Origin: Candidatus Poribacteria bacterium
Lineage (GTDB): Bacteria > Poribacteria > WGA-4E > PCPOR2b
Direction of reading: 5' to 3'
NCBI GenBank assembly: GCA_965215015.1
Contig: OZ244042.1
Span: 3,488,001 to 3,552,000 of the forward strand
Length of the DNA stretch: 64,000 nt
Each line of letters begins with the position of its first letter. Positions within the stretch are counted from its first letter, which is position 1. The position numbers and the translations under genes were made by a program. The notes beneath the pieces were generated by a model, which saw nothing but the letters and a program-made list of their open reading frames with translations, ran no database searches and was not told the DNA's origin. Shown here piece after piece: positions 1 through 64,000 of this stretch.

Positions 1-508
1 CGCCCATGAGCCGATTGGATTCAAACGAGATGACGGGGTTATCGTCGCGGATGGCGGATTTGAGCAATCCTTTCATATCGTAAGGTGTTGAAGGCAACAC
101 CATCTTCAATCCCGCAAGATTCATAAACATTGAATAAGGGCTCTGGGAATGTTGAGCAGCAACCCGCCTGCCGCCTCCGACCGAGGCGCGAAATGTGATG
201 GGAAACTTCGCTTGGCCCCCAAACATATAGTGAATTTTCGCTGCCTGATTCACGATTTGGTCCATGGCGACAAAGGAAAATGTTATCATGCCCCAGTTGA
301 TGATCGGTCGATAGCCGGACCCTGCTGCGCCGATGGCAATGCCTGTAAACGCACCTTCGGCGATGGGTGTGGCACGCACCCGTTCGGTGCCAAATTCATT
401 GACCAGTTCGTCCGGCGCGCTAGTTGCGAGGTGAAATGTAGCTGCATCCCGCTGCATCTCTTCGATGAGCGCGTCAGTTCCGGCTTGTGCATACGAGATT
501 TTTCGCAT
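1..508 (-). CDS. TPP-dependent 2-oxoacid/acetoin dehydrogenase E1 beta subunit (AcoB/PdhB-like), partial; runs off the window start
   Basis: Manual translation from ATG at 508: MRKISYAQAGTDALIEEM...TPIAEGAFTGIAIGAAGSGYRP...AMDQIVNQAAK...AAQHSQS...PSTPYDMKGLLKSAIRDDNPV. Not in the ORF track. Confidence 0.9.
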   Translation of the reverse strand, partial: MRKISYAQAGTDALIEEMQRDAATFHLATSAPDELVNEFGTERVRATPIAEGAFTGIAIGAAGSGYRPIINWGMITFSFVAMDQIVNQAAKIHYMFGGQAKFPITFRASVGGGRRVAAQHSQSPYSMFMNLAGLKMVLPSTPYDMKGLLKSAIRDDNPVISFESNRLMG

Positions 509-551
509 AATAGGTTGCCCTCCATAATTTTCGATTAGGATTGAAAGGATT

Positions 552-983
552 TCACGGAAGAAAACGGCATTTCTCTTCGGGGCTCGGAATTCGACATGTA
601 TCTCTCTGCCCGAACCATCGGTATCGATTTCGAGCGACAGTTCGATAAACGAAATCCCGCATACCTCGTGGGACAAGACGCAACAGGTTCAAGAACCACC
701 ATACCCCTCCCAAACGGCGATATACCTCCAGAAAAGCATCTGATCTCTCATAAATTCCCTGCTCGTCTAAATAGAGCATAGACCACTTTTGAGGTGCTTC
801 GGAAAGTGGCGGTAGCAATTGCTTGGCAGTTTCACCTTGAATTGGCGCGAATCTGAAAATCTGTTTGCTGTCAATTCTCAAGATCAGATCTACGAATCGG
901 TTGCACATACCGCACACACCGTCAAAGAAGATGATAGGTGGGTTCGCGATACCCTTTGTTATTTTGTCTGTCTCTGGGTGCAT
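552..983 (-). CDS. DCC family (DUF393) thiol-disulfide oxidoreductase
   Basis: FFDGVCGMCN (DxxCxxC), FAPIQG, RDFVYRTVARNRYRWFG. Confidence 0.9.
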   Translation of the reverse strand: MHPETDKITKGIANPPIIFFDGVCGMCNRFVDLILRIDSKQIFRFAPIQGETAKQLLPPLSEAPQKWSMLYLDEQGIYERSDAFLEVYRRLGGVWWFLNLLRLVPRGMRDFVYRTVARNRYRWFGQRDTCRIPSPEEKCRFLP

Positions 984-1532
984 GATAGAGGTGAGCGGTT
1001 GAGTCCGGCGACAGTGCGTGTAATTTAATCTAAGCTGCTACCTAATTTAAACCTATCAGGTCTTACGCAGTTGAACCCTCGAAGCCTTGCCGGTCGAGAT
1101 TCTTATCTCGAACCCAAATATCCATAGTCTCGACTTTGGAAAATCGACCGACAGAGGGCCTATGTGGGTGCATTTGGTAGTTTAGGTGCCCCCGATTTCA
1201 GTGAGGGCAGGCTCTGCCTCACGATTACAAATTCGGTGAAGATACCTCTCAATGCCCGATGAATCGGGGGCGACGGATTGAGAAACGATTGAACGTTCGG
1301 GAAAATCTGTTGGCTCGTGTGAATAGCAATTAGCGAAGATTCGGGTAGATTCATGGTTGAAAAATACCCTCCGCCAATCTCCGCCAATTGATATGAATGA
1401 AAAAGGTGTTGGATCTCGGCTTTAGCGGAGGGCATAGATAGGGACAAACGCGCCATGAATTGCGCTACTACGAACAGTGTTATTTATTTTGAGAGGAAAC
1501 CCAACCCCTACAGGTTGGTGTTCCGTCTATAA

Positions 1533-1590
1533 GTTGTTTCTAGTAGATGTCGAGTAAGGAAACTTGACCTATGGGTTATCTAGCAACTTG
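1533..1590 (-). repeat. Intergenic repeat family B (CAAGTTGCTAG-TAGCC-GTAGGTC...CTACTAGAAAC); other copies at about 20988-21028 (+), 39312-39374 (+) and a short one at 19881-19894 (-)
   Basis: The reverse complement aligns by eye with 39312-39374 and 20988-21028. Confidence 0.75.
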
Positions 1591-1615
1591 GATTAATCTA
1601 GAAAAAAGTGTCTGA

Positions 1616-2581
1616 TTATTCGGCGAAGATATCTTCGACAGCCGCCTCTGGATCTGGAAATGGGCTTTCCTCGGCAAATTTGACCGCGTCCTCAATTGCT
1701 CTGAGGATTTCAGTGTTCATTTTTTGCCACCCTTCCTCGGTCAAAAGTCCTTGATCCATTAGGTTCGTCGCAAAGCGGTTGATGGGATCCCGCTGCCGCC
1801 ACGCTTCAATTTCTTCTTGCGGACGTGGGTCCGTTTGCCCCGGTCTCTCGGTATGTCCGCGCCAACGATAGGTCTTGCACTCGATGAGAGTGGGCCCTTG
1901 GCCCGCACGCGCCCGGCCGACCGCGGCTTCCGCAGCTTCATAGACCGCCATCACATCGTTGCCATCAACGACCACCCCCGGAATGCCATAGCCGGCGGCG
2001 CGGGCTGCCACGTCACTAAGGGCTAAGGTTTCGGCTGCTGTGGTGCCGGCGGAATAGAGATTGTTCTCGCAGACGTAGAGCATCGGCAGTTTCCACGTAG
2101 CAGCGATGTTGATCGATTCGTGGAACGGACCTGCGTTCGAAGCACCGTCCCCAAAGAAGGAAACGGCGACACGGCCCTTGCCTTCGAGTTGGGCAGCCAG
2201 GCCGGCACCGGTTACGATAGGAATGCCGCCGGCGACAATGCCGTTGGCTCCCAACATGCCGATGCTGAAATCGGCGATGTGCATGGAGCCGCCTTTGCCT
2301 TTGCAGTAACCAGTTTGTCTGCCGTACAGTTCAGCCATCATCCGATTCAGATCGGCACCCTTGGCGAGACAATGTCCGTGCCCGCGGTGGGTGCTGATGA
2401 TCTGGTCATCTCTATTCAGTGCTGCACACACCCCTACAGCGACAGCTTCCTCACCGATGTAGCAGTGCACGACGCCGTAGATGGCACCCGCCTGATAGTC
2501 ATCAGATGCTCGCTCCTCAAAGCGACGGATGGTCTGCATCGAGCGTAGCATCTCAAGCTGTTTCTCTGTTGTGAACGTCAT
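1616..2581 (-). CDS. TPP-dependent dehydrogenase E1 alpha subunit (AcoA/PdhA-like)
   Basis: STHRGHGH, GKGGSMH, TPP motif GDGA...ENN, TYRWRGH. Confidence 0.93.
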   Translation of the reverse strand: MTFTTEKQLEMLRSMQTIRRFEERASDDYQAGAIYGVVHCYIGEEAVAVGVCAALNRDDQIISTHRGHGHCLAKGADLNRMMAELYGRQTGYCKGKGGSMHIADFSIGMLGANGIVAGGIPIVTGAGLAAQLEGKGRVAVSFFGDGASNAGPFHESINIAATWKLPMLYVCENNLYSAGTTAAETLALSDVAARAAGYGIPGVVVDGNDVMAVYEAAEAAVGRARAGQGPTLIECKTYRWRGHTERPGQTDPRPQEEIEAWRQRDPINRFATNLMDQGLLTEEGWQKMNTEILRAIEDAVKFAEESPFPDPEAAVEDIFAE

Positions 2582-2614
2582 GTTTGTTTCCTCCCCAAGG
2601 CCTCATCTATCGCC

Positions 2615-3157
2615 TCAAGTCTCAGTCTTTGCTTGTCGAAGCAGCACCGTCCGCCCTAACACAATGACAGCAATTAAGAGCGCAACGACAGGACCGAACC
2701 AAGTATGTTCTTTTGGCGCGGTCAATATGAAAATATAGATAAATCCAAGCAGATACCATATCCTATCTAGCCACCCTTGCACTGACCGAGCAGCGAGATA
2801 CGTGCAAGCCAGCGTGCTAAACGCAATCCATATCCATGAGAATAACCCCGGGGTCCAGCCATAGAAAGGAATGCTTATAAGAGCAGCACCTTTCCAACCC
2901 TTTGGGAATAGATCAAAGGCGTGGTGGACAGCGAAACCGATACTGATACCCATCGCAAACGCGTGTAGTCCAAAGCGAATTCTTAATGCCAGTAAAAACA
3001 GTATAAGGGGAATCAGTGGACTGTGCGTGATGATGGAGCGGTGGAGTAGCAGGTTGGTCCATTGATCGATATCTGGCATGACGATGCCGCAGCGAAGCCC
3101 TGCTACAACGAATACCGGAGCTACCAAGGTAACTAGGAATCTACCCATCGCCTGCAT
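2615..3157 (-). CDS. Membrane protein, YdjM-like metal-dependent hydrolase
   Basis: PDID...HRSIITHS...HHAFD motifs and several TM segments. Confidence 0.6.
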   Translation of the reverse strand: MQAMGRFLVTLVAPVFVVAGLRCGIVMPDIDQWTNLLLHRSIITHSPLIPLILFLLALRIRFGLHAFAMGISIGFAVHHAFDLFPKGWKGAALISIPFYGWTPGLFSWIWIAFSTLACTYLAARSVQGWLDRIWYLLGFIYIFILTAPKEHTWFGPVVALLIAVIVLGRTVLLRQAKTET

Positions 3158-3178
3158 GTCAGTCCTCCTATTATGCTA

Positions 3179-4909
3179 TTATGCGGGTCTATCGCCCTTC
3201 TGCACCGGTGCGGTCCGGCTATCGACGCCGGGCAACATTTTTGCCGGATCTCGAGTCACAATCACGTCAATGATGGTGGGTATATCGTGTGCAGCGATGC
3301 CTTTGGCGAATGCTGCCCCTAGTTTGGAAGGTTCTGACACCCGAATACCGTGGCACCCGAGCTCACGAGCGACGTTTGCATAATGGGTTTCACTTAAATC
3401 GCTTGATTGATAGCGTCCGCCGTACAGACTGTGCTGGAGGGCCTTGACGTAGCCGGAGGCGGCGTTGTTCACGATGGCAAGGGTGAAACCGAGACCGAGA
3501 CGGCGCGCTGTCTCAAGTTCCCCAAGCATCATGTTGAATCCGGCATCGCCGGTAAGCCCGACCACCGGTGAATCTGGCGCAGCAAGCTGTGCACCGATAG
3601 TTCCCGGTAGCCCGTATCCGATGGAGGCGAATCCTCGATTTGCGATGTAGGAACGTCCCGCGCGGGTTGAGTCGTAGAGCAATCCAGTCCAATGGGCGGC
3701 AAATCCGCCATCAACGACAAGAATCCCGTCATCGGGCATGACGCCTTGCAGTTCGCGGACCAATCTCGCCATGTGAATTGGACGTTCTTCGGAGGCGTAG
3801 CGCGGTTCTGCCTCTGCCCGCCAAGCTGCCATTCGCTGTGCCACTTCCGCTAGGTAGGTTGTGTGTTGGGTCTGTAAGGTTTCGGCGTCGTTAGCAAGGC
3901 TAGCGTGGAGGTCGAGCAATCCTTCAGCGGCATCTCCCCAAAGCGCGACTTCCGTGGGGGTCGTGCGTCCAATTTCCTCCGCCACGATATCGAGATGGAT
4001 GAACGGAACACCCCGCGGCATTAGGGCGTAGCGTTTGGTGGCAATCTCGCCCATTTTGCAGCCGACTGCGAGGATGCAATCTGAAGTTTCGATTAGGTCG
4101 TTGGCAATCCGAGACCACCGACCGAATAGCCCTACACTCAGTGGATGTGTACACGGAATGGCACCCTTCCCGCTCAATGTCTGAGCAACCGGAACGCTGA
4201 AATCTTCGGCGAATTTGAGCAGTGCTTCATAGGCACCTGAGAGATGGATGCCACCTCCGGCGAGTATGATCGGTCGCTTGGAGCGACGGAACTGTGCTAT
4301 GGCTCGTGCAACCGCTTCGCGCCCCGGACGGGGCCGCTGGGCTGGGATGCGGATGGTTGCTGGATCGGCATAAAACTCATCGCTTGGGTAGTCAAATTCT
4401 CCATGTGCCACGTCTTCGGGGACATCCAGAACGACGGGGCCTGGTCGCCCGGAGGTGGCGATGGCGTAGGCACGTCGCACCAGTTCGGGGATGCGAAGCC
4501 CATCTTCGATCCGAATCAACGCCTTGACCGATGGGGCGAGAATCTCCGACTGGCGTGCCTCCTGGGTCATATTTTTCCAAGAATGGGCACGATTGCTGTT
4601 GCCAACGATAACGATGAGGGGCACCCCCGCATTCAACGACTCGACGAGTCCGGTCACTAAATTTGTGGCTCCCGGACCGAGCGTGGCGTCGCAGATACCG
4701 GGGCGTCCGGTCACTCGTGCCCATGCGTCGGCGGCGAACACACCGCACCGCTCGTCGTTGATGAGTGTATGTTTGAGCCCGAGTTCGCGCACTGCGTCGT
4801 AAAAGGGCAATAGCTGGAACCCAGCCATACCGAACATCGGGGCGGGGTTATGGCACTTGAGCATTTCGGCGAGCCCTTGTCCGCCGTTCATCTGTCGAAA
4901 TGAAGACAT
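3179..4909 (-). CDS. Thiamine pyrophosphate-binding protein, acetolactate synthase large-subunit-like
   Basis: GPGATN, SGRPGPVVLDVP, TPP motif GDAGF...NN. Confidence 0.9.
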   Translation of the reverse strand: MSSFRQMNGGQGLAEMLKCHNPAPMFGMAGFQLLPFYDAVRELGLKHTLINDERCGVFAADAWARVTGRPGICDATLGPGATNLVTGLVESLNAGVPLIVIVGNSNRAHSWKNMTQEARQSEILAPSVKALIRIEDGLRIPELVRRAYAIATSGRPGPVVLDVPEDVAHGEFDYPSDEFYADPATIRIPAQRPRPGREAVARAIAQFRRSKRPIILAGGGIHLSGAYEALLKFAEDFSVPVAQTLSGKGAIPCTHPLSVGLFGRWSRIANDLIETSDCILAVGCKMGEIATKRYALMPRGVPFIHLDIVAEEIGRTTPTEVALWGDAAEGLLDLHASLANDAETLQTQHTTYLAEVAQRMAAWRAEAEPRYASEERPIHMARLVRELQGVMPDDGILVVDGGFAAHWTGLLYDSTRAGRSYIANRGFASIGYGLPGTIGAQLAAPDSPVVGLTGDAGFNMMLGELETARRLGLGFTLAIVNNAASGYVKALQHSLYGGRYQSSDLSETHYANVARELGCHGIRVSEPSKLGAAFAKGIAAHDIPTIIDVIVTRDPAKMLPGVDSRTAPVQKGDRPA

Positions 4910-4928
4910 AAATCCTCCTTGCCCTCAG

Positions 4929-5747
4929 TTACGAAGTAAGCAATTCTGCGAAGGCGGGCACCGTCATGCCGATGGTGGCACCGCGTTTGGCAGCTTGCGT
5001 GTTGATATGTGAGATGACTCCGCTCCGCCATGCTGAACGCGCATCGCCGATGCGAGCGGTCATGGTGTCAACTGTGGCCGCCGGAGTGGAATTTTGGTCA
5101 AGGATTCTGAGACGCTGAACCCCAGCCCTATCTATCCCGACGCCGGCATCGTTGAACACTGCGCCTCGTGCCTGTACTGCAAGTCCATAACCGGGTCTAC
5201 CAGCAAGTCTCCCACCATGCGAACCTGTAATGATGAGTGCCCCGGCATCGTCGGGCGTGACAAGCGATGCTGAGTCGCAGGCAAGCACTCTCACCGGCAC
5301 TTCACGCAGCAATTTGCGCGTTTCCTCGTAGGCCGGTGCCTCGCTTTCAAATGCGTTGCCGCGTTGCATAATTTCTGCTGCTTCTCGGCAGGTCTGACCT
5401 ATCACACATCCGAGGGAGATGGCGACTGTATTGCAGTGACTAATCTGTCCGCGTGCGAGCATGTCAGCACCATCTCCGATACGTGCCGATGTATGGCCAA
5501 CCGCTGCTGCTGCCATCCCTAGTAACTGTAGGTAATCGAGGGCCCCGATGCCCGCGCTATCCATCCCGACACCCGCATCATTGAAAATCACACCGCGCAA
5601 GCCTGCGAGTGCTGCCAGATACCCGCAGTAGCTGCCACCGTGGGAGCCGACTACGAGCACGGTTCCCCGGAATTGGGGACCGAGTTTGGTGATGCTGTCG
5701 GCGACTTGAATGGTCCCGATTTCATCGGGATTCAAAACAACTTGCAT
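4929..5747 (-). CDS. Hypothetical protein with two tandem homologous domains
   Basis: GSHGG...FNDAGVG.D.AG...ARIGD occurs twice. Confidence 0.75.
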   Translation of the reverse strand: MQVVLNPDEIGTIQVADSITKLGPQFRGTVLVVGSHGGSYCGYLAALAGLRGVIFNDAGVGMDSAGIGALDYLQLLGMAAAAVGHTSARIGDGADMLARGQISHCNTVAISLGCVIGQTCREAAEIMQRGNAFESEAPAYEETRKLLREVPVRVLACDSASLVTPDDAGALIITGSHGGRLAGRPGYGLAVQARGAVFNDAGVGIDRAGVQRLRILDQNSTPAATVDTMTARIGDARSAWRSGVISHINTQAAKRGATIGMTVPAFAELLTS

Positions 5748-5775
5748 CGAATCTCCCTTGCTAGTTGTCAGATAT

Positions 5776-6061
5776 GTCGATTTTGGAGAATTGACCTATT
5801 AAAAATAGCGCAGGTTGTGCCCTATGCCCCCGTTGGGGCTTTAGCAACTCCTGTTAAAATATACCTGTTAAAATATATACGTACCGCTCCCCGATATACA
5901 TATCGCTCCTCTGACATTTCATTGCAACCAGATAATCGAAGGTTTTGCACAAACGCATGGTCCTCCGTATGGGTTGGGTCTCCCAACCCCTTGTTTACAC
6001 ATCAGAGACGATTCCGGACAGCTGTCGGTTGATTTTCCAAAATCGAAAATACCGAGAACAT
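5776..6061. repeat. MITE-like element with imperfect ~21-bp terminal inverted repeats (family D); related ends at about 1130-1153 and 63115-63153
   Basis: gtcgattttggagaattgacc versus the reverse complement of ggttgattttccaaaatcgaa; 6023-6061 is nearly identical to 63115-63153. Confidence 0.65.
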
Positions 6062-6083
6062 GACGACGGAGTATGCCACTGCT

Positions 6084-7220
6084 TTAATGGGGGGCAACCC
6101 GGAAGTGTTTCACTACATCTTCATTTAGCTCAAACCCCAATCCCGGACGGTCGGGCACTTGGATAAATCCGTCTGCATCAACCTCTACCGTTGGTGTCAG
6201 GAGTTCGGAGATGATTGGTGAATCCGGAAATGCGATGGGTGTCTCGAAATACGGCATATTCGGAAGCACCGCAGCGAGATGGATTTCTGCCGCCACGCCG
6301 ACGACGTGACACCAAGCATGTGGTACACAAATCAACCCTCTGCGATAGGCTGCCTCAGCAATCCGCGCTATCTCTCGAATCCCGCCTGAGCGGACTGAAC
6401 TAGGCTGGACCACATCCACACGTCCCTTCTCCATAATATCCTCAAACTCAAACCGTGTGGTGAAGCCCCAATCGCCTACGGCAATGCGGGTATCTACTGC
6501 ATCCGCCAATCGAGCGTACCCGGCGAGATTATCCGCCGGCAGGGGGGCTTCGATGAAAAACGGGCGGTATTCCTCAATCGCGCGGATCGAGGCGATAGCT
6601 TGTCCGACCTCGTACCAGCAATTCTGTACATCGATAAGGATTTCCCGGTCCTCACCGATGGTCTCGCGGACAGCACCCACAATTTCAGCGTCCCGCTGTA
6701 CGTTGACATGCCCGAAACCGCCGGGCCACTCCTCCAGTTTCATTGCGTAGAAATTTCGTTCCTTTGCCAGCGTGAAACGCTCGACAATCTCTGCTACATC
6801 CTCACCCGGTGGGTAGACGGTCGCATAGGGCATCACCTTCTTCTTAATCTCGCCGGTTTCCCGCACGGTACAGCAGGCGTGCCAGATCAGTTCGCAGACC
6901 GGCTTACCGAGTGTTTTGCCCGCAATATCCCAGAGTGCGGTCTCTACCGCTCCGATGGCTGCAATGGTAACGCCGCGTCGTCCAAATAAGCCTGTAGCGG
7001 AGTACATCTTCTGCCAGAGACGTTCAACCTGCAGCGGATCCTCGCCGTACAGAAGCCCCTGTAAGCCGCCATCGGTGCGAACAATGGCATCAATCACCAG
7101 TGACGGGGATTCAGCCTGTCCGATCCCGGTGATGCCCTCGTCGGTATGTACGCGCACTAGAGTCTCGTCCGCTTTGCCCGGATCTGTCAACGCAATGGTT
7201 TCTATTTCTGTGATTTTCAT
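6084..7220 (-). CDS. Mandelate racemase/muconate lactonizing enzyme (enolase superfamily)
   Basis: VHTDEGITGIG, ALWDIAGK, IDVQN / FIEAP / AVGD metal-ligand region, PDRPGLG. Confidence 0.9.
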   Translation of the reverse strand: MKITEIETIALTDPGKADETLVRVHTDEGITGIGQAESPSLVIDAIVRTDGGLQGLLYGEDPLQVERLWQKMYSATGLFGRRGVTIAAIGAVETALWDIAGKTLGKPVCELIWHACCTVRETGEIKKKVMPYATVYPPGEDVAEIVERFTLAKERNFYAMKLEEWPGGFGHVNVQRDAEIVGAVRETIGEDREILIDVQNCWYEVGQAIASIRAIEEYRPFFIEAPLPADNLAGYARLADAVDTRIAVGDWGFTTRFEFEDIMEKGRVDVVQPSSVRSGGIREIARIAEAAYRRGLICVPHAWCHVVGVAAEIHLAAVLPNMPYFETPIAFPDSPIISELLTPTVEVDADGFIQVPDRPGLGFELNEDVVKHFRVAPH

Positions 7221-7572
7221 TATGGTTTCGTTCCTCGTTCTTGATACCTTGAGATCCTCTCAAGAGCAAATTATAGCACGTTTTTTGAAGTTGAATCAAG
7301 CAGATTTTGCTGGCTGCAAACGCCCTCCTCTTTGGCAATCTGCGTTCTCTACGCAACTAACCGTGAGAGGAGCAATTACAAAGGGCGTGCTTCAACGTTC
7401 ATTTTTTAGAATCCGTCTTACTGGCTTAAATCAACCGCAGAGACGCAGGGTGCACAGGGTTTCCTTATTCTCTCCTCCATATCCTCTATATTCCCGCGTT
7501 CTCGGCGTTAAATAAGTGTGTAATGACTCATTGCGAATCGCTTATGGTCGGGTGACAGGCCCGGTTTTGATG

Positions 7573-7601
7573 TTGAGTTTTGTCTGCTCCGGTTGTATAA
7601 T
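7573..7601 (+). promoter_or_regulatory. sigma70-type promoter upstream of cytochrome b
   Basis: TTGAGT-N17-TATAAT. Confidence 0.6.
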
Positions 7602-7658
7602 TTACACAAGGGTCAACGAACGTTCAACCGGGCACATTTTCAAGGAGGAATCACACCG

Positions 7659-8822
7659 ATGAAAAGTCGAATGGGTATATTTTTGGCGGATCGATTGCCT
7701 ATCAGAGATGTGGAAAATCACCTCAAGAAGCCGCTACCGAAGCATATCAATTGGCTTTTCTCTCTGGGGAGCATGGCAGCCTTTCTGCTGATTCTTCAAG
7801 CTATTACCGGGGCGTTTTTAGCGTTTTACTATTCGCCTTCGCCCGACCACGCTTATAACGCTGTAAATTACATCAGCAAGGAGGTAGCTTTCGGCGGCTT
7901 TGTGCGCGGGTTGCACCATTGGGGTGCCAGTGCTATGGTGATTGTCGTGTGCTTACACCTGTTACGCGTTGTGGTTTACGCATCCTATAAACCTCCAAGA
8001 GAGATAACGTGGATAACCGGAGTCTTGATGCTCCTGATCGTTTTGGGATTCGGTTTCACAGGTTATCTGTTGCCGTGGGATCAGAAGGCGTACTGGGCGA
8101 CCGTGGTTGGAGTTAAAATTGCCGGTACAACCCCTATCATCGGGGATTTTGTCGGGAAGGTCCTCCGTGGGGGGGAGGAGATTGGTGCGGTTACCCTCAC
8201 TCGGTTTTATGCTCTGCACACAATTTGGCTGCCATGGCTCGCTTTTGGGTTGGTCGGTGTACATCTATTCTTCGTACGCTATTACGGTTCGGCGGGAACC
8301 CCCAAGAATACCCACAAAGATATGCAGTCGGGTAAACCGTTTTACCCGGATCAGCTCTTTGAGGATGCTGTCGCTATCCTTATCTTATTCATCATCCTCG
8401 CTGCGATGGCGATCTTTATCCCCGTGCCGCTTGAAGAGCTTGCCGACCCCACGGATGCCAGTTACGACCCACGCCCGGAGTGGTATTTCCTGTTTTTGTT
8501 CCAACTTCTCAAGTATTTTGAGGGACCCCTTGAGGTGGTTGGCACTTTTGTGATTCCCACCGTTGGGTTTATCCTGCTTCTGTTCCTCCCCTTTTTGGAT
8601 AAGAAGGAGCGGACTTCTTTGATGAAACGTCCTGTCGCGCTTACGGTCACTAGTCTATCAGTTATACTGATTGTGTTGCTCACCATTCTTGGGGCGATTT
8701 CGCCTAGGCTGGAGCCTGCTCCTGAGCAAACCCCCACGGCTGAACAGACAGGGCCAAGTCAAGGTGAGACTCCGGAGGGAAAGTCGGAGGATACGGCGGT
8801 TTTTGACTTTGGTTTAGAGTAA
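7659..8822 (+). CDS. Cytochrome b of a bc-type complex (fused b6 + subunit IV type)
   Basis: RBS AGGAGG then ATG 7659; RGLHHWGAS, GFTGYLLPWDQ, TLTRFYALH, PEWYFLF. Confidence 0.92.
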   Translation: MKSRMGIFLADRLPIRDVENHLKKPLPKHINWLFSLGSMAAFLLILQAITGAFLAFYYSPSPDHAYNAVNYISKEVAFGGFVRGLHHWGASAMVIVVCLHLLRVVVYASYKPPREITWITGVLMLLIVLGFGFTGYLLPWDQKAYWATVVGVKIAGTTPIIGDFVGKVLRGGEEIGAVTLTRFYALHTIWLPWLAFGLVGVHLFFVRYYGSAGTPKNTHKDMQSGKPFYPDQLFEDAVAILILFIILAAMAIFIPVPLEELADPTDASYDPRPEWYFLFLFQLLKYFEGPLEVVGTFVIPTVGFILLLFLPFLDKKERTSLMKRPVALTVTSLSVILIVLLTILGAISPRLEPAPEQTPTAEQTGPSQGETPEGKSEDTAVFDFGLE

Positions 8823-9057
8823 CCTGAGTGGGCACCTTGATTAAGTAAGGAAGGTCCTCCTGATAAATCGGGATTTACAACCGCTCACCCCAAAGGGTTA
8901 GAAACCGAGTTTTTTTACCAATATAGGACACCATTGGGGCGAAAATCTGCCTGATTTGCCCAGATCCTATGAAAAGGCAGGCACAAGCCCCATCCCTACG
9001 GTTGCTCTTAGGGTAGGGGGCAATTTGCGTTATAAATAATAAATAGGAGCAAAGCAC

Positions 9058-12000
9058 ATGACTGACCAAGAAATCAAAAAGAGCGAAATTGAATCTGCTT
9101 TAGCGAAAATACCCTTCGGCGATTTTCTAGAAACCTCAAAGGAGCTGCTGGCGGTTTTGGGTTATCGGAGCCAACGCACTGTGAAACTTTCGGGTACAGC
9201 AGATGACTTTATTCATAGTTTTCCAGTCGAGAACAAAAACACCAAAACGGAACAAGAATTCCGCAACAACGCCACATCGGTAGAGCTAGTTTTTCAAGTT
9301 ACCAATGATGAAATTGCGGACAGTCAGCCAGACCTCTTTAAATCACGGCCCTTTGATAAAGGTTTGATAAAGAGCTTTCTTTTCTTTACGGTCGAGTTGG
9401 AAGGTAACGACTATCCTCGGAGCAAATACGCCCAGTTTACGAGAGAGATCAACAAGCGGCTGTCCATCCCAACGGTGGTTCTCTTCCGTATTGAACGTCG
9501 TTTGACCATAGCTTTTGTCGGTCGCCGTCCAAACCAGCGGGATACCTCCAAAGAGGTCCTTGAAAAAGTAACCCTGATCAAGGATATTCGTCCGGATAAT
9601 CCACACAGAGCGCATCTGGACATTTTATCTGAACTTTCGCTGGGGGCGTGCGCGAAGTGGATGGATGCCAACCATCAACCGAAAAACTTCGATGGTTTGC
9701 TCGAGGCTTGGCTCGCTCGACTGGACACCGAAGCACTCAATAAGCAGTTCTACCGGGAATTGTTCGCTTGGTTTGAATGGGCAGTTGATGAAGGGAAGTT
9801 CCCCACAAACGAAAATCGTACCTTGAAACAGGAGGAGCACGTCATCCGCTTAATCACGCGGCTGCTGTTCGTCTGGTTTATCAAAGAGAAGGGACTGGTC
9901 GCCGATGAACTGTTCAACGAAACGCACATCGCCCCATTGCTGAAAGACTATGACCGGGGCACGGGCGATTCCTACTACCGGGCGGTGCTACAGAACCTGT
10001 TTTTTGCCACGCTGAACACGGAGATAGAGAAGCGTGGCTTTAGCGAAGGGGGCAACCCGGTTCATCGCAATTTCTCACGGTATCGCTACAAAGACCAGAT
10101 AGCCAATCCCGACAAGCTGATCGGACTGTTCGCCCAAACACCATTTATCAACGGTGGCTTATTCGATTGTCTCGACAGCGAGGAGGCGACACGGGATGGT
10201 GGCTACCGGGTGGATTGCTTCTCCGATGTGCATTACAGTCAATTAAGTATTCCTAACCGTCTCTTCTTCGATGATGATTACGGTCTGATTCCCCTATTGG
10301 AACGGTACAAGTTCACCGTTGAGGAAAACACACCGATAGAGCAGGAGGTCGCATTGGATCCGGAGCTGCTCGGTAAGGTGTTTGAAAACCTGCTCGCTGC
10401 GTATAACCCTGAAACCGGCGCGACAGCACGGAGGCAGACCGGTTCCTATTACACCCCACGTGCCATAGTGGACTACATGGTAGAGGAGGCGTTAGTAGCT
10501 ACGCTTGCAGGACGGGTGTCGCCGACGGACGGAGACCCGAAGTTTTGGGACGATCGGTTGTGCTATCTGTTCGATTATGCGAAGGCGTTTGACGATGCGA
10601 GCGAACGGTTCGATAGCTGTGAATCGGACCGGGTTGTGCGGGCAATTTCAGAACTGAAGATACTTGACCCCGCCGTCGGTTCCGGGGCGTTTCCGATGGG
10701 GATACTGCATAAACTGACGCTTGCCCTACGACGGCTGGACCCCGATAACACCCGATGGGAGACATTGCAAAAGGAACGTGCCGCCCAGCGCGCGGCGGAT
10801 GCGTTCGATACGGCAGATGACCACATACGCCGTGAGGCACTCCTCGAAATCAACGAAACTTTCAAACGGTACCGCGATTCGGATTTCGGACGGAAGTTGT
10901 ATCTGATCCAAAACAGCATCTTTGGTGTGGACATTCAATCCATCGCCTGCCAAATTGCCAAACTCCGCTTCTTCATCTCCCTTGCCATTGAGCAGGAGCC
11001 GGATAGGGCCGCAGATAACTTTGGGATTAAGCCGTTGCCGAATCTGGAGACACGCTTTATCGCGGCAAATACGCTAATCGGTCTCGAAGGCGAACGAACC
11101 CTGACCAGCCCCAGGGCGAAAGCATTGGAAGGGAAATTGAGTGAGAACCGCGAGCGGCATTTTCACGCCACAACACGCTCACAGAAACTCGACTGTAAAC
11201 GAGCGGACAAAAAATTGAGACAAGAATTGGCGACGGAATTACGCCATATCGGGATGCCCGCCGATGATGCGAATAAAGTCGCCGCTTGGGACCCTTATGA
11301 CCAGAACGCAAGCGCGGATTGGTTCGATCCGGAGTGGATGTTTGGGGTTACGGACGGCTTTGATGTCGTCATTGGCAATCCGCCGTATATTCAATTGCAA
11401 AGAGATGGCGGGAGATTGGGACATTTGTATGCACCGTGCAATTTTGACAGTTTTATCAGGACAGGGGATATTTACTGTCTGTTCTATGAAAAAGCGAATC
11501 AACTGTTGAAAAACGGCGGGCATGGCTGTCTTATTACCTCCAACAAATGGATGCGTGCAGCGTATGGCAAAAAGTTGAGGGATTACTTGATTGGATATAC
11601 CCAACCCATTCAACTGCTCGACATGGGGCCGGATGTGTTTGATGCCACCGTGGACACCAACATCTTGCTACTCAGAAATACTATGCCCGATGCTTACTCG
11701 GTATTCAAAGCGGCAACTATCAAATCCGATTTTGACATACACACCGGTGCCATAGCCCCATACCTGAACGCTAGCGGCGTAGCTATGGAACTGCCCGCTA
11801 CAGGCGAACCGTGGGCGATACTCTCACCTGCGGAACTTGCCTTGAAACGCAAAATAGAGCATGTCGGCAAACCGCTCAAGGATTGGGATATAAACATCTA
11901 TTTCGGAATTAAAACAGGTTGTAACGAAGCATTTATCATAGACGAAGCCAAGCGCGAAGAACTGGTGGCAGAAGACCCAAAGTCAGCCGAAATCATCAAA

Positions 12001-12684
12001 CCACTTCTGCGCGGCCGAGACATTGAGCGCTATTATCCCCGATGGTCGGGATTGTACATACTGGCAACCGATTACGATCTGGATGTCCCCAACGACTATC
12101 CCGCTATCTATAGCTACCTGCAAACCATAGGGGAGCAGATAGCAGATAAAATCGCGCGACAAACGCAAGCAAGACGTAGAGGACTGTTTAATAGGGATGA
12201 TCAAGGTGAGAATTGGTGGAATCTGAGAGCTTGTGCTTACTACCCTGAATTTGAGCGGGAGAAGATTGTTTGGCAAGAGATGGCAACGAAAGGAACATTT
12301 CTTATTGATAGAAACCAATTCTATTCGCTTGATACCACACGGATATTAACGGGCAAAAATCTTACCTACCTTATTGGTATCCTAAATTCAAAGTTCTTTC
12401 TTTTCGCATTTAGGAATTACTATGCGGGGGGTCATTTAGGTTCAAGAGGAGTCAGATTTAAGAGTGAGTTCATGAAACGCTTCCCTGTTCCCCCTGTTAC
12501 AGAAGCAAACCAACACCTTGCTGCACAGATAGAAGCGCGTGTTGACCAAATCCTCGCTGCCAAAGAGACTGACCCGGAGGCGGATGTATCTAAACTTGAA
12601 AATGAGATTGATCAGATAGTATACTTGTTATACGGTCTGACTCCTGAAGAAATCGGTATTGTGGATTGTGCGGAACATGTCTGA
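9058..12684 (+). CDS. Type IIG-like restriction-modification enzyme (Eco57I/TaqI-like N6-adenine methyltransferase with C-terminal TRD)
   Basis: FINGGLF, GSYYTP, ILDPAVGSGAF (motif I), IGNPPY (motif IV), TaqI_C-like tail with EIDQIVYLLYGLT. Confidence 0.88.
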   Translation: MTDQEIKKSEIESALAKIPFGDFLETSKELLAVLGYRSQRTVKLSGTADDFIHSFPVENKNTKTEQEFRNNATSVELVFQVTNDEIADSQPDLFKSRPFDKGLIKSFLFFTVELEGNDYPRSKYAQFTREINKRLSIPTVVLFRIERRLTIAFVGRRPNQRDTSKEVLEKVTLIKDIRPDNPHRAHLDILSELSLGACAKWMDANHQPKNFDGLLEAWLARLDTEALNKQFYRELFAWFEWAVDEGKFPTNENRTLKQEEHVIRLITRLLFVWFIKEKGLVADELFNETHIAPLLKDYDRGTGDSYYRAVLQNLFFATLNTEIEKRGFSEGGNPVHRNFSRYRYKDQIANPDKLIGLFAQTPFINGGLFDCLDSEEATRDGGYRVDCFSDVHYSQLSIPNRLFFDDDYGLIPLLERYKFTVEENTPIEQEVALDPELLGKVFENLLAAYNPETGATARRQTGSYYTPRAIVDYMVEEALVATLAGRVSPTDGDPKFWDDRLCYLFDYAKAFDDASERFDSCESDRVVRAISELKILDPAVGSGAFPMGILHKLTLALRRLDPDNTRWETLQKERAAQRAADAFDTADDHIRREALLEINETFKRYRDSDFGRKLYLIQNSIFGVDIQSIACQIAKLRFFISLAIEQEPDRAADNFGIKPLPNLETRFIAANTLIGLEGERTLTSPRAKALEGKLSENRERHFHATTRSQKLDCKRADKKLRQELATELRHIGMPADDANKVAAWDPYDQNASADWFDPEWMFGVTDGFDVVIGNPPYIQLQRDGGRLGHLYAPCNFDSFIRTGDIYCLFYEKANQLLKNGGHGCLITSNKWMRAAYGKKLRDYLIGYTQPIQLLDMGPDVFDATVDTNILLLRNTMPDAYSVFKAATIKSDFDIHTGAIAPYLNASGVAMELPATGEPWAILSPAELALKRKIEHVGKPLKDWDINIYFGIKTGCNEAFIIDEAKREELVAEDPKSAEIIKPLLRGRDIERYYPRWSGLYILATDYDLDVPNDYPAIYSYLQTIGEQIADKIARQTQARRRGLFNRDDQGENWWNLRACAYYPEFEREKIVWQEMATKGTFLIDRNQFYSLDTTRILTGKNLTYLIGILNSKFFLFAFRNYYAGGHLGSRGVRFKSEFMKRFPVPPVTEANQHLAAQIEARVDQILAAKETDPEADVSKLENEIDQIVYLLYGLTPEEIGIVDCAEHV

Positions 12685-12779
12685 ATCAGGATTTTCAGGC
12701 TGGCGGGATAAACAGGATAGAAATGGCAGCATCTAAAAATCGTGAGAATCCTAGAATCTGGTGAATCCTGATTCTGACA
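12678..12779. repeat. Short inverted-repeat element (TGTCTGAATCAGGATT...AATCCTGATTCTGACA); related end at about 33812
   Basis: Terminal inverted repeat overlapping the RM gene stop codon. Confidence 0.6.
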
Positions 12780-12827
12780 ATTGTATACTATTGATGCCTC
12801 TGTAAGCCGATAGCCCTCGCTTAATCC

Positions 12828-12857
12828 TTGACATGCCTCCTTGTAATGTTCTATACT
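12828..12857 (+). promoter_or_regulatory. sigma70-type promoter
   Basis: TTGACA-N18-TATACT followed by RBS AGGAGG before GTG 12879. Confidence 0.65.
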
Positions 12858-12878
12858 GTCTAAAAAGGAGGTTGTGAC

Positions 12879-15239
12879 GTGGTACGACGGACAACGCCAG
12901 AAGTGCTATTCACCGAAACGCCTCGGACTCACATTGAACCCCTTCGCGTTTCAGCGGTTTTGCTGATAGCGTGGGCGTGTCTGTTGCGATCCGCGCTTGC
13001 CCAACATACGGATCCGTTAGGAAACCCCGTTTTTGATAAGAGTGGGAAAGAGCTGTATACACTCCAAGCGAGCTTTGGTGTCTTGGGAGGGGACTCGCTC
13101 CTGCGCCGTGACTCGGAATTTCGTAAGAAGACGAGCAATCGGAACTTCTTCACCTTCAACATTCCGGGCGAAAATGTGCTCCATCAGTTGACAGTCGGTA
13201 ACTTTCCGACCAAATTTTCGAGCTTCACGCTCAATAAGGAGCTCTTTGATGCAGCCCGCTGGAATATAACGGTTCCGAAAGCAGGTGGCAGGGTGTCCGC
13301 GTTTGTGGGGAGGGTAACGCACAACACTTTTGCGCTCTCCGGGGATCGGGTCAAACCGATTGAGGACAGAGATGTTGTGAGTCAATCCGACTGGTTCATG
13401 GCGGGTTTACGAGTGGAAGCAAATCTCGGTGCCCATGGAGTTCAATGGGGGGCGTTGCCAGAGTTTACTGTACCGTTGCCTAGGGTCGGGTTTAACTATG
13501 TGAATCGGTTCTTTACTAACTATGACCTCACTCGCACGACCAATCCGTTTCGGGGTGTTACGATTGCCAACCCGCCGCCGGAATTGTACCTGCGTTTCAG
13601 CGATGCCTCGCCGGAGAACCCCGGCGGCGCAAAGATTTTTCGTGTCCGCGTTTTTATTGATGATGCCGTGGCGTACGACATCATCGGCGGCAGAGAGCTG
13701 CCCGGTGTGCTGCTATTCCCGAATAACAGTATGCGAGACGGAGATTCACGCTGGGTAGATGGCGAAGGGACGTTTACCTATCGATTCTTCCTGTTCAGTC
13801 CACAGGAGATCAACCGGGTACGGTTTGAGATTGATATCGCCAACGACTACCAGGTTGAACTTTCAACAAACAATCAGGATTTTCAGCTCGAGTTAAGTGC
13901 GCCGGGCAACGTTAAGGACGAATCGAATCGGAAGGTACATCGGTTTGAATATGGGGAATTGACCGATGAGGCAACGATGGGATTTGATCTTCAAACGACG
14001 CTGCTCGGATTTTCGATTGAGGCAGAACGGGCATGGTATGTGCAAACGAAACAGTATCCGCTCCTCAGCGGTAGGCGGGCCCACCGCACAACCGGGGCGT
14101 GGTTCATTGACGTGAATCGGAATTTTGGTCCGGTGACTTGGCGCAGTGAGATTACGCGGATTGCTCCCTTTTACACCGCAAGAAATTTCATAGACGATAA
14201 CGACGACGATGACCCCTATGCGGATTCCCGTGAGCCGGAGATTTTAATTTCAGGGAATACAAAGGACGATCTGGACGGCGATCGGGTCAAGGATTGGGAT
14301 GACGATTTCCTGCTGTTCTTCGCGGATCCGCCGAGATTCCGCTTAGGACTCAACCGCGAATCGATCGACTTCAACAACAACGGTCAGCCGGATAATCTTG
14401 AAGACGATGATAAACCGGACTACCGTTACGATTATGATGAGGGCTCTTCTGGACATCATACCTACCTCAAGGTTGAATTGCCATTTGTAGAAGGGCTTTC
14501 GGTGCTACCCGGATATTATGAAAAACATCTGATTCTTCAACACAAGAGCGCGAGAGGATGGTATAATGTTCTATCTTACGCGCCGAAGTCAATTCCCCAT
14601 TTTGGGACGATTCTCTTTCGGTACACTTTTCGCAGATCTCATGATATTATCCCTGATGATGTTGTGATTCGCAGTACCGGCGATCTGATTGAAGATAACT
14701 TGGTGCTTCAAAGGTATCTCGGCAACATTTTCACAATGATTGTTGATTACCAAAATATCAAGAATCTCACGATTCGCAGCAAATTCAAATACCAGCGGGA
14801 TACATTGTTCCACAGTCGTCAGCGGGTTATCGACACGGCTTTGATTAATCAGATCCGCTATGACTATAAAATTCGTGAAGACCTGACTATTGCCCCGGCA
14901 TTTCGGAGTGATCGAAACATCGGTTATACTTTTCCTTTTCACAAACGAAATACCGTTGATACTATCCGAAACGCTTATATCTTGATTTTGACCCATCAGG
15001 TTGCGGCTCAGTTACAATTGAGTGCCGGCGCACAATTTTTGACGTGGCGCGACTTCAACGATTCGCAACGAAATTTTAACCGAACCGTTAGCTTTTTGGA
15101 ACTTGTGCTACAGGGTGATGCCTTTGGTCAGCGAATGGGGCTATTGATTACCGCTGATTATGTTATCCAGAACTTCCTTGAACCGATTGGGGGCGCAGAA
15201 AGACACACGAACATTGGGATTTCGTTGTTCTTGTTGTAG
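12879..15239 (+). CDS. Hypothetical secreted or outer-membrane protein with acidic, possibly Ca-binding loops
   Basis: Signal-like segment ending ALA-Q; amphipathic beta-strand pattern; DDNDDDD, DLDGD and DFNNNG motifs. Confidence 0.7.
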   Translation: MVRRTTPEVLFTETPRTHIEPLRVSAVLLIAWACLLRSALAQHTDPLGNPVFDKSGKELYTLQASFGVLGGDSLLRRDSEFRKKTSNRNFFTFNIPGENVLHQLTVGNFPTKFSSFTLNKELFDAARWNITVPKAGGRVSAFVGRVTHNTFALSGDRVKPIEDRDVVSQSDWFMAGLRVEANLGAHGVQWGALPEFTVPLPRVGFNYVNRFFTNYDLTRTTNPFRGVTIANPPPELYLRFSDASPENPGGAKIFRVRVFIDDAVAYDIIGGRELPGVLLFPNNSMRDGDSRWVDGEGTFTYRFFLFSPQEINRVRFEIDIANDYQVELSTNNQDFQLELSAPGNVKDESNRKVHRFEYGELTDEATMGFDLQTTLLGFSIEAERAWYVQTKQYPLLSGRRAHRTTGAWFIDVNRNFGPVTWRSEITRIAPFYTARNFIDDNDDDDPYADSREPEILISGNTKDDLDGDRVKDWDDDFLLFFADPPRFRLGLNRESIDFNNNGQPDNLEDDDKPDYRYDYDEGSSGHHTYLKVELPFVEGLSVLPGYYEKHLILQHKSARGWYNVLSYAPKSIPHFGTILFRYTFRRSHDIIPDDVVIRSTGDLIEDNLVLQRYLGNIFTMIVDYQNIKNLTIRSKFKYQRDTLFHSRQRVIDTALINQIRYDYKIREDLTIAPAFRSDRNIGYTFPFHKRNTVDTIRNAYILILTHQVAAQLQLSAGAQFLTWRDFNDSQRNFNRTVSFLELVLQGDAFGQRMGLLITADYVIQNFLEPIGGAERHTNIGISLFLL

Positions 15240-15276
15240 TACCCTGCCAAGATCAAGGATTAGAAATTTAAATAAA

Positions 15277-15367
15277 GGTTCATGTCAAAAGAACGTGCAA
15301 AACGCTAAGAGAACTCGAATTTTTGGCAAAAACTTGGTTTCTGTTGCACGATTTCTTAACATGAATC
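15277..15367 (+). mobile_element. MITE-like element family A (ends GGTTCATGTCAAAAGAA.GTGCAA ... TTGCACGATTTCTTAACATGAA)
   Basis: Imperfect TIRs; copies at 30223-30314, 36010-36100, 22774-22977(-), 57479-57660(-); partial ends at about 18350, 30639 and 38204. Confidence 0.7.
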
Positions 15368-15389
15368 TAAATAGAAAGGAGTAACAACC

Positions 15390-16355
15390 ATGCAAGGACA
15401 ACCGTGGGATGAGATGCAGCCGTATTTTCGACTCATTACTCCCAAACGTATTATTTTGGTGATTGTTATTTTACTTGCTATCGTCATATCCTTGACCAGT
15501 ATGTACACCGTCCAGGCGGATGAGGTGGTTGTGGTGCTAAGGTTTGGCAAGTATATCGACACGACTCAACCCGGCTTGCGCTTCAAGCTACCGTTTGGCA
15601 TTGACCAAGTCATCGGTGTGCCTGTCAAAAGGATATTCAAAGAGGAGTTTGGGTTTCGTACGCTTCGCGCAGGGGTTCGTACCCAATATGACCCCAGAGA
15701 TTATTCTGATGAATCACTTCTGTTGACCGGAGATCTCAGCATCGCTGATGTTGAATGGGTGGTTCAATATCAGATTAGTGATCCAAGGAAGTTCCTGTTT
15801 GACATCCGCGATGCGACCCGTTCCCTGCGCGATCTCTCCGAAGCGGTTATGCGGACTGTCGTGGGTGACCGGACCGTCACGGAAGTATTGACCGTCGGGC
15901 GTATTGAGATTGCCGCCGAGGTGAAACAACGCCTTCAAGAGCTACTGGATCGGTACAACACCGGTTTGCTCCTTGTAAACGTGACCCTGCAAGATGTGAA
16001 TCCCCCGGAAACAGTGAAGCCCTCTTTCAATGCTGTCAATGAGGCAAAACAGGAGAAAGAGAAGCTAATCAACGAGGCGCGGAAAGATTACAACGAATCT
16101 GTCCCGAAAGCCAAGGGGGTTGCGCGGCAACAGATTTTGGAAGCGGAGGGATACGCGCTCAAGCGTGTCAACGAAGCCAGAGGGGATGCCGACCGATTCA
16201 ACGCCATCCGTCGAGAGTATCAAAATGCCAAGGCAGTGACCCGTCGCAGACTCTATCTGGAAGCGATGAACACGGTGCTGCCCAAGGTCAAAGAAATTTA
16301 TGTGATCGATGGTGAGGCGAATACTCCACTCCCCATTTTACAACTCGATAGATAG
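15390..16355 (+). CDS. hflK: FtsH protease modulator HflK
   Basis: SPFH domain with VVLRFGK, LLTGD, DVNPP and VTRRRLYLEAM; upstream of hflC. Confidence 0.92.
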   Translation: MQGQPWDEMQPYFRLITPKRIILVIVILLAIVISLTSMYTVQADEVVVVLRFGKYIDTTQPGLRFKLPFGIDQVIGVPVKRIFKEEFGFRTLRAGVRTQYDPRDYSDESLLLTGDLSIADVEWVVQYQISDPRKFLFDIRDATRSLRDLSEAVMRTVVGDRTVTEVLTVGRIEIAAEVKQRLQELLDRYNTGLLLVNVTLQDVNPPETVKPSFNAVNEAKQEKEKLINEARKDYNESVPKAKGVARQQILEAEGYALKRVNEARGDADRFNAIRREYQNAKAVTRRRLYLEAMNTVLPKVKEIYVIDGEANTPLPILQLDR

Positions 16356-16385
16356 CAATATTCATCTCACGAAAGGATATCCACG

Positions 16386-17360
16386 ATGACCTCTAAAACA
16401 CTGATATCAATAATCGTTGTTCTCATCATCGCTGTTTTCTTAGCCTCAACTGTATTCTACACGGTTCGTGAAGATGAACAGGTGGTGATTACCCAATTTG
16501 GCGAAGCGATCAAAGCAACGGCTGAAGCGGGATTGAAGATGAAGACGCCGTTCATCCAGAAAGTCCAGCGTTTGGAAAAACGGATTCTCGAATGGGATGG
16601 TTCCCCCAACGAGATTACGACGAAGGATAAGCGGTTCATCTGGTTAGATACCACCGCCCGCTGGCGCATTACAAATGCTCTGGCATTCTACGAGAAATTC
16701 CGAGGCGGGAGTCCAGAAGGGCTTGCTCAATCTCGGTTAGATGACATCATTGATTCGGCTGCCCGTGATTTGGTGACGGGCCAACTGCTAGTCGAAGTCG
16801 TACGCAACTCAGACCGTATTCTGGATCTTAACCTGGAGGAACTGGATCAAGACGAAGGGAGTGGGAATAGCGAACCGTTGGAGAGTATTTCGGTCGGACG
16901 GGATAAAATTGCGAAAATGATCCTCGAAAAAGCGCGTCAGAGCACCCCTCAAGACTGGGGGATTGAGCTAATTGATGTACGGATTAAACGGATTAACTAT
17001 GTAGAGACAGTCCGTCGGGAGGTTTTCGCCCAAATGATTTCCGAACGAGATCGAATTGCTGCCAAGTACCGGTCAGAGGGCCAAGGTGAGGCTGCAGATA
17101 TCATGGGACGGAAACAGAAGGAGCTGGAGCGCATTCAGTCTGAAGCTTACAAAACGGCGGAGCAGCTTAAGGGTGACGCCGACGCGCAAGCGATTCAGAT
17201 TTACGCCCAATCACACGGTCAAGATCCGGAGTTTTACGCGTTCCTCCAAACGCTGGAGACCTATCGTCAGACAATTGACTCCAACACTAAGCTGATTTTG
17301 ACGACGGATAGTGATCTCTATGACTATCTCAAAGGCACCGGACTGACAAACAGGCGGTAG
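16386..17360 (+). CDS. hflC: FtsH protease modulator HflC
   Basis: VITQFG, DVRIKRI, MISER, DPEFYAFLQTLETY. Confidence 0.93.
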   Translation: MTSKTLISIIVVLIIAVFLASTVFYTVREDEQVVITQFGEAIKATAEAGLKMKTPFIQKVQRLEKRILEWDGSPNEITTKDKRFIWLDTTARWRITNALAFYEKFRGGSPEGLAQSRLDDIIDSAARDLVTGQLLVEVVRNSDRILDLNLEELDQDEGSGNSEPLESISVGRDKIAKMILEKARQSTPQDWGIELIDVRIKRINYVETVRREVFAQMISERDRIAAKYRSEGQGEAADIMGRKQKELERIQSEAYKTAEQLKGDADAQAIQIYAQSHGQDPEFYAFLQTLETYRQTIDSNTKLILTTDSDLYDYLKGTGLTNRR

Positions 17361-17382
17361 CATCGGAAAGAGGTAGATATGA

Positions 17383-18315
17383 ATGATTAAATCACTCCGG
17401 TTATACCAAGAAAACAGCAATAGTGTTCCATGCGCGCCCGGCACAAAATCCGTTCAATACTCCCCTACCCGCCGGCACCCACCGTGGATTCGCGCACGCG
17501 TTCCATCGGGACCGAACTACACCGAACTCAAGCGGTTGATGCGTGATCTTGCGCTCCACACCGTCTGTGAGGAGGCGCAGTGTCCAAATATAGGTGAGTG
17601 CTGGGAAAGCCGATCAGCTACCTTCATGATCTTGGGCGATGTCTGTACCCGTCGGTGCATGTTTTGCGCGGTCACCAAAGGAAAGCCGGAGGGAGTTGAT
17701 TTTGATGAACCCCGTCGGCTCGGCGAAGCTGTGGGCCACTTGAAGCTGAAGCATGTGGTAATCACTTCCGTCAACCGCGATGAGCTTCCCGATGGTGGTG
17801 CCAGCATCTTTGCGGCGTGTATCCATGAGTCCCGTCGGCATAGTCCCGGCTGCACTGTTGAGGTGCTGATCCCAGACCTTGAAGGAAATTGGGACGCGCT
17901 TGCCGTGGTTGTCGAAGCCAAACCTGACGTTCTCAATCATAATACGGAGACGGTGCCGCGCCTCTATCGTAGGACTCGTCCGCAAGCTAAATATCAGCGG
18001 ACCTTAGACCTATTGCGTATCAGTAAAGAGATGGACGGAACGATGCTGACCAAGTCAGGCTTGATGGTGGGGTTAGGGGAGAGCACCACAGAATTGCTGC
18101 AAACGATGCAGGATATCCGCAATGCGAATTGTGACCTTTTGACAATCGGACAGTACCTTTCGCCGACATCGAGGCATCTGCCGATTCAGCAGTATTATAC
18201 CCCAGAGGAATTTGAAGAACTGAAAGCAGCGGGCATGGAGATGGGATTTCGGCATGTGGAATCGGGCCCGCTCGTCCGGAGTTCGTATCATGCGCGAGAA
18301 CAGGCGCAATTGTAA
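17383..18315 (+). CDS. lipA: Lipoyl synthase
   Basis: CEEAQCPNIGEC, CTRRCMFC, C-terminal RSSY. Confidence 0.96.
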   Translation: MIKSLRLYQENSNSVPCAPGTKSVQYSPTRRHPPWIRARVPSGPNYTELKRLMRDLALHTVCEEAQCPNIGECWESRSATFMILGDVCTRRCMFCAVTKGKPEGVDFDEPRRLGEAVGHLKLKHVVITSVNRDELPDGGASIFAACIHESRRHSPGCTVEVLIPDLEGNWDALAVVVEAKPDVLNHNTETVPRLYRRTRPQAKYQRTLDLLRISKEMDGTMLTKSGLMVGLGESTTELLQTMQDIRNANCDLLTIGQYLSPTSRHLPIQQYYTPEEFEELKAAGMEMGFRHVESGPLVRSSYHAREQAQL

Positions 18316-18459
18316 TCTATCGCTGTCTTGGCTGAGGATTTAGATTTATCCTTTTCTTTTGACATGAACCGTTGAAACGGAACTGAGTAAAGGGCTATCA
18401 GCGATCTTTTGATAAAGCACAACAGTTGATAGCCCCGTATGGCACAGACGAGGGACTTC

Positions 18460-18580
18460 TAACCCCCCTCAGTCCCCCCGCAGGCGGGGGGAGGCCACCA
18501 AGAACCCCCACCCCCGCAAGTGGGGACGCAACAATATCCACACGGTTCTTTTCCCCTCCGCTTGCGGGGGATTAGGGAGC
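18460..18580. repeat. Cluster of GC-rich CCCCGCAAG/CTTGCGGGG palindromes; similar at 38335-38398, 22816-22930 and 57521-57550
   Basis: Hairpins such as cccccgcaggcggggg; the segment cacggttcttttcccc is shared with about 38357. Confidence 0.65.
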
Positions 18581-18770
18581 CTTCCTGTGATGCACCGTCG
18601 GCCGATGCCGGCTCTGAAAACTCTGCTAGCTGTCTGTCAGGTGTTTGGACAATTGGGATTTGGGACCTCCCGAACCCTTGAACATTCTGACTTGTTAGGC
18701 GGCCGTTTTAAACCGTCTGTTGTGCTTGTCGCTAACAGGCGCAGAATGTTATACGAAAAGGAAATCCACA

Positions 18771-19772
18771 ATGCCATCCCAATACAGAATTTTGATAGCC
18801 GATGCCCCGTGGTCTATAGAGCCGGAACGGGAGGTCTTCGGAGAGATAGGCGCGAAGTTAATCGTTGCCGAGACTAAGACAGCGGAGGAACTGCTCTCTT
18901 TAGCCCCTCAAGTAGATGGGATACTTACTGACAGGCAGTCAATAACCGGCGATATCATAAGGGTTGCACAACGGTGCAAAGCCATCGCTCGATACGGGGT
19001 CGGGTTTGACAATGTGGCACTGGCGGAGGCGACAGCTGTGGGCATCGTTGTTACCAATGTCCCGGCTTACTGCATTGATGAAGTTACCGACCATGCCATG
19101 GCATTGCTGTTAGCGTGCGCTCGAAAGATTCCTCTGTTCGATAAGCACATCAATAGTTGGAATCGGGATGTGGGCCCCCCGATGCGCCGTATCCGTGGGC
19201 GGACGTTAGGCGTCATCGGGTTTGGTCGGATCGGGCGGGCAATCGCACCGAAGGCACAAGCCTTTGGATTGGAGATTATCGTTTTTGATCAGTATATTAC
19301 GTCGGAAGCCATTCAAGCGGCAGGGGCGGTGAAGGTTGAACTCCCTGAACTCCTCGCAAAATCTGATTTCATCTCGATTCATACGCCGTTAACGCCTGAA
19401 ACGCAGAACTTGATTGGTGAAGCCGAGCTTCGTCAAATGAAGCCCAACGCCTACCTCATCAACACTGCGCGAGGGGGTATCATTGATACAGTTGCGCTCT
19501 ACAAGGCATTGAACGAGGGTTGGATTGCTGGGGCAGGGCAGGATGTTCTGCCCCAGGAGCCCCCGGCCCCTGATGAGCCGCTGCTCACGCTGGAAAACGT
19601 CATTTTAACACCGCACGTTGCGTTCCTCTCCGAGGAGTCAACATACGATGCCCAGCGAACGGCAGCGTCAGAAGTTGCAAGGGTGTTGACGGGACAGCTG
19701 CCTGAATCGGTGGTGAATCCAGAGGTTCTAGACAGCCCCGCACTTCGCGCCAAAGGGCTCGCTGGAAAATGA
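18771..19772 (+). CDS. D-isomer-specific 2-hydroxyacid dehydrogenase (CtBP/SerA-like)
   Basis: RYGVGFDNV, GFGRIG, INTARG, ILTPHVAF. Confidence 0.92.
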   Translation: MPSQYRILIADAPWSIEPEREVFGEIGAKLIVAETKTAEELLSLAPQVDGILTDRQSITGDIIRVAQRCKAIARYGVGFDNVALAEATAVGIVVTNVPAYCIDEVTDHAMALLLACARKIPLFDKHINSWNRDVGPPMRRIRGRTLGVIGFGRIGRAIAPKAQAFGLEIIVFDQYITSEAIQAAGAVKVELPELLAKSDFISIHTPLTPETQNLIGEAELRQMKPNAYLINTARGGIIDTVALYKALNEGWIAGAGQDVLPQEPPAPDEPLLTLENVILTPHVAFLSEESTYDAQRTAASEVARVLTGQLPESVVNPEVLDSPALRAKGLAGK

Positions 19773-19894
19773 GAAGACAAGATGGTGAAAATGATCGGTT
19801 CCGATTTTGTTGTTCCGAGGGAACTTACGAAACCGTGAATACCGATCCTTGATCGGGAGATCCAAAGCAATATGCCTATTACTAGCAACTTGGG

Positions 19895-20968
19895 CTATAC
19901 CGCTTCCGCTACGCCGGACGCCGCGGAGCGATAGGCGGCGTCAAGCAGCTCCACCCCTCGCATAGCGGCTTCCCCCGGCGACCAATTCACATCGGTTATT
20001 CCGAGAATCAGGTCCACGAAGTTGTTGGGGGGACCGTTGCACTCATAGGCCCCTCCATCTGGCGCAACGTCGGCAACTTCGTCAACCTCGTTGTGCCTAC
20101 GCAGCTCCATGCGAGCGCGTTCGGCATCTAGGAGAAGCATTCCCTCAGTGCCAAAGAAGCGGATATCTACCTGAAATGGGCGATGGGTCGGGACCGTACC
20201 TGTGCCACTGACTGTACCAACCGCGCCGCTTATGAAGCGGGTTGTAATTGCATCATACAGGTCCACCTGCGCCCCCGGCGCAGTCATCATGCTAAAGACG
20301 GTTTCTGCCCGTAAATCTGACAGCCAGAACATCAACCCCACCGAGTGCGAAATCTGTCCGTGCCCATAGCCTCCGCCCGCAACTTGAGGGTCTGCCCATG
20401 TTGCAGGATCAGGACTAAACATTGTCCTCTCCGATTGTCCGCTCACTTCAGCAACGTCCATTCCTTTGCCGCTAAGCAGCCCCCGAATCGGTGAAGCCAT
20501 GTGACACAGCACATACTCTATTGTACCGATTCCGCCGGCGTCCATGAGTCGTTTGGCGTGTTGGATAAATGGCTTGTGATGCCAGCCGTAGGGCACTAGC
20601 AGTTGAACACCTTTTTCTTTTGCGAGCCTCACCAATTCTTGTGCATGTTTGGCGCGAGTGGTTAGGGGTTTCTCACACATAACGTGTAAGCCTTTTTCAA
20701 GCGCGGCGCGGGCGTGCTCGTAGTGGAGTGTGTGGGGTGAAGCCACAACCACACCATCCAATTCACACTTGTCTAGCAGGTCGTGATAGTCTTCGGTCGC
20801 ATACGCAAACCCGAAAGCCTCTTGTACCTGCCGTAATTCTTCGGTTCCCAGACGACAGACCCCTACCAATTCGATATCCTCGCGGCCCGCAAAAACAGGC
20901 ATGTGGTTGCTGGTTGCCCACCATCCCGCGCCAATGAACCCCAGACGCGCTTTTTTTTCTGTGTTCAT
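19895..20968 (-). CDS. Gfo/Idh/MocA family oxidoreductase
   Basis: GFIGAG Rossmann motif, HVMCEKP. Confidence 0.9.
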   Translation of the reverse strand: MNTEKKARLGFIGAGWWATSNHMPVFAGREDIELVGVCRLGTEELRQVQEAFGFAYATEDYHDLLDKCELDGVVVASPHTLHYEHARAALEKGLHVMCEKPLTTRAKHAQELVRLAKEKGVQLLVPYGWHHKPFIQHAKRLMDAGGIGTIEYVLCHMASPIRGLLSGKGMDVAEVSGQSERTMFSPDPATWADPQVAGGGYGHGQISHSVGLMFWLSDLRAETVFSMMTAPGAQVDLYDAITTRFISGAVGTVSGTGTVPTHRPFQVDIRFFGTEGMLLLDAERARMELRRHNEVDEVADVAPDGGAYECNGPPNNFVDLILGITDVNWSPGEAAMRGVELLDAAYRSAASGVAEAV

Positions 20969-21775
20969 AATGTTTTCTCCGTTCTAACTTAAGTTGCTAG
21001 ATAGCCTGTAGGTGGAGCTTCCATGCTTAATACTAAAGAGAAGCTGTTAAGGTCGCTGATCTACGGGCAGTTTTCTCGATTTGCCGTGCCTTACCCTAAT
21101 ACTGCACACATGTCGCCCCGCTGGGGCTTTAAGACATATTATTCTACCCCGATAAGGTCGGGTTCAGAACAAGTGGGGCTATGCGAGCAAGATGCCCTGC
21201 CTACAGGTGTGAGATGTAGATTGGGTTGAACGGGGCAAACCGAATTGGTCTCAATGCCGATAGCGGTTCAGTTTCTCAACAATACTGTTTTAGAAATAGC
21301 TGGACTTACGCAGTTGAACGTTCAAACCCTAGTAATTCGGTAATGAATCATCGGACAATACGACTCCCTTAAAGACGCGGGTTGAATTGCGCGACTACAA
21401 ACTCAAGTGTGTAACTGCTATTATCAAGCGTTGGGTGTCACTGTATTTGTGAGATTTGACGCTGATTGGGGCGTTGTATTCAAAAAGGAACGACTTGGTA
21501 TGTTTTATGAGCACTGTTCAACCCAACTCCGTTCCGAGGACTCCGATAAATCGGAGGAATCCCGATTTGTCGGGAGATTCAAAGCAATATGCCTACTACT
21601 AGCGGCTTAAGTTATTCTGAGGGGTGTACATGATTCGAGACACATTATAGCGGAATTTAAGCGAGGGCACCTGGGGCAATCGTATTGGAGAGGCGTTGAG
21701 AAGTATACGCATCAAAATCTATTTATGAGCACCCTTCAGTTATTCTAGGGAAAGATTCTAATGCTAATGCTAATG

Positions 21776-22744
21776 CTAACGCCTAACAAGCCAGAATTCG
21801 CCTTCGCTATGGGTTGCCAACATACCTAGCAACACAGCACCGGGAAAATCTTCCGCCATATCAATCGCCATTGTAAAGATTCGGGTATCAGTCGTTGTGT
21901 GTTGCGCGATTGCCTTTAGGTCGGGAATCCCTGAAGTCAGAATGCCATCGCTAAATAGCACCACGATTGTGGGCTCCCTGTTGTGCGTTTCTTGTAATGC
22001 TTCAAGCATATCTTTGTCTGAATAGCGCGAACTTTTCACAGGCTTTGCGCTCTCAAGGTGGGCGATGGTATCAGCGATGTTCACATCACTGACGGGGAGG
22101 AAGTTGGGTTGATAAAATTGGATCTCTTCGCTGAAGCTACAGACGTTGAACTGATCGTGCGATTCGAGAAATTCTAGCGAATTCGTCATGATGGTGAGAA
22201 TCCTCCGAAGCTTTCGCGGCTTCAAGCCGACCATGCTTGATGAAAGGTCTACACAGTAGATAATCCGCTGCGGTCCTTCTTGCCTTTCGATGAATTTAAC
22301 CAATCGGCTTTTGGGGCGTTCCTCCGGATCTACTTTTTTAATAGGATTCGTTATCACGCGTTCCATTTGCGGCATCGCTTGCGGCGCGATGCTGCCCGTT
22401 GATAATCCCACATTGTCACTCAGATTCAGTGGTCCGAGACTAAATTGTGTTGGCTCGGCTGCTGAAACAACTCCTCGCTCCGTGGGGGGGGCGTTGCTCG
22501 TTAAAATCTTCAGCGACGGTTGGTTGGTTTGCACAGTCGTTTTCTGTCTCCGTACTTGCGGACGTTTGGGGCGATTCATCCGTTTCGTCCTAGGTTTTTC
22601 AATCTTCATCAGTACTGCATTGATAGAATCTTGGTCCGAAAAAAACTGCTGTGCGGGCCAGAAGAAAAAACCCACAACACCAACAATGAGGTGTAAGATG
22701 AACGAAACAACGAGGGCTTTACTTGATTTAGACTTTGATTGCAT
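21776..22744 (-). CDS. Membrane-anchored vWA-domain protein
   Basis: N-terminal TM (SFILHL), MIDAS DLSSSM, LFSDG; paralog of 56011-57213. Confidence 0.82.
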   Translation of the reverse strand: MQSKSKSSKALVVSFILHLIVGVVGFFFWPAQQFFSDQDSINAVLMKIEKPRTKRMNRPKRPQVRRQKTTVQTNQPSLKILTSNAPPTERGVVSAAEPTQFSLGPLNLSDNVGLSTGSIAPQAMPQMERVITNPIKKVDPEERPKSRLVKFIERQEGPQRIIYCVDLSSSMVGLKPRKLRRILTIMTNSLEFLESHDQFNVCSFSEEIQFYQPNFLPVSDVNIADTIAHLESAKPVKSSRYSDKDMLEALQETHNREPTIVVLFSDGILTSGIPDLKAIAQHTTTDTRIFTMAIDMAEDFPGAVLLGMLATHSEGEFWLVRR

Positions 22745-22773
22745 TCTGAAAGACTCTCAAATAATTTAGTTTT

Positions 22774-22977
22774 GCTCATGTAAAGAATGAGTGCAACAGA
22801 AGCCATAAGGGCTTACCTCTCCCCCTGGTCGCCATCCCTCCCCCGCTTGCGAATTCCCCACCGCTTGCGAATTCCCCACCGCTTGCGAATTCCCCACCGC
22901 TTGCGGGGGGTTGGGGGGGCTTGGGGGGACGAAGGGCCCCTTCTCTTCGTATTTTGACTTTCTTTATAACATGAGCC
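22774..22977 (-). mobile_element. Family A MITE-like element carrying an 18-bp tandem repeat (CCGCTTGCGAATTCCCCA x3.5 at 22843-22905)
   Basis: Family A ends in reverse orientation; internal tandem duplication. Confidence 0.7.
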
Positions 22978-23014
22978 TTGTTGTAAGCGTGTTATAGCCG
23001 ACTTATGGGTTGCA

Positions 23015-26000
23015 TTATCGCATCGACATTTTCTCAGAATCGCTCTTGCGCCGGAGGACAACGCCCCATTGACCGACTATCCATAGCGTATCGTCGTTTG
23101 GAGAGCGAACGATAGTGTACAGGTTGTTGGATATATCCGTATGTTCTCGCTCCCATGTTGTGCCGCCATCCATTGAGCGGAGGATTGTGCCGGATGCACC
23201 AACAACATAGATTTCCCGATCTGATAACGCGAGGATGCCGTAAAGTGCTTCGGTGACGCCGCTCGACAGGGCTTCCCACTTAAATCCGCCTCCGGTTGTG
23301 CGGAGGATAAGGCCGTAATCGCCGGCTGCCCAGCCCTTCCGTTTGGTGATGAATGACACTCCATACAGATTGTAGCCGGTGTCGGTTTCATGGTGTTTCC
23401 AATATCCGCCGCCGTTGATTGTTCGCTGGACAATGCCGCTATGTCCAACCGCCCAACCGAGCGGCGCAAATTTCATTTCGACCCTTTCGAGGTCTTTCCC
23501 TGTGGAGGTACGTTGAGGCGTCCAGATGGGACCTCCATCTTGGTTATGGATAATTTGTCCATCCCTGCCGACCGCCCAACCTTCGGAGAAGTCGCCAAAC
23601 GCGACATCGCTGATGGCAAACGGCAACGGTGGGTCTTCCTCAAATAGCCCCGGACGCGTCGGGGTTTGGCCCGCTGACCATTTTACACCGTTGGTAGTAT
23701 ACAGCACTGTGCCATCGCGCCGCATTGACCAGCCCCATCGCGTTGTTCCTTCGGATTCGTCGGCGTTTAACCCCGATACATCGGCAAAATGAATGCCGAC
23801 AAGGGGTTGTTCAGTTCCACTTTTCACTGGTTTCCAAGTCTGCCCACCATCTTGGGTTTCCAGCAGTAAGCCATTATCTCCGGTAATCCAACCGTGCGTG
23901 CTGTCTAGGAAGAGGATAGCGCGGAAGTCATCAAGTTGCTCGCCGAGTTGACGTTCCCACGTTTGTCCGCCATTTTCAGTGTAATAGATATGTCCAGCGT
24001 CGCCAACTGCCCACGCGTGTTGGTCGCCGACAAAGTGCACATTTGTGATTGGCAGCCCAGATTGACGCCAGCCCCGGCGTCGACGGGCTATCGGTTTTTC
24101 TTGGTCTTCTGCCTTTGTGTCTGTTTGTATGCTAGCTGTATCTTCAGTGTCGGTCTCAATTTCGCCTTCAGGCGTGAAACGCCCGGCGCGTGATCGCTGC
24201 TCGCTCAAATCTCTCTGAAAGATGTCGGCAAAATTTTCGTCTAGCGGATTGCTAATCGCTGGTTGTGGCTCTTGAGGTTTATCCGCTTCTGCCTCCATGT
24301 CTGCCTGTTTACTCTGAGCAATGAGTTCCGCCATTGTCTCAAGCCCCACGTAGGTTGGTAGCCAACTCTCGCCTTGGTCGCTTGTCACAAGGATAGCCCC
24401 GTTACGGTTAATTCCCCATGCACGCTGATGGTCGTAGAACTTAATCCGGCGAAGCCCTTCCACCGCGATTTCCGGGAAGAGTTGTTGCCACGTTATGCCG
24501 CCATCCTGCGTGATGAGAGACTTGCCATCTCTGCCCACAATCCAGCCGGACTTCGCATCAGCGAAGTGCACCGCGGCAGCAGGCTGATGGGTTTTATCCT
24601 GAATTTCCCAGTAGTCCCCACCGTTGACAGTATGCAGAATAAGCCCGCCTTCGACCCGTTGAGGGGTAACAGCCCACCCTTCGGTACTATTAATGAAATG
24701 AAGTGCTGTGATTGGTTGGTTTGTCGTCCCGGTTTTCTGACGTTTCCAAGTTACGCCGCCATCCGTGGTGTGGAGCGTTTGTCCCTGATCCGCACCCAGC
24801 CAACCTTCTTGCGTGTTGATAAACTGCATCGCACCAATCCTGCGGAAGTTTTGCACCACCTTTTTGATAACTTGCCACGTTTGCCCACCGTTTTCTGTGC
24901 GAAGCAGCACACCATTTCCGGCAATCCATCCGTGGTCTTCATCGACAAAAGTGATGCGATGCAAATTATCCTTCACGCCACTGTGTTGGGGCATCCACGT
25001 TTTGCCGCCATCCGTCGTGTGAGCAATTACACCTCCGGATCCAACCGCCCACCCGCGTAAAGTAGCGGGTTCATCCGCCGTACGATGGAAATAGGTGTCG
25101 GCAAAATCGGTCTGCCAAGTTGCTTGACGGACGATTTCCCAATGATAGGTAACCTCTTCAACAGTCGGTGGTTCCTCGATAGTTTCGGTGGTTTGCGTTC
25201 GCTCTGCCATAGGGGGGAGTTCGGCTGGAAGCTCTTCCGCGTCAACAGAGTAACGCATCGCAATTCCACCTTTGCCGACAGCGACCATCCCTTCCGGGGA
25301 CAGGGCGAATCCGTATAGGTCGTTCTCCGTATCGCTCTCCTGCGGCTCCCATTTTGTCCCGCCGTTGGTGGTGGTCAGGATAACGCCATCATCCCCTACG
25401 ATGAGACCGTGCTTTGCATCGGCGAAGTAGACCTTATTCAAATTTGCCTCCGTGCCGCTCCATTGGAATTTCCACGTTTTTCCCCCATCTTTGGTGTGCA
25501 AAATTTCTCCAAACTGCCCGGTAACCCAGCCGGTTTTGTTGTCGATAAAGTAGATTGCGTACAATTCATTGTAGGTAGGTGTCTTTTGTTGTGTCCATGT
25601 CAGTCCACCGTTGGCTGTGTGAATGACAATGCCGGGCCAACCGACTGACCAACCTTCCTTATCGTTGAGAAAGAATACCTCTTTGAGCATGTGAAATTCG
25701 CCCGGCGTCTGCTGCACCCATGATTCACCGCCATCAGCGGTATGTAGAACTGTCCCGAGATCGCCAACAACCCAACCTTTTTTTGGGCTGACGAAATAGG
25801 TGCCCCGGAGCGAATACCACCATCCGCTTTTTTGAGTTTCCCAACTCTGCCCACCATCAGCGGTGTGGACAATCATGCCGCGATCGCCGACCGCCCAACC
25901 CTCTAGGTCTGAGACAAAATAGAGGCTTCGGATGTTGTCCCAGATGTCCGTTTGAACCTCAGTCCACGTTTGTCCACCGTCTTGAGTCACAGCGATGGTG

Positions 26001-27073
26001 CCTTTTTCACCGACAGCGATTGCCCGATTCCCATCAGCAAACTGTATCTCCTCAAGGTTGTTGGCGGTAGTACCGCTAGCTATTGTCCACGTCTCCCCGC
26101 CATCTTCTGAGTGCATGATTGTGCCGTGCCAACCTACCGCCCACGCCTCGCTTGGGGTGGTGAACTGAACCCCGGTCAGATTATTTTCGGTACCGCTCTC
26201 TAGCAATCGCCAGTTATCTCCTCCGTCCTCTGTGAACGTGATGAAACCGATATCAGCAACAGCGACGCCGCGTTGGTTGTCCACAAAATGGATACTGTTG
26301 ACAGTGTCCCGAACATGCCCATTAATCAGTGGGATGCGGCTATCCTGACGCGTCCATTCGGCACCCCCATTTGTTGTGTGGAAGATTGATCCGTCAGTCC
26401 CGACAAGCCAACCCTCGTTTTGGCTGATGAAGAAGACCCGCTTGTTATCGTTGATCATCCGGTCGCGTTCGCCCTGGTAACGGTTACTCTGCTGCCGCCA
26501 CGTTTTGCCACCGTCCTCTGTGAAGAGAATCCGATCGTTTGCGCCGACAGTCCAACCGCGGCGTTTGCTAACAAACCAGATGCCGCTGAGTGGAAAATCG
26601 CTGATGTATTCATACTGTTCCCACGTTTTCCCGCCGTTCTTTGTGTACAATACATCGGCATCCTCTCCGACGATCCACCCCTCATCGGAATTTGCAAAGT
26701 GGACATCCCTGAGCATTGCTAAGGTGCCGCTGTCCTGGAGATGCCAGTGGCGTCCGCCGTCATCGGTGGTAGCGATTAACCCCTTATCGCCGACCGCCCA
26801 ACCGTAACGGGGATTGGTGAAATAGACCGCCTTGAAATCACCTTCCGTTTCAGTTTCTTGGCGTTCCCACGTTTTTCCACCATCGTTTGTATGGATGATG
26901 ATTCCCTTTTCGCCGACGATCCATCCGCGTTCGGCATCTGCGAAGTGCAAATCTGTGAAATTGGCTTCCCAATCTGCTTTACGGGTCACGTCTTGCCTAC
27001 AACCGATGAGTATGGTTATGAGTGCGAAAGCAAGTGTTGTCCCTCGGAATATATGTTGGTATGTCTGTTTCAT
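23015..27073 (-). CDS. Large YCF48/BNR (Asp-box) beta-propeller repeat lipoprotein, about 1352 aa
   Basis: RBS AAGGAGG then ATG 27073; lipobox LIGC; more than 20 GWxVG..G.I.HT.DGG.TW repeats. Confidence 0.88.
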   Translation of the reverse strand: MKQTYQHIFRGTTLAFALITILIGCRQDVTRKADWEANFTDLHFADAERGWIVGEKGIIIHTNDGGKTWERQETETEGDFKAVYFTNPRYGWAVGDKGLIATTDDGGRHWHLQDSGTLAMLRDVHFANSDEGWIVGEDADVLYTKNGGKTWEQYEYISDFPLSGIWFVSKRRGWTVGANDRILFTEDGGKTWRQQSNRYQGERDRMINDNKRVFFISQNEGWLVGTDGSIFHTTNGGAEWTRQDSRIPLINGHVRDTVNSIHFVDNQRGVAVADIGFITFTEDGGDNWRLLESGTENNLTGVQFTTPSEAWAVGWHGTIMHSEDGGETWTIASGTTANNLEEIQFADGNRAIAVGEKGTIAVTQDGGQTWTEVQTDIWDNIRSLYFVSDLEGWAVGDRGMIVHTADGGQSWETQKSGWWYSLRGTYFVSPKKGWVVGDLGTVLHTADGGESWVQQTPGEFHMLKEVFFLNDKEGWSVGWPGIVIHTANGGLTWTQQKTPTYNELYAIYFIDNKTGWVTGQFGEILHTKDGGKTWKFQWSGTEANLNKVYFADAKHGLIVGDDGVILTTTNGGTKWEPQESDTENDLYGFALSPEGMVAVGKGGIAMRYSVDAEELPAELPPMAERTQTTETIEEPPTVEEVTYHWEIVRQATWQTDFADTYFHRTADEPATLRGWAVGSGGVIAHTTDGGKTWMPQHSGVKDNLHRITFVDEDHGWIAGNGVLLRTENGGQTWQVIKKVVQNFRRIGAMQFINTQEGWLGADQGQTLHTTDGGVTWKRQKTGTTNQPITALHFINSTEGWAVTPQRVEGGLILHTVNGGDYWEIQDKTHQPAAAVHFADAKSGWIVGRDGKSLITQDGGITWQQLFPEIAVEGLRRIKFYDHQRAWGINRNGAILVTSDQGESWLPTYVGLETMAELIAQSKQADMEAEADKPQEPQPAISNPLDENFADIFQRDLSEQRSRAGRFTPEGEIETDTEDTASIQTDTKAEDQEKPIARRRRGWRQSGLPITNVHFVGDQHAWAVGDAGHIYYTENGGQTWERQLGEQLDDFRAILFLDSTHGWITGDNGLLLETQDGGQTWKPVKSGTEQPLVGIHFADVSGLNADESEGTTRWGWSMRRDGTVLYTTNGVKWSAGQTPTRPGLFEEDPPLPFAISDVAFGDFSEGWAVGRDGQIIHNQDGGPIWTPQRTSTGKDLERVEMKFAPLGWAVGHSGIVQRTINGGGYWKHHETDTGYNLYGVSFITKRKGWAAGDYGLILRTTGGGFKWEALSSGVTEALYGILALSDREIYVVGASGTILRSMDGGTTWEREHTDISNNLYTIVRSPNDDTLWIVGQWGVVLRRKSDSEKMSMR

Positions 27074-27812
27074 TTGATTTTTCCTCCTTGAAAGTGTCAT
27101 AACGCTCTCAGAAACACGGAAAGCCCGATATCCAGTGGCATGCCAAATCGGCTTGAGTCCATCGTAACTCGACGGTTGAGCGGAGAACGATGGTGAAAAC
27201 GCTTCCCAAAATTCTCGATTCTTTGGACGTAACAGCTTCCTAAATGTTGAAGTGATCAATCCGTTTCTATCTTAATCTTACAAAGTATAACATAACCGGG
27301 CCCTAAACCCTATATCAAAATTTGCTGAACGGGAGTGTTTGTCCGATCGTTCGGCTAGAAATTGCAAAGTAGGTCAAGGTTCCTCGATGAAACGTCAGGC
27401 ATTACCTCCAGCGGTTTACCTGTTTTCTCATCTACTCGCTTGGGTATTTATATGATTCATCGGTATTCTTCTGTTCCTGTTGGATTTGACATTCCAACGA
27501 GTGTGAGGCAGTTGGAGGGACCTGCCTTTTTGCTTGCATTCCAACAATGAGTGTGCTAGGATGAACACACTATCCTTGGCGAAGTGATACAAGTTGTGCA
27601 CATCTCATTGAGAAACGTTCTCAGACTGGATTTACAGGGCTTAAAATTGGTGGGATTGATGATGGGGTTGAGAATCTTTAAGTATTGATAATAACCGATA
27701 GCATATAGAATCAGAATCGCAGCAGCGTCGGCATGCGTCGCTGGTAGAACGGATTAAATACCGAAAGGCGAGGAGACAATATGCGTTTTTTCGTGAACTC
27801 AGGCTTCGGTTC

Positions 27813-28073
27813 TTGATGGTTTCGTTATGTGAGTCTTTATGTGAGTCTTTCAAAACAGATTATGACATGCGCGCCAAAGCCTTGTGTTATTGTGCTGTAT
27901 GTTGTGACGAGCTATGCTACAATGAGCGTGCCGAATGTTATTTTGAGAAAGCAGAAGAAAGTGGTTTTGTCAATGACCCCCAACCTCATTACTTAGGAGC
28001 AATAGTTCAAAAGTCGGAAGATCTCAAAAAACGGGTTATAGAAAAACTTGGTATTACTGAAGATCCTGAGTAA
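27813..28073 (+). CDS. Small Cys-rich hypothetical protein or gene remnant
   Basis: ORF only; internal 12-bp duplication; no recognisable family. Confidence 0.3.
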   Translation: MMVSLCESLCESFKTDYDMRAKALCYCAVCCDELCYNERAECYFEKAEESGFVNDPQPHYLGAIVQKSEDLKKRVIEKLGITEDPE

Positions 28074-28302
28074 ACCGCAACAACAACGAGCGGGAGGGAT
28101 TATGAACGAATTGATGATTCAAGATGGGGGAACGTTGGCAATAAGGGGTAATAATAAAATCAGAATATTGGTAATATGGTGATGCGTTGCTGGTGGAGAT
28201 GCAGGTCGTTGGCAGGTGGAAATCCTCATAGATGCCTGCCCACTATGCCAAAGCAGAGTTGGCGGAACGGAGCGCAATGGACCGGTTTAGGGCCGGAAAG
28301 AG

Positions 28303-28653
28303 GTGATAATTTTGGATTTATACCTGCTTATGGGGGTTGGTGGTATCGCTTGGAGTGGTTCAATCAGGATTTCTGAATCCTATTCAAATCCTCCTACTGT
28401 TTCTCCTTTGGAATGTCCGCCTTGGGCAGGTCGTCCAACGGGCGTAAAGTTTATAACGATATTTAATATCGCTATGATTGTTTTACCCTTCCTGAACGGA
28501 TATATCTTGGGTGGTGTGCTAGGCATGTTCATTAGCATTGCTGGCACGTGGGTGGTTATGAAACTTGTTCGACATTTTTTCACTTACAGGTTTGAATACG
28601 CTATCCGAGTGTTTTTTTTTTGGTTCGCCGTATGTAATCTGGACTTTGGTTAA
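28303..28653 (+). CDS. Hypothetical membrane protein
   Basis: Hydrophobic ORF. Confidence 0.4.
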   Translation: MIILDLYLLMGVGGIAWSGSIRISESYSNPPTVSPLECPPWAGRPTGVKFITIFNIAMIVLPFLNGYILGGVLGMFISIAGTWVVMKLVRHFFTYRFEYAIRVFFFWFAVCNLDFG

Positions 28654-28702
28654 TTTGGGTCGGCTTTAGTTGACTAATCCTAAAAGTGAAAGTGTGCGTA
28701 AC

Positions 28703-28834
28703 ATCATGGGGCATGAAAACGCTGGTTGGGTTGAGGCGGTTGGTACTGGTGTGAAATCGGTGAAACCCGGTGACGATCAAACTGCACCTTCCAACCTACT
28801 GGTGTGCACCCAACTTCTCCTATATGATGGCTGA
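28703..28834 (+). pseudogene. Remnant of a Zn-dependent (MDR) alcohol dehydrogenase
   Basis: IMGHENAGWVEAVGTGVKSVKPGD matches the GHExxGxVxxxGxxV signature; no N-terminus and an early stop. Confidence 0.7.
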
Positions 28835-29104
28835 GGATACCCACCGTGAACTTTTGACGGTTCGAGGAATCCACGAGTCACGGTTCGTTGGAAAGATCAT
28901 TTCGCTGCGAGGGCAATTGAGGGGGGTGTGAACGCTGGCAAATCCTTCTCAGAGGCTTTTCCGGATGAAGTATCTGAAAACCTGTGTCAACTCAGCGATC
29001 TCTTCCAGGATGAAATTAGTGTCAAACTTGCTGAGGGCGCATAAAACCGCAGTGCAATCGGCAACCGTGCAACATCAACTTGACCATTGTTGCGAGGAAC
29101 GCCT

Positions 29105-30214
29105 ATGATCGCGGCGCATACCGATGTCGTTGGAAGTTTGCTCCGTCCGCCTGAACTGCTCAAAGCGAGGAACGAGATTGCCGCGGGCAAAATGACGCCA
29201 GCGGCGTTCAAGGCTATCGAAGATCAAGCAGTTGATAAAGCTGTCGCCCTTCAGGAAGGGGTGGGCTTGGAGGTCGTTACCGATGGTGAAATGCGTCGGT
29301 TATCTTTCCAGAGCCAGATGACAGAAGCGGTCGCCGGTTTCGGTAAATATAACCTCAATGCCTTCCTCTGGGGTGATTGGCGCGGCGACGGAGGTGCGGG
29401 GAGCTTGAGTATAGAACGCCCCAAGGGTTTGGGTGTTGTCGGCAAGCTCAACCGCAAGCGTCATCTTTCAGGGGAAGAGTTCACCTACCTGCGAGCGCGG
29501 ACGACTCGCATACCGAAGATTACGTTGCCTAGTCCCAGCATGTGGACAAACTTCTGGTCGTCAGAGCACTCTCCGCCCGCCTATCCTACGCTCGAGAGTT
29601 TTCTTGTGGATGTCGTTGACCTTATACGGGGCGAGGTCGCCGAGTTGGTCCGACTGGGTGCAACCTACATTCAGCTGGATGCTCCCCATTATCCGTTGCT
29701 ACTCGATCCTAAGACTAGAGCTTTCTACGAAAGACAAGGCTGGGGGCTTGATCAGTGGCTGGACCGAGGCGTTGAGATGGACAACGCTGTGATTGGCGAT
29801 TTTTCAGATGTGACGTTTGGCTTTCACCTCTGACGCGGCAATCAGAGCAGCCGGTGGTTGGTCGAAGGAGGTTATGAGCTGATAGCCAAACCGATTTTCC
29901 AAGGCATCCGGGCCCAGCGTCTACTGCTTGAATACGATGACGAACGCTCCGGTTCATTTGAACCGTTGAAGGAGATTCCTGATGACAAGATTGTCGTTTT
30001 AGGGTTGGTTACGACGAAAACGCCACGCCGAGAAACGCCGGAAGCACTCACCGCACGCGTTAAGGAAGCCAGCCAATTTGTGCCGATAGAACGGCTTGCA
30101 TTGAGTCCACAGTGTGGCTTTTCAACTTCGGTTGTTGGCAATCGCATTACAGTAGAAGACCAGAGGCATAAGTTGTCGGTGGTTGTTGAGACTGCTAGAA
30201 GGGTGTGGGGCTAA
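29105..30214 (+). CDS. Cobalamin-independent methionine synthase II family (MetE C-terminal domain-like) protein; putative selenoprotein with Sec243 (TGA 29831-29833), 369 aa
   Basis: VVGSLLRP, VTDGEMRR, YIQLDAP, GFHL-[TGA]-RGN at the conserved HxC zinc ligand, LLLEYD, LSPQCGF; ORFs 29087..29833 and 29858..30214 are in the same frame. Confidence 0.88.
29834..29863 (+). promoter_or_regulatory. Putative bacterial SECIS of the MetE-like gene
   Basis: GA-G-CAGCC-(GGT)-GGTTG-G-TC hairpin; loop begins 19 nt after TGA and starts with G. Confidence 0.55.
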
Positions 30215-30222
30215 ACTGGGGA

Positions 30223-30314
30223 GACTCATGTTAAAGGAAAGTGTAAAACGCTAAGAGCTCCCAAGTTTTTCCGAAAAAATTCGGGAGCTGTTGCACGATT
30301 TCTTAACATGAGCC
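30223..30314 (+). mobile_element. Family A MITE-like element
   Basis: Aligns with 15277-15367 and 36010-36100. Confidence 0.7.
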
Positions 30315-30414
30315 ACTGGAGAAAACAGACAAGGTACACCTAGCATCAGATTAAATGGTGCTTTTTGAAGCGTACATTAAAAAACATGAATACGAGTTCA
30401 ATTGGAGGAAGGAT

Positions 30415-30621
30415 ATGGCGCAAACTCCTAAAAACCATCAAACCCGAACTGAATCTATTGGGAAATGGACAATTCGGATTAGATCTTACCAACTCGGTGA
30501 TGTGTATATCTGTACTGTAGACAATGTGAGCCCCGGTGCCGTCATTGCTCGATCTACGGCTGCAGCCCGCGCGGAGGCAGAATCCGAGGCGTTGGCGCAA
30601 GCGAAAGCCGCGATGGCATAA
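30415..30621 (+). CDS. Small hypothetical protein (68 aa) in the selenium cluster
   Basis: GGAGG/AGGA RBS then ATG 30415; SYQLGDVYICTVDNVSPGAVIAR. Confidence 0.7.
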   Translation: MAQTPKNHQTRTESIGKWTIRIRSYQLGDVYICTVDNVSPGAVIARSTAAARAEAESEALAQAKAAMA

Positions 30622-30745
30622 TCGCGTTATACGAAATTGGCTCATGGAAAAAGAAAGTGCAAAGCGCAAAGAGAAGCCGAGCCTTGCCGAAAAAACTCGG
30701 TTTTTGGTGTCTTTGTAGAAAGTAAGAAAAGTTGGGAGCGATAGG

Positions 30746-31807
30746 ATGAACCTAAATAAGTTGTCACGAAAACACACCCTCACAAGTCTGGCAAAAACAT
30801 GCGGGTGAGCGGCGAAGGTCAGTCCAGTTGGACTAGGAGAACTCTTGGCAAAATTGCCGAAGAAAAAGGACCCGAATCTGCTCGTTGGATTTGAAACGAG
30901 CGACGATGCCGGCATCTACCGCCTCGATGATGAAATGGCACTGGTTACGACCGCCGATTTTATCACGCCGCCGGTGGATGACCCGTATCTGTTTGGTCAG
31001 ATTGCTGCAGCCAATTCAATCAGTGATATTTATGCAATGGGCGGCAGACCTGTGACCTGTCTGAATCTGGTGGGGTTTCCGGCGGATAAATTGGGTCCAG
31101 AAATCCTGCACGGAATTGTCGAAGGCGCGTTGAGCAAAATCACCGAAGCCGGCGCAGTCTTGGCGGGCGGGCATACGACCGACGATGAGGAGCCCAAGTT
31201 TGGGTTATCGGTCACTGGGATTGTGCATCCGGAAAAATATTGGCGAAATGTCGGTGCGGAACCGGGGGATGTACTGATCTTGACCAAACCGATTGGCAGC
31301 GGCGTGATTTTTAACGCCAATCTGAAAAACTGGGTGTCAGACCAAGCGTTAGACGAATGTATACAGACTCTCACGATGCTCAACAAGCAGGCGGCGTCGG
31401 TTATGGCTGACTTTGACATCCATGCGGTAACGGACATCACCGGATTCGGATTGGGTGGGCATGCATTGGAAATGGCGGAAGGGTCGGTTGTGACTTTGGA
31501 AATTCACACCGACGCCGTGCCGATTATGCGCGAGGCACTAGAGATGTACCAAAAAGGGATGCGGACCGGTGTCAACGCCGCCAATCGAGCCTTGATTGAA
31601 GATTCCGCACGTTTTGAAAAATCGCTCCCTCCATGGCATGAGGAAATCTTCGTTGATCCGCAGACCAGCGGTGGATTGCTGATGTCTGTGCCGGCTGCTC
31701 AAAGCGAATCGCTGTTGACGGTTCTACACAATGGGGGTGTGGCAAAAGCACAGGTTATTGGAGTTGTGAAGTCCTTTGTCGAACCGAACTATCTTGTTTT
31801 TGTATAA
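30746..31807 (+). CDS. selD: Selenide, water dikinase (selenophosphate synthetase), selenocysteine-containing (Sec21, TGA 30806-30808), 353 aa
   Basis: ATG 30746 in frame: MNLNKLSRKHTLTSLAKTCG-U-AAKVSP...; SDDAG, TADFITP, GGHT, LTKPIG, TDITGFGL, DPQTSGGLL. Confidence 0.95.
30809..30834 (+). promoter_or_regulatory. Putative bacterial SECIS of selD
   Basis: AGTCC-(AGTT)-GGACT hairpin; loop 17 nt after TGA with GT at loop positions 2-3. Confidence 0.65.
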
Positions 31808-31810
31808 ACT

Positions 31811-32761
31811 ATGAAAATCTGCTTAATTACCCCCGCCCCGACATACTCTCGGAAGGGCAACCGCGTGACAGCCCTGCGTTGGGCTCATATCTTACGAGAA
31901 CTAGGCCACCGCGTCATTATCGTTCAAGAATATCAAGGAGAGCGATGCGACCTGTTAGTCGCGCTCCACGCGCGCCGCAGCCACGCTTCTATTGCGCGTT
32001 TCCGCGTTGAACATCCAGAGCTGCCTCTCATCCTTGCCCTGACCGGAACAGACCTCTACGGTGATATTCATACGGACGCCTCCGCCCAGGAATCTCTGGA
32101 GATGGCGGATCGTTTTATTCTTTTGCAACCCGCAGGCGTTGAAGAACTCTCCGAGCATCTGCGTGACAAAGCGTGGGTAATCTATCAATCAATAACGGCA
32201 CCACCGGGTAAATTTTCTCCAAAAAAAAACGTTTTTGAGTTGTGAGTGCTGGGGCATCTGCGTCCCGTGAAGGACCCATTTCGCACTGCGATAGCAGCCC
32301 GAGGGCTGCCTCCATCATCCCAGATTCAGGTAGTGCATGTTGGGGGTGCACTCACCAACGACATGAAAACCGAGGCAGATGCTGAAGCAGCCACCAATCC
32401 ACGTTACCGTTGGTTGGGTGAACTCCCACGCTGGCGGGCCCTCCGCGTCCTCGCACGGAGTCGGGTTCTCGTGCTGACCTCGCGAATGGAGGGAGGGGCG
32501 AATGTGGTTTCCGAGGCAATAGCGTGTTCCGTTCCCGTCATTTCGTCGCGGATATCTGGCTCGATCGGTCTCTTGGGAGAGGATTATCCGGGCTACTTCC
32601 CGGTAGGAGAGACACAGGCGTTGACGGAGCTGCTCATACGTGTTGAGACGGATACCGCTTTTTATAACACACTCAAAGCATGGTGCGAAAGATTAAAGCC
32701 GATTGTTAATCCTGACCGTGAACGTCAGAGTTGGAAACGTCTGCTGAAGGACTTACAGTAA
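31811..32761 (+). CDS. senB: SenB-like selenosugar synthase (GT-B glycosyltransferase, TIGR04348-like); putative selenoprotein with Sec145 (TGA 32243-32245), 316 aa
   Basis: GNRVTALRW, ALHARRS, LTGTDLY, FEL-[TGA]-VLGHLRPVKDP, SRMEGGANVVSEA, GLLGEDYPGYFPVG; starts 3 bp after selD; the two listed ORFs are contiguous and in frame. Confidence 0.85.
32246..32287 (+). promoter_or_regulatory. Putative bacterial SECIS of the senB-like gene
   Basis: GTCC-(CGTGAA)-GGAC hairpin with loop 20 nt after TGA and GT at loop positions 2-3; possible outer GTGC/GCAC stem. Confidence 0.55.
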
Positions 32762-32809
32762 ACCTTTAGGGGGGATAATGTTCAATCTATTGGATCGGTG
32801 GAGACAGGT

Positions 32810-33781
32810 ATGAAAAAGGTTAGCGTTGTGGGTGCCGGTGCGTGGGGAACTGCGCTCGCTGTTACGGCGGCGCGTGCCAGTAGCGAAGTCACCTTATGGG
32901 CGCGTGAGCCGGAGGTTGTGGCATCTATCAACGAACAACAGGAAAATAAAATGTTCCTTCCCGGTATCAAGCTGCCCGACACTATCCATGCGGTCAACGA
33001 TTTAGGTGCGATGCTGGCGCAGGATGCTCTGTTGATGGTAGTGCCTGCCCAATATGTGCGGGGCACCTGTGAGCAGCTGGCTTCAGCCGGTTTGGAGGCC
33101 TCTCGCCCCATAGTTATTTGCAGCAAGGGGATAGAACAACAGCACTTGAAACTGATGAGCGAAGTTGTGGCAGAGCACTTCCCCAATCCGCTGGCGATAC
33201 TCAGCGGACCCACCTTTGCGGTGGAGGTGGCAAGAGGATTGCCCGCTTCGGTGACACTTGCATGTGGAAACCTAGAGCTTGGGCGAAAACTAGCACGGTT
33301 GGTAACGCACCCAAAATTCAGCGTCTATCATTCCGACGATGTGGTAGGCCCCCAAATCTGTGGTGCCATGAAAAATGTCATTGCCATCGCTTGCGGTATT
33401 GTCGAAGGCAAAGGGCTCGGAGAAGGTGCGAAAGCCGCGTTAATCGCCGAAGGTTTGGCGGAGATAAGCCAACTATGTGTTGCCAAAGGCGGCAAACCTG
33501 AAACAGCGATGGGACTATGCGGTCTTGGGGACCTAATCCTGACTTGTAACAGTCATACTTCGCGCAATATGTCTTTGGGTTACGCATTGGGACAGGGGAA
33601 AACTTTGGAGGAGATTTTGTGTGAACGAAAAAGCGTTGCCGAAGGTGTTGCATCGTCCAACGCTGTGGCGGGCTTAGCAGTCCAATTGGGTATTCGGTTG
33701 CGGATCTGTGGGATTATTGATCAGATTGTGCGGGGCGATGCAGATGGAGATCAGATGCTCTTGGAACTTGTTCAGGGCTGA
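32810..33781 (+). CDS. gpsA: NAD(P)H-dependent glycerol-3-phosphate dehydrogenase
   Basis: GAGAWGTALA, CSKGIE, LSGPTFA, KNVIAIACG, GLGDLILTC, SRN. Confidence 0.93.
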   Translation: MKKVSVVGAGAWGTALAVTAARASSEVTLWAREPEVVASINEQQENKMFLPGIKLPDTIHAVNDLGAMLAQDALLMVVPAQYVRGTCEQLASAGLEASRPIVICSKGIEQQHLKLMSEVVAEHFPNPLAILSGPTFAVEVARGLPASVTLACGNLELGRKLARLVTHPKFSVYHSDDVVGPQICGAMKNVIAIACGIVEGKGLGEGAKAALIAEGLAEISQLCVAKGGKPETAMGLCGLGDLILTCNSHTSRNMSLGYALGQGKTLEEILCERKSVAEGVASSNAVAGLAVQLGIRLRICGIIDQIVRGDADGDQMLLELVQG

Positions 33782-33907
33782 AAACGGAAACACCGGTTGA
33801 GGTGCTATTATTGTCTGAATCACGGATTAAGCAGATGATGCGGAGGACACACGGACTTGCGCCGTTGACCTCTCGAGGCCTTGTCGGTCTATACTCATAT
33901 CTCGACA

Positions 33908-34210
33908 ATGATTAAATATACCCCATTGACCCTTGATGAAATTCCCGAAGATGAGCAGGAAGCACTCCTCACAAAGGTTGCCACGGAGATTGTGAAACGA
34001 CGCCTGACTGTGCCTGCGATTTTATTCTTGGAAACTTGTAAACCGATCAACTTTATCGGCAGTCAAATGCTTATTGCGCTCAACCCTTTTGTAACTTCAA
34101 TTTTTAACACCGCCGAATATCAAAAATTTGCCTTGATCATTGAAAAAGACGCAAACGTTGAGTTGCTGACTCAACTCATTGAGAAATTAGACGGAGAGGA
34201 GAAAGAATAG
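33908..34210 (+). CDS. Hypothetical protein translationally coupled to the GlmL-like gene
   Basis: ORF ending 1 bp before the next start; PAILFLETCKPINFIGSQ. Confidence 0.75.
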   Translation: MIKYTPLTLDEIPEDEQEALLTKVATEIVKRRLTVPAILFLETCKPINFIGSQMLIALNPFVTSIFNTAEYQKFALIIEKDANVELLTQLIEKLDGEEKE

Positions 34211-34211
34211 G

Positions 34212-36020
34212 ATGTCGGACCAGGCACAGGGGATACGCTCGATCCTCGCGACGGATTGTGGTAGCACCACCACGAAAGCCATCTTGATCGAGAAACGGGG
34301 GGACGAATACCATCTTGTGGTTCGTGGGGAGGCGCCAACGACGGTTGAGGCACCGGTAGAGGATGTCACCGCCGGGGTAATCAACGCGATAACAGAGGTC
34401 GAGGAGCTCGCTGGGCGCAGGCTCTTGAAGGACGGGCAGATTCTCAAGCCGCAACGAGGAAATGAGGGCACAGACCTGTATATCTCGACGAGTAGCGCGG
34501 GCGGTGGTTTGCAGATGATGGTCGCGGGTGTCGTGCGGAACCTGACCGCCGAGAGCGCGGAACGTGCCGCACTGGGTGCTGGTGCGATTGTCATGGACGT
34601 GATCGCTTCCAACGACAAGCGCCTTCCCCACGAGAAGATTGAGCGCATCCGACATCTTCGGCCGGATATGGTGCTTCTTTCGGGCGGTGTTGACGGAGGG
34701 ACAACCTCTCACGTTGCGGAGTTAGCGGAAATCATTGAGGCGGCAAATCCCAGACCCCGCTTGGGGGTGAGTTATGAATTGCCGGTGATTTATGCCGGAA
34801 ACAAGGATGCACGCGAAGTTGTCGATGAACGGCTTGGCGATAAAATGGCACTAGAGGTGGTTGATAACCTGCGTCCAGTTTTGGAACGCGAAAATCTGAT
34901 GCCGACCCGTCTGAAGATTCAAGATCAGTTTCTAGAGCATGTCATGGCGCACGCCCCCGGCTACAGGAAATTAATCTCTTGGACCGATGCGCCGATTATG
35001 CCGACGCCCGGTGCTGTCGGCGCAATTATGCAAACGATCGCTGCGCAGCAGAATATCGAGGTGCTTGGTGTGGATATCGGGGGCGCAACAACAGATGTGT
35101 TCTCTGTCTTCAGAAATCAAGAGGGTGAGGCGATTTTTAACCGCACGGTGAGTGCCAATCTGGGGATGAGCTACAGTATCTCCAACGTTCTCGCGGAGGC
35201 GGGGATGGAGAACGTTTTGCGGTGGGTACCCTTTGATATTGATGTCGGCAATCTTGGGAATCGAATCAAGAATAAAATGATAAGACCGACAACGATTCCG
35301 CAGACATTGGAGGAGCTAATTATTGAGGGCGCGATTGCGCGTGAAGCCTTGCGATTGGCGTTTGATCAGCACAAGCAACTTGCGGTCGAACTGCGTGGGG
35401 TGCAGCAGCAGCGCACCATCTCCGAAGCGTTCTCCCAATCCGAGACCGGCGCGACACTTGTGGATATGCTTTCGTTGGACCTGATTGTCGGAAGCGGCGG
35501 CGTACTTTCCCACGCGCCACGCCGGAATCAGGCGATGTTGATGATGATTGACGCATTCCAGCCGGAAGGGGTGACCCACCTCGCTGTCGATAGCATTTTT
35601 ATGATGCCCCAACTCGGTGTGCTGGCTCAGGTCAACGAAGCGGCGGCGACGCAGGTCTTTGCGCGTGATTGTCTCATCCACTTAGGCACTTGCATTGCAC
35701 CGGTCGGGGTTGCCGCCCCCGGTGATTTGGGTGTCACAATCACCGGCGATTTGACGGAAACCGTGCCATTTGGCGAATTGCGTCTCTATCCGTTGGGTGT
35801 TGGGGAGAAGGCACGGGTGACAATCCAACCTGAACGTCGTCTCGACATGGGGGCGGGACGTGGACAGCTGGTGGAAGCGGAGGTCGAAGGGGGCGTAGTC
35901 GGCTTGGTAGTGGATACGCGCGGGCGTCCCCTCGAAGTTTCTAATCCGTCCACCGAGCGTGTCGCACTACTCAAAAGGTGGTTCCAAGCGTTGGAGGTAT
36001 ATCCCGAAAGGTTCATATAA
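34212..36020 (+). CDS. Glutamate mutase L (GlmL/MutL-type ASKHA-fold accessory) family protein
   Basis: ATDCGSTTTK, SSAGGGL, LSGGVDGG, MPTPGAV, GVDIGGATTDVFS. Confidence 0.82.
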   Translation: MSDQAQGIRSILATDCGSTTTKAILIEKRGDEYHLVVRGEAPTTVEAPVEDVTAGVINAITEVEELAGRRLLKDGQILKPQRGNEGTDLYISTSSAGGGLQMMVAGVVRNLTAESAERAALGAGAIVMDVIASNDKRLPHEKIERIRHLRPDMVLLSGGVDGGTTSHVAELAEIIEAANPRPRLGVSYELPVIYAGNKDAREVVDERLGDKMALEVVDNLRPVLERENLMPTRLKIQDQFLEHVMAHAPGYRKLISWTDAPIMPTPGAVGAIMQTIAAQQNIEVLGVDIGGATTDVFSVFRNQEGEAIFNRTVSANLGMSYSISNVLAEAGMENVLRWVPFDIDVGNLGNRIKNKMIRPTTIPQTLEELIIEGAIAREALRLAFDQHKQLAVELRGVQQQRTISEAFSQSETGATLVDMLSLDLIVGSGGVLSHAPRRNQAMLMMIDAFQPEGVTHLAVDSIFMMPQLGVLAQVNEAAATQVFARDCLIHLGTCIAPVGVAAPGDLGVTITGDLTETVPFGELRLYPLGVGEKARVTIQPERRLDMGAGRGQLVEAEVEGGVVGLVVDTRGRPLEVSNPSTERVALLKRWFQALEVYPERFI

Positions 36021-36100
36021 AAAGAAAGTACAAAATGCGAAGATTACCCCAATTTTTGTCAAAAACGCAGGTTCTGTTGCACCATTTCTTAACATGAATT
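36010..36100 (+). mobile_element. Family A MITE-like element overlapping the GlmL-like stop codon
   Basis: Aligns with 15277-15367. Confidence 0.65.
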
Positions 36101-36160
36101 TACAGAAATGGTCAGATAGGATTAAAGGGAGACAAATTTACCCCTAAGGAGTATCTTATT

Positions 36161-37144
36161 GTGGCATCAAGGCAGATTAATCTTTTCGACCGCGTCATGA
36201 AAATCTTGGGACGGCATTACGCGGAATCGTTTCTGAAACTTGCTTTTCCCGATACCATTTTCCAACTGGTCGGAACGCTGGAAAATGTCGAAATCACCCT
36301 ACCAGATCGGCGCGTTGACTTTCTCCATAGACTTCAGTTCGGAGGGGAGGAATATTTGCTCCACTTTGAGTTTCAACTTCAACATAGGACTGATTATCCC
36401 CGCAATGTTTTTACTTTTTCAGGTGGACTGACGGATCAACATCAGAGGCCAACAATTACTATCGTTTTGTATCTAGAGCGGCGAGAGTCGGACCCACCTA
36501 GTGAATATGTCGTTCAAATCGGGGAATGGGTTATCCACCGGTTCACCTATCCGATCCTAAAGCTATGGGATTATACAGACCGTATCCGTTCTGGAGAGTT
36601 AAGAGAGTTTGCGCCGTTACTGATTATGTTGGAACCAGAGAAGACGGAAGCGGTACTGCATCAAGAAAGGGAACTAATTTTGCAGGAAACCCATCCGCAG
36701 AAACGAGCGGATTCATTGGCAACAGCGGTGATGATCGCGTCCCGCTATTTTGACCTTAATTGGTTGTGGGACTTTTTTGGAGAGGAGGTGGAACAGATGC
36801 GCCAATCTGGTTTTATCACTGACTGGATCGAGGATGGCATCCAGCGAGGACTCCAGCAAGGGCTAGAGCAAGGGCTAGAGCAAGGGCTAGAGCAAGGGCT
36901 AGAGCAAGGGCTAGAGCAAGGGCTAGAGCAAGGACTGGAGCAGGGACTGGAGCAAGGACTCCAGCAAGGGAAGCGGTTACTCCTAATCCAGCAGCTTATG
37001 GCAAAATTTGGGGCACTGCCTGAATCCGTAACGGATCAAATTCAGGGGATGACCGTGGATGAAGAACTGGATCAGCTAGGGGTTCGTCTCTTGACAGCAG
37101 AAACCCTTGAAGAGATGGGGCTTGATGGTAGAGGGTCTCATTGA
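36161..37144 (+). CDS. Rpn/YhgA-like PD-(D/E)XK nuclease with GLEQ repeats and a DUF4351-like tail
   Basis: RRVDFL...LLHFEFQ, (GLEQ)n, QQLMAKFGALP...LLTAETLEE. Confidence 0.8.
   Translation: MASRQINLFDRVMKILGRHYAESFLKLAFPDTIFQLVGTLENVEITLPDRRVDFLHRLQFGGEEYLLHFEFQLQHRTDYPRNVFTFSGGLTDQHQRPTITIVLYLERRESDPPSEYVVQIGEWVIHRFTYPILKLWDYTDRIRSGELREFAPLLIMLEPEKTEAVLHQERELILQETHPQKRADSLATAVMIASRYFDLNWLWDFFGEEVEQMRQSGFITDWIEDGIQRGLQQGLEQGLEQGLEQGLEQGLEQGLEQGLEQGLEQGLQQGKRLLLIQQLMAKFGALPESVTDQIQGMTVDEELDQLGVRLLTAETLEEMGLDGRGSH
36797..37144 (+). CDS. Putative internally initiated small protein (Rpn-S-like antitoxin), 115 aa
   Basis: In-frame ATG 36797 preceded by GAGGAGG at 36782-36788. Confidence 0.6.
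   Translation: MRQSGFITDWIEDGIQRGLQQGLEQGLEQGLEQGLEQGLEQGLEQGLEQGLEQGLQQGKRLLLIQQLMAKFGALPESVTDQIQGMTVDEELDQLGVRLLTAETLEEMGLDGRGSH
36848..36967 (+). repeat. 12-bp coding tandem repeat x10 (GGGCTAGAGCAA core) encoding GL(E/Q)Q
   Basis: Six identical and four variant units. Confidence 0.95.
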
Positions 37145-37339
37145 GAGAAGGTAAATGGCTGCGCTAATCCGGTTCTATCACCGATTGGATTGAGATTGTG
37201 TCATCTGCCAAAGTCGCTTTGAAGCCTTTGGAAGGTTGCGCGCCAGTCCATAATTTCTGCCTTTGCGCCCTATCAGTGTGTTTCATGAATGTGGATTATT
37301 GGGGCAACAAACAGACACTCAGAACAGGAGAAACCGACG

Positions 37340-38167
37340 ATGCCCATAACAGATGCGCTGCCGGAAATGAAGCGAGAACTCAAATTCTTTCCGGTCACGA
37401 ATGAAAATCCCCAAAAACTGACAGCGGAACAGATTCGCCAATTTAACGAAAAGGGCTACATCTTTCCGCTGGATATATTTACAGAAGCGGAGGTGATAGC
37501 AAACCGGGCGTATTTCGATCAGATTATGGGGATGGCAAAGGCAGCCGGCTTAAACAGTTATTCAATCAACGGTTGGCATCCTACTTGTCGGGGGATTTAC
37601 GATCTGGCACTAGACAGCCGCATCCTCGATTATGTGCAAGACCTGCTCGGCGAAAACCTGATCTGCACGATGACTCACTATTTCTGTAAGGAGCCGGGTG
37701 ATGAGAAACAGGTCACGTGGCATCAAGATGCCTCCTATTGGCCCCTCACCCCCAGCAAAGTCGTTACAGTTTGGTTGGCGATTGATGATGCAGATGAAGA
37801 AAATAGCGCGATGCGGGTTATCCCCGGCTCCCATTTACAGGGACAGATTCCCTTTGAGCACAGTACGGCGGAGGAGAACAACGTCTTGGGCCAGTCGGTG
37901 CATCAACCGGAAGATTATGGAGAGGCACCTGTCGCTTTTGAGATGAAGGCAGGTCAGATTTCGTTACACACCGATCTGTTGTTACATGGATCGGAGCCGA
38001 ATTCCTCGAATCGGCGGCGTTGCGGTCTCACCCTGCGCTACTTTCCGCCGGACGTGCGTGGGAGAGATCCGGAGCACGGTTCGGGTATCATTTGTCGTGG
38101 AGATGACAGCCGGGGCTATTGGCAGCACATTCCCAGACCTGAAGGCGATCAGATCCGGAGGACGTAG
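37340..38167 (+). CDS. Phytanoyl-CoA dioxygenase (PhyH) family Fe/2OG dioxygenase
   Basis: WHQDASYW, LLHGS, RRCGL. Confidence 0.9.
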   Translation: MPITDALPEMKRELKFFPVTNENPQKLTAEQIRQFNEKGYIFPLDIFTEAEVIANRAYFDQIMGMAKAAGLNSYSINGWHPTCRGIYDLALDSRILDYVQDLLGENLICTMTHYFCKEPGDEKQVTWHQDASYWPLTPSKVVTVWLAIDDADEENSAMRVIPGSHLQGQIPFEHSTAEENNVLGQSVHQPEDYGEAPVAFEMKAGQISLHTDLLLHGSEPNSSNRRRCGLTLRYFPPDVRGRDPEHGSGIICRGDDSRGYWQHIPRPEGDQIRRT

Positions 38168-38485
38168 AGCTTGGCCGATACCGTGCCAATTCTAAAAGGA
38201 ATAGCTCATGTCAAAGGAAAGTGCAAAACGTAAAAAGCGTGAAACGTAAAAATAATTGGTTCATCGGTGTAGTCGGGCTAGGAAACCTGTCCTGCGGATT
38301 GAAAAAACAATAGAAAACACAAAGAGAGACCGAGCCCCCTCTAATCCGAATACCTACACGGTTCTTTTCCCCCTGCTTTCGGGGGAGTTAGAGGGGGTGC
38401 GGAGGCATTTGACTGTGTAAGGTCTATAGATTTCAAATGGGACTTGGCTTCCAAGGCTTTGACCCAGATTAACAAGGAGAAAAAT

Positions 38486-39307
38486 ATGTCAGTTTTAAGT
38501 GCAGCAGATGTAGATTTTTGGGCAGAGAACGGTTACGTTGTTGTTCACAACGCGGTGCCCCCGGAAAACTGCAAGGCGGCCGAGCGTGCTGTCTGGGACT
38601 TCCTTGAAATGGATTCAGACAACCCAGAGACTTGGTATCCAGATCCACCACGTCGTGGCATTATGGTCGAGATTTATCAGGACCAAGCCCTGTGGGACAA
38701 TCGGCAATATCCCCGAATCCATCAAGTGTTTTCTGAGATTTGGGATACGGAGGAGCTGTGGGTCAGCTTCGATCGTGCCAGCTTGAACCCTCCAGAACGA
38801 CCGGATTATAAGTTTCCGGGTCCCCACCTGCACTGGGATATGCCTTTGGATATGCCGTTTGGTCTTAGGGTGCAAGGGGTGTTATATCTGACCGATACAC
38901 CTGCCAATCAGGGGGCATTCACCTGTATACCGGGCTTCCATCGGAAACTGGAAGATTGGCTCAACGGTCTTCCTGAGGATACGGATCCACGGCGGGTTAT
39001 CAAGCAAAGAGATGCTGATGCCGTGCCGATTGCGGGGAAAGCGGGGGATTTGGTTATTTGGCACAGTGCGCTGCCACACGGGAGCAGTCCGAACAGCAGC
39101 GATCGCCCTCGAATCGCGCAATATATCACCATGTCGCCGGCACCGAAGGATAATAAGGAAGCACGTCAGAACCGGATCACCGGCTGGCGAGAGCGACTGA
39201 CAGGACTAGGTAAGGAGGAAAAGGAGAAGGAACACTTCCAAGGCAAGACAGCAGAATTGACCCCGTTGGGACGAAAACTTTTGGGACTGGATTCTTGGGA
39301 AGATTGA
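38486..39307 (+). CDS. Phytanoyl-CoA dioxygenase (PhyH) family protein
   Basis: LHWD, GAFTCIPGFH, LPHGS..N...PR. Confidence 0.9.
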   Translation: MSVLSAADVDFWAENGYVVVHNAVPPENCKAAERAVWDFLEMDSDNPETWYPDPPRRGIMVEIYQDQALWDNRQYPRIHQVFSEIWDTEELWVSFDRASLNPPERPDYKFPGPHLHWDMPLDMPFGLRVQGVLYLTDTPANQGAFTCIPGFHRKLEDWLNGLPEDTDPRRVIKQRDADAVPIAGKAGDLVIWHSALPHGSSPNSSDRPRIAQYITMSPAPKDNKEARQNRITGWRERLTGLGKEEKEKEHFQGKTAELTPLGRKLLGLDSWED

Positions 39308-39622
39308 ATAACTCAAGTTGCTAGGTAGCCCGTAGGTCGAGCTTCCATACTCGCTCGACGACTACTAGAAACGACCAAATTTACCTAAAATTACTATTAT
39401 CACCCTAATGTGATACACATATCGCTTCGCTGGGGCTTCTTGTTGGTGCATTGGTTGATTGGGGACTGATGAACCTATACTGCGTGCGCTTCCCTCCGAT
39501 AAAATCGGGGGTTCAAAGCGACTAGAGCGGGAGGCAGCACTTGACGGTTGGGGAGATCGCGCCCCTACAGGAAAACCGATGGATTTCCAATATCTAGAAC
39601 TTAGGTTAATTTATGGAGGTTT

Positions 39623-40666
39623 ATGATGTATAAATGTGCATTTTTAGGTTGTGGCGGACGGGCGCGTGCCCATGCACACGCATATCAATATATCAAACGC
39701 GGTGAAATTGTCGCACTGTGCGATATGAACGAAGAACTACTTAATAGTTTCGGCGATGATTTTGGGATTGAGAGACGGTACACGGACATCCATGAAATGT
39801 TAGATAAAGAACGGCCTGACCTGCTGCATATCGTGACTGCGCCGGTGCTGCGAGGAACAAACCAACTGATCCGCTACCCGTTGATGAACATTGCATCGGA
39901 GCATGAAGTGCCTGCCGCGATTGTCGAAAAGCCGATTGCGGTCATGGGAGAGGATTGGCGTCAACTGAGCGAACTATGTCAGAATACCAAGACCAAATTC
40001 GCTGTGAACACGCAGCTCAACTTTCATCCGCCGAATCTGAAATTGAAGACTGATGTTGCCGCTGGAGGGATTGGAGACCTGGACTTTATTGACGCTAGTG
40101 CCCGTTCAACGCCAATCGATCAGGGGCCCCATGTGCTTCAACTGGTCTCGTCTTATATCGACAATTCGCGTCCGGTGGAGGTTTTCGGTCAGGTCTCAGG
40201 GGGTGAGCATCTGGATACCGCTCAACCCTCGCCCGACCATGCCACAGCGTCGATCACGTATGCCAACGGGGTTCGGGCGTTGGTTACATTTGGCACCAAA
40301 GGATCGCCCGAAATTAGTGATCACGAATCGGTGTTCCTGCACAAACGGGTCCGCGTTTTTGGGAAGCGTGGGTTTGTCCATTGGTGGATGTTCGGATGGG
40401 AGCGCAACACACCGACGGATGGCTATAGTCGTGGAGAACACGATTACGGTGAGCAGGATGTCTTAGGACAGGCGGGGCTCACCGAGGCGATGTTCGATTG
40501 GCTTGACGATGACGAAAAGGTGCATCCCACCCACTTGGCACAGTCGCTGGCGGAGTTTAATGCGATTTTGGGTATCTATCATAGTGCATTGACGCACGCG
40601 CCGGTTGAGCTTCCGTTTGATCCGCCCGATGGGTTGATTGAGTCTCTCAAAACGCTACTGCTATGA
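39623..40666 (+). CDS. Gfo/Idh/MocA family oxidoreductase
   Basis: FLGCGGRA, IVEKP. Confidence 0.88.
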   Translation: MMYKCAFLGCGGRARAHAHAYQYIKRGEIVALCDMNEELLNSFGDDFGIERRYTDIHEMLDKERPDLLHIVTAPVLRGTNQLIRYPLMNIASEHEVPAAIVEKPIAVMGEDWRQLSELCQNTKTKFAVNTQLNFHPPNLKLKTDVAAGGIGDLDFIDASARSTPIDQGPHVLQLVSSYIDNSRPVEVFGQVSGGEHLDTAQPSPDHATASITYANGVRALVTFGTKGSPEISDHESVFLHKRVRVFGKRGFVHWWMFGWERNTPTDGYSRGEHDYGEQDVLGQAGLTEAMFDWLDDDEKVHPTHLAQSLAEFNAILGIYHSALTHAPVELPFDPPDGLIESLKTLLL

Positions 40667-40699
40667 GATAAGCTAGTAGGGGCATAGCCCGGAACCCTT

Positions 40700-40822
40700 C
40701 AGAAAGTCATTCGTTCGGTAGGCTGCTTACTTAGATGAAGGTTTCACGCGCAATGAATTGCGCTACTACTAACTGGGGCAGAAAGCCATTCGTTCGATAG
40801 TCTGCTTAGATGAAGGGCTTTC
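40700..40822. repeat. Two ~45-bp direct repeats flanking a GTAG-type REP palindrome (GCGCAATGAATTGCGC-TACTAC); related REP cores at about 1456, 21384 and 61089(-)
   Basis: cagaaag.cattcgttcg.tag.ctgctta...gatgaagg at 40700 and 40779. Confidence 0.7.
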
Positions 40823-40898
40823 TGAGGAGGGTAAAACATAATGGCGAGTGCTTTGCACTTTCTTTTTATCATGAACCAATGGAAATAGGAGGTTTGAA

Positions 40899-41744
40899 AT
40901 GGCGTATAGTAACGTTCCTATCGGAACATCTAATCCCTGTTGCGTTGTCATTTTAGTGGATCAATCTTGGTCAATGAGCGAAGATTGGGGAACAGGAACG
41001 AAGGCCGAGCGAGCTGCCCTCGCTGTCAATCGTATCCTCGAGGAACTCGTTATTGCCTGCCGAGCCGGAGATGAGATAAAGAATCGGTGTCATGTTTCTG
41101 TTATTGGGTATGGTGAACGGGTTGAGTGTGTCGTCGACGGTATGATATCAGAGGTCGCCTCCTCCCTCATCGAAGTCAAAAAAATTAAGAAATCCATCCC
41201 TGACGGAGCGGGTGGAATTGTTGAGGTCGATTTGGAAATACCGATCTGGGTGCAACCAACGGCGGGTAATGGCACCCCAATGCACGAGGCATTTGAACAC
41301 GCTGCTGAAATCATCCAACGCTGGTGCGACGATAAACCTGATGGTTTTCCGCCAACCGTTATCAACATCACAGACGGTGCTGCTACTCAGCCTGATTTGA
41401 CAGGAGATGCTGCGAGAAAGGTCATGAATCTCCGCACGACAGATGGTAACGTTTTAGTCTTCAACGTTCACATCGCTAATAATAAATACGGAGTGAATTT
41501 CCCACACAGCACAGACCTGTTGGTGGATGATACCTTGGCAGAATTTCTCTTCAGCCTCTCTAGTGTTTTGCCAGAACCCCTGCGCGAAATGGCAAAAGAG
41601 GCGGGACTTTCAGCAAATCCCGATGCACGATGTTTTAGTTATAATGCGGATGAAGTTACGATGATTAAGATCCTGGAGTTTGGTTCTTTGGGCTTAACAC
41701 AAATACGAGTACTTCCACCTCCCGCACTTCCATCTCCCGATTAA
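40899..41744 (+). CDS. TerY-like vWA-domain protein
   Basis: VDQSWSM MIDAS, GTPM, INITDG. Confidence 0.85.
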   Translation: MAYSNVPIGTSNPCCVVILVDQSWSMSEDWGTGTKAERAALAVNRILEELVIACRAGDEIKNRCHVSVIGYGERVECVVDGMISEVASSLIEVKKIKKSIPDGAGGIVEVDLEIPIWVQPTAGNGTPMHEAFEHAAEIIQRWCDDKPDGFPPTVINITDGAATQPDLTGDAARKVMNLRTTDGNVLVFNVHIANNKYGVNFPHSTDLLVDDTLAEFLFSLSSVLPEPLREMAKEAGLSANPDARCFSYNADEVTMIKILEFGSLGLTQIRVLPPPALPSPD

Positions 41745-41748
41745 AAAT

Positions 41749-42663
41749 ATGATCAAATTGACAGCGAATTCCTTCATTACCCATAAAGAAGCCGAAAGTC
41801 CAGATGATTGTCAAGACGCTTGTGACCAGAATGATGAGAAAGGGTGCTACGCTATCGCAGATGGCGCGACTCGTTCCTTTTTTCCAAAGGAGTGGGCAAC
41901 CCTTCTGGTAGAGCACTTCTGCAAAAATACCGATTTGTCTTCAGCGAAAGCAGATTGGCGAGGCTGGATAGGTCCCATCCAACAAAAATGGTATGAGCAG
42001 ATAAAAGAAAAGGTAAAGGAACGAAGCCTATTTTATCTTACAAATTCGTTCAACTCTCAAGAGTCCGCCGTTTCTACTTTTATTGGCATCGAATTCAATA
42101 AAGATAACGGTGCATGGGAGGCTATGATTGTGGGCGATAGTTGCCTATTTCATGAAAGCGATTTTAAGTTTAAAAGTTACCTGATAGAAAATTCAGCGGG
42201 TTTTACGAATCGTCCCGAGGCTTTCGCTAGTTTTGCAAAAGACAATCATTTTGAGCCCTCATTTGAGAGTGGACGCGCCAACCCCGGTGATACCTTTATC
42301 TTAGCAACGGATGCCTTAGCGAAATGGGTACTTGAACATAAGGAAGCTGGGGAATTAGAGGCGGCACTTACTTCTCTCAGAGAGCTAAAAACGGATGAAC
42401 AATTCTACCAATTTGTCCATAAAGCGCGCCATGACAAAGCCAGCCGCCTCGTTAATGACGACGTAGCACTTATGCTAATTTCGGTTGAAGAAGTTCAAAA
42501 GCCAGAAGAGATCGGACTGGAAGCACCATCAGAGGCGCAAAGCCAAGAACCAATTCAACAACAGAACGGCTTGTCGCGTATCCTCTTTTGGGGGATTCTC
42601 GTAGGAGTTTTTGGGGTCTTTGTTGGGTTTATTATTCTTTTTGTATTACTCAATCCCAAGTAA
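41749..42663 (+). CDS. PP2C-like phosphatase with C-terminal TM anchor (TerY-P type)
   Basis: CQDA, AIADGA, GDSCLF, LATDAL, NDDVAL; hydrophobic tail. Confidence 0.85.
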   Translation: MIKLTANSFITHKEAESPDDCQDACDQNDEKGCYAIADGATRSFFPKEWATLLVEHFCKNTDLSSAKADWRGWIGPIQQKWYEQIKEKVKERSLFYLTNSFNSQESAVSTFIGIEFNKDNGAWEAMIVGDSCLFHESDFKFKSYLIENSAGFTNRPEAFASFAKDNHFEPSFESGRANPGDTFILATDALAKWVLEHKEAGELEAALTSLRELKTDEQFYQFVHKARHDKASRLVNDDVALMLISVEEVQKPEEIGLEAPSEAQSQEPIQQQNGLSRILFWGILVGVFGVFVGFIILFVLLNPK

Positions 42664-42686
42664 CGAAATCACAACTGGAGCATCTT

Positions 42687-44666
42687 ATGCTTTGGCCAGG
42701 CCGGATTGATTATACCCAGGCAGTGGGTAATTTTCCACATATCAGTGTATTAGACCCGATACTTAGAGGGGGAACCCCCCGGAGAGGGACTAGCAACTAT
42801 CCAATAGTTTACTCCGGCGGCTTTTCGACTGTGTTTCCGGTTGAGGTGTTGTCGAACACCTATGCGCTGCGGTGCTGGATTGCAGACATTGGAGATGCTG
42901 AAACTCGGTATCAAGAAATATCAGACTATCTGAAGCAATGCCGTTTACCCTACTTTGTTGATTTTGCGTATGTTCCCGAAGGTATTTTGGTGAATGGTAC
43001 TAAGTATCCCATCACGCGCATGGAATGGGCGGAGGGGGAAACACTTTGTGGTTTTATTAAACACAATTTGCAGGACGCTGGGTGTCTGAAAACCGCAGCG
43101 GCAGAGTTTCAAAAGATGGTTGAAACCCTCCATATACACCAGATTGCACACGGAGACTTTCAAGATGGAAATATCCTGCTCAAGCGAAACGGAACTTATG
43201 TCGAAATCAAGTTGATAGACTACGACAGTTTGTTCGTTCCGACACTTCGTGGGCAACCTGATAATATTGTTGGACTTCCAGAATATCAACACCCCCAAAG
43301 AATAGCAGGCGGTGGGGGTGCCAACGAAAAGATGGATTATTTCTCAGAGTTGGTGATCTATCTTTCCTTGTTGAGTCTTGCGGAAAAGCCCGATCTCTGG
43401 AGTCAGTTTGGGGATCGAACAGAAAAAGGGTTGCTATTCACTGCCGAGGATTTCAGAAATCCAGACCAATCTGATGTCTTCCGAGAGCTTGAAAACCTGT
43501 CGTCAGATGTGAAACGGTTGGCTTCAAAATTAAAAGAATCTTGTAAGCGATCCGTTGACCAATTGGAACCCTTGGAAGCGATATTGGCATACAATCAGGG
43601 GCTCGTTTATCTTCAAAATAGCCGATATAATGAAGCTGTCATCGAGTTTGAAAAGGCGACAGGTCTTGACCCGAATTATAAAGAGGCACATCATGGGCTT
43701 GGCCTTGCACACTTACAGATGGGCAATCTTGAGGAAGCGGAAAAGGCGGCGGAAGCGGCTTTACAGATTGATTCGGGCTATCAACCTGCTCGTCAACTTT
43801 TAGATGCTATAAAAAGAAAATTCCCTGGGCCCCAGCCAGTACCGCCTTCCTCAAAGAGCGCGCTTAATCTCTGGCAGTACATTGCACCTAACCTTTGGCA
43901 GTACATCACTGGTACTTTAGCTTTTGTCCTATTGATTTGCATTGTGGCACTTGCAACGCAGATAAGCGCAAAAGATGAAGCTCTCCGCCAAATTGAGGTG
44001 TTAAACCAACAGGTCAAAACAGGGTCAGAACTCTATGCTATAATTTCAATGTTGCGGAATCAACTGACTGAACAGGAGAAGAAAACTAAGACTCAGTTCG
44101 CTATAAGCCAGCAATTGCGAAATGAAAAAGAGGAGATCCGTAGTCAAAACCAAATATTACAGAACGAGAATGTGAGGTTACGAGAGCAATTGGACGAACA
44201 GCACTCATCTCTTAATCCTTTCTCTAGAGATGACGAGCGGTTCCGTATGGCCTCTCCCCAAAAGATTTATAGTATTCCCCGAATAGTATTCCCCGAGAGA
44301 GGGGCTGCGATTTATAAAAATAATCTAGGATGCGATGCCTTTGACAACAACCAGTACAGCGAAGCTATTGAATTTTTTGACGACGCTATAAGGAGTGCCC
44401 CACAATCTGCAGTAGTCCACTACAACCTGGGTTGCACTTACTTAGCGATGAACAGGTATGATAAGGCCGTAAATTATCTTAACCGGGCGGTAGTCCTTGA
44501 TCCAAGGTTTAAAGAAGCGCACTACAACCTTGCCCTTGCTTTTCTTAGGCGCGGTTATCAGCTTGATCATCACACGGCGATAAATGTGGTTCAAGAAGCC
44601 TTGCAAATTGATAGGCACTATCAGCCTGCTCGCCAGCTTTTAGAGGCTATTGAACAGGTTGATTGA
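42687..44666 (+). CDS. Ser/Thr kinase-like protein: kinase-TPR-TM-coiled coil-TPR
   Basis: GGFSTVF, HGDFQDGNILL, LIDYD, YQHP; TPR repeats; TM LAFVLLICIVALA. Confidence 0.85.
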   Translation: MLWPGRIDYTQAVGNFPHISVLDPILRGGTPRRGTSNYPIVYSGGFSTVFPVEVLSNTYALRCWIADIGDAETRYQEISDYLKQCRLPYFVDFAYVPEGILVNGTKYPITRMEWAEGETLCGFIKHNLQDAGCLKTAAAEFQKMVETLHIHQIAHGDFQDGNILLKRNGTYVEIKLIDYDSLFVPTLRGQPDNIVGLPEYQHPQRIAGGGGANEKMDYFSELVIYLSLLSLAEKPDLWSQFGDRTEKGLLFTAEDFRNPDQSDVFRELENLSSDVKRLASKLKESCKRSVDQLEPLEAILAYNQGLVYLQNSRYNEAVIEFEKATGLDPNYKEAHHGLGLAHLQMGNLEEAEKAAEAALQIDSGYQPARQLLDAIKRKFPGPQPVPPSSKSALNLWQYIAPNLWQYITGTLAFVLLICIVALATQISAKDEALRQIEVLNQQVKTGSELYAIISMLRNQLTEQEKKTKTQFAISQQLRNEKEEIRSQNQILQNENVRLREQLDEQHSSLNPFSRDDERFRMASPQKIYSIPRIVFPERGAAIYKNNLGCDAFDNNQYSEAIEFFDDAIRSAPQSAVVHYNLGCTYLAMNRYDKAVNYLNRAVVLDPRFKEAHYNLALAFLRRGYQLDHHTAINVVQEALQIDRHYQPARQLLEAIEQVD

Positions 44667-44683
44667 GGGAGAACATTTAGCCA

Positions 44684-47600
44684 ATGAATGTGACGAATTC
44701 TATACAAACAAAATTAGACACAGCCCGGGCGGAGCTGCTTGATCAGAGTTTACGCAATCCCCTCATTAACTACAGGTTGTTGAGGGCACGAGGGGTTGAG
44801 ATTGTTGATGAATCCCCTCCAGATGTTTATCGCATCCTTGTGCAAGAAGGTGAAAACCTACAACTGTTTGCAGATGATGAGGTGGAGAAAGATTCTGCTC
44901 GGTATACCGATAGGACGCTTCAAACGGGCTATTCATCAGCGGAGCTTCAAAGGCGTTTGCTGAACACCTACTATACAGCGCGGACAGCTATCGAAGAACA
45001 GGGGGTGAATACACTCTACCTCGCACTCGGTATGCTCCAATGGTATGAATCCGGATCGAGTGATATACTACGTCACGCACCACTCATCCTGATTCCGGTG
45101 GAAATTAACCGTGCTAGTGTCCGAACCCACTTCCGTATTGGCTACACAGGGGAGGATATCGGGACCAATCTCTCCCTTCAGGAAAAATTAAAATCTGAAT
45201 TTGGTGCCCAATTTCCAGACCTTCCTGATGCGGATGACCTTGAGAAATCCGGCATTCAGAGCTATTATCGAACAGTAGGTGCGGCAATTGATGGACTCAG
45301 GTGTTGGTCGGTTGATGAGTCTGCAATTGCGCTTGGTTTTTTTTCGTTTGCTAAGTTTCTGATGTATCGTGACCTAGACACGGCAAATTGGCCCGGCAAT
45401 ACCCTATCTGAGCATTCAGTATTACAGTCCCTACTGGCAAGGGGATTTCAAGAACCGAGGTCAGTCATTGATCCTAGCACACCTAATATTGACGAACACC
45501 TCAATCCTACTGAGACACATCATGTCGTTGATGCGGATAGTTCGCAGGCGTTGGCTATCCATGATGTAGGTCAAGGACGAAATCTCGTTATCCAAGGCCC
45601 ACCGGGCACCGGAAAGTCCCAAACCATTACCAACCTGATTGCGGAAGCCATCGCAAAGGGGAAACGGGTGCTATTTGTAGCAGAAAAGATGGCGGCTTTG
45701 GAAGTGGTCAAGCGTAATCTGGACAAGGTAGGGCTCGGAGATGCGTGTCTGGAGCTACACAGCCATAAGATGAACAAAAAGGCTGTCGTTGATGAGCTAA
45801 AGCGAATCCTAGAACTCGGCGAGCCACGGAGAACAGTCTTTGAAGAGGAAGTAAGGTTACTACTCAATAACCGACACCGCTTAAACAGTTACTGTCAGGC
45901 AGTCAACACGCCCATTGGCGAGAGTGGGATCACGCCTTATCAGGCGTATGGCGAACTTTTAGCGGTGGAACGTCGCCTTTCAGAGGTACAATCTCCACCT
46001 TTGGATTTACGTCAATTTCAACATTCGGCATCAGAATTTAGAAAAGGGGTAGACCTCACAGAAGAATTACAACGTCATCTCAAGCAAATGGGGGTACCTG
46101 TAAGTCACCCGTTTTGGGGCAGTGGTTGTAAGCTCTTTCTTCCAACTGACAGAGATTCGCTGGAACGGACAGCAGCCAAAGCAAAAGAAACGGTCACAGC
46201 ACTCAAGGATTCATCCGAACGCCTCGCACAACATCTCAAACTTCCGGTGCCAGATACTTATGGAGCGGTCAAATTTCTGATCCGGGTGGCGCATCGTGCG
46301 TTAGATGCGCCACACTTAGCAGGTGTCAACGTGCAGTCAACCGAATGGCGGACGCACCGTAGCGATTTGGAGGTAGGATTAAGGGCGGGGAAACGGTTGA
46401 GCGAACTTCATGCTGAATATGATAGTATCCTTATCTCTGAAGCGTGGGCACAAAATGTTCTGGAGATTCGGCAGATGTTGGCAGCCTATGGAGATAAATG
46501 GTGGTGTTTTCTTTTTGGCAAATATCGCCGCGCCTGCAATGAACTAACAGGCTTATGTACGCAACCACTACCCAAAACCCAAGAAGCGCGCCTCCGTATC
46601 GTTGACGCGATTCGTGACGCACAACGTGAATTACCCCATCTTGAAAAGATACAGGGACTCGGACAACGACTGTTCGGCACACGCTGGCAAGGGGAGTCCT
46701 CGAATTGGTCTCAACTTCAAGAAATTGTCGGGTATCTTTCAGCATTGCACGAATCCGTAGCGAGGGGCGAATTGCCAGGGGCATTGGTTGCATATCTCGC
46801 AGCAAACCCTGATTTGGAAACACTTCGGACACTAGTTTCAACGGTTAAAGAGTACCAGAACAGTCAGTCACCTCTCCTTCAGACTGTTACCGAAAAGATT
46901 CAACTTGATGAAACAATACGTTTTGGAGGCGATGATGGACTAAAAGGGTGTACGTTCGCAGAGCAGGTGCACTTTCTTGAGCGTTGGGAACAGGAATCGG
47001 AGAGAATCCAAGATATCGTTACCTATAATCACTTGGTGAAGGCATTAAGGGACAGCGGCTTCGCTGAAATTGTGGAGGTTGCAAATGGCTGGCCCGAGGC
47101 GAATCAGTTTCTATCGAGCGTGCTCAAACTGGCTTGGTATAGTGCACAGGTTGAGACAGCAATGCAAGAACGCCCGATCCTTGCTTCTTTTGATGGCGAG
47201 GGTCAGCAGTTTATTGTTGAACTGTTCAAAGAGCAAGACAACCTTTCACTTGAGTACAATAAGGCTAAAGTTGCATACGAACATTGGAAGCATTTGCATC
47301 AACATGAAGCGTCTAGTGGACAGTTAGGTGTACTTATCCGTGAATTTCAAAAAAAACGGCGGCATCTGCCAATTCGTCAGCTTATGGACAAAGCAGGAAA
47401 TGCGATACAAGCAATTAAGCCGATATTCATGATGAGTCCGCTCTCAGTGGCAACATTCTTACCACCGAACAGTGTTGATTTCGATTGGGTGGTGTTTGAC
47501 GAGGCGAGTCAAGTCAAGCCAGTTGACGCTTTCGGGGCAATAATTCGGGGCAAGCAAACGGTTGTTGTTGGGGATAACCGTCAACTTCCACCGACCCGTT

Positions 47601-49363
47601 TCTTTGATAAGCACATAGCGGAGGACGATGTAGATGAAGATGCGGAAGAAAACCTAGTAGGCGATATGGAGAGCATCTTGGGGTTATTTAGTGCCCAGAA
47701 TGCGCCGGAACGTATGTTACGTTGGCACTACCGCAGCCGACACGAATCGCTAATTACCGTCTCCAACATTGAATTCTACGACAATAAGCTTCAACTCTTC
47801 CCAAGTCCTGATGCCGCAAAGAAGGAAGTTGGGCTAATTTATCATCACCTACCAGATACCACTTTTGACCGCGGAGGAAGTCGAAGCAACAAGGCAGAAG
47901 CCCGAATCGTCGCGGAACGGGTAATGGAACATGCTCGTAACCGTCCCCAATTGACGCTCGGCGTCTCTACATTCAGCACAGCTCAGATGGAGGCGGTTCA
48001 GAATGAACTTGAAAGCCTGCGGCGAGAAGATCCATCATGCGAACAAACATTTTTCAACGTGCATCCTGAGGAACCGTTTTTCGTCAAAAATTTAGAGAAC
48101 GTCCAAGGCGATGAACGCGATGTTATTTTTATTAGTATCGGCTACGGACGGGCTGCCAATGGATACCTCACGATGAACTTTGGGCCACTCAACCAGGATG
48201 GTGGGGAGCGGCGATTAAATGTATTGATTACGCGAGCGCGGCGGCGTTGCGAAGTGTTCACCAACCTGAAAGGTGACGACATTGATTTGAGTAGTACCAA
48301 TGCCCGTGGTGTTGTGGCACTTAAACGTTATCTCCAATATGCAGAGACAGGCAAATCCGATATCGTAATACCGACCGGCAAGGCGGCGGACTCCCTCTTT
48401 GAAGAAGAGGTCGCGTATGCCCTGCGGAACCTTGGCTACCAAGTTGACCATCAAATCGGTTCCGCCGGATATTTCATTGATCTTGGGGTCAAAGATCCAG
48501 AACATCCGGGACGCTACCTATTGGGTATTGAATGTGATGGTGCGACCTACCATAGTGCACAATCAGCCCGTGACCGTGATCGGCTCCGACAACAAGTGCT
48601 TGAAGGACTGGGTTGGCGTATCCATCGCATCTGGAGTACCGATTGGTTTAGACGTTCAGACCGAGAACTTGAAAAGGCAGCCAAGGCAATTGAAGCAGCC
48701 AAGGTACACATCCCTTCCTCACTTAAGCCTCCTCCCGAAAGCGATATCCCTGATCCTAGTGAGCGCGGGAAAGGACCAGAAAGCGAAACTCCAAATAATG
48801 TACCGAAACAGTCCAGGGAACCCCTTAAGTATAAACCTGCTGAACCTATCATTTCCACCAACGGGCGCGATTTACATGCTGTTTCGCCATTCGTGATGGC
48901 AAAATGGATTCAGGCTATTGTTAAAATCGAGAGTCCGATGCATCTCGACGAAGTGGCGAGACGAATCGCAACCGCTGTGGGGGTAGGTCAAGTAGGTAGT
49001 CGCATCCAAGACACAGTTAACACCGCTGCGAGGCAAGCAGCGCGTTCTGGCAGTATTCAGATTAAAGGAAAATTTCTCTATTGGACGGAGCAAGGGGAGG
49101 TCGTCGTGCGGGATCGGAGTGGACTCCCGAACGCTTCACGAAAGATAGAGCTTATCGCGCCTGAAGAGATAGAGATGGGTATCAAGCAGGTCGTATCGGT
49201 TGTCTTTGGGATCGAGCGGGTTGATTTAGCCCGTGAGGTTTGCAAGCTTTTCGGATTCAAGTCAACTAGCCAAAATATGCGACGAGAGGTTGAGAGAGTC
49301 GTAGAGGGGTTGATCAAGAATGAAGGGTTGATTTGCAAAGGGGACTCATTATCTATTCCTTGA
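44684..49363 (+). CDS. DUF4011 / SF1 helicase / Vsr-like (MTES_1575) nuclease / DUF3320 protein (Hhe-like)
   Basis: LLDQSLRNPLINY, QGPPGTGKSQT, FDEASQ, GDNRQLPP, WHYRS, VQGDERD, GIECDG, RIWSTDW. Confidence 0.9.
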   Translation: MNVTNSIQTKLDTARAELLDQSLRNPLINYRLLRARGVEIVDESPPDVYRILVQEGENLQLFADDEVEKDSARYTDRTLQTGYSSAELQRRLLNTYYTARTAIEEQGVNTLYLALGMLQWYESGSSDILRHAPLILIPVEINRASVRTHFRIGYTGEDIGTNLSLQEKLKSEFGAQFPDLPDADDLEKSGIQSYYRTVGAAIDGLRCWSVDESAIALGFFSFAKFLMYRDLDTANWPGNTLSEHSVLQSLLARGFQEPRSVIDPSTPNIDEHLNPTETHHVVDADSSQALAIHDVGQGRNLVIQGPPGTGKSQTITNLIAEAIAKGKRVLFVAEKMAALEVVKRNLDKVGLGDACLELHSHKMNKKAVVDELKRILELGEPRRTVFEEEVRLLLNNRHRLNSYCQAVNTPIGESGITPYQAYGELLAVERRLSEVQSPPLDLRQFQHSASEFRKGVDLTEELQRHLKQMGVPVSHPFWGSGCKLFLPTDRDSLERTAAKAKETVTALKDSSERLAQHLKLPVPDTYGAVKFLIRVAHRALDAPHLAGVNVQSTEWRTHRSDLEVGLRAGKRLSELHAEYDSILISEAWAQNVLEIRQMLAAYGDKWWCFLFGKYRRACNELTGLCTQPLPKTQEARLRIVDAIRDAQRELPHLEKIQGLGQRLFGTRWQGESSNWSQLQEIVGYLSALHESVARGELPGALVAYLAANPDLETLRTLVSTVKEYQNSQSPLLQTVTEKIQLDETIRFGGDDGLKGCTFAEQVHFLERWEQESERIQDIVTYNHLVKALRDSGFAEIVEVANGWPEANQFLSSVLKLAWYSAQVETAMQERPILASFDGEGQQFIVELFKEQDNLSLEYNKAKVAYEHWKHLHQHEASSGQLGVLIREFQKKRRHLPIRQLMDKAGNAIQAIKPIFMMSPLSVATFLPPNSVDFDWVVFDEASQVKPVDAFGAIIRGKQTVVVGDNRQLPPTRFFDKHIAEDDVDEDAEENLVGDMESILGLFSAQNAPERMLRWHYRSRHESLITVSNIEFYDNKLQLFPSPDAAKKEVGLIYHHLPDTTFDRGGSRSNKAEARIVAERVMEHARNRPQLTLGVSTFSTAQMEAVQNELESLRREDPSCEQTFFNVHPEEPFFVKNLENVQGDERDVIFISIGYGRAANGYLTMNFGPLNQDGGERRLNVLITRARRRCEVFTNLKGDDIDLSSTNARGVVALKRYLQYAETGKSDIVIPTGKAADSLFEEEVAYALRNLGYQVDHQIGSAGYFIDLGVKDPEHPGRYLLGIECDGATYHSAQSARDRDRLRQQVLEGLGWRIHRIWSTDWFRRSDRELEKAAKAIEAAKVHIPSSLKPPPESDIPDPSERGKGPESETPNNVPKQSREPLKYKPAEPIISTNGRDLHAVSPFVMAKWIQAIVKIESPMHLDEVARRIATAVGVGQVGSRIQDTVNTAARQAARSGSIQIKGKFLYWTEQGEVVVRDRSGLPNASRKIELIAPEEIEMGIKQVVSVVFGIERVDLAREVCKLFGFKSTSQNMRREVERVVEGLIKNEGLICKGDSLSIP

Positions 49364-49399
49364 GTTATGTATAAAGAGCGGCGAGCGAGTTCTTGATGC

Positions 49400-49800
49400 G
49401 TTTTGTGGTGTTGGGTCTACATTATTGGAGTATTCTAACGAAGGATGCAGATCACAAAGTAAAAGAAATGAGGCTTTCAGGGAATCTAGCTACTCAATAT
49501 TCAAAAAGTGAGAGTGATTTGGGGAATATTGAAGGATATGAATCGTTTTTAGAAGAACTGGCAGGTGTATTTCGTAAGGTCTTGATGAAGGTGGAGAACA
49601 GGCCGTACATGGCAATTATTGTTAGTGATTTTCGTCATGCCTCCGATTTCTATCCCTTCCATTCTGACTTATACCAACGATTGAATTGGTTGGTGTGTCA
49701 ACTCTTGAGCAGAGACATAAGAAATTATACCCATACGGTTAACCTTTTTGTTATATCCCAAACATCCATCATTAATATATCCTTTTGTTTCAGGTCTTTC
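49400..49800 (+). pseudogene. Degraded N4/N6 DNA methyltransferase
   Basis: YW..DLGNIEGYESFL...IVSDFRH...YPFHSDL, then in another frame KKLYPYG*PFCYIPNIHH*YILLF; N-terminus and PPY motif lost. Confidence 0.6.
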
Positions 49801-49828
49801 ATCAGTGCCTTCGGGAGGCAGTTAGACA

Positions 49829-50659
49829 ATGAAGCCGAACCAGATTATTCAGGGAGATGCTCTTGAACTTCTAAAGGAAATCCCTGATTGCTTCGCTGAA
49901 TTGATAATAGCTGATCCGCCTTATAACATTGGCAAAGACTTTGGGATAGGCAAACATTTTAATAAGGTTGAAGTCTGGCGTGAGTGGTGTAGACATTGGT
50001 TAGCCGAGTGTCATAGGATCCTAACTGACAATGGGTCTCTGTTCGTATATGGAATTCATAAATATATTTGTTATGTGCAGGTTGATTTAATGGACATGGG
50101 GATGGAGTATGGCCGGTTGCTTATATGGCACTATGAAAACGGTTTTGCCGGGTATACGAAGAAACCTGCTGCCCACTATGAGCCGCTTCTTTGGATGACC
50201 AAAAGCAAGAATTTTGTATATCACACGATTCGGGAGCCTTATAAAAGTCAAGAACGTTTGAAGCACAAGATAACCAAGAATGGGAAGATATGGAAACCTC
50301 ATCCGGAGGGCAGATTAGCAGGAGATGTGTGGAGATTTCCTACGTTGGCAGGTCGTCGTTTTGCAGGGGAAAAGGTCGATCACCCAACCCAGAAGCCACT
50401 GAGTTTGACACTTCGGATTATAAAACACTTTTCTAATAAGGGGGATACGATTCTTATTCCATTTACAGGTTCTGGCACAGAATGTGTTGCGGCAAAAATA
50501 CTTGGAAGAAATCATCTCGGATTTGAGTTGAATCCAGACTACATAATCTTAGCAGAAGAACGTTTGAAGAACGCAGAAGAATCCGCTGGTTCTTCAAATG
50601 AGGCAAATCAACAGCTATATCTTGAGGGTTGTGAGATCTCTACTGATTTGATCTCGTAG
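49829..50659 (+). CDS. Site-specific DNA methyltransferase (beta class, N4-C/N6-A)
   Basis: ADPPYN near the N-terminus, HPTQKP, PFTGSGT near the C-terminus. Confidence 0.92.
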   Translation: MKPNQIIQGDALELLKEIPDCFAELIIADPPYNIGKDFGIGKHFNKVEVWREWCRHWLAECHRILTDNGSLFVYGIHKYICYVQVDLMDMGMEYGRLLIWHYENGFAGYTKKPAAHYEPLLWMTKSKNFVYHTIREPYKSQERLKHKITKNGKIWKPHPEGRLAGDVWRFPTLAGRRFAGEKVDHPTQKPLSLTLRIIKHFSNKGDTILIPFTGSGTECVAAKILGRNHLGFELNPDYIILAEERLKNAEESAGSSNEANQQLYLEGCEISTDLIS

Positions 50660-50907
50660 GTATGAAGGCACCCTAGCTTGGTCCATTAGTTCAAGAATAT
50701 AATCTCCGTTAATTCGCCCATGAAATTAGGTATCCAAATATAGTTGCTGTGTTTTTTTCCAGTGTAAGCCATGACTACCTGAGAAATTAACGAAAAATTA
50801 GGAGGATGAGTCGAACCGTAGGACTATTGTAGATGGTATGTGGATATTTTGTCGATCTGAAAATTTTAGCAGGAACGTAAAGTTGTTCTTAATTACGGAG
50901 GTATTAA

Positions 50908-51948
50908 ATGGCACAAAAGACATGCTTGATGATTGGCGGAAGCGGCATGGCAGGCGGCTGGATCCGAAACTTTGTCGATAACTTCAGCGATCGGATAAAA
51001 ATTATTGGATTAGCGGATGTGCTGCCGGATGTGCTGGCGCAGCAGGGAGCGGCACTCGGTCTCAGCGAAAATCAGCTGTTCACAGACTTTAATGAGGCGT
51101 GTGCGGCGGTCAAAGCGGACTTCTGCGGTGTTGCGACACCCCCACCATTCCACAGTCCTGCAGCGATTGCTGCGATGGAAAACGGAATGCCGGTAATCTG
51201 TGAAAAGCCGATCGCCGATACACTTGAAGCGGCGAAGGCGATGGTGGCTACTGCTCAGAAAACCGGAATGCCGTGTGCGATTATCCAGAATTACCGTTAT
51301 GCAAGGAATAAACAGGAGTTGGTTCGCATTCGGGGAGAGGAACGGTTAGGGCGGCTCCAGCATATTGTGGGGCGGTACGCCTGTGACTACCGTCGCTATC
51401 AATCGTGGGGTAAGGCGTGGCGGCACGATATGAATTTCAGTCTGCTCTTTGAGGGCTCTGTTCACCATCTTGACATGCTGCGCTTCCTCTCCGGCGGCGA
51501 CTGCGAGATGCTAATCGGGTTTGGTTGGAATCCTGAGTGGTCCAGTTTTAAGCACTATTCGAGTGGATTGTACTTGATGCAGATGGACAATGGAGTTCAT
51601 ACCTGTTACGAGGGGAATAGCTCTGCTGCGGGCATCGTCAACTGTTGGCATAACGAACATTATCGCGCGGAATTTGAGGAGGGGTGTGTCGAAATTGCCG
51701 GTGGAGATCAGGTTACGATTCATCGGGTCGGTCAGGAGGCGGAGGTATACGAAGCACCGGAGATACCTCGCTTCGGTCATGAGCATCTGTTCGACGAATT
51801 TATCAACTGGCTTGATGGCGGTGCACCCTCTGCAACGCGAATTGAGGACAACATCAAGAGTTTCGCGTTGGTGATTGCGGCGATGGAGACAAGTGTTGAC
51901 GGGCAACCGAAACGGATTGCGGACTACTTGAGCGGACTGGATCTCTGA
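50908..51948 (+). CDS. Gfo/Idh/MocA family oxidoreductase
   Basis: IGGSGMA, ICEKP, HHLDMLR. Confidence 0.88.
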   Translation: MAQKTCLMIGGSGMAGGWIRNFVDNFSDRIKIIGLADVLPDVLAQQGAALGLSENQLFTDFNEACAAVKADFCGVATPPPFHSPAAIAAMENGMPVICEKPIADTLEAAKAMVATAQKTGMPCAIIQNYRYARNKQELVRIRGEERLGRLQHIVGRYACDYRRYQSWGKAWRHDMNFSLLFEGSVHHLDMLRFLSGGDCEMLIGFGWNPEWSSFKHYSSGLYLMQMDNGVHTCYEGNSSAAGIVNCWHNEHYRAEFEEGCVEIAGGDQVTIHRVGQEAEVYEAPEIPRFGHEHLFDEFINWLDGGAPSATRIEDNIKSFALVIAAMETSVDGQPKRIADYLSGLDL

Positions 51949-52568
51949 TTTATAAAAAGTAGGGTGTAACAAGGTCGCATTATGCTTTATGTTATAGCGA
52001 GGCGATTATCATGGCAAAAAAATCAACCGTATTTCCGTATTCGGAACGCCGACAAAGCACTTGAGTTTTTGAAGCAGTGGGGATATGCGTCGCAAAAGCC
52101 TTGGAACGAATATCCTTTTTCTTATCAAGTGGTTGGAACTGATTTGTATATCAGGACCTTTTCGACAGGGCAAGCGGATATCCAGCTACCCTGGAATTAG
52201 AACCGTGAAGATTGCAACCTATTCCGGTGCCTGAAACGACAATTTTGGGATGACCACCTATACTTCAAAAAACTTTTTAAGACCTTGAAATGAATACGGT
52301 AACAGCTATCGAACAACTCAGGTAAATCCTCAGTGGATATGTGCGACTGCCGGAGCAATCTCCTATTCGAGAACATGTCCTACAGACTTATTTGAGGGGG
52401 GTTCGCTAGATAAACGAGTTCCGGTTTCGTTGTCTTGATGCTTTGGTGTAAGGAGCACCGATCATTATTACCTATGAGATCGTGAATTTCGATGTGGGCT
52501 TGTAAGAAGCCCCGATGGGATTGGGATTAAGAAGTATGCGCTCACCCCAAAGTACAAGGAGAACAAAC

Positions 52569-53771
52569 ATGGCAAATTTAGCGATCAACGGCGGCACACC
52601 CGTTCGGACCGAACCGTATCCCTCTTGGCCCACCTTTGACGATAACGACCTCAAAAGTTTTGAAGCGGTCTATCGGAGTGGGAAATGGGGCACCGGCGGG
52701 GCACGGGTTCCTGAGTTTGAGGAGCGTTTCGCTCAATTTCAAGACGCAAAATATGGTGTCTGTGTGAATAGCGGTACGGCGGCACTATTCGTCGCGCTCA
52801 AGGCTGCAGGTGTCGAACTTGGCGATGAAGTTATCACAACGCCGTACACGTTCCAAGCGACGGTGGTGTCAATTCTGATGGCGAATGGAACGCCGGTTTT
52901 TGTGGATACGCTCCCCGACGGTTTTAACATTAATCCATCGAAAATCGAAGCGGCGATCACACCGAATACCAAGGCTGTCCTACCGGTTCATATTGCGGGT
53001 TATCCTGCCGATATGGATGGGATTTTGGAAGTTGCTGAACGAAATGACCTCGCTGTGGTTGAGGATTGTGCCCAGGCACACGGCGCAGAGTGGCGGGACA
53101 GAGGGGTCGGCGGTTGGGGGCATCTCGGTTGCTTTAGCTTTCAATCCTCCAAGAACCTCTGTGCAGGCGAAGGCGGTATTGTTCTGACCAATGATCGAAA
53201 ACTGTATGAACGGGCGTGGGCGATTCATAACTGTGGACGTTCTCTATCTGAGTCTCAGTTTGAGACGGAGCCGTTCGGCGGGAATTTCCGGATGACGGAG
53301 TGGCAGGGCGGGTTGCTCCTCTCGCGTCTTGAGCGGCTGAATGGCGAGATCAACCTACGCAATACAAATATGCGAGCTCTGGATGCCGGACTCGGCGAGA
53401 TTCCCGGCATCAAGGTGGTGCCGCTCGATTCACGCGCAACCCGTGGTGGTTGTCACGGTTATAAAGCGATTTTCGATTCAGAGGAGTTTGCGGCCATCTC
53501 CCGCGAAACGTTCCTCAAAGCAATGCGTGCAGAGGGGGTTCCAATGGGGCATTGGTACACGACGCCGATGTATCGAGAACCGTTTATGGGATCGGGACTC
53601 TTGAGCCCGAAACCTGACTATTTGAATGTCTCCTGCCCAGAGACGGAAAAGCTGTGTACAAACGGTTTGGCACTCAGTCAGAGCATTCTGATGGGCACTG
53701 AGGAGGATATGGCGGATATCGTTACGGCAGCGACAAAGATCCGTCGCTATGTGGGAGAGTTGAAGTTGTGA
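52569..53771 (+). CDS. DegT/DnrJ/EryC1/StrS family PLP-dependent aminotransferase
   Basis: NSGTAAL, EDCAQAHG, SFQSSKNL, GEGG. Confidence 0.93.
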   Translation: MANLAINGGTPVRTEPYPSWPTFDDNDLKSFEAVYRSGKWGTGGARVPEFEERFAQFQDAKYGVCVNSGTAALFVALKAAGVELGDEVITTPYTFQATVVSILMANGTPVFVDTLPDGFNINPSKIEAAITPNTKAVLPVHIAGYPADMDGILEVAERNDLAVVEDCAQAHGAEWRDRGVGGWGHLGCFSFQSSKNLCAGEGGIVLTNDRKLYERAWAIHNCGRSLSESQFETEPFGGNFRMTEWQGGLLLSRLERLNGEINLRNTNMRALDAGLGEIPGIKVVPLDSRATRGGCHGYKAIFDSEEFAAISRETFLKAMRAEGVPMGHWYTTPMYREPFMGSGLLSPKPDYLNVSCPETEKLCTNGLALSQSILMGTEEDMADIVTAATKIRRYVGELKL

Positions 53772-53928
53772 AGCCATGCAACTAGCGGATAAAGGGAGTG
53801 TTTACGTATAAGTTAGGTAAAGTGACCGACTGATATCCGTCAAAGTCCGTAGGGGTGGTTAAAGTAGGGATACCCCTACTTCAGTGGGAGAAGCATCGTG
53901 GCAGCGATGCACCGTCTGCAAAGACACT

Positions 53929-53961
53929 AGAAACCGAGTTTTTGTCAAAAACTCGGTTTCT
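53929..53961. repeat. Inverted repeat AGAAACCGAGTTTTT...AAAAACTCGGTTTCT; half-sites also at about 8901 and 30690
   Basis: Hairpin read directly from the sequence. Confidence 0.7.
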
Positions 53962-54007
53962 TTATTCTGCTATCTATACTCTCCGAAGAAAAACAAACAG
54001 ACGCGCA

Positions 54008-54526
54008 ATGCACCAAGAACTCACCTACAAGCTCGCTCAATGTTGTTCACCAGAGGCGGGGGCGGACATCATTGGATATTTTAAGGAAGATGGCACGGTT
54101 GCTGTCCACCGGTCCGATTGCGCTTCCGTCCAGTACCTGCGTCTTGAGCGACTTCTTGAGGTGACATGGGATGAAATCCACGCAGCGGAAGCATCCACCG
54201 ATATAGAAACAAAAGATCCGACATTTGATCAACTGGATGAGGTGGATTACCTCATCCTGAAACACCATCAGGAATTTGGGTTAGACTATTCGATTGTTGT
54301 CTCTGAGGTGCTCGGTCTGCCTCTTGAGGAGATCCGTAAACGCCATCAGAAGTTGCGGAAATTGGGGGGCTTGAAGCGTGTGGAGCGGCGGATGATTCAG
54401 TACCGCAAGAACATTGTGAAGGGGAAGTGGATCAAACACCGCAACCATACCTACTATGAATTGACGCCCATAGGGGATCGGTGGGTACGCGCGTTTGAGG
54501 AGAAGACAGCGACAATTGCCTTGTAG
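54008..54526 (+). CDS. RelA/SpoT zinc-finger-like domain fused to a DUF2250-like winged-helix domain
   Basis: LAQCCSP...DIIGY...VAVHRSDC...LEVTW, then ILKHH...DYS...HRNHTYYELTPIG. Confidence 0.7.
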   Translation: MHQELTYKLAQCCSPEAGADIIGYFKEDGTVAVHRSDCASVQYLRLERLLEVTWDEIHAAEASTDIETKDPTFDQLDEVDYLILKHHQEFGLDYSIVVSEVLGLPLEEIRKRHQKLRKLGGLKRVERRMIQYRKNIVKGKWIKHRNHTYYELTPIGDRWVRAFEEKTATIAL

Positions 54527-54570
54527 AATCTGTGAAACGCGGCACAACGGAATCGTCCTAGGAGACTGGA

Positions 54571-55941
54571 TTGCAACAAAAAGTAGAAATTCGGGGTGTA
54601 AAAGGAGGGGTAACGGGACCCGGTGGCTATCGCGAGGTCTGGCTGTTAGCATATCCGATTGTTATCACGATGTTATCGCGGACAGCGATGATGTTCGTGG
54701 ATGCGGCGATGGTCGGACGTTTGGGCGCGACAGAATTAGCAGCTGTCGGATTGGCAGGAATATTGACATGGACATTATTCTCCTTTTTTCAAGGATTTTT
54801 GGGTAGTGTCAACACCTTCGTTGCACAACGTTATGGAGCGGGGAATCGGCAGGGCGTCACCGTTGCGGCGTGGCAAGGGATTTATCTCGCACTTGGTTCG
54901 TATCTCGTCATACTCCTGATTAATCTATTCACAGAGCCTGCGTTTGCTCTGATGAAACCGTCTCTAGAGGTTCAACGTCTGGCGGGCACCTATACGCAAA
55001 TTCGGTTATACGGTGGGATTACTGTCTTTATCTCTTTTGGGATGGCAAGCTTTTTACGGGGCATCGGTGATACAAAGACACCGATGCGGATTGAGATTGT
55101 CGCCAATCTGGTCAACCTCCTCCTCGACTATCTGCTGATCTTTGGAAAATTGGGTTGTCCAAGGCTTGAAGTCGTTGGTGCTGCGGTTGCCACGTTGATT
55201 GCGGGTGTGGTCGCAGCCGTTTGTTATCTTGTTGTTTTCCTCTCACAGAAGTCGGATCAGGCGTTCCAAACCCGATCTCATTTCCGGCTTGATTTCGGGG
55301 ACCTCCGCCGCATTCTGCGGATTGGCTTACCGATGGGCGTGCACAATTTGATGGATTTGGGGAGCTTTACGGTGTTTGTCGCCTTAGTTGGACGCATGGG
55401 CGATATTGCGCTTGCAGCGAATAATGCTGGGGTTACTTTGATTTCTACATCGTTTATGCCGCTATATGGGATTTCTATGGCAGCAATGACGCTGGTTGGG
55501 CATTATATCGGATCAGGGCAACTTCATTATGCCCGCAGAAGTGGCTATACGGCGATAAAGTTGGGGGTTGTGTATACCTTCTTCGTTGCCATTGCGTTTT
55601 TTTTAGTACCGGAATTTTTAATCTCGCTGGTGACACCGGATGCGGAGGTTATTCGTCTCGGAACGCGGCTCCTGTTTTTCGCGGCACTCTTTCAACTTTC
55701 TGACGGATTCGGCATCTGTGCATCAGGCGCGCTCAAGGGAGCCGGCGATACCTTTTTCACAATGTGTATTGGCATTGGCTATGCGTGGCTGCTCTTTCTT
55801 CCGCTAGCATACATTTTGGGATTTTGGTTGGGATATGGGGTGCCTGGCGCGTGGTGCGGCGCAACAATCTATATTATTTTGGCGGGTATAACCTATTTCC
55901 TTCGTTTTCGCAGCGACCGGTGGGAACGAATTCGGATTTAA
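54571..55941 (+). CDS. MATE family efflux transporter
   Basis: DAAMVGRLG, LRGIGDTKTP, GALKGAGDT; about 12 TM. Confidence 0.93.
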   Translation: MQQKVEIRGVKGGVTGPGGYREVWLLAYPIVITMLSRTAMMFVDAAMVGRLGATELAAVGLAGILTWTLFSFFQGFLGSVNTFVAQRYGAGNRQGVTVAAWQGIYLALGSYLVILLINLFTEPAFALMKPSLEVQRLAGTYTQIRLYGGITVFISFGMASFLRGIGDTKTPMRIEIVANLVNLLLDYLLIFGKLGCPRLEVVGAAVATLIAGVVAAVCYLVVFLSQKSDQAFQTRSHFRLDFGDLRRILRIGLPMGVHNLMDLGSFTVFVALVGRMGDIALAANNAGVTLISTSFMPLYGISMAAMTLVGHYIGSGQLHYARRSGYTAIKLGVVYTFFVAIAFFLVPEFLISLVTPDAEVIRLGTRLLFFAALFQLSDGFGICASGALKGAGDTFFTMCIGIGYAWLLFLPLAYILGFWLGYGVPGAWCGATIYIILAGITYFLRFRSDRWERIRI

Positions 55942-56010
55942 TCGTTGATTCTAATACTGTGTCTTGACGATGTTATAACCTTCATACATATCAATGGGAG
56001 GGATGGACAA

Positions 56011-57213
56011 ATGCTTCAACGATATACAGAATCTAACAAAATTCGGCGGCGGTCGGCGATACTGGCCGCTTTAATTTTGCACCTGATTATTGGAATCCTT
56101 TATGTTTTGAGACCGGACAGTGAGGACTTCAAAGATAGGGACCGTATCACGGTTGAGTGGGTGAAAGAGCCTCCGAGACCCGAGATGAAAACAATCAAGA
56201 CCAAGCCGCCGCTGAAGATGCAAATTCGTAAGCTTGATGAAGATTTGGCTCGCAGATCGAAAGAAAAGATTCTTGAATCCTCACGCCACAAACTGACAGA
56301 AGTTGCCCGCCTCAGTCAACGGATTGTACGCGAGAATCTCGACGTGACCACAGCACCACTCACTGAGAAGCTGCCGGAGGTAATGACAGATGTGGACTTA
56401 CGGGAATCGGAAAGGTCGGATATTGGGCGTCCTGTTTCGCTTCGAGCGGATGGTCAGGGCAAAGTGACAGGACGGATGCGGGTGCGCGGTCAACGCAGTG
56501 GCCTTGATATGGTTGATTCCTTGGGGGATTCAAAAGATGGATTGATTGGTGGAGGTGGGTCCCCAGGTATGCTGAAAAAGTTGGGGAAAGTAAAAGACAA
56601 ATTGGGTATCATTGAATTCATCGAAGAAGCGGAGGGGGCCCAACAGGTTGTCTTCTGCCTTGATGTCTCGGCAAGTATGCAGGCGGCTGGACTAAGAAAA
56701 CTGGAATTGGCAGTTGAGGCGATCAAGGAAGCGTTGTCTTCGCTTAACGCGGATGATTCTTTCAATATCATTACCTTTGCAGCGAACGCCAAGATGGGGA
56801 AGCGTAAGCTGGCACCGGTAACAGAGAAGAATATTGAAACAGTATCGAAGTATCTGGATCGGTTTACGCCCGAAGGGATTGCAAATAACCAGGGAACGAA
56901 CCTCCTCGAAACTATTGAAACGGCACTTGAGATCAATCCGTCAATTATCGTGTTGGTCACCGACGGTTTACCCACGACAGGTCCCAATCAAAATATTGAA
57001 ATAGATTCGACAAAAATTCTGGAAACCGTCAAGGCGAAAAATGTGAATGGCGCAAGCATCTATATCGTGGCACTTGAGATAGATCTGGAGCTTTCGCCTG
57101 GTGCTGCCCTCCTTGTTGATCTGGTTGATCAAAACAGCGGAGAGATCAAAGTCGTTGATTACAATCAGCTCGTAAAATATGCAAAGGAGGACTTGAGTAC
57201 ACAGAACTTTTGA
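56011..57213 (+). CDS. Membrane-anchored vWA-domain protein
   Basis: TM ALILHL, MIDAS DVSASM, GTNL, VTDG. Confidence 0.82.
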   Translation: MLQRYTESNKIRRRSAILAALILHLIIGILYVLRPDSEDFKDRDRITVEWVKEPPRPEMKTIKTKPPLKMQIRKLDEDLARRSKEKILESSRHKLTEVARLSQRIVRENLDVTTAPLTEKLPEVMTDVDLRESERSDIGRPVSLRADGQGKVTGRMRVRGQRSGLDMVDSLGDSKDGLIGGGGSPGMLKKLGKVKDKLGIIEFIEEAEGAQQVVFCLDVSASMQAAGLRKLELAVEAIKEALSSLNADDSFNIITFAANAKMGKRKLAPVTEKNIETVSKYLDRFTPEGIANNQGTNLLETIETALEINPSIIVLVTDGLPTTGPNQNIEIDSTKILETVKAKNVNGASIYIVALEIDLELSPGAALLVDLVDQNSGEIKVVDYNQLVKYAKEDLSTQNF

Positions 57214-57364
57214 TGACGGATCTGTGAACAGTCTCGGCACCATTAAGATGGGAGAACGGAAAGCGTGAAACGTGATGCGTAAACGGTTAGTCCATTAGTT
57301 CAGGGGGTCATTGGTTTATTAAGTCCTATCGGGGCGGCAGAGGACAGCTTGGGTTAGAATAGGG

Positions 57365-57393
57365 TTGACAGTCTCTTTGTGATTCCATATAAT
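57365..57393 (+). promoter_or_regulatory. Perfect-consensus sigma70 promoter
   Basis: TTGACA-N17-TATAAT. Confidence 0.75.
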
Positions 57394-57478
57394 TTGCACT
57401 GATTTAAGTTGAGTTGCAGACAACATGCGTTGTCCTGTACGCAGGAATTTTTCGTAAACTCTAACTCATTAGATTGAC

Positions 57479-57660
57479 GGTCATGTGAAGAAATCGTGCA
57501 AAGCCCCCGAGTTTTGCTGCTCCCCTCTAATCCCCCGCAAGCGGGGGAGGGGCAGTTTCAAATACCAATCGTGTTGGACTCTCGTGTTTGGTGAATTGAG
57601 CCAAGATGGTTGCGCGATGTTCCGGGTATCTTTGCTCTGCACTTTCTTTTGACATGAACC
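57479..57660 (-). mobile_element. Family A MITE-like element in the leader of the BMP gene
   Basis: tcatgtgaagaaatcgtgcaa ... tgcactttcttttgacatgaacc. Confidence 0.65.
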
Positions 57661-57684
57661 TAAATTGATTGTTGAGGTGTTTTT

Positions 57685-58674
57685 ATGTTTAAAAAAAATT
57701 GGATTATTTTTGGTTTACTCGTTCTCTTGTTTGGATTTACTAGCGGTACAACCGATGCAGCGAAGTTCAAAGTTGCCTTATTGACGCCCGGTTCAATCAG
57801 CGATGCTGGATGGAACGCGCTGGCTTATGAAGGGCTCAAGCGTATTGAAAAGGAATTGGGAGTCGAGGTCAGCCATGTCGAAAGCAAAACCCCATCGCAG
57901 TGGGAGGAACATTTTCGATTCTATGCGAGTAAGGGGTACGGTCTAGTCTTTGGACACGGATTTGAGTATCAAGAACCCGCAAAAGCAGTCGCGCCCGATT
58001 TCCCGGATACAGTGTTTATCGCAACCTCCGGGAATACGGTTTTGGATAATGTGGCGTCAATTGTTTTCGAGCTTGAGGAGGCAACATATCTGCTAGGGGT
58101 CATTGCCGGCACAATGACCCAAACAGGCAAGATTGGGCTTATTGGTGGCATGAACATCCCACCAATCAACAGCACCTTTCACGCCTTTGAAGAAGGGGCG
58201 AAATCTGTCAATCCAAATATCAAAGTTTCCCGTTCCTACGTCGGAGATTGGGAGAACATCGGAAAAGCGAAGGAGTTAACATTGTCCCAAATTACGGAAG
58301 GGGTTGATTTCATCTTCCACAACGCGGATGCTGCTGGGCGTGGGGTTTTCCATGCTGTCGAAGAGAGTCGCAAAGTCGGTCAGGACATTTACGCTTTCGG
58401 TTCAAATCTAGATCAGAACGACATCGCCCCCGATGCGATACTTGCCAGTGCCGCCATTGATACCAAGGCCTTTGTATATGCTGCCGATTTGGTACAGACT
58501 GGCAAATTTGAACCTCGAGTGATGTGGATGGGGATGTCGTTTAATGAGACTGTGAAGTTGGTGTACAATCCGAAACTAAAAGATCGCATCCCGGAAGATC
58601 TCCTCGCTAAAGTTGAGAAGATTCGTCAGGATATTCTCGCCGGTAAGTTTAAGGCACCTCGCGTGAAATTTTAG
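57685..58674 (+). CDS. BMP family ABC transporter substrate-binding protein (nucleoside-type)
   Basis: Signal peptide; DAGWNALAYEG, FGHGFEY, KIGLIGG. Confidence 0.9.
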   Translation: MFKKNWIIFGLLVLLFGFTSGTTDAAKFKVALLTPGSISDAGWNALAYEGLKRIEKELGVEVSHVESKTPSQWEEHFRFYASKGYGLVFGHGFEYQEPAKAVAPDFPDTVFIATSGNTVLDNVASIVFELEEATYLLGVIAGTMTQTGKIGLIGGMNIPPINSTFHAFEEGAKSVNPNIKVSRSYVGDWENIGKAKELTLSQITEGVDFIFHNADAAGRGVFHAVEESRKVGQDIYAFGSNLDQNDIAPDAILASAAIDTKAFVYAADLVQTGKFEPRVMWMGMSFNETVKLVYNPKLKDRIPEDLLAKVEKIRQDILAGKFKAPRVKF

Positions 58675-58695
58675 GAACAAAGGGGAATTCAGCCA

Positions 58696-60249
58696 TTGGC
58701 ATCACCCGCACTTGAACTGCACGGCATCATCAAAGCATTCGGGAACAATCTCGCCGTGGATCGCGTGGACTTCGCATTGGAACGAGGAGAGATTCATACC
58801 TTACTCGGCGAAAACGGGGCGGGTAAATCCACACTGGTGAACCTAATCTACGGCTTGTATCAACCCGACGCCGGGGCAATTCTGATCGATGGCAAGCCGA
58901 GCGTTGTCGATTCGCCAAAGACGGCGATTGCCCTGGGGTTGGGCATGGTGCATCAGCACTTTATGCTGGTGCCTTCGTTAAGCGTGGCTGAAAATATTGC
59001 CCTCACTTCTGAACGTGGCAAATTCCGGTTCCGGCGGAACGAAGCGGAGGAAAACGTTCAACAGCTTTCCACCCGTTACGGTCTGTCCATCTCACCGCAC
59101 ATGAAGGTCTGGCAGCTTTCGGTTGGGTTTCAGCAGCGGGTTGAGATTCTCAAGGCACTTTCAGCGGAGGCGCGAATCCTTATCCTTGATGAGCCGACTG
59201 CGGTCTTGTCTCCACAAGAGATCGTGGAACTGTTTACCATCCTGCGTCGTCTCAAGTCCGATGGGCATTCGATTATCTTCATTAGCCATAAGCTGAAGGA
59301 GGTAATGGAAATCAGCGATCGGATTACCGTGTTACGTCGCGGCAAAAGTGTCGCGACGACGAAGGTTGCTGACACCTCGTCCACCCATTTAGCGAAACAG
59401 ATGGTCGGACACGAGTTGCCGCAGATTCGGCGAAGCACACAAGTGCCCGGCCCGCCAATCCTTGAAATCCGCGATTTAACTGTTACAGATCATCAGGGCC
59501 GGACAATTGTTGATGGTCCTTCGTTTGATGTTTGCGCCGGTGAAATCGTAGGCATCGCTGGCATTGACGGTAATGGACAGATTGAGCTTGCCGAGACAAT
59601 TGTTGGACGCCGCAGGTCCCAGAACGGTGCCATCCGCTTTAATGGACAATCAATCGTCAATCTTCCGACGAGCAAAAGCCGTCAATTGGGATATGGCTAT
59701 ATCCCCGAAGACCGACAGGCTGCTGGGCTCATCCTGAGTTTCACAATCGCGGAGAATCTGATTCTCAACGTTCATCGACTCAAGGGGTATCGGTCGAAGC
59801 TCTTGAAAGATTGGGGGGCGTTTTTAGATCTTAAACGGATTGACGCTGATAGCGAGGGGCTTATCCGAAATTATGACGTGCGAACGCCCCACACACATGC
59901 ACCGGCGAGGTCATTATCCGGGGGCAACCAGCAAAAGGTTGTTATCGCACGGGAGCTCTCACAAGAGCCAGAACTGTTGCTGGCTGTCAATCCGACCCGT
60001 GGGTTGGACATCGGTGCCGCCGACTACACACATCAGCAGTTTCTTGAGCAACGTCGGCAGCAACGCGCTGTCTTGTTAATCTCAACGGAACTTGATGAGG
60101 TTTTGGCACTGAGTGACCGAATCTTTGTCATGTATAGAGGCAGATTAACTGAAGCAACGGAGTTTCGGGATGACCGGTCCAAAATCGGATTGTTGATGAC
60201 AGGGAATTGGCAAAATGAATTGCAAAATGTGAAACGCAGCGCGGATTGA
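58696..60249 (+). CDS. ABC transporter ATP-binding protein (two-domain, nucleoside/sugar type)
   Basis: GENGAGKST, ILDEPT, LSGGNQQK, PTRGLD. Confidence 0.93.
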   Translation: MASPALELHGIIKAFGNNLAVDRVDFALERGEIHTLLGENGAGKSTLVNLIYGLYQPDAGAILIDGKPSVVDSPKTAIALGLGMVHQHFMLVPSLSVAENIALTSERGKFRFRRNEAEENVQQLSTRYGLSISPHMKVWQLSVGFQQRVEILKALSAEARILILDEPTAVLSPQEIVELFTILRRLKSDGHSIIFISHKLKEVMEISDRITVLRRGKSVATTKVADTSSTHLAKQMVGHELPQIRRSTQVPGPPILEIRDLTVTDHQGRTIVDGPSFDVCAGEIVGIAGIDGNGQIELAETIVGRRRSQNGAIRFNGQSIVNLPTSKSRQLGYGYIPEDRQAAGLILSFTIAENLILNVHRLKGYRSKLLKDWGAFLDLKRIDADSEGLIRNYDVRTPHTHAPARSLSGGNQQKVVIARELSQEPELLLAVNPTRGLDIGAADYTHQQFLEQRRQQRAVLLISTELDEVLALSDRIFVMYRGRLTEATEFRDDRSKIGLLMTGNWQNELQNVKRSAD

Positions 60250-60286
60250 CCGAGATTTACAGGATATTGATAGGAGAAATGTCTAA

Positions 60287-60958
60287 GTGTTACCAACACA
60301 GAAGGTAGCTCGTAAAAAAAGAGAAATACAAGCATTTGGGTGGGCGCTACGGTTGAGCGCATTTACGATTGGCTATAATTTCGTAGAGGGGACAGTTTCA
60401 ACCTTGCTAGGATTTCAAGACGAAACGCTCGCACTTTTGGGTTTTGGGGTAGATAGCTTTATTGAGGTCATTTCAGCAATTGGTATCGCTCATATGATTA
60501 CTCGAATCCACCGTTTCCCAGATGTATCACGGGATAGATTTGAAATCACTGCGCTACGTATTACGGGAAGCTGTTTCTATCTGCTAACAGCAGGGCTTGT
60601 TATTACTGCGGTTTTCAATATCGTTCAAGGGCATCAACCTGAAACAACCTTCTGGGGGATTGTCATTTCAGCGATTTCAATTATCACCATGTGGATTCTA
60701 ATCGTTTTGAAGATGAAGGTTGGAAAACAATTAGATTCTCAACCCATCATCGCTGACGCGAAATGCACGAAGGTATGTCTTTACATGTCGTTTCTCCTAT
60801 TAGCATCAAGCTTCATCTATGAACTGACGCACTTAGGTTACTTAGATAGTATAGCTGCTTTGGGAATTGCCTATTTTTCAGCAAAGGAAGGAAAAGAAGC
60901 ATTTGAAAAGGCACAAGGTAAAGCCTCGTGCAGTGATTGTGAAGAGGATGAGATGTGA
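60287..60958 (+). CDS. Cation diffusion facilitator-like membrane protein
   Basis: YNFVEG, GFGVDSFIE, IADAKCT, C-terminal CSDC; start uncertain. Confidence 0.8.
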   Translation: MLPTQKVARKKREIQAFGWALRLSAFTIGYNFVEGTVSTLLGFQDETLALLGFGVDSFIEVISAIGIAHMITRIHRFPDVSRDRFEITALRITGSCFYLLTAGLVITAVFNIVQGHQPETTFWGIVISAISIITMWILIVLKMKVGKQLDSQPIIADAKCTKVCLYMSFLLLASSFIYELTHLGYLDSIAALGIAYFSAKEGKEAFEKAQGKASCSDCEEDEM

Positions 60959-61188
60959 TGGCTACTCTGCTGCCAAAATCTGTAACCTTTTTAGTAGGAA
61001 ACACCGATCGTTGTTCCTTACACTAAACCGAGTGCCCACGGTTTAGCGGGTCCCAAGTAAACCGTTGTGCTAACGGAATCAGAATTTGTAGTAGAGCAAT
61101 TCATAGACTGTCCAAACAGAGATTAAATTCCTTACACGGGCGGGGTGCCCCCGCACCTATGCTGCAGTGCGTAAGTTCTATCTCTGGA

Positions 61189-62193
61189 TCAAGTGGTCTT
61201 GTCTGTCAAGAATCGGCGGAACCATTCGACCATCCACTCAAAATATTCGATAAGAAAACGGTGATTGCCCTCCGGCTGATAAACCTTGAATCGTTCTGGG
61301 TGCCCCAATGATGCGTAGACCTGTCCCACAACCTGAATCAGTTCATCGACTCCCTTGCGGGGCATGTCCTCGTCTTGAGTGGGTGCCACCATCATGAACG
61401 GACGTGGCGGCATACACGCAGCGACAACCTCCGGATGGTCAAAATAGCGAAGCATGTGGGGGACAAAGAAGTAGGCACTGTGGCGTCGGATGTCCCCTTC
61501 ATGGATAAGGCTTGCTATGCGTCCGACGCCGCCGCAGATTGGCACACCCACTCGAATCCAAGGCGCAGCTGCCATCGCATACCACGTTGCATTCCCACCG
61601 AGCGACATACCGGTGATCCCGATGCTATCGGAATTGACCCCGTCGCTTGTTGCGAGGATACGTGCTGCTCTCAATGTTTCTTCGACAAGGATTCCCATCT
61701 GTGGGCGGCCATAAGGCGTGAGGAGTTTTCCTTCAAGATTCCAACTTTCGACGCTCGGGCGTCGGGTGACGCTCCCTTTGGGTGAAATCGCCAACGTCAC
61801 AAAGCCGCGTCGTGCCAGTTCACGCGCCCAACCGATCAGCGAACCGGGTGGGGCTTCCATCCGATAAAACTGCCGATCGGCAACTTTCTCGGCAGAACCG
61901 CCCGTTCCGGGTATGCAGACGATGCCGGGCATTTTCTGACTTGACGCATTGAGTGGTGTTATGATAATCCCCGGAACCGTTTCGCCGAGCGAGTTTGCGT
62001 AGGTCAACTGCGTAACCCGGAGCTCCTCCTGTCCGCGCCAAGGGTCCAAAACCTGCGTTGTTCCCTCCGTGAAGTCAACCTCTTTAGGAATCTCATCCAA
62101 TCCCAGCAGCTCTAACAGTTTTGAACGCACCGCGTCTTTTGGAATATGCACCGGGAAAGCCGGTCGGATGTCCTTTGGAATAATTTCAGACAT
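61189..62193 (-). CDS. Alpha/beta hydrolase (dienelactone hydrolase-like)
   Basis: GMSLGG nucleophile elbow, QDED, GNHRF. Confidence 0.85.
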   Translation of the reverse strand: MSEIIPKDIRPAFPVHIPKDAVRSKLLELLGLDEIPKEVDFTEGTTQVLDPWRGQEELRVTQLTYANSLGETVPGIIITPLNASSQKMPGIVCIPGTGGSAEKVADRQFYRMEAPPGSLIGWARELARRGFVTLAISPKGSVTRRPSVESWNLEGKLLTPYGRPQMGILVEETLRAARILATSDGVNSDSIGITGMSLGGNATWYAMAAAPWIRVGVPICGGVGRIASLIHEGDIRRHSAYFFVPHMLRYFDHPEVVAACMPPRPFMMVAPTQDEDMPRKGVDELIQVVGQVYASLGHPERFKVYQPEGNHRFLIEYFEWMVEWFRRFLTDKTT

Positions 62194-62275
62194 TCACCTG
62201 CTCCAGTTCCAATCAGCAATTCTCAACATAGAATAACTCAGGTTCCCATCCGTCGCCCTGCATCCGCTTAGGTTC

Positions 62276-63019
62276 TTACTTCAGTCGGAGAATCTCACGT
62301 TGTGCCTCTGACAGGCCATCCATGACGCGGTCGCTAAAGATTAAGCCTTGACCACCCCAATCGGGCATGTAGCCGATACTGTAGCAGTAATAAATGGTGC
62401 GCCGCGGACGTTTTGAGGTGTTTACCACCGAGCCGTGTGTCAAGGCTTCAGTAAAAATAATGGCGTCCCCTGCCTTGGCGGGGATAGGCGTCAATACCGG
62501 ATTTTCGTCGGGATGGTTGCCCCAGGGCCTGAGGAAGTTGCTCTTGTGTGCCCCCGGAATCACAGCGAAGCATCCGTCCTCGACATCACAATCCAGCATT
62601 GGAAATACAGCTTTGGTCAGCGTTGAAACCATTTGACTGTTGCGACAATGGTACTGACATTTGGGGATGATTGGGGTACCTTGCATGTGTAGCCCTGTAT
62701 AACCGCCACCCCATCGGTAGATTGTATAGGTATGGTTGAGTCGGTAAGGTCCACCGGTCACGCCTTCAATCACCTCCAACACCTCGGGAAGGTCAATCAA
62801 CGGATTGAAAATGGGGTCGGCTTCGAGGATATTGGAGATGTAGAGCTCCATTTCTGTCTTGGGTGTGCCGAGGCAGAGTGGCGGCGGATAGTCTTCTGGC
62901 GGCATGTCTTCAAGGGGATCTAATGCCTTGTTACACGCTTCTACCACGGATTGAGGCACCACATTTTCCAAAACAATGTAGCCTTGTAGGTCAAATAGAT
63001 ATTTTTGTTCTTCTGTCAA
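62276..63019 (-). CDS. PhyH family dioxygenase
   Basis: YLFDLQGY, IPGAHKSN, AGDAIIFTEALTHG, RR. Confidence 0.85.
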   Translation of the reverse strand: MTEEQKYLFDLQGYIVLENVVPQSVVEACNKALDPLEDMPPEDYPPPLCLGTPKTEMELYISNILEADPIFNPLIDLPEVLEVIEGVTGGPYRLNHTYTIYRWGGGYTGLHMQGTPIIPKCQYHCRNSQMVSTLTKAVFPMLDCDVEDGCFAVIPGAHKSNFLRPWGNHPDENPVLTPIPAKAGDAIIFTEALTHGSVVNTSKRPRRTIYYCYSIGYMPDWGGQGLIFSDRVMDGLSEAQREILRLK

Positions 63020-63450
63020 TGTCTCCGCCTCCTTAGTTATCGGTCATGCTGTTCGGGAATAGGTTTCAATCTGATGCCCCGGTAAGATTAGAATTTAAAG
63101 CAACTTGAGACTTTTGTCGGTTGATTTTCCAAAATCGAAAATGCCGAGAACATTGTGCTATAATCTAGGTTCAATCACCCCGGGTTACTGCGCTATAGTC
63201 CGGGGCGTTTGTCGAGATGTGAATCTTGACCTACAGGCTAGGCGTAACGAAATCCCGATCTATCGGAGCTGAGATCGGCACCCGTAGGTCGGTCATCTTG
63301 CCCGACCGCTCCGTGCTGAAAGCCTTCGACATGACAATCCGCATCGGTTGGGCGATCAAGCTCAACCGCTGAATGGTTGACATTTTCTAGATTTCTAATT
63401 GGCGACCACACAATGTCAACACGCTCTAGCCACTTGAGTTATTGTAAACG

Positions 63451-64000
63451 CTAGGGCCACTGCGTTTCAAAGGCATCGGTTCCATCGCCATATACCAACT
63501 TACCGTATGCCTCCCAAAGCGGGAGATTTTGTGAGAGGTGTTCCCCTCCCTTCAGGGCGATTAGGTTCTCTTCCAATTGTGCTAGCGTTGTTGGTGCGGT
63601 TAGTGCAATATGGACAGCGGGATGGTGCAGGACATATTGATAGCAATACGCCGCGCTTGGTACAGGACCGTCCCAATCTTGATGACCTGTCAGCAGCGAT
63701 CCCCACCGTGTGCATGTAAATGCAACCACCGGAATCCCAGCGTTAAGTGCTGCCGGGAGTACCTGTTCTTCTGCCCCTCGGTGTGCCATGTTATAACGGT
63801 GCATAAGCACATCAATGCGCCCACTCTCAATGAGCTCGACTGCCATCGGTCGGTTATGTGCTGTGGCACCGACGTAACGGATGAGTCCTTCGGCTTTCCA
63901 ACGATGCAGTTCGTCAAACACACCCCTCGCGCCCAGCAGCGTGCTCATGTTATCCCCAGGAGCGACATACTCTGCGTAGAAGACATCCACTGCCTCTACC
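63451..64000 (-). CDS. Aldo/keto reductase, partial; starts beyond the window
   Basis: GLIRYVGATAH, MHRYN, QLEENL. Confidence 0.85.
   Translation of the reverse strand, partial: VEAVDVFYAEYVAPGDNMSTLLGARGVFDELHRWKAEGLIRYVGATAHNRPMAVELIESGRIDVLMHRYNMAHRGAEEQVLPAALNAGIPVVAFTCTRWGSLLTGHQDWDGPVPSAAYCYQYVLHHPAVHIALTAPTTLAQLEENLIALKGGEHLSQNLPLWEAYGKLVYGDGTDAFETQWP

Follow-up and report, generated by a model that had tools for sequence, protein, structure and literature searches.

When a selenosugar synthase gene is found without its usual partner, the question arises whether the selenium pathway ends in selenoneine or in some other product. This question is raised by a locus in the single-contig genome (G000) of an uncultured, sponge-symbiotic Candidatus Poribacteria bacterium (GCA_965215015.1), where a 64,000-nt stretch of OZ244042.1 (hereafter the window) contains selD and senB beside a MetE-like gene but no senA.

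The locus and its genes

The locus comprises the following features:

29105..30214, + strand: MetE-like gene, single-domain 'methionine synthase II family', 369 aa; TGA at 29831-29833 (codon 243)
29848..29860, + strand: SECIS-like hairpin of the MetE-like gene; 5-bp stem CAGCC/GGUUG, loop GGU
30415..30621, + strand: conserved small ORF of 68 aa (start Met at 30415), preceded by the MetE-like gene and followed by selD
30746..31807, + strand: selD (selenide, water dikinase; SenC role); TGA at 30806-30808 (codon 21)
30821..30834, + strand: SECIS-like hairpin of selD; stem AGUCC/GGACU, loop AGUU
31811..32761, + strand: senB (selenosugar synthase, TIGR04348); TGA at 32243-32245 (codon 145)
32262..32275, + strand: SECIS-like hairpin of senB; stem GUCC/GGAC, loop CGUGAA

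As originally predicted, the MetE-like gene, selD and senB share the + strand, each of them contains one in-frame TGA (starting at 29831, 30806 and 32243), and every frame runs on past it; predicted selenoprotein genes make up three of the four genes of the locus. The identities proposed for SelD and SenB were borne out by profile searches, with 375 bits against TIGR00476 (cut-off 125) and 405.4 bits against TIGR04348 (cut-off 300), respectively, and the MetE-like protein reached 58 bits against PF01717 (cut-off 21). The two genes selD and senB are adjacent, with 3 nt between them, and the selD at 30746 is the sole SelD gene above cut-off in the genome.

Neither promoter-like sites (9 vs. 5.5 ± 2.5 in shuffled sequences) nor terminator-like sites (8 vs. 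6.3 ± 2.6) are in excess at the locus, and an Rfam scan of positions 26500-33500 at E ≤ 1 returned nothing besides a sub-threshold snoRNA hit attributable to chance. The segment 28771-29004 was considered as a possible RNA and rejected, as it consists of decayed gene fragments. One terminator-like hairpin is located at 30686-30701, between the small ORF and selD.

Sec-type codons and their predicted decoding

The genes selA (609.8 bits), selB (371 bits) and tRNA-Sec (76.5 bits), whose presence the original prediction had suggested checking, are found side by side at C1:4763111-4766642 of the same genome. SelA, SelB and tRNA-Sec would be expected to read the three UGAs as Sec through the hairpins located 17-20 nt downstream.

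The comparative evidence for the Sec codons, drawn from related sequences, is strong. In the MetE-like gene, the TGA occupies the same codon in all 22 fetched orthologues and is present in each of the 23 genomes (out of 176 of the phylum) that possess an orthologue, while codon 243 specifies Cys in 12 of 12 sampled full-length homologues. The TGA of selD is found at the same codon in 25/25 fetched genes and in 41/41 related genomes; Sec-containing SelD is a classic selenoprotein, of which Cys forms exist as well. Of 29 fetched senB genes, 6 carry TGA at codon 145, whereas 22 encode Cys and one encodes Ser there, and 10 of the 45 senB genes of the phylum Poribacteria contain an in-frame TGA. 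The TGAs are hence conserved across genomes, as had been proposed, and the anticipated alignment with Cys in homologues holds for the MetE-like protein and for SenB. In contigs or assemblies of three studies (P1, P2, P3), positions 29831 and 32243 likewise start a TGA and not a TGC or TGT. Run X7, which covers the stretch with at least 63 differences, was left out of this evidence, for or against; at the selD TGA (30806), the X6 cover is thin and none of the X5 pieces listed covers the site.

The hairpins also have the predicted geometry, in that their loops start 19 (MetE-like), 17 (SelD) and 20 nt (SenB) after the UGA and have G as their first or second base. With positions numbered from the U of UGA, the stems pair 18-22/26-30, 16-20/25-29 and 20-23/30-33, respectively, the last one comprising only 4 bp. 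Similar to the in-frame SECIS of the E. coli fdhF type, whose loop we take to be alike, they are small hairpins with a loop 17-20 nt past the UGA and G/U in the loop; compared with that type, however, their stems have just 4-5 bp, and their sequence follows for the most part from conserved codons. Since single-sequence folding was no better than in shuffled sequences (z = -0.45, -1.40 and -0.17 for MetE-like, SelD and SenB), the hairpins alone are weak evidence.

A comparison of Sec with Cys forms points to synonymous constraints specific to the Sec forms. The full stem of the MetE-like hairpin is present in 17/17 Sec forms vs. 10/30 Cys forms, and the Arg codon in its loop has a G at the wobble position in 16 of 17 Sec forms, whereas Cys forms use CGC in 25 of 30; at 80 metagenomic Sec loci, this position is G in 69, T in 11 and never C or A. 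For selD, the loop is changed to GGUC in two relatives (G027 and G030), and the divergent SelD of G020 has another stem sequence in the same place. Finally, the 17-mer that holds the senB hairpin is identical in all six TGA forms (five genera) vs. 5 of 23 Cys or Ser forms.

A probable selenoneine pathway split over two loci

The original statement that SenA is missing holds for the window, but not for the genome. About 215 kb upstream of selD-senB, a senA-egtD locus (C1:3302573-3304939) encodes SenA (C1:3302573-3303859; 516.6 bits against NF041186, cut-off 420) and, directly after it, EgtD (365.8 bits against TIGR03438, cut-off 290.9), and the only full-length EgtB-type match of the genome falls outside the 64-kb window. 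Claims of a missing senA consequently need a whole-genome check. Behind egtD follow an ABC ATPase and an OpuAC-permease of the betaine type, which are 61% and 47% identical to their counterparts in an operon of the related genome G022. In this operon, the genes for EgtD, the ABC ATPase, the OpuAC-permease, the Sec-containing MetE-like protein, SenA, the small ORF, SelD and SenB succeed one another on a single strand, the first three overlapping by 4 nt. Three further genomes (G024, G027, G030) have senA, selD and senB contiguous, and all 19 congeners have two loci as in G000. Since SenA and EgtD are encoded in the genome, 31 of 41 related genomes have both SenA and SenB while the others have neither, and G022 unites all genes in one operon, the pathway appears to be a split but otherwise ordinary selenoneine pathway.

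Compared with the sen cluster of Variovorax paradoxus, as far as it is described in the accessible part of the preprint (10.1101/2022.04.13.486033), SelD/SenC, SenB and the EgtB-like SenA are all present above curated cut-offs, as is EgtD, and the selD-senB adjacency is common to both. In contrast to that cluster, the genes are split here between two loci 215 kb apart, SelD (the only one of the genome) and SenB are predicted selenoproteins, a small ORF and a MetE-like gene with a Sec codon accompany selD-senB, and egtD is followed by genes of a betaine-type ABC transporter.

From our point of view, the locus probably represents the selenium-activating half of a normal selenoneine pathway, with selenoproteins encoded by three of four genes and the MetE-like enzyme as an accessory. 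SelD (Sec21) would provide the selenophosphate that SenB and the synthesis of Sec-tRNA require, SenB (Sec145) would form the 1-selenosugar, and EgtD and SenA would be responsible for the hercynine supply and the C-Se bond formation that leads to selenoneine.

The putative MetE-like selenoprotein

The best solved relative of the MetE-like protein is 1ypx (E 5e-51), which has Cys at the position of Sec243. This residue is part of the zinc-ligand motif H241-x-U243 and aligns with the Cys of the HxC motif. According to the accessible part of the structural study on Thermotoga maritima MetE (PMC539065), Ser411, Glu462 and Asp577 hold the amino-acid part of homocysteine (its alpha-amino and alpha-carboxyl groups), and His618 and Cys620 bind zinc. 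S11, E62 and D192 of the MetE-like protein align with the three homocysteine ligands (chain numbering +32), and S11, E62, D192, H241, C243 (U243 in the protein described here) and C337 are invariant in 13 aligned sequences. E276 in LEYDDERSG corresponds to LEYDNERSG of 1ypx and is probably the equivalent of the zinc ligand Glu642.

With its 369 aa, the protein matches the C-terminal half of MetE only and, as it has no folate-binding N-terminal barrel, is not MetE proper. The single-domain methionine synthase II proteins of the 1YPX type (PRK06520, PRK06233) are likewise without this barrel; they are matched over the full length, and the HxC...E...C motif and the homocysteine-binding Ser, Glu and Asp are retained, but the first zinc-ligand Cys is replaced by Sec. 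The scores of the MetE-like protein lie under both NCBIfam cut-offs (PRK06520, 235 vs. 313; PRK06233, 225 vs. 576), which argues for a separate subgroup. As far as the core methionine synthases MesA-MesD are described in the accessible text of Price et al. 2021 (PMC7857596), they share with the MetE-like protein a MetE-type barrel that stands alone, with sites for zinc and homocysteine but without a folate domain, and a methyl donor other than methylfolate would be expected here too, yet the protein was placed in none of the four families; that text contains no mention of YxjG, YxjH, 1YPX or Listeria. No gene for a corrinoid protein or a MesX-like partner lies beside the MetE-like gene at the locus.

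Cys-form homologues from other phyla, at 56-77% identity, are located apart from sen genes; for 30 loci of such homologues (56-72% identity), the fetched flanks of up to 10 kb contained no sen gene. Because the homocysteine-binding residues are kept and these homologues are not associated with sen genes, the most likely function of the MetE-like protein is that of a methyltransferase which depends on zinc and acts on homocysteine (or selenohomocysteine), and not that of a selenosugar alkylase. EgtD consumes three SAM per hercynine. One could imagine that the MetE-like enzyme regenerates methionine and SAM for EgtD, which would make it an accessory to the pathway and not a SenA replacement; we put the chances of such a role at slightly below even. 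The Sec ligand may in addition render the zinc site less prone to oxidative inactivation. The genome also contains split-MetH pieces and two other MetE-like paralogues, so that a dedicated methionine synthase is not obviously needed.

Linkage to selenoneine genes and alternative explanations

The synteny proposed for the MetE-like gene, selD and senB is found in 20/20 genomes of the genus, and in G022 the MetE-like gene lies directly beside senA. On three metagenomic contigs (L140, L150, L190), egtD and senA closely flank the Sec-form gene on its two sides (gaps of some 40-90 nt), on L168 it follows egtD and on L100 it precedes senA; in a tree of 100 sequences, the three contigs and L100 belong to a clade apart from that of the Poribacteria. 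Overall, sen or egtD neighbours occur at only 5 of 80 metagenomic Sec-form loci, and at 4 of those 23 whose flanks reach 1.2 kb or more in both directions; the remaining 75 of the 80 have heterogeneous neighbours (TauE 5, Haem_oxygenas_2/TENA 5 and MttB 1, among others). The Sec-containing orthologue is missing from 9 of the 31 relatives that have SenA and SenB, and is located on another contig in G020. Conversely, the Dehalococcoidia genome G177 has the gene, and SenA and SenB were not found there. The link between the MetE-like gene and selenoneine is hence a loose one. SenB also went undetected in G176, from which L100 stems, but this assembly is too fragmented to indicate an absence. GT4-like ORF fragments were seen beside Sec-containing MetE-like genes in L143, L177 and L184; a SenB tblastn search at 1e-10 gave no match to them.

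The original prediction had assumed that the MetE-fold zinc enzyme stands in for an absent SenA and alkylates or methylates the selenosugar or another selenol, which would give a new, non-selenoneine selenometabolite. Activation of a selenol by a zinc site of the MetE type is possible in principle, and both the lack of SenA inside the 64-kb window and the linkage throughout the genus are in line with this idea. It is, however, largely refuted by the finding of SenA, since this genome, like every relative with SenB, encodes SenA and EgtD. Furthermore, the MetE-like gene adjoins senA in G022, L100, L140, L150 and L190 instead of taking its place, the residues gripping the alpha-amino and alpha-carboxyl groups of homocysteine are invariant, and none of the 30 Cys-form loci has sen genes nearby, so that we regard a SenA replacement as extremely improbable. 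Alternatively, the MetE-like selenoprotein could be a housekeeping enzyme of the methionine synthase type that has no functional tie to selenoneine and resides near selD by descent or because selenoprotein genes gather near sel genes. The heterogeneous neighbours at most metagenomic loci, the occurrence in G177, the nine relatives with sen genes that do without it and the fact that the 21 linked Poribacteria genomes are one family, and as such not independent, all speak for this explanation. Against it stand three metagenomic contigs in which egtD and senA enclose the gene and L100, in which it is next to senA, all in a clade separate from the Poribacteria, as well as the absence of egtD or senA neighbours from all 30 Cys-form loci; we consider it somewhat unlikely.

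A different objection concerns the Sec residue of SenB. The protein matches 8jjn and 8fbx at E 1e-55, with K154 aligned with K158, which is catalytic in Variovorax SenB according to the accessible part of PMC10891094. Sec145 sits nine residues before K154, at a position that is Val in the characterised Variovorax enzyme and varies among 150 SenB family representatives (C 74, A 22, L 17, V 15, S 7, T 7, G 3, I 2), and is consequently not catalytically required; nor did the search for a Cys partner reveal covariation with C239 or C46 among these representatives. The TGA of G000 might be a recent nonsense mutation in a pseudogene and not a Sec codon, given that position 145 tolerates many residues, that among 20 genomes of the genus only G000 has TGA, the other 19 having TGT or TGC, and that a single base change separates these codons. 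Nevertheless, the same codon is TGA in five other genomes of four other genera, an in-frame TGA is present in 10 of the 45 senB genes of the phylum, the 171 codons past it are intact and 84-91% identical to those of congeners, and the hairpin 17-mer is the version common to all Sec forms. The TGA is also kept in the contigs of three studies, one of them with two nearby differences, and the SenB tree is compatible with retention, since Sec forms are scattered over its deep branches and G000 takes an unresolved basal position within the genus. We therefore judge a senB pseudogene to be very improbable.

Implications and novelty

In a wider scenario, the selenoneine regulon would include a dedicated MetE-like selenoenzyme with Sec-ligated zinc that sustains methionine/SAM or selenomethionine under oxidative or selenium-rich conditions, the Sec need of SelD, SenB and the MetE-like protein would act as a translational selenium switch for the whole pathway, and Sec145 would be a selenium-handling residue by the selenophosphate site. 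Taken as a whole, this scenario seems quite unlikely to us.

Whereas the selenoneine pathway itself is already known, the two enzyme variants, Sec-MetE-like and Sec-SenB, appear to be new in the sense of not yet being listed as selenoproteins. There is no mention of a Sec-containing SenB or MetE-like protein in the accessible parts of the 2026 selenoprotein review, PMC13188914, the main text of PMC13326102 and the Kayrouz preprint (10.1101/2022.04.13.486033), although such entries could be contained in the BSepDB data or in the tables on selD-co-localised genes that supplement Kayrouz et al. Since gene callers break up each of the three genes, selenoneine capacity and the two selenoenzyme variants are missed in more than 100 metagenomic contigs as well as in sponge symbionts. 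For metalloenzyme chemistry, a naturally occurring Sec-ligated zinc site in an enzyme of methyl transfer would provide a useful example, and the repeated placement of the MetE-like gene between egtD and senA suggests a connection of the methyl cycle with selenoneine synthesis that can be tested. It will also be interesting to find out what Sec contributes in SenB, given that the enzyme studied so far has Val at the corresponding position.

The small ORF

The small ORF is represented by tblastn matches of 74-92% identity at the same location in 20 Poribacteria loci. Its relatives form 15 protein clusters of 68-75 aa with an invariant YxCTVDNVSPGAVIAR-like core, for which no Pfam or NCBIfam family was matched and the protein atlas contains only unnamed look-alike clusters (at 0.92). 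The AF2 model, for which Foldseek returned no PDB match at E ≤ 0.001, has a mean pLDDT of 87.7 and consists of four strands and one helix.

Gene layout

The three Sec-type genes are real, and the pathway they belong to is ordinary but split. They lie in the genome (G000, a single contig, C1, of 5.94 Mb) of a member of Candidatus Poribacteria, an uncultured lineage associated with sponges, where the locus consists of four co-oriented genes:

Genes of the locus (window positions)
29105-30214, + strand, MetE-like gene, one in-frame TGA at 29831
30355 or 30415 to 30621, + strand, small ORF between the MetE-like gene and selD
30746-31807, + strand, selD, one in-frame TGA at 30806
31811-32761, + strand, senB, one in-frame TGA at 32243; starts 3 nt past the selD stop

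Exactly one in-frame TGA is present in each of the MetE-like, selD and senB genes, and the frame continues in each case, as the original prediction had it. Read through, the first gene yields a 369-aa Meth_synt_2 protein that matches PF01717 and stays below both NCBIfam cut-offs (PRK06520, 235 bits; PRK06233, 225 bits), while the others yield SelD (TIGR00476, 375 bits, cut-off 125) and SenB (TIGR04348, 405 bits, cut-off 300). The flanking genes are unrelated, namely a BNR-repeat protein gene upstream on the opposite strand and genes for GpsA and a MutL-family protein downstream.

The small ORF is bordered by dispersed short repeat copies at 30215-30320 (~25-nt core, about 94 genome matches) and 30630-30712 (~30-nt core, about 22 genome matches). 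Both contain hairpins, the second of them terminator-like, and contig depth jumps to 183-381x at these repeats, with many loose ends. Upstream of the MetE-like gene, 1.8 kb without a long ORF (27260-29104) represent decayed coding DNA, with a 24-residue Zn-alcohol dehydrogenase fragment (28703-28774) and two frameshifted pieces of a FeS_assembly_P-domain gene (28770-29005); in congeners, Zn-alcohol dehydrogenase, FeS_assembly_P-domain and Amidohydro_2 genes precede the MetE-like gene in intact form.

Putative Sec codons and SECIS-like hairpins

Judged by comparative sequence data, Sec insertion at all three TGAs is very likely. In G000, selA (609.8 bits), selB (371 bits) and the tRNA-Sec gene selC (76.5 bits) are consecutive at C1:4763111-4766642. 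For the MetE-like gene, all 22 orthologues retrieved from relatives have TGA at this same codon, and an orthologue was found in 23 of 176 phylum genomes, always with TGA. The 12 full-length homologues sampled from other phyla (72-77% identity) all have Cys at this position, within an invariant FHLCRGNQ motif, and the Cys of HxC in the solved Listeria relative 1ypx falls there as well. The selD TGA is present in 41 of 41 relatives, its codon position being shared by all 25 loci read, and senB is more variable (TGA in 6, TGT or TGC in 22 and TCA in one of 29 genes); the 176 phylum genomes yielded 45 SenB genes, 10 of which have one in-frame TGA. At 29831 and 32243, contigs from the sequencing runs X1, X5 and X6, each belonging to a different study, keep TGA rather than TGC or TGT, which excludes sequencing error; two nearby bases are the only differences between the X6 contig and the window. 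The MetE-like orthologue at L053 (genome G005) has two in-frame TGAs, not one.

The hairpins lie where they had been predicted. Their single-sequence z-scores (-0.45, -1.40 and -0.17) are unimpressive alone, and the best comparative test among them is the MetE-like hairpin. Its stem (CAGCC/GGYUG), encoded by conserved Ser-Arg-Trp-Leu codons, is complete in 17/17 Sec forms versus 10/30 Cys forms. The middle base of its loop is the wobble position of the Arg codon; 16 of 17 Sec forms have G there, whereas CGC predominates among the Cys forms (25 of 30). A search pattern leaving this wobble base free retrieved 80 metagenomic Sec-form loci, among which the base is G in 69 and T in 11, and C and A do not occur. 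The senB 17-mer containing the hairpin is identical in all six Sec forms, which belong to five genera, and is shared by only five of the 23 forms with Cys or Ser. In selD, the hairpin loop reads GGUC in two relatives, and the divergent SelD of relative G020 has a different stem sequence at the equivalent place.

A predicted selenoneine pathway split over two loci

As the window contains no senA, it had been proposed that the MetE-fold enzyme replaces SenA in a new selenometabolite pathway. However, an EgtB model search of the whole genome returned one full-length match, outside the window at C1:3302603-3303856, which is SenA by NCBIfam (NF041186, 516.6 bits, cut-off 420) and is directly followed by EgtD (365.8 bits). 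Furthermore, 31 of 41 related genomes have both SenA and SenB and none has just one of the two, and all 19 congeners have the MetE-like gene, selD and senB together and senA elsewhere, as in G000. In G022, from a different genus, both halves are contiguous on one strand, in the order egtD, ABC ATPase, OpuAC-permease, a 156-aa frame without family, MetE-like(Sec), senA, small ORF, selD and senB, with overlaps of 4 nt among the first genes; three further relatives (G024, G027 and G030) show the textbook order senA-selD-senB without a MetE-like gene. The window therefore holds one half of the ordinary selenoneine pathway, the substitution of SenA by the MetE-fold enzyme is not supported, and the idea of a new pathway is rejected.

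A betaine-type ABC transporter, composed of an ATPase and a fused OpuAC-permease, accompanies egtD and senA (after egtD at C1:3304980-3307383 in G000; L090:7196-9510), and in the compared loci L150 and L140, too, senA has OpuAC-permease or ABC genes behind it. The transporter resembles the ergothioneine transporter EgtUV in architecture and is a candidate for hercynine or selenoneine transport.

The MetE-like enzyme

For T. maritima MetE, His618, Cys620, Glu642 and Cys704 are described as zinc ligands and Ser411, Glu462 and Asp577 as homocysteine contacts, and zinc-free crystals have a disulfide joining the two Cys ligands (PMC539065). In an alignment with chain 1xpg_A, the numbering of which is shifted by 32, the three homocysteine contacts correspond to S11, E62 and D192 of the MetE-like protein, which do not vary among 13 homologues; the same holds for H241, position 243 and C337. 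Hence, the pocket for the amino-acid moiety of homocysteine is preserved, which argues for homocysteine or selenohomocysteine as the probable methyl acceptor and disfavours selenoneine, a betaine, or a selenosugar in this role.

Cys-form homologues (56-72% identity) occur in Betaproteobacteria, Dehalococcoidia, Actinomycetota and Gammaproteobacteria, and selD, senA, senB and egtD are absent from the retrieved flanks (up to 10 kb) of all 30 such loci; the basic function is therefore independent of selenoneine. EgtD consumes three SAM per hercynine, and our best guess, a tentative one, is that the MetE-like protein regenerates methionine in support of EgtD. The Sec ligand may protect its zinc site. 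G000 has two further MetE-like paralogues, and MetH is found only as four separate pieces, namely the homocysteine, pterin, B12 and activation modules (C1:381126-390464 and 525191-526048), which suggests a split MetH system.

The Sec-form gene is tied to the selenoneine pathway repeatedly, yet loosely. The predicted MetE-like, selD and senB synteny holds in the 19 congeners, and of the 15 Poribacteria loci compared, 14 have sen genes next to the Sec-form gene. Among metagenomic loci, just 5 of 80 show the tie, or 4 of 23 if only loci with flanks of 1.2 kb or more on each side are counted. The gene directly precedes senA in L100 (genome G176), lies between egtD and senA in L140, L150 and L190 (gaps of roughly 40-90 nt), and follows egtD in L168; in L200, a distance of 5.6 kb separates it from senB-senA. 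In nine relatives, sen genes are present and a Sec-MetE-like orthologue is absent; one Dehalococcoidia genome has the latter, with neither SenA nor SenB found. In a FastTree phylogeny of 100 sequences, sen-linked MetE-like genes from outside Poribacteria fall within a clade apart from that of Poribacteria.

The putative Sec residue of SenB

U145 of SenB lies nine residues ahead of K154. In the alignment with Variovorax SenB, K154 pairs with K158, for which cleavage of the Se-P bond has been proposed (PMC10891094). Variovorax SenB has Val at the U145 position, and 150 family representatives show C (74), A (22), L (17), V (15), S (7), T (7), G (3) and I (2), so that Sec is not required for SenB catalysis; no co-varying second Cys was found among these representatives. 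In the SenB tree, several of the deep branches carry Sec forms, with G000 unresolved at the base of its genus, a pattern compatible with an old Sec state that would have been lost to Cys several times.

Relation to known selenoproteins and further gene contexts

The selenoneine pathway and Sec-containing SelD are already known. Sec-containing SenB or MetE-like proteins are not mentioned in the consulted portions of the 2026 prokaryotic selenoprotein review (PMC13188914), of the BSepDB main text (PMC13326102) and of the Kayrouz preprint (10.1101/2022.04.13.486033), the supplements of the latter two of which could hold them, and wider literature searches, supplements aside, found no mention. These two undescribed selenoprotein variants and the recurrent egtD / MetE-like(Sec) / senA arrangement merit bench work.

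Other genes adjoin the Sec-form MetE-like gene in some metagenomic loci. TauE/SafE-family permease genes (L161, L163, L164, L193 and L212) and Haem_oxygenas_2/TENA-like genes (L134, L136, L154, L170 and L175) may represent alternative functional contexts for the family. Group-1 glycosyltransferase ORF fragments are adjacent at L143:2122-2658, L177:5596-6567 and L184:133-636, none of them matched in tblastn with SenB; the two adjoining fragments of L177 might be one gene with a stop inside. Lastly, an MttB-family (trimethylamine-type) methyltransferase gene at L165:5879-6505 suggests that a quaternary amine may supply the methyl group in some lineages.

Follow-up and report, generated by a model that had tools for sequence, protein, structure and literature searches.

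A selenocysteine codon at the predicted zinc site of a single-domain MetE-family protein in Candidatus Poribacteria

Almost all selenoproteins known to us are redox enzymes, and the cases that we know of in which selenocysteine (Sec) serves as a metal ligand involve molybdenum or tungsten, or nickel. A gene of the sponge symbiont Candidatus Poribacteria raises the question of whether Sec is also used at the zinc site of a methyl-transfer enzyme. The gene lies on the forward strand at positions 29105–30214 of the 64,000-nucleotide stretch of DNA analysed here (the window; contig OZ244042.1, positions 3,488,001–3,552,000), and its reading frame is interrupted at codon 243 by an in-frame TGA (29831–29833), which takes the place of the Cys in an H-x-C motif. 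The explanation that we favour, at a probability of roughly 85%, is a genuine Sec-decoded single-barrel enzyme of the MetE family, in which Sec replaces a Cys of the zinc site and Zn2+ is most likely bound through His241, Sec243, Cys337 and Glu276.

Coding sequence and family assignment

Translation of 29105–30214 yields a single-domain protein of 369 residues (U243) with one internal stop only and no frameshift. The context of codon 243 is VTFGFHL-U-RGNQSSRWL, and the LLLEYDDERSG and SPQCGF motifs are unbroken 3′ of the TGA, in agreement with the preliminary description of this DNA, which had read GFHL-TGA-RGNQ followed by intact LLLEYD and SPQCGF. Calling of open reading frames (ORFs) with translation table 11 cuts the gene into 29087–29833 and 29858–30214. 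Logan contigs from four runs of one study, possibly the source sample, reproduce 29105–30316 with no differences; a search for RNA runs that contain this sequence listed none.

The earlier assignment to the methionine synthase II family is borne out by the Pfam family Meth_synt_2 (PF01717; 58.3 bits with a gathering cut-off of 21, residues 6–343). The best NCBIfam matches are both below their cut-offs (PRK06520, 235.2 versus 313; PRK06233, 225 versus 576), so the activities of those named families are not transferable; judged by its sequence, the protein belongs to an orthogroup that is separate from, though related to, PRK06520 and PRK06233. NCBIfam release 20.0 contains no dedicated model for this orthogroup, and literature searches found no characterised member of it. 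The model of the two-barrel MetE of about 750 residues, TIGR01371, gives 35.5 bits against a cut-off of 930, with the match confined to the C-terminal half of the profile. The closest solved structure is Protein Data Bank (PDB) entry 1YPX, which phmmer aligns end to end over residues 5–369 (E = 5e-51) with HICRGN opposite HLURGN.

In a collection of 5.8 billion proteins, a search at E ≤ 1e-60 gives at least 7,940 relatives. The best full-length relatives on record are 77% identical and carry the source names 'cobalamin-independent methionine synthase II family protein' or 'MetE-like'. Since no relative in the collection is more than 80% identical, the Poribacteria genes seem to have been annotated in pieces and never whole; with annotation apparently halving these genes, selenoproteome surveys of marine and soil metagenomes probably miss part of the family. 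The genome of the window (G000; 5.94 Mb, one contig) is without a two-barrel MetE, its MetH-like domains are separate pieces, and it encodes two further single-domain paralogues at 27–33% identity. Given the MetH-like pieces and the two paralogues, the gene with the TGA need not be the housekeeping methionine synthase.

Conservation of the in-frame TGA

An orthologue of 78–100% identity is present in 22 of the 41 genomes of the order, a count that includes the genome of the window: G000 itself, all 19 of its genus mates, and G020 and G022. Every one of the 22 orthologues, which span three genera and have non-self identities of 78–87%, contains the in-frame TGA, and it occupies the FGFHL*RGNQ column in all 20 genus loci read as well as in G020 and G022. 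The preliminary description would have given way to a TGA unique to this assembly and accompanied by decay; what was found instead is a TGA shared by 22 genomes, which rules out chance or an assembly error, in a gene that shows no sign of decay.

The genome of the window encodes a complete machinery for Sec insertion. The genes selA, selB and tRNA-Sec are clustered at C1:4763111–4766642, all over their cut-offs, and the sole selD over its cut-off is the window gene at 30746–31807. selB was also found in G041 and G042, the two further Sec-form genomes that were examined for it. On this comparative evidence and that which follows, TGA 243 almost certainly encodes selenocysteine.

A SECIS-like hairpin downstream of codon 243

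A SECIS-like hairpin at 29845–29863 (forward strand), recognised from synonymous constraint, pairing and minimum free energy (MFE) folding, is separated from the TGA by an 11-nt spacer. It comprises a 5′ arm (29845–29852, with 29847 unpaired), a GGU loop (29853–29855) and a 3′ arm (29856–29863, with 29861 unpaired), which form a stem of 7 bp with one internal mismatch; across the Sec forms the loop is GGU or GUU. Bacterial SECIS (bSECIS) elements are modelled as a hairpin that follows soon after the UGA and has a G/U in its apical loop, the loop lying about 16–37 nt from the UGA. By this comparison, the hairpin of the Sec gene agrees with the bSECIS model in its spacing and in its apical-loop G/U.

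Both the MFE and the centroid fold of the 42 nt 3′ of the TGA correspond to this hairpin, and its core also appears in a second MFE run. For the 20 genus sequences, the RNAalifold consensus was another structure, with no compensatory pairs; it was set aside for the model built by hand, which was kept because it fits the spacing, the footprint of synonymous constraint and the MFE fold. That footprint is sharply localised: when third-position entropy is computed in ten-codon windows, the five lowest of 360 values (0.13–0.18 bits, with a mean over the gene of 0.68 bits) start at codons 242–246. In the Cys forms of the gene, the corresponding window ranks 107 of 356 (SAR202, n = 9) and 72 of 361 (beta-proteobacterial metagenome-assembled genomes (MAGs), n = 8).

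The pairing itself was compared between the two forms. On the Sec side, 17 distinct sequences drawn from several lineages have 96.6% of their hairpin cells paired, a value reached by 23 of 500 shuffles, whereas 81.9% pair in 45 distinct Cys sequences (457 of 500 shuffles), with pairs 18–30 and 15–33 broken in 28 and 23 of the 45, respectively. Covariation is weak: double-sided changes occur at two hairpin pairs among the 17 Sec sequences, one of them a change from C-G to A-U in locus L149 that involves the third positions of two codons. The middle base of the loop belongs to an Arg codon, which is CGG in 16 and CGT in 3 of the 19 Sec forms; the 60 Cys forms have CGC in 52 cases, CGG in 3, AGA in 2, CGT in 2 and CGA in 1. 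In the aligned sequences, synonymous constraint and loop codon bias are specific to the TGA forms.

The conserved peptide QGSRWL largely imposes the core of the hairpin, which is partly present in the Cys forms. By folding energy the hairpin does not stand out from shuffled sequence (z −0.13 and −0.08), and the accepted SECIS of the window selD is likewise unremarkable (z +0.50). Pair counts within the genus show no excess over shuffles (470 of 500 reach them). A search of Rfam at E values of up to 10 detected no SECIS at the codon 243 TGA and none at selD either.

Selenocysteine and cysteine forms across lineages

Outside the Poribacteria, the codon-243 column in species genomes contains Cys (TGC or TGT) in 30 loci and TGA in 2, namely L073 (an unclassified bacterium) and L076 (Dehalococcoidia), and one further locus stops short of this site. 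The Cys form is found in Burkholderiales and other beta-proteobacterial MAGs, in SAR202/Dehalococcoidia, in Actinomycetota, in Gammaproteobacteria including Sulfuricaulis, and in SAR324, and these orthologues are 54–77% identical. Trp never occupies the column in homologues; Cys does. Metagenome contigs contributed 70 orthologue loci, 58 of which cover the site.

The preliminary description had looked to pairs of Sec and Cys forms as a check on its reading, and such pairs exist: the 58 metagenome loci divide into 11 with TGA and 47 with TGC or TGT, and a maximum-likelihood tree of 79 distinct sequences (19 Sec, 60 Cys) requires at least six Sec/Cys changes, three of which are forced by well-supported branches. 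The tree was built from sequences of at least 330 residues, with 5 of the 20 genus sequences taken and partial ones left out. Three unpublished Cys-form genomes, G048, G062 and G066 (loci L069, L087 and L092), enter the Cys tallies, the tree, the Cys hairpin comparison and the selB counts, and the statements on the Sec form are independent of them.

The gene for the Sec-specific elongation factor, selB, exceeds its cut-off in 23 of the 32 non-Poribacteria genomes that bear an orthologue, including 4 of the 8 beta-proteobacterial bearers, and in 32 of the 121 genomes that serve as background (the order of G043). These counts show no clear selB enrichment that would tie the orthogroup as a whole to the Sec trait. 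Within the order of the Poribacteria, selB is near-universal (40 of 41 genomes) and is therefore uninformative about a link between the orthogroup and Sec.

Alternative readings of codon 243

Were the TGA a real stop, the locus would be a pseudogene or would encode a truncated protein of 242 residues only. The division of the frame by table 11 into two ORFs is what such a stop would produce, the 5.8-billion-protein collection lacks any full-length protein of more than 77% identity, and the genus mate G005 has an extra TGA, at codon 130. This reading is nonetheless extremely improbable, as the TGA has been kept at one column in 22 genomes despite protein divergence of 13–22%. Moreover, dN/dS across 20 sequences is 0.104 upstream (codons 1–242, dS 0.64) and 0.108 downstream (codons 244–369, dS 0.56), so the part beyond the TGA is under the same protein-level selection, and this part holds the invariant predicted ligands Glu276 and Cys337, without which both the barrel and the metal site would be incomplete.

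A further alternative is a split gene that yields two polypeptides through a restart at the TTG at 29858, or a UGA read as Trp or Cys by a near-cognate tRNA or under an altered code. The TTG is only eight codons past the TGA and the hairpin is thermodynamically unremarkable, both of which would suit these possibilities. However, the codons from TGA to TTG encode the invariant RGNQ(G/S)SRW, the most constrained part of the gene, and with the nine residues directly after the TGA (RGNQGSRWL) conserved, a restart is unnecessary. The genetic code is standard, since TGA terminates 15 of the 38 window ORFs of at least 200 residues; homologues have Cys and never Trp at the column; and the full Sec machinery is encoded in the genome. 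Together with the synonymous constraint and loop codon bias that set the TGA forms apart, these observations make a split gene or a non-Sec read-through very unlikely.

Predicted zinc site and fold

The four candidate zinc ligands, H241, C/U243, E276 and C337, are invariant in an alignment of 30 Sec and Cys orthologues. Alignment and structure prediction place His241 (codon at 29825–29827) at the end of strand 237–242, Glu276 (29930–29932) at the end of strand 272–276, and Cys337 (30113–30115), the predicted distal ligand within SPQCGF, in the loop after strand 331–335, all encoded on the forward strand. In Thermotoga maritima MetE, the corresponding residues are His618 at the end of β5, Cys620 in a loop, Glu642 at the end of β6 and Cys704 past β8, as described in PMC539065. 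The set of His-x-Cys, Glu and a distal Cys that the preliminary description gave for MetE thus recurs here, with invariant residues at matching topological places.

Profile alignment maps the HxC motif and the C-terminal Cys-Gly motif onto PDB entries 1YPX (2e-70) and 3RPD (2e-14). HLURGN falls opposite HICRGN of 1YPX and HICYG of 3RPD, which supports the earlier placement of Sec at the HxC position, and SPQCGF falls opposite the C-terminal Cys motif of both; the profile also places the C-terminal motif on NPDCG of fungal MetE. The AF2 model (pLDDT 88.6, pTM 0.90) positions U243 in the loop following strand 237–242 and is least confident at residues 247–250, just past the Sec. Foldseek aligns it to 1YPX, 1XPG, 4L6H and 3RPD with a probability of 1.00 and TMq of 0.72–0.75 (0.75 for 1YPX), and ranks an MtaA-like methyltransferase and UroD next after 1YPX, the C-terminal barrels of MetE and 3RPD. 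By alignment and a confident model, U243 is therefore predicted to take the Cys position of the H-x-C motif in the zinc site of MetE (His-x-Cys...Glu...Cys), and we infer that zinc is bound via selenium.

The single-domain MetE homologues (1YPX from Listeria, 3RPD from Shewanella, and YxjG/YxjH of Firmicutes) share with the Sec protein a (βα)8 barrel of about 370 residues and the H-x-C-R/Y-G motif, the Glu and the distal Cys-Gly motif. The Sec protein differs in having Sec for Cys, and in an orthogroup-specific insert with an invariant FLWGDW (residues 87–92), which is absent from 1YPX. For yxjH, regulation by methionine and co-transcription with luxS suggest a role in methylating homocysteine (PMC6004538). 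MetE proper, as described for T. maritima, shares the fold of its C-terminal catalytic barrel and carries its four ligands in the same places, where strands 5, 6 and 8 end; the Sec protein is without the N-terminal folate-polyglutamate barrel and has about 11 more residues between Cys/Sec and Glu.

Sec243 could instead be inserted without serving as a zinc ligand, acting as a redox or nucleophilic centre; it might, for example, form an Se-S or Se-Se adduct with a selenol, such as selenoneine or a selenosugar, or shuttle selenium to SelD. In most selenoproteins Sec does have a redox or nucleophilic function (PMC13188914), and the genes selD, senB and senA are neighbours. Furthermore, PMC539065 describes oxidised MetE crystals in which zinc is lost and Cys620, the equivalent of Sec243, is disulfide-bonded to the distal Cys704, and the confidence of the model is lowest right behind the Sec. 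Against such a role, the four ligand positions are invariant in Sec and Cys orthologues alike, the fold superposes on Zn-bound MetE structures, and the sequence bears no mark of a different chemistry; we consider this alternative unlikely.

Comparison with known selenoproteins

Replacement of a metal-binding Cys by Sec is known from FdhA (Mo/W-Se) and [NiFeSe] hydrogenase (Ni-Se), and a metal-binding or alkyl-accepting Cys also gives way to Sec in the Sec forms of arsenite methyltransferase and of methylated-DNA-protein-cysteine methyltransferase (PMC13188914). As in the MetE-like gene, Sec/Cys pairs occur across lineages in these metal-ligand and alkyl-transfer families (PMC13188914), but in none of them does the Sec belong to a zinc site of the MetE/UroD kind. 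The preliminary description suggested, subject to checking, that the protein is not a listed selenoprotein family, and Table 1 of a 2026 review (PMC13188914), which comprises 119 families and subfamilies, indeed has no entry for MetE, Meth_synt_2 or PF01717. Term searches of the review, of deep-Sep, of the BSepDB text and of the GOS 2008 paper likewise gave no MetE-type selenoprotein. Literature searches that combined selenoprotein or selenocysteine with cobalamin-independent methionine synthase or Meth_synt_2, or MetE with SECIS, returned nothing relevant as judged from titles and abstracts.

Should the Zn-selenolate reading hold, the protein would be the first case of a natural enzyme that binds zinc through selenocysteine. 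Cells would then be known to spend costly Sec on a wider range of chemistry, one that takes in the zinc site of an enzyme for methyl transfer, and the natural Sec/Cys pairs, with their at least six switches, would offer a probe of the effect of selenium on a Lewis-acid zinc centre and on its oxidative inactivation.

Selenoneine genes in the neighbourhood

Three further genes follow on the forward strand. A conserved ORF of 88 residues (30355–30621) separates the MetE-like gene from selD/senC (30746–31807), which encodes selenide, water dikinase (TIGR00476; 375 bits versus 125) and is itself a selenoprotein gene, with U21 encoded by a TGA at 30806–30808. The next gene, senB (31811–32761), encodes the selenosugar synthase of selenoneine biosynthesis and contains an in-frame TGA at 32243–32245. 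It was assigned to TIGR04348 through its orthologue at L052:6477–7427, which scores 398 bits with a cut-off of 300 and is 87% identical to the window senB in an alignment that runs through the stop. The 88-residue ORF is found by tblastn at 74–91% identity in the same place in all 14 Poribacteria loci with enough flank; it has no match in Pfam or NCBIfam, and the Atlas gave only unnamed clusters, under 0.9.

The order MetE-like gene, 88-residue ORF, selD, senB is repeated in all 14 further Poribacteria loci that have enough flank (L052–L064 and L095), and in L065 (G020) the selD/senB order after the Sec gene is absent. In G022, of a sister genus, the genes are arranged as egtD, an ABC ATPase, a fused OpuAC-permease, a 156-residue ORF, the Sec gene, senA (NF041186; 526 bits versus a cut-off of 420), a small ORF, selD and senB. 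With egtD on one side and senA on the other, the Sec gene of G022 is inside the selenoneine cluster. senA (519 bits) is also directly 3′ of the Sec gene in L073, and in the genome of the window it lies 214 kb from it. The published selenoneine sen cluster consists of three genes, for SenA, SenB and SenC; a term search of the 2022 preprint on the cluster finds no MetE-like gene.

SenA is encoded in all 22 genomes of the order that have the Sec gene, but also in 9 of the 19 related genomes without it, and it exceeds its cut-off in only 2 of 5 other orthologue-bearing genomes. No sel or sen genes were detected near L065, L076 or the 11 metagenome Sec loci (contigs of 1.3–8.1 kb). The Cys form of the Sulfuricaulis type is followed by selA and selB (L086, L158 and L159), and no sel or sen genes were found near the remaining Cys forms. 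The gene is thus physically clustered with senA, senB and senC, and it does not co-occur consistently with them across sen-bearing organisms. A scan for promoters and terminators returned nothing usable on operon structure.

Proposed mechanism and possible roles

In the mechanism that we propose for the Sec-decoded enzyme, SelB and the short hairpin 11 nt downstream would decode UGA-243 as selenocysteine. The catalytic Zn2+ would most likely be held by His241, Sec243 and Cys337 together with a displaceable Glu276 and, as in MetE, would make a thiol or selenol substrate reactive for the transfer of a methyl (alkyl) group. The Cys620–Cys704 disulfide of oxidised MetE suggests one possible benefit of Sec, as a selenenylsulfide may be reduced more readily than that inactivating Cys-Cys bond; a tuned zinc site is the other option. 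The substrate may be homocysteine, by default for the family, or else a selenol from the selenoneine pathway encoded next door.

Three candidate roles come into consideration, and they are unranked on the present data. The enzyme may remethylate homocysteine, which would also recycle the three SAM that EgtD spends per hercynine; it may methylate a selenol of the selenoneine pathway; or it may demethylate methyl-selenium compounds, feeding SelD. A speculative and rather improbable proposal is that the enzyme has an accessory part in the metabolism of small selenium compounds and uses a Zn-selenolate centre, either to methylate a selenol of the selenoneine pathway or to demethylate methyl-selenium compounds so that selenide reaches the adjacent SelD. 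In the methylating direction, the product would be Se-methylselenoneine or a methyl-selenosugar, and no bacterial enzyme that forms either is named among the literature matches listed. Its position inside the selenoneine cluster of a sponge symbiont makes the gene a concrete candidate for an undescribed step of this metabolism.

A proposed precedent for the demethylating direction comes from type 1 MGC clusters and their MtaA-like Mlp methyltransferases (UroD superfamily), which belong to the same superfamily of Zn-dependent thiol/selenol methyltransferases. Passages of PMC10418091 link them genomically to selABCD and propose that they demethylate methyl-selenium compounds. They form a different family (URO-D, corrinoid-dependent, from anaerobes), for which those passages report no Sec zinc ligand. 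In G020, an MtaA/URO-D-like gene is located 1.5 kb upstream of the Sec gene.

The region downstream of the MetE-like gene

The interval between the MetE-like selenocysteine (Sec) gene and selD contains an 88-aa ORF (window 30355–30621) that is retained in the same position, at 74–91% identity, in all Poribacteria loci examined, and for which no family match was found in Pfam, NCBIfam or Atlas. Short palindromic multi-copy elements are located at 30277–30317 and at about 30639–30700. At both elements the read-derived Logan contigs break, with many different continuations, and the summed depth rises 7–8 fold; the elements look like REP-like intergenic repeats. The selD gene (30746–31807) itself encodes a selenoprotein (U21, TGA at 30806–30808) and is the sole selD above the cut-off in the genome. 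Its product presumably serves both Sec synthesis and, as SenC, the synthesis of selenoneine.

The selenoneine biosynthesis gene senB (31811–32761) contains an in-frame TGA at 32243–32245, followed directly on the 3' side by a GTG codon. In the alignment across Poribacteria, this column is occupied by TGT or TGC (Cys) in 12 other species and by TCA (Ser) in G022, a member of another genus that also carries the Sec gene; among the Poribacteria senB genes compared, TGA is present in this genome only. The same TGA is found in Logan contigs from four runs of one study, and the hairpin downstream of it is no better than those of shuffled sequences. The codon has two readings: a nonsense mutation of recent origin, by which senB is split, or a replacement of Cys by Sec that is still very young.

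Orthologous loci and their gene order

A full cluster, running from egtD to senB, is present in G022 (locus L064, 195–9105), in the order egtD, ABC ATPase, fused OpuAC-permease, a 156-aa ORF, the MetE-like Sec gene, senA, a small ORF, selD and senB. The fused OpuAC-permease is a betaine-type transporter, which we take to resemble the ergothioneine importer EgtUV. In G020, of a further Poribacteria genus (L065), a gene with a below-cut-off match to URO-D/MtaA-CmuA-like methyltransferases (1262–2413) precedes the Sec gene at a distance of 1.5 kb. At three loci (L086, L158 and L159), selA and selB lie immediately 3' of a Sulfuricaulis-type orthologue of the Cys form.

Two orthologues are irregular. 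That of the genus mate G005 (L041 and L063) has a second in-frame TGA at codon 130, which is CGA (Arg) in the window gene and encodes Arg in the remaining orthologues; either decay or a sequencing error may account for it, as it is confined to this species. The Cys-form orthologue of a gammaproteobacterial MAG (L099, 4001–5101) has six stops and a garbled middle third, features that mark it, at the sequence level, as a frameshifted, decaying copy.

Other methionine synthase-like genes

Beyond the limits of the window, a pair of neighbouring short frames of 146 and 104 aa (G000:C1:3218865–3219492) match residues 150–262 and 269–364 of the MetE-like query at 34–35% identity, and probably constitute a broken paralogue. 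The two-barrel MetE is absent from this genome (G000). MetH domains are encoded there as separate pieces, also outside the window (G000:C1:381126–390464 and 525191–526048), with the homocysteine-binding, pterin-binding and B12-binding pieces within approximately 10 kb and the activation domain elsewhere.

Follow-up and report, generated by a model that had tools for sequence, protein, structure and literature searches.

The window analyzed here, a stretch of 64,000 nucleotides from the genome of a member of Candidatus Poribacteria, a group of sponge symbionts, carries two neighboring genes of selenium metabolism on its + strand, selD at 30746..31807 and senB at 31811..32761, with a gap of 3 nt between the end of selD and the ATG of senB. 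The senB frame ran from the ATG at 31811 to a TAA at 32759–32761, comprised 316 codons and was open apart from a single in-frame TGA at codon 145 (32243..32245, + strand). The translation around this codon read KNVFEL-TGA-VLGHLRPVKDPFRT, with the codons GTT TTT GAG TTG TGA GTG CTG GGG CAT CTG CGT CCC GTG AAG GAC CCA. The initial annotation had given this site as FEL-TGA-VLGHLRPVKDP with both halves of the gene intact, and the description was exact. The TGA is proposed to be a selenocysteine (Sec) codon, based on a column of Sec, Cys, and Ser in orthologs and on the presence of the same TGA in four runs.

senB and the selenium genes of the genome

The read-through product of senB matched the family model TIGR04348 (“selenoneine biosynthesis selenosugar synthase SenB”) with 405.4 bits against a cut-off of 300, and the alignment covered model positions 1–309 of 310, in agreement with the earlier reading of the gene as a SenB-like selenosugar synthase. 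A Pfam match to Glycos_transf_1 was found in the product, and comparison with the Variovorax SenB chains gave an E of 1e-55. The AF2 model of the product had a pLDDT of 95.9 and was superposable on the GT-B fold of 8rz3_B and 8jjn_A in Foldseek (TM 0.93, rmsd 2.0 Å); the protein is a GT-B/GT4 glycosyltransferase. Characterized structures of the Se-glycosyltransferase SenB include PDB entries 8FBX, 8JJN, 8JJQ, 8JJT, 8RZ3, and 8K5U.

In VpSenB numbering, the selenophosphate pocket consists of N20, H58, R61, T83, T85, and R155, and the catalytic residue is K158 (PMC10891094). The aligned residues N17, H53, R56, T78, T80, R151, and K154 were identical to those of VpSenB, K154 corresponding to K158. 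The VpSenB motif EGGAHV reads EGGANV in the window’s protein, with an H to N replacement and an identical E227. The TGA had been placed just before a GHLRxxK motif, which was confirmed; R151 and K154 of this motif were each present in 149 of 150 cluster representatives, so that the motif is family-wide. By its sequence, the gene is a genuine senB. It resembles SenB of Variovorax paradoxus, RsSenB, and CbSenB in its family model, its fold, its pocket and catalytic residues, and its selD/senC neighbor.

The adjoining selD encodes a selenophosphate synthetase, in the role of SenC, that matched TIGR00476 with 375 bits (cut-off 125) and has a Sec codon of its own. This in-frame TGA sits in the catalytic GUxxK loop, within the motif KTCGUAAK. 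The Sec codon (30806–30808) and its SECIS hairpin AGUCC-AGUU-GGACU (30821–30834) together span 30806..30834 on the + strand, the hairpin starting 12 nt after the UGA. Among related loci in which the N-terminus was seen, the column was TGA in 22/22 and the hairpin was conserved in 22/22, with the form AGUCC-GGUC-GGACU in three loci of the family f4.

Other genes of selenium metabolism were found elsewhere in the genome. SenA (NF041186, 516.6 bits against a cut-off of 420) and EgtD (TIGR03438, 365.8 bits against 290.9) are both encoded, senA adjoining egtD at about 215 kb from senB, unlike the characterized SenB systems, in which senA is adjacent. The machinery for Sec insertion consisted of selA (609.8 bits), selB (371 bits), and a tRNA-Sec (76.5 bits, anticodon TCA), the three being clustered; selA, selB, selC, and selD are therefore all present in the genome.

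Codon 145 and the downstream hairpin in orthologs

SenB was detected (E ≤ 1e-40) in 45 of the 176 genomes of the phylum Poribacteria, and exactly one internal TGA was found in 10 of these 45 genes, the window’s gene included. Codon 145 was read in 40 full-length orthologs; five other matches (G070–G072 and the contig-end partials G048 and G019) were left out, and none of them had an internal stop. The codon was TGA in 10 of the 40 orthologs, Cys in 27, and Ser in 3. The 10 TGA genes span six genera and two families. The alignment at this column thus revealed a Sec/Cys/Ser trio, with the TGA recurring at the same position in nine other genomes. The initial annotation had stated that some homologs have Cys here, and Cys was indeed found in 119 of the 120 nearest database homologs, the remaining one having Ser.

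The column was more variable in the wider family. Among 150 representatives of clusters at 50% identity, it held C in 74, A in 22, L in 17, V in 15, S in 7, T in 7, G in 3, and I in 2. In 80 genome loci from many phyla, the counts were C 58, A 8, V 8, and T 2, plus four of the Poribacteria TGA genes already counted; in 80 metagenome loci, they were C 68, S 7, A 3, V 1, and TGA 1. The lone metagenome TGA locus agrees with L032 across the 39 nt that were compared, and its lineage may be the same. No new TGA case was detected outside Poribacteria-like sequences among the 80 genome loci, which included other phyla, and the 80 metagenome loci.

Phylogenetic analysis rejected a tree that forced the 10 TGA genes into one clade (p-AU = 3e-10), indicating that Sec, Cys, and Ser were exchanged several times; parsimony required six changes for the column. 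No other column was found that tells TGA genes and Cys genes apart. When the 10 TGA genes were compared with 270 full-length database proteins, none matched, the best identity being 0.92, to a Cys form. This lack of TGA genes among the database proteins fits with gene callers splitting such genes at the TGA.

In pairs of TGA genes other than the window’s gene, dN/dS after the TGA was 0.11–0.18, like that of the half before the TGA, indicating that the second half of senB is translated. The window’s gene compared with its genus gave a dN/dS of 0.13 after the TGA, and pairs of Cys genes gave 0.12.

A GTCC-CGTGAA-GGAC hairpin had been noted downstream of the TGA, and it is present at 32262..32275 (+ strand), where it lies within the codons for R151-P-V-K154-D155. 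The 5′ arm GTCC occupies 32262–32265, the loop CGTGAA 32266–32271, and the 3′ arm GGAC 32272–32275; the stem begins 16 nt and the loop 20 nt from the TGA. Based on RNAalifold, synonymous constraint, and likeness to the selD SECIS, the element is considered a candidate SECIS-like core hairpin (GUCC-CGUGAA-GGAC in RNA). The bacterial SECIS (bSECIS) model has a loop of 3–9 nt, an upper stem of 4–16 bp, a G in the first two loop positions, and 16–37 nt from the UGA to the loop (PMC13188914). The senB hairpin lies within all of these limits, with a loop of 6 nt whose second position, G, is followed by U, a stem of 4 bp (the lower limit), and a spacing of 20 nt. The hairpins of senB and selD in the same genomes have in common the GUCC/GGAC stem and the xGU start of the loop.

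RNAalifold analysis of the 10 TGA genes retained solely a core hairpin of the GUCC-CGUGAA-GGAC type, and a lower stem extending it was not conserved among them. Codons 151–155 read CGT CCC GTG AAG GAC in all 10 TGA genes, except that GAC was once GAT, which keeps a G-U pair. For a synonymous scan, the pairwise synonymous difference was calculated in every window of five codons, with TGA and Cys genes scored apart. In the 10 TGA genes, codons 151–155 had a synonymous difference of 0.04 against a gene median of 0.59, ranking first of 200 windows (the most conserved). In the 27 Cys genes, the same codons had a difference of 0.405 against a gene median of 0.459 and ranked 50th of 238.

The core hairpin alone (4 bp) had a predicted energy of -4.6 kcal/mol, and -2.8 kcal/mol in the gene L021. 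With the core enforced in 48 nt, energies ranged from -6.0 to -12.2 kcal/mol, the window’s own gene having -12.2; in 7 of the 10 TGA genes the energy was -7.5 kcal/mol, the bSECIS limit (PMC13188914), or lower. The free minimum-energy fold included the core hairpin in just 3 of the 10, and the 86-nt region round the TGA folded no better than shuffled sequences (z = -0.99). A comparison of the whole window with Rfam gave nothing at gathering thresholds, and at 29700–32500 the matches were at chance level only. The core hairpin was found also in 16 of 27 Cys genes and in all three Ser genes, since the codons of the conserved RPVKD peptide tend to form it. Being partly a by-product of these codons, its presence in the window’s gene alone proves little, and its significance rests on the ortholog comparison rather than on stability.

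Throughout the genome, the pattern TGA-N9-21-GTCC-N-GT-N1-3-GGAY had 18 matches, compared with 3–16 for control trinucleotides. No further selenoprotein gene was detected with this genome-wide search, long open frames on both sides of the TGA being found only in selD and senB. A gene of the same genome described as “FGE-sulfatase with 1 TGA” was considered as a Sec candidate and rejected, the gene being frameshifted.

The same data bear on whether senB is split, with the TGA ending an N-domain protein and the next GTG starting a separate C-domain protein. Although a 171-aa ORF does begin at the GTG at 32246, GTG stands at codon 146 in only 6 of the 10 TGA genes, the other 4 having GTA or GTC, so that a restart is not conserved. 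The cut would also fall inside the β-strand E142–147 of the modeled protein and would leave the synonymous constraint on codons 151–155 without a reason. A split gene is thus very improbable.

Taken together, the TGA at the same column in 10 of 40 orthologs with Cys in 27, the constraint on the hairpin, and the Sec machinery of the genome support the earlier suggestion that this SenB may be a selenoprotein. It is likely, as judged from sequence comparison, that the UGA of codon 145 is decoded as selenocysteine in a genuine senB, and Sec-SenB probably constitutes a selenoprotein family that is new but belongs to the ordinary Sec system of bacteria.

The TGA in the window’s own genome

Contigs from four runs, each of a different study, all carried the TGA unchanged. 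Two of these contigs showed no differences from the window (X1, which may be the source sample, and X5), a third (X8) had two differences nearby, and the fourth (X6) represents a divergent strain with 30 differences over 1201 nt (2.5%), in which the TGA was nevertheless kept. A sequencing or assembly error, or a genome-wide reassignment of TGA, would be other explanations of an in-frame stop, and one other gene in the assembly is indeed frameshifted. However, an error is at odds with the same base in four independent studies’ contigs, and a reassignment with the use of TGA as an ordinary stop in the genome, since TGA ends 13 of 34 long frames in the window; neither would account for a recurrence specific to one position in nine other genomes. 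The probability of either is negligible.

Another explanation is a plain nonsense mutation. In that case, only the first 144 residues of SenB would be made in the window’s genome and its senB would be a recently formed pseudogene, although Sec might still be inserted in other Poribacteria. The TGA was found in none of the other 19 genomes of the window’s genus, 18 of which have Cys, and one of which (G019) has a partial match without a stop. The best gene trees pair the window’s gene with a Cys gene (support 96/92 and 98/98), and the hairpin is also present in 10 of the 18 Cys genes of the genus, so that it is not special to the window’s gene. In addition, comparison with the X6 strain revealed five synonymous and five nonsynonymous differences after the TGA, against 13 and 3 before it, a hint of relaxation after the TGA, although the numbers are small.

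Several observations argue against such a mutation. The TGA is kept in all four contigs, that of the divergent strain included, and the 171 downstream codons are without stops or indels in both strains. All five nonsynonymous changes of X6 fall at columns that are variable among the 40 Poribacteria orthologs; four of the five replacements go to residues of those orthologs (Q at 225 being the majority residue), and for the fifth, T187A, Ala is a common residue in the wider family. The same hairpin is found in the other nine TGA genes (with GAT in one), and the Sec machinery and two neighboring Sec genes are intact. Moreover, in the AU test (p = 0.25 and 0.17) a branching of the window’s gene outside all Cys genes of its genus was not rejected, and the sister genus has TCA at codon 145, one step from TGA. 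Based on these results, a plain nonsense mutation is improbable, and the TGA of the window may be ancestral. Its tree position had been read as a secondary reversal from Cys to Sec; this reading was withdrawn as unproven after the AU tests and the TCA of the sister genus.

Residue 145 and the probable selenocysteine in SenB

For mapping onto SenB structure, the AF2 model was used; it placed residue 145 in the middle of strand 142–147, which is the first in the C-terminal Rossmann domain; G148-H149 and the catalytic K154 lie 3 and 9 residues further on. A 50-residue query gave no match among PDB sequences, and the full protein was used for the alignment, in which the column of codon 145 holds Val in VpSenB and Leu in RsSenB. 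Both enzymes are reported to be active (PMC10891094), and in the parts of the reports available no Sec is described for any characterized SenB. In the available parts of the SenB structure papers, V149, M150, V151, G152, and H153 are not mentioned as ligand contacts.

The initial annotation had considered that Sec may be catalytic. This is not favored by the Val and Leu of active SenB enzymes, the Ser of three Poribacteria, or the mid-strand position in the model, and a catalytic role of Sec145 is unlikely; glycosyl transfer, we infer, does not require it. A broader possibility is that Sec145 or Cys145 has a chemical role within this SenB subfamily, either by forming a Se-Se or Se-S adduct with selenium or the selenosugar, or by protecting the active site, and that Sec was selected for its reactivity. 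The predominance of Cys among the nearest homologs, which come from several phyla, is consistent with such a role, as are the trio of C, U, and S, the pattern of a chalcogen position, and the short distance in sequence to G148-H149 and K154. Nevertheless, the residue is Val or Leu in two active enzymes, the column is C/A/L/V/S/T family-wide, residues 149–153 are absent from the ligand contacts in the portions of the structure papers at hand, the position is mid-strand, and no Cys co-varying with Cys145, as a possible redox partner, was found. A chemical role is thus rather unlikely. Sec145 has no evident chemical task, and the site it occupies in this selenium-metabolism enzyme is probably non-catalytic and tolerant of substitution.

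Sec insertion at codon 145 of senB would proceed through SelB and Sec-tRNA(Sec), which would decode the UGA guided by a minimal SECIS hairpin 16 nt downstream, which the codons for the catalytic-loop motif R-P-V-K-D would form. A ready-made hairpin of this kind, encoded by a conserved peptide motif, would explain the repeated swaps of Sec, Cys, and Ser. The selD-senB pair would supply selenophosphate and then turn it into selenosugar, and SenA and EgtD, encoded elsewhere in the genome, would complete the selenoneine pathway. The main predicted consequence is that synthesis of full-length SenB would require a supply of Sec-tRNA(Sec), a stop at the UGA leaving an N-domain fragment of 144 residues.

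A selenium-dependent translational switch, the second idea of the initial annotation, may operate in senB. One form of it is that the Sec codon was kept as a selenium overflow valve, with a regulatory rather than a chemical function. Selenophosphate would be shared by SelA, for Sec-tRNA, and SenB, for the selenosugar of selenoneine; SenB would be completed only with plentiful Sec-tRNA(Sec), so that selenium would pass to small molecules after the selenoproteome has been served. This overflow valve is offered tentatively, and we regard it as more doubtful than not. A near-neutral exchange of Cys and Sec, eased by the pre-existing hairpin, is one of the three functional readings that remain.

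A precedent for coupling is found in fdhF(Sec) of Treponema primitia, in which passage of the ribosome through the Sec codon couples expression to selenium (PMC3892789). However, the Sec of that enzyme is catalytic and the effect was seen on transcription (PMC3892789), whereas for senB the coupling is only proposed. The nearest parallel in the window itself is the Sec-containing SelD, which is likewise an enzyme of the selenium pathway that needs Sec-tRNA and has a UGA followed by a short GUCC/GGAC hairpin with an xGU loop start. The Sec of SelD, located in the N-terminal GUxxK loop, is catalytic (PMC13188914), whereas that of SenB is mid-strand, in a column where Val, Leu, Ala, and Ser are tolerated. 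As in the bacterial selenoprotein families described in PMC13188914, the senB UGA is in frame and opposite Cys, TGA homologs occur elsewhere, and a bSECIS candidate lies in the coding region. Most of those families are thiol oxidoreductase-like with UxxC-type motifs (PMC13188914), whereas SenB is a glycosyltransferase with no nearby Cys partner.

No statement of a Sec-containing SenB was found in the literature searched, which comprised texts outside subscription journals and supplementary tables. In the accessible parts of the three SenB structure papers, and of the discovery paper in its bioRxiv version, selenocysteine occurs only in general mentions. The accessible text of the 2026 selenoproteome review (PMC13188914), its family table included, contains no SenB, glycosyl, selenosugar, PF00534, or PF13692, and that of the deep-Sep paper gave no match.

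The position of SenB in selenium metabolism gives these observations a wider bearing. Formation of carbon-selenium bonds is known for very few enzymes, among them SenB, which, to our knowledge, starts the only characterized route to selenoneine. A natural Sec-SenB, if true, would add a glycosyltransferase to a catalog dominated by thiol-oxidoreductase-like families, and would offer an unusually clear example of Sec at a site that functions with Val, Leu, Ala, or Ser as well. It makes testable whether Sec is ever kept for non-catalytic reasons, such as a translational coupling to selenium status. The overflow valve, if true, would represent a regulatory selenocysteine in a non-redox enzyme at a structurally neutral position. 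The hairpin within the RPVKD codons further implies that a conserved peptide motif can carry a ready-made SECIS, in which case one base change would switch Cys to Sec. Finally, the capacity of sponge symbionts for selenoneine is likely under-annotated, because gene callers split TGA-containing senB genes at the TGA.

Sequence variation at and around senB codon 145

At the column of senB codon 145, Ser was found in place of Cys or the proposed Sec in 3 of the 40 Poribacteria orthologs (L020, L030, and L038) and in seven of the 80 metagenome loci (L164, L171, L174, L176, L187, L205, and L206). The Ser codon in senB of the Poribacteria genome G022 was TCA, a single step away from TGA. Three codons 5′ of the TGA, the Phe of codon 142 (window 32234–32236) was encoded by TTT in all 10 TGA genes, and by TTC in 15 of the 27 Cys genes. 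This TTT bias in the TGA genes may reflect either an effect of upstream context or shared ancestry.

Selenoneine genes and other ORFs

The genome carrying the window (G000) has its selenoneine genes at two separate loci, with adjoining SenA and EgtD genes located ∼215 kb away from senB. This pair lies in locus L047 (G000:C1:3301103-3305356), with the SenA ORF at locus positions 1471–2766 (NF041186, 516.6 bits) and the EgtD ORF at 2788–3858 (TIGR03438, 365.8 bits). An FGE-sulfatase/EgtB-like gene in the same genome (G000:C1:1341030-1341670) was split between frames 0 and 2 by a frameshift, and is either a pseudogene or the product of an assembly indel error. Among the database homologs of SenB, five (P0127, P0128, P0138, P0173, and P0176) were 568–667 residues long with the SenB portion at the N-terminus, and may be SenB-SelD fusions. 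Within the window, a 109-aa ORF (33881–34210, + strand) had no NCBIfam match, and in a 327-aa ORF (36161–37144, + strand) roughly ten GLEQ/GLQQ tetrapeptide repeats followed one another close to the C-terminus.

An in-frame TGA in a MetE-like gene upstream of selD

A MetE-like gene of the cobalamin-independent methionine synthase family was located upstream of selD (29105–30214, + strand; NF005085, 235 bits, below cut-off), with an 88-aa ORF devoid of any NCBIfam match between the two (30355–30621, + strand). The MetE-like gene contained an in-frame TGA at 29831–29833 (context FGFHL-U-RGN), which we take to be the zinc-binding Cys position of the H-x-C-x-G-N motif. Among 41 related genomes, all 22 bearing the gene had a TGA in it, and one of them had two. 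A possible hairpin (CAGCC-GGU-GGUUG) occurred 14 nt 3′ of the TGA. A text search of the 2026 selenoproteome review (PMC13188914) returned no hits for MetE, methionine synthase, homocysteine or PF01717. With the TGA of the MetE-like gene added to those of selD and senB, there are therefore three probable Sec genes within 3.7 kb.
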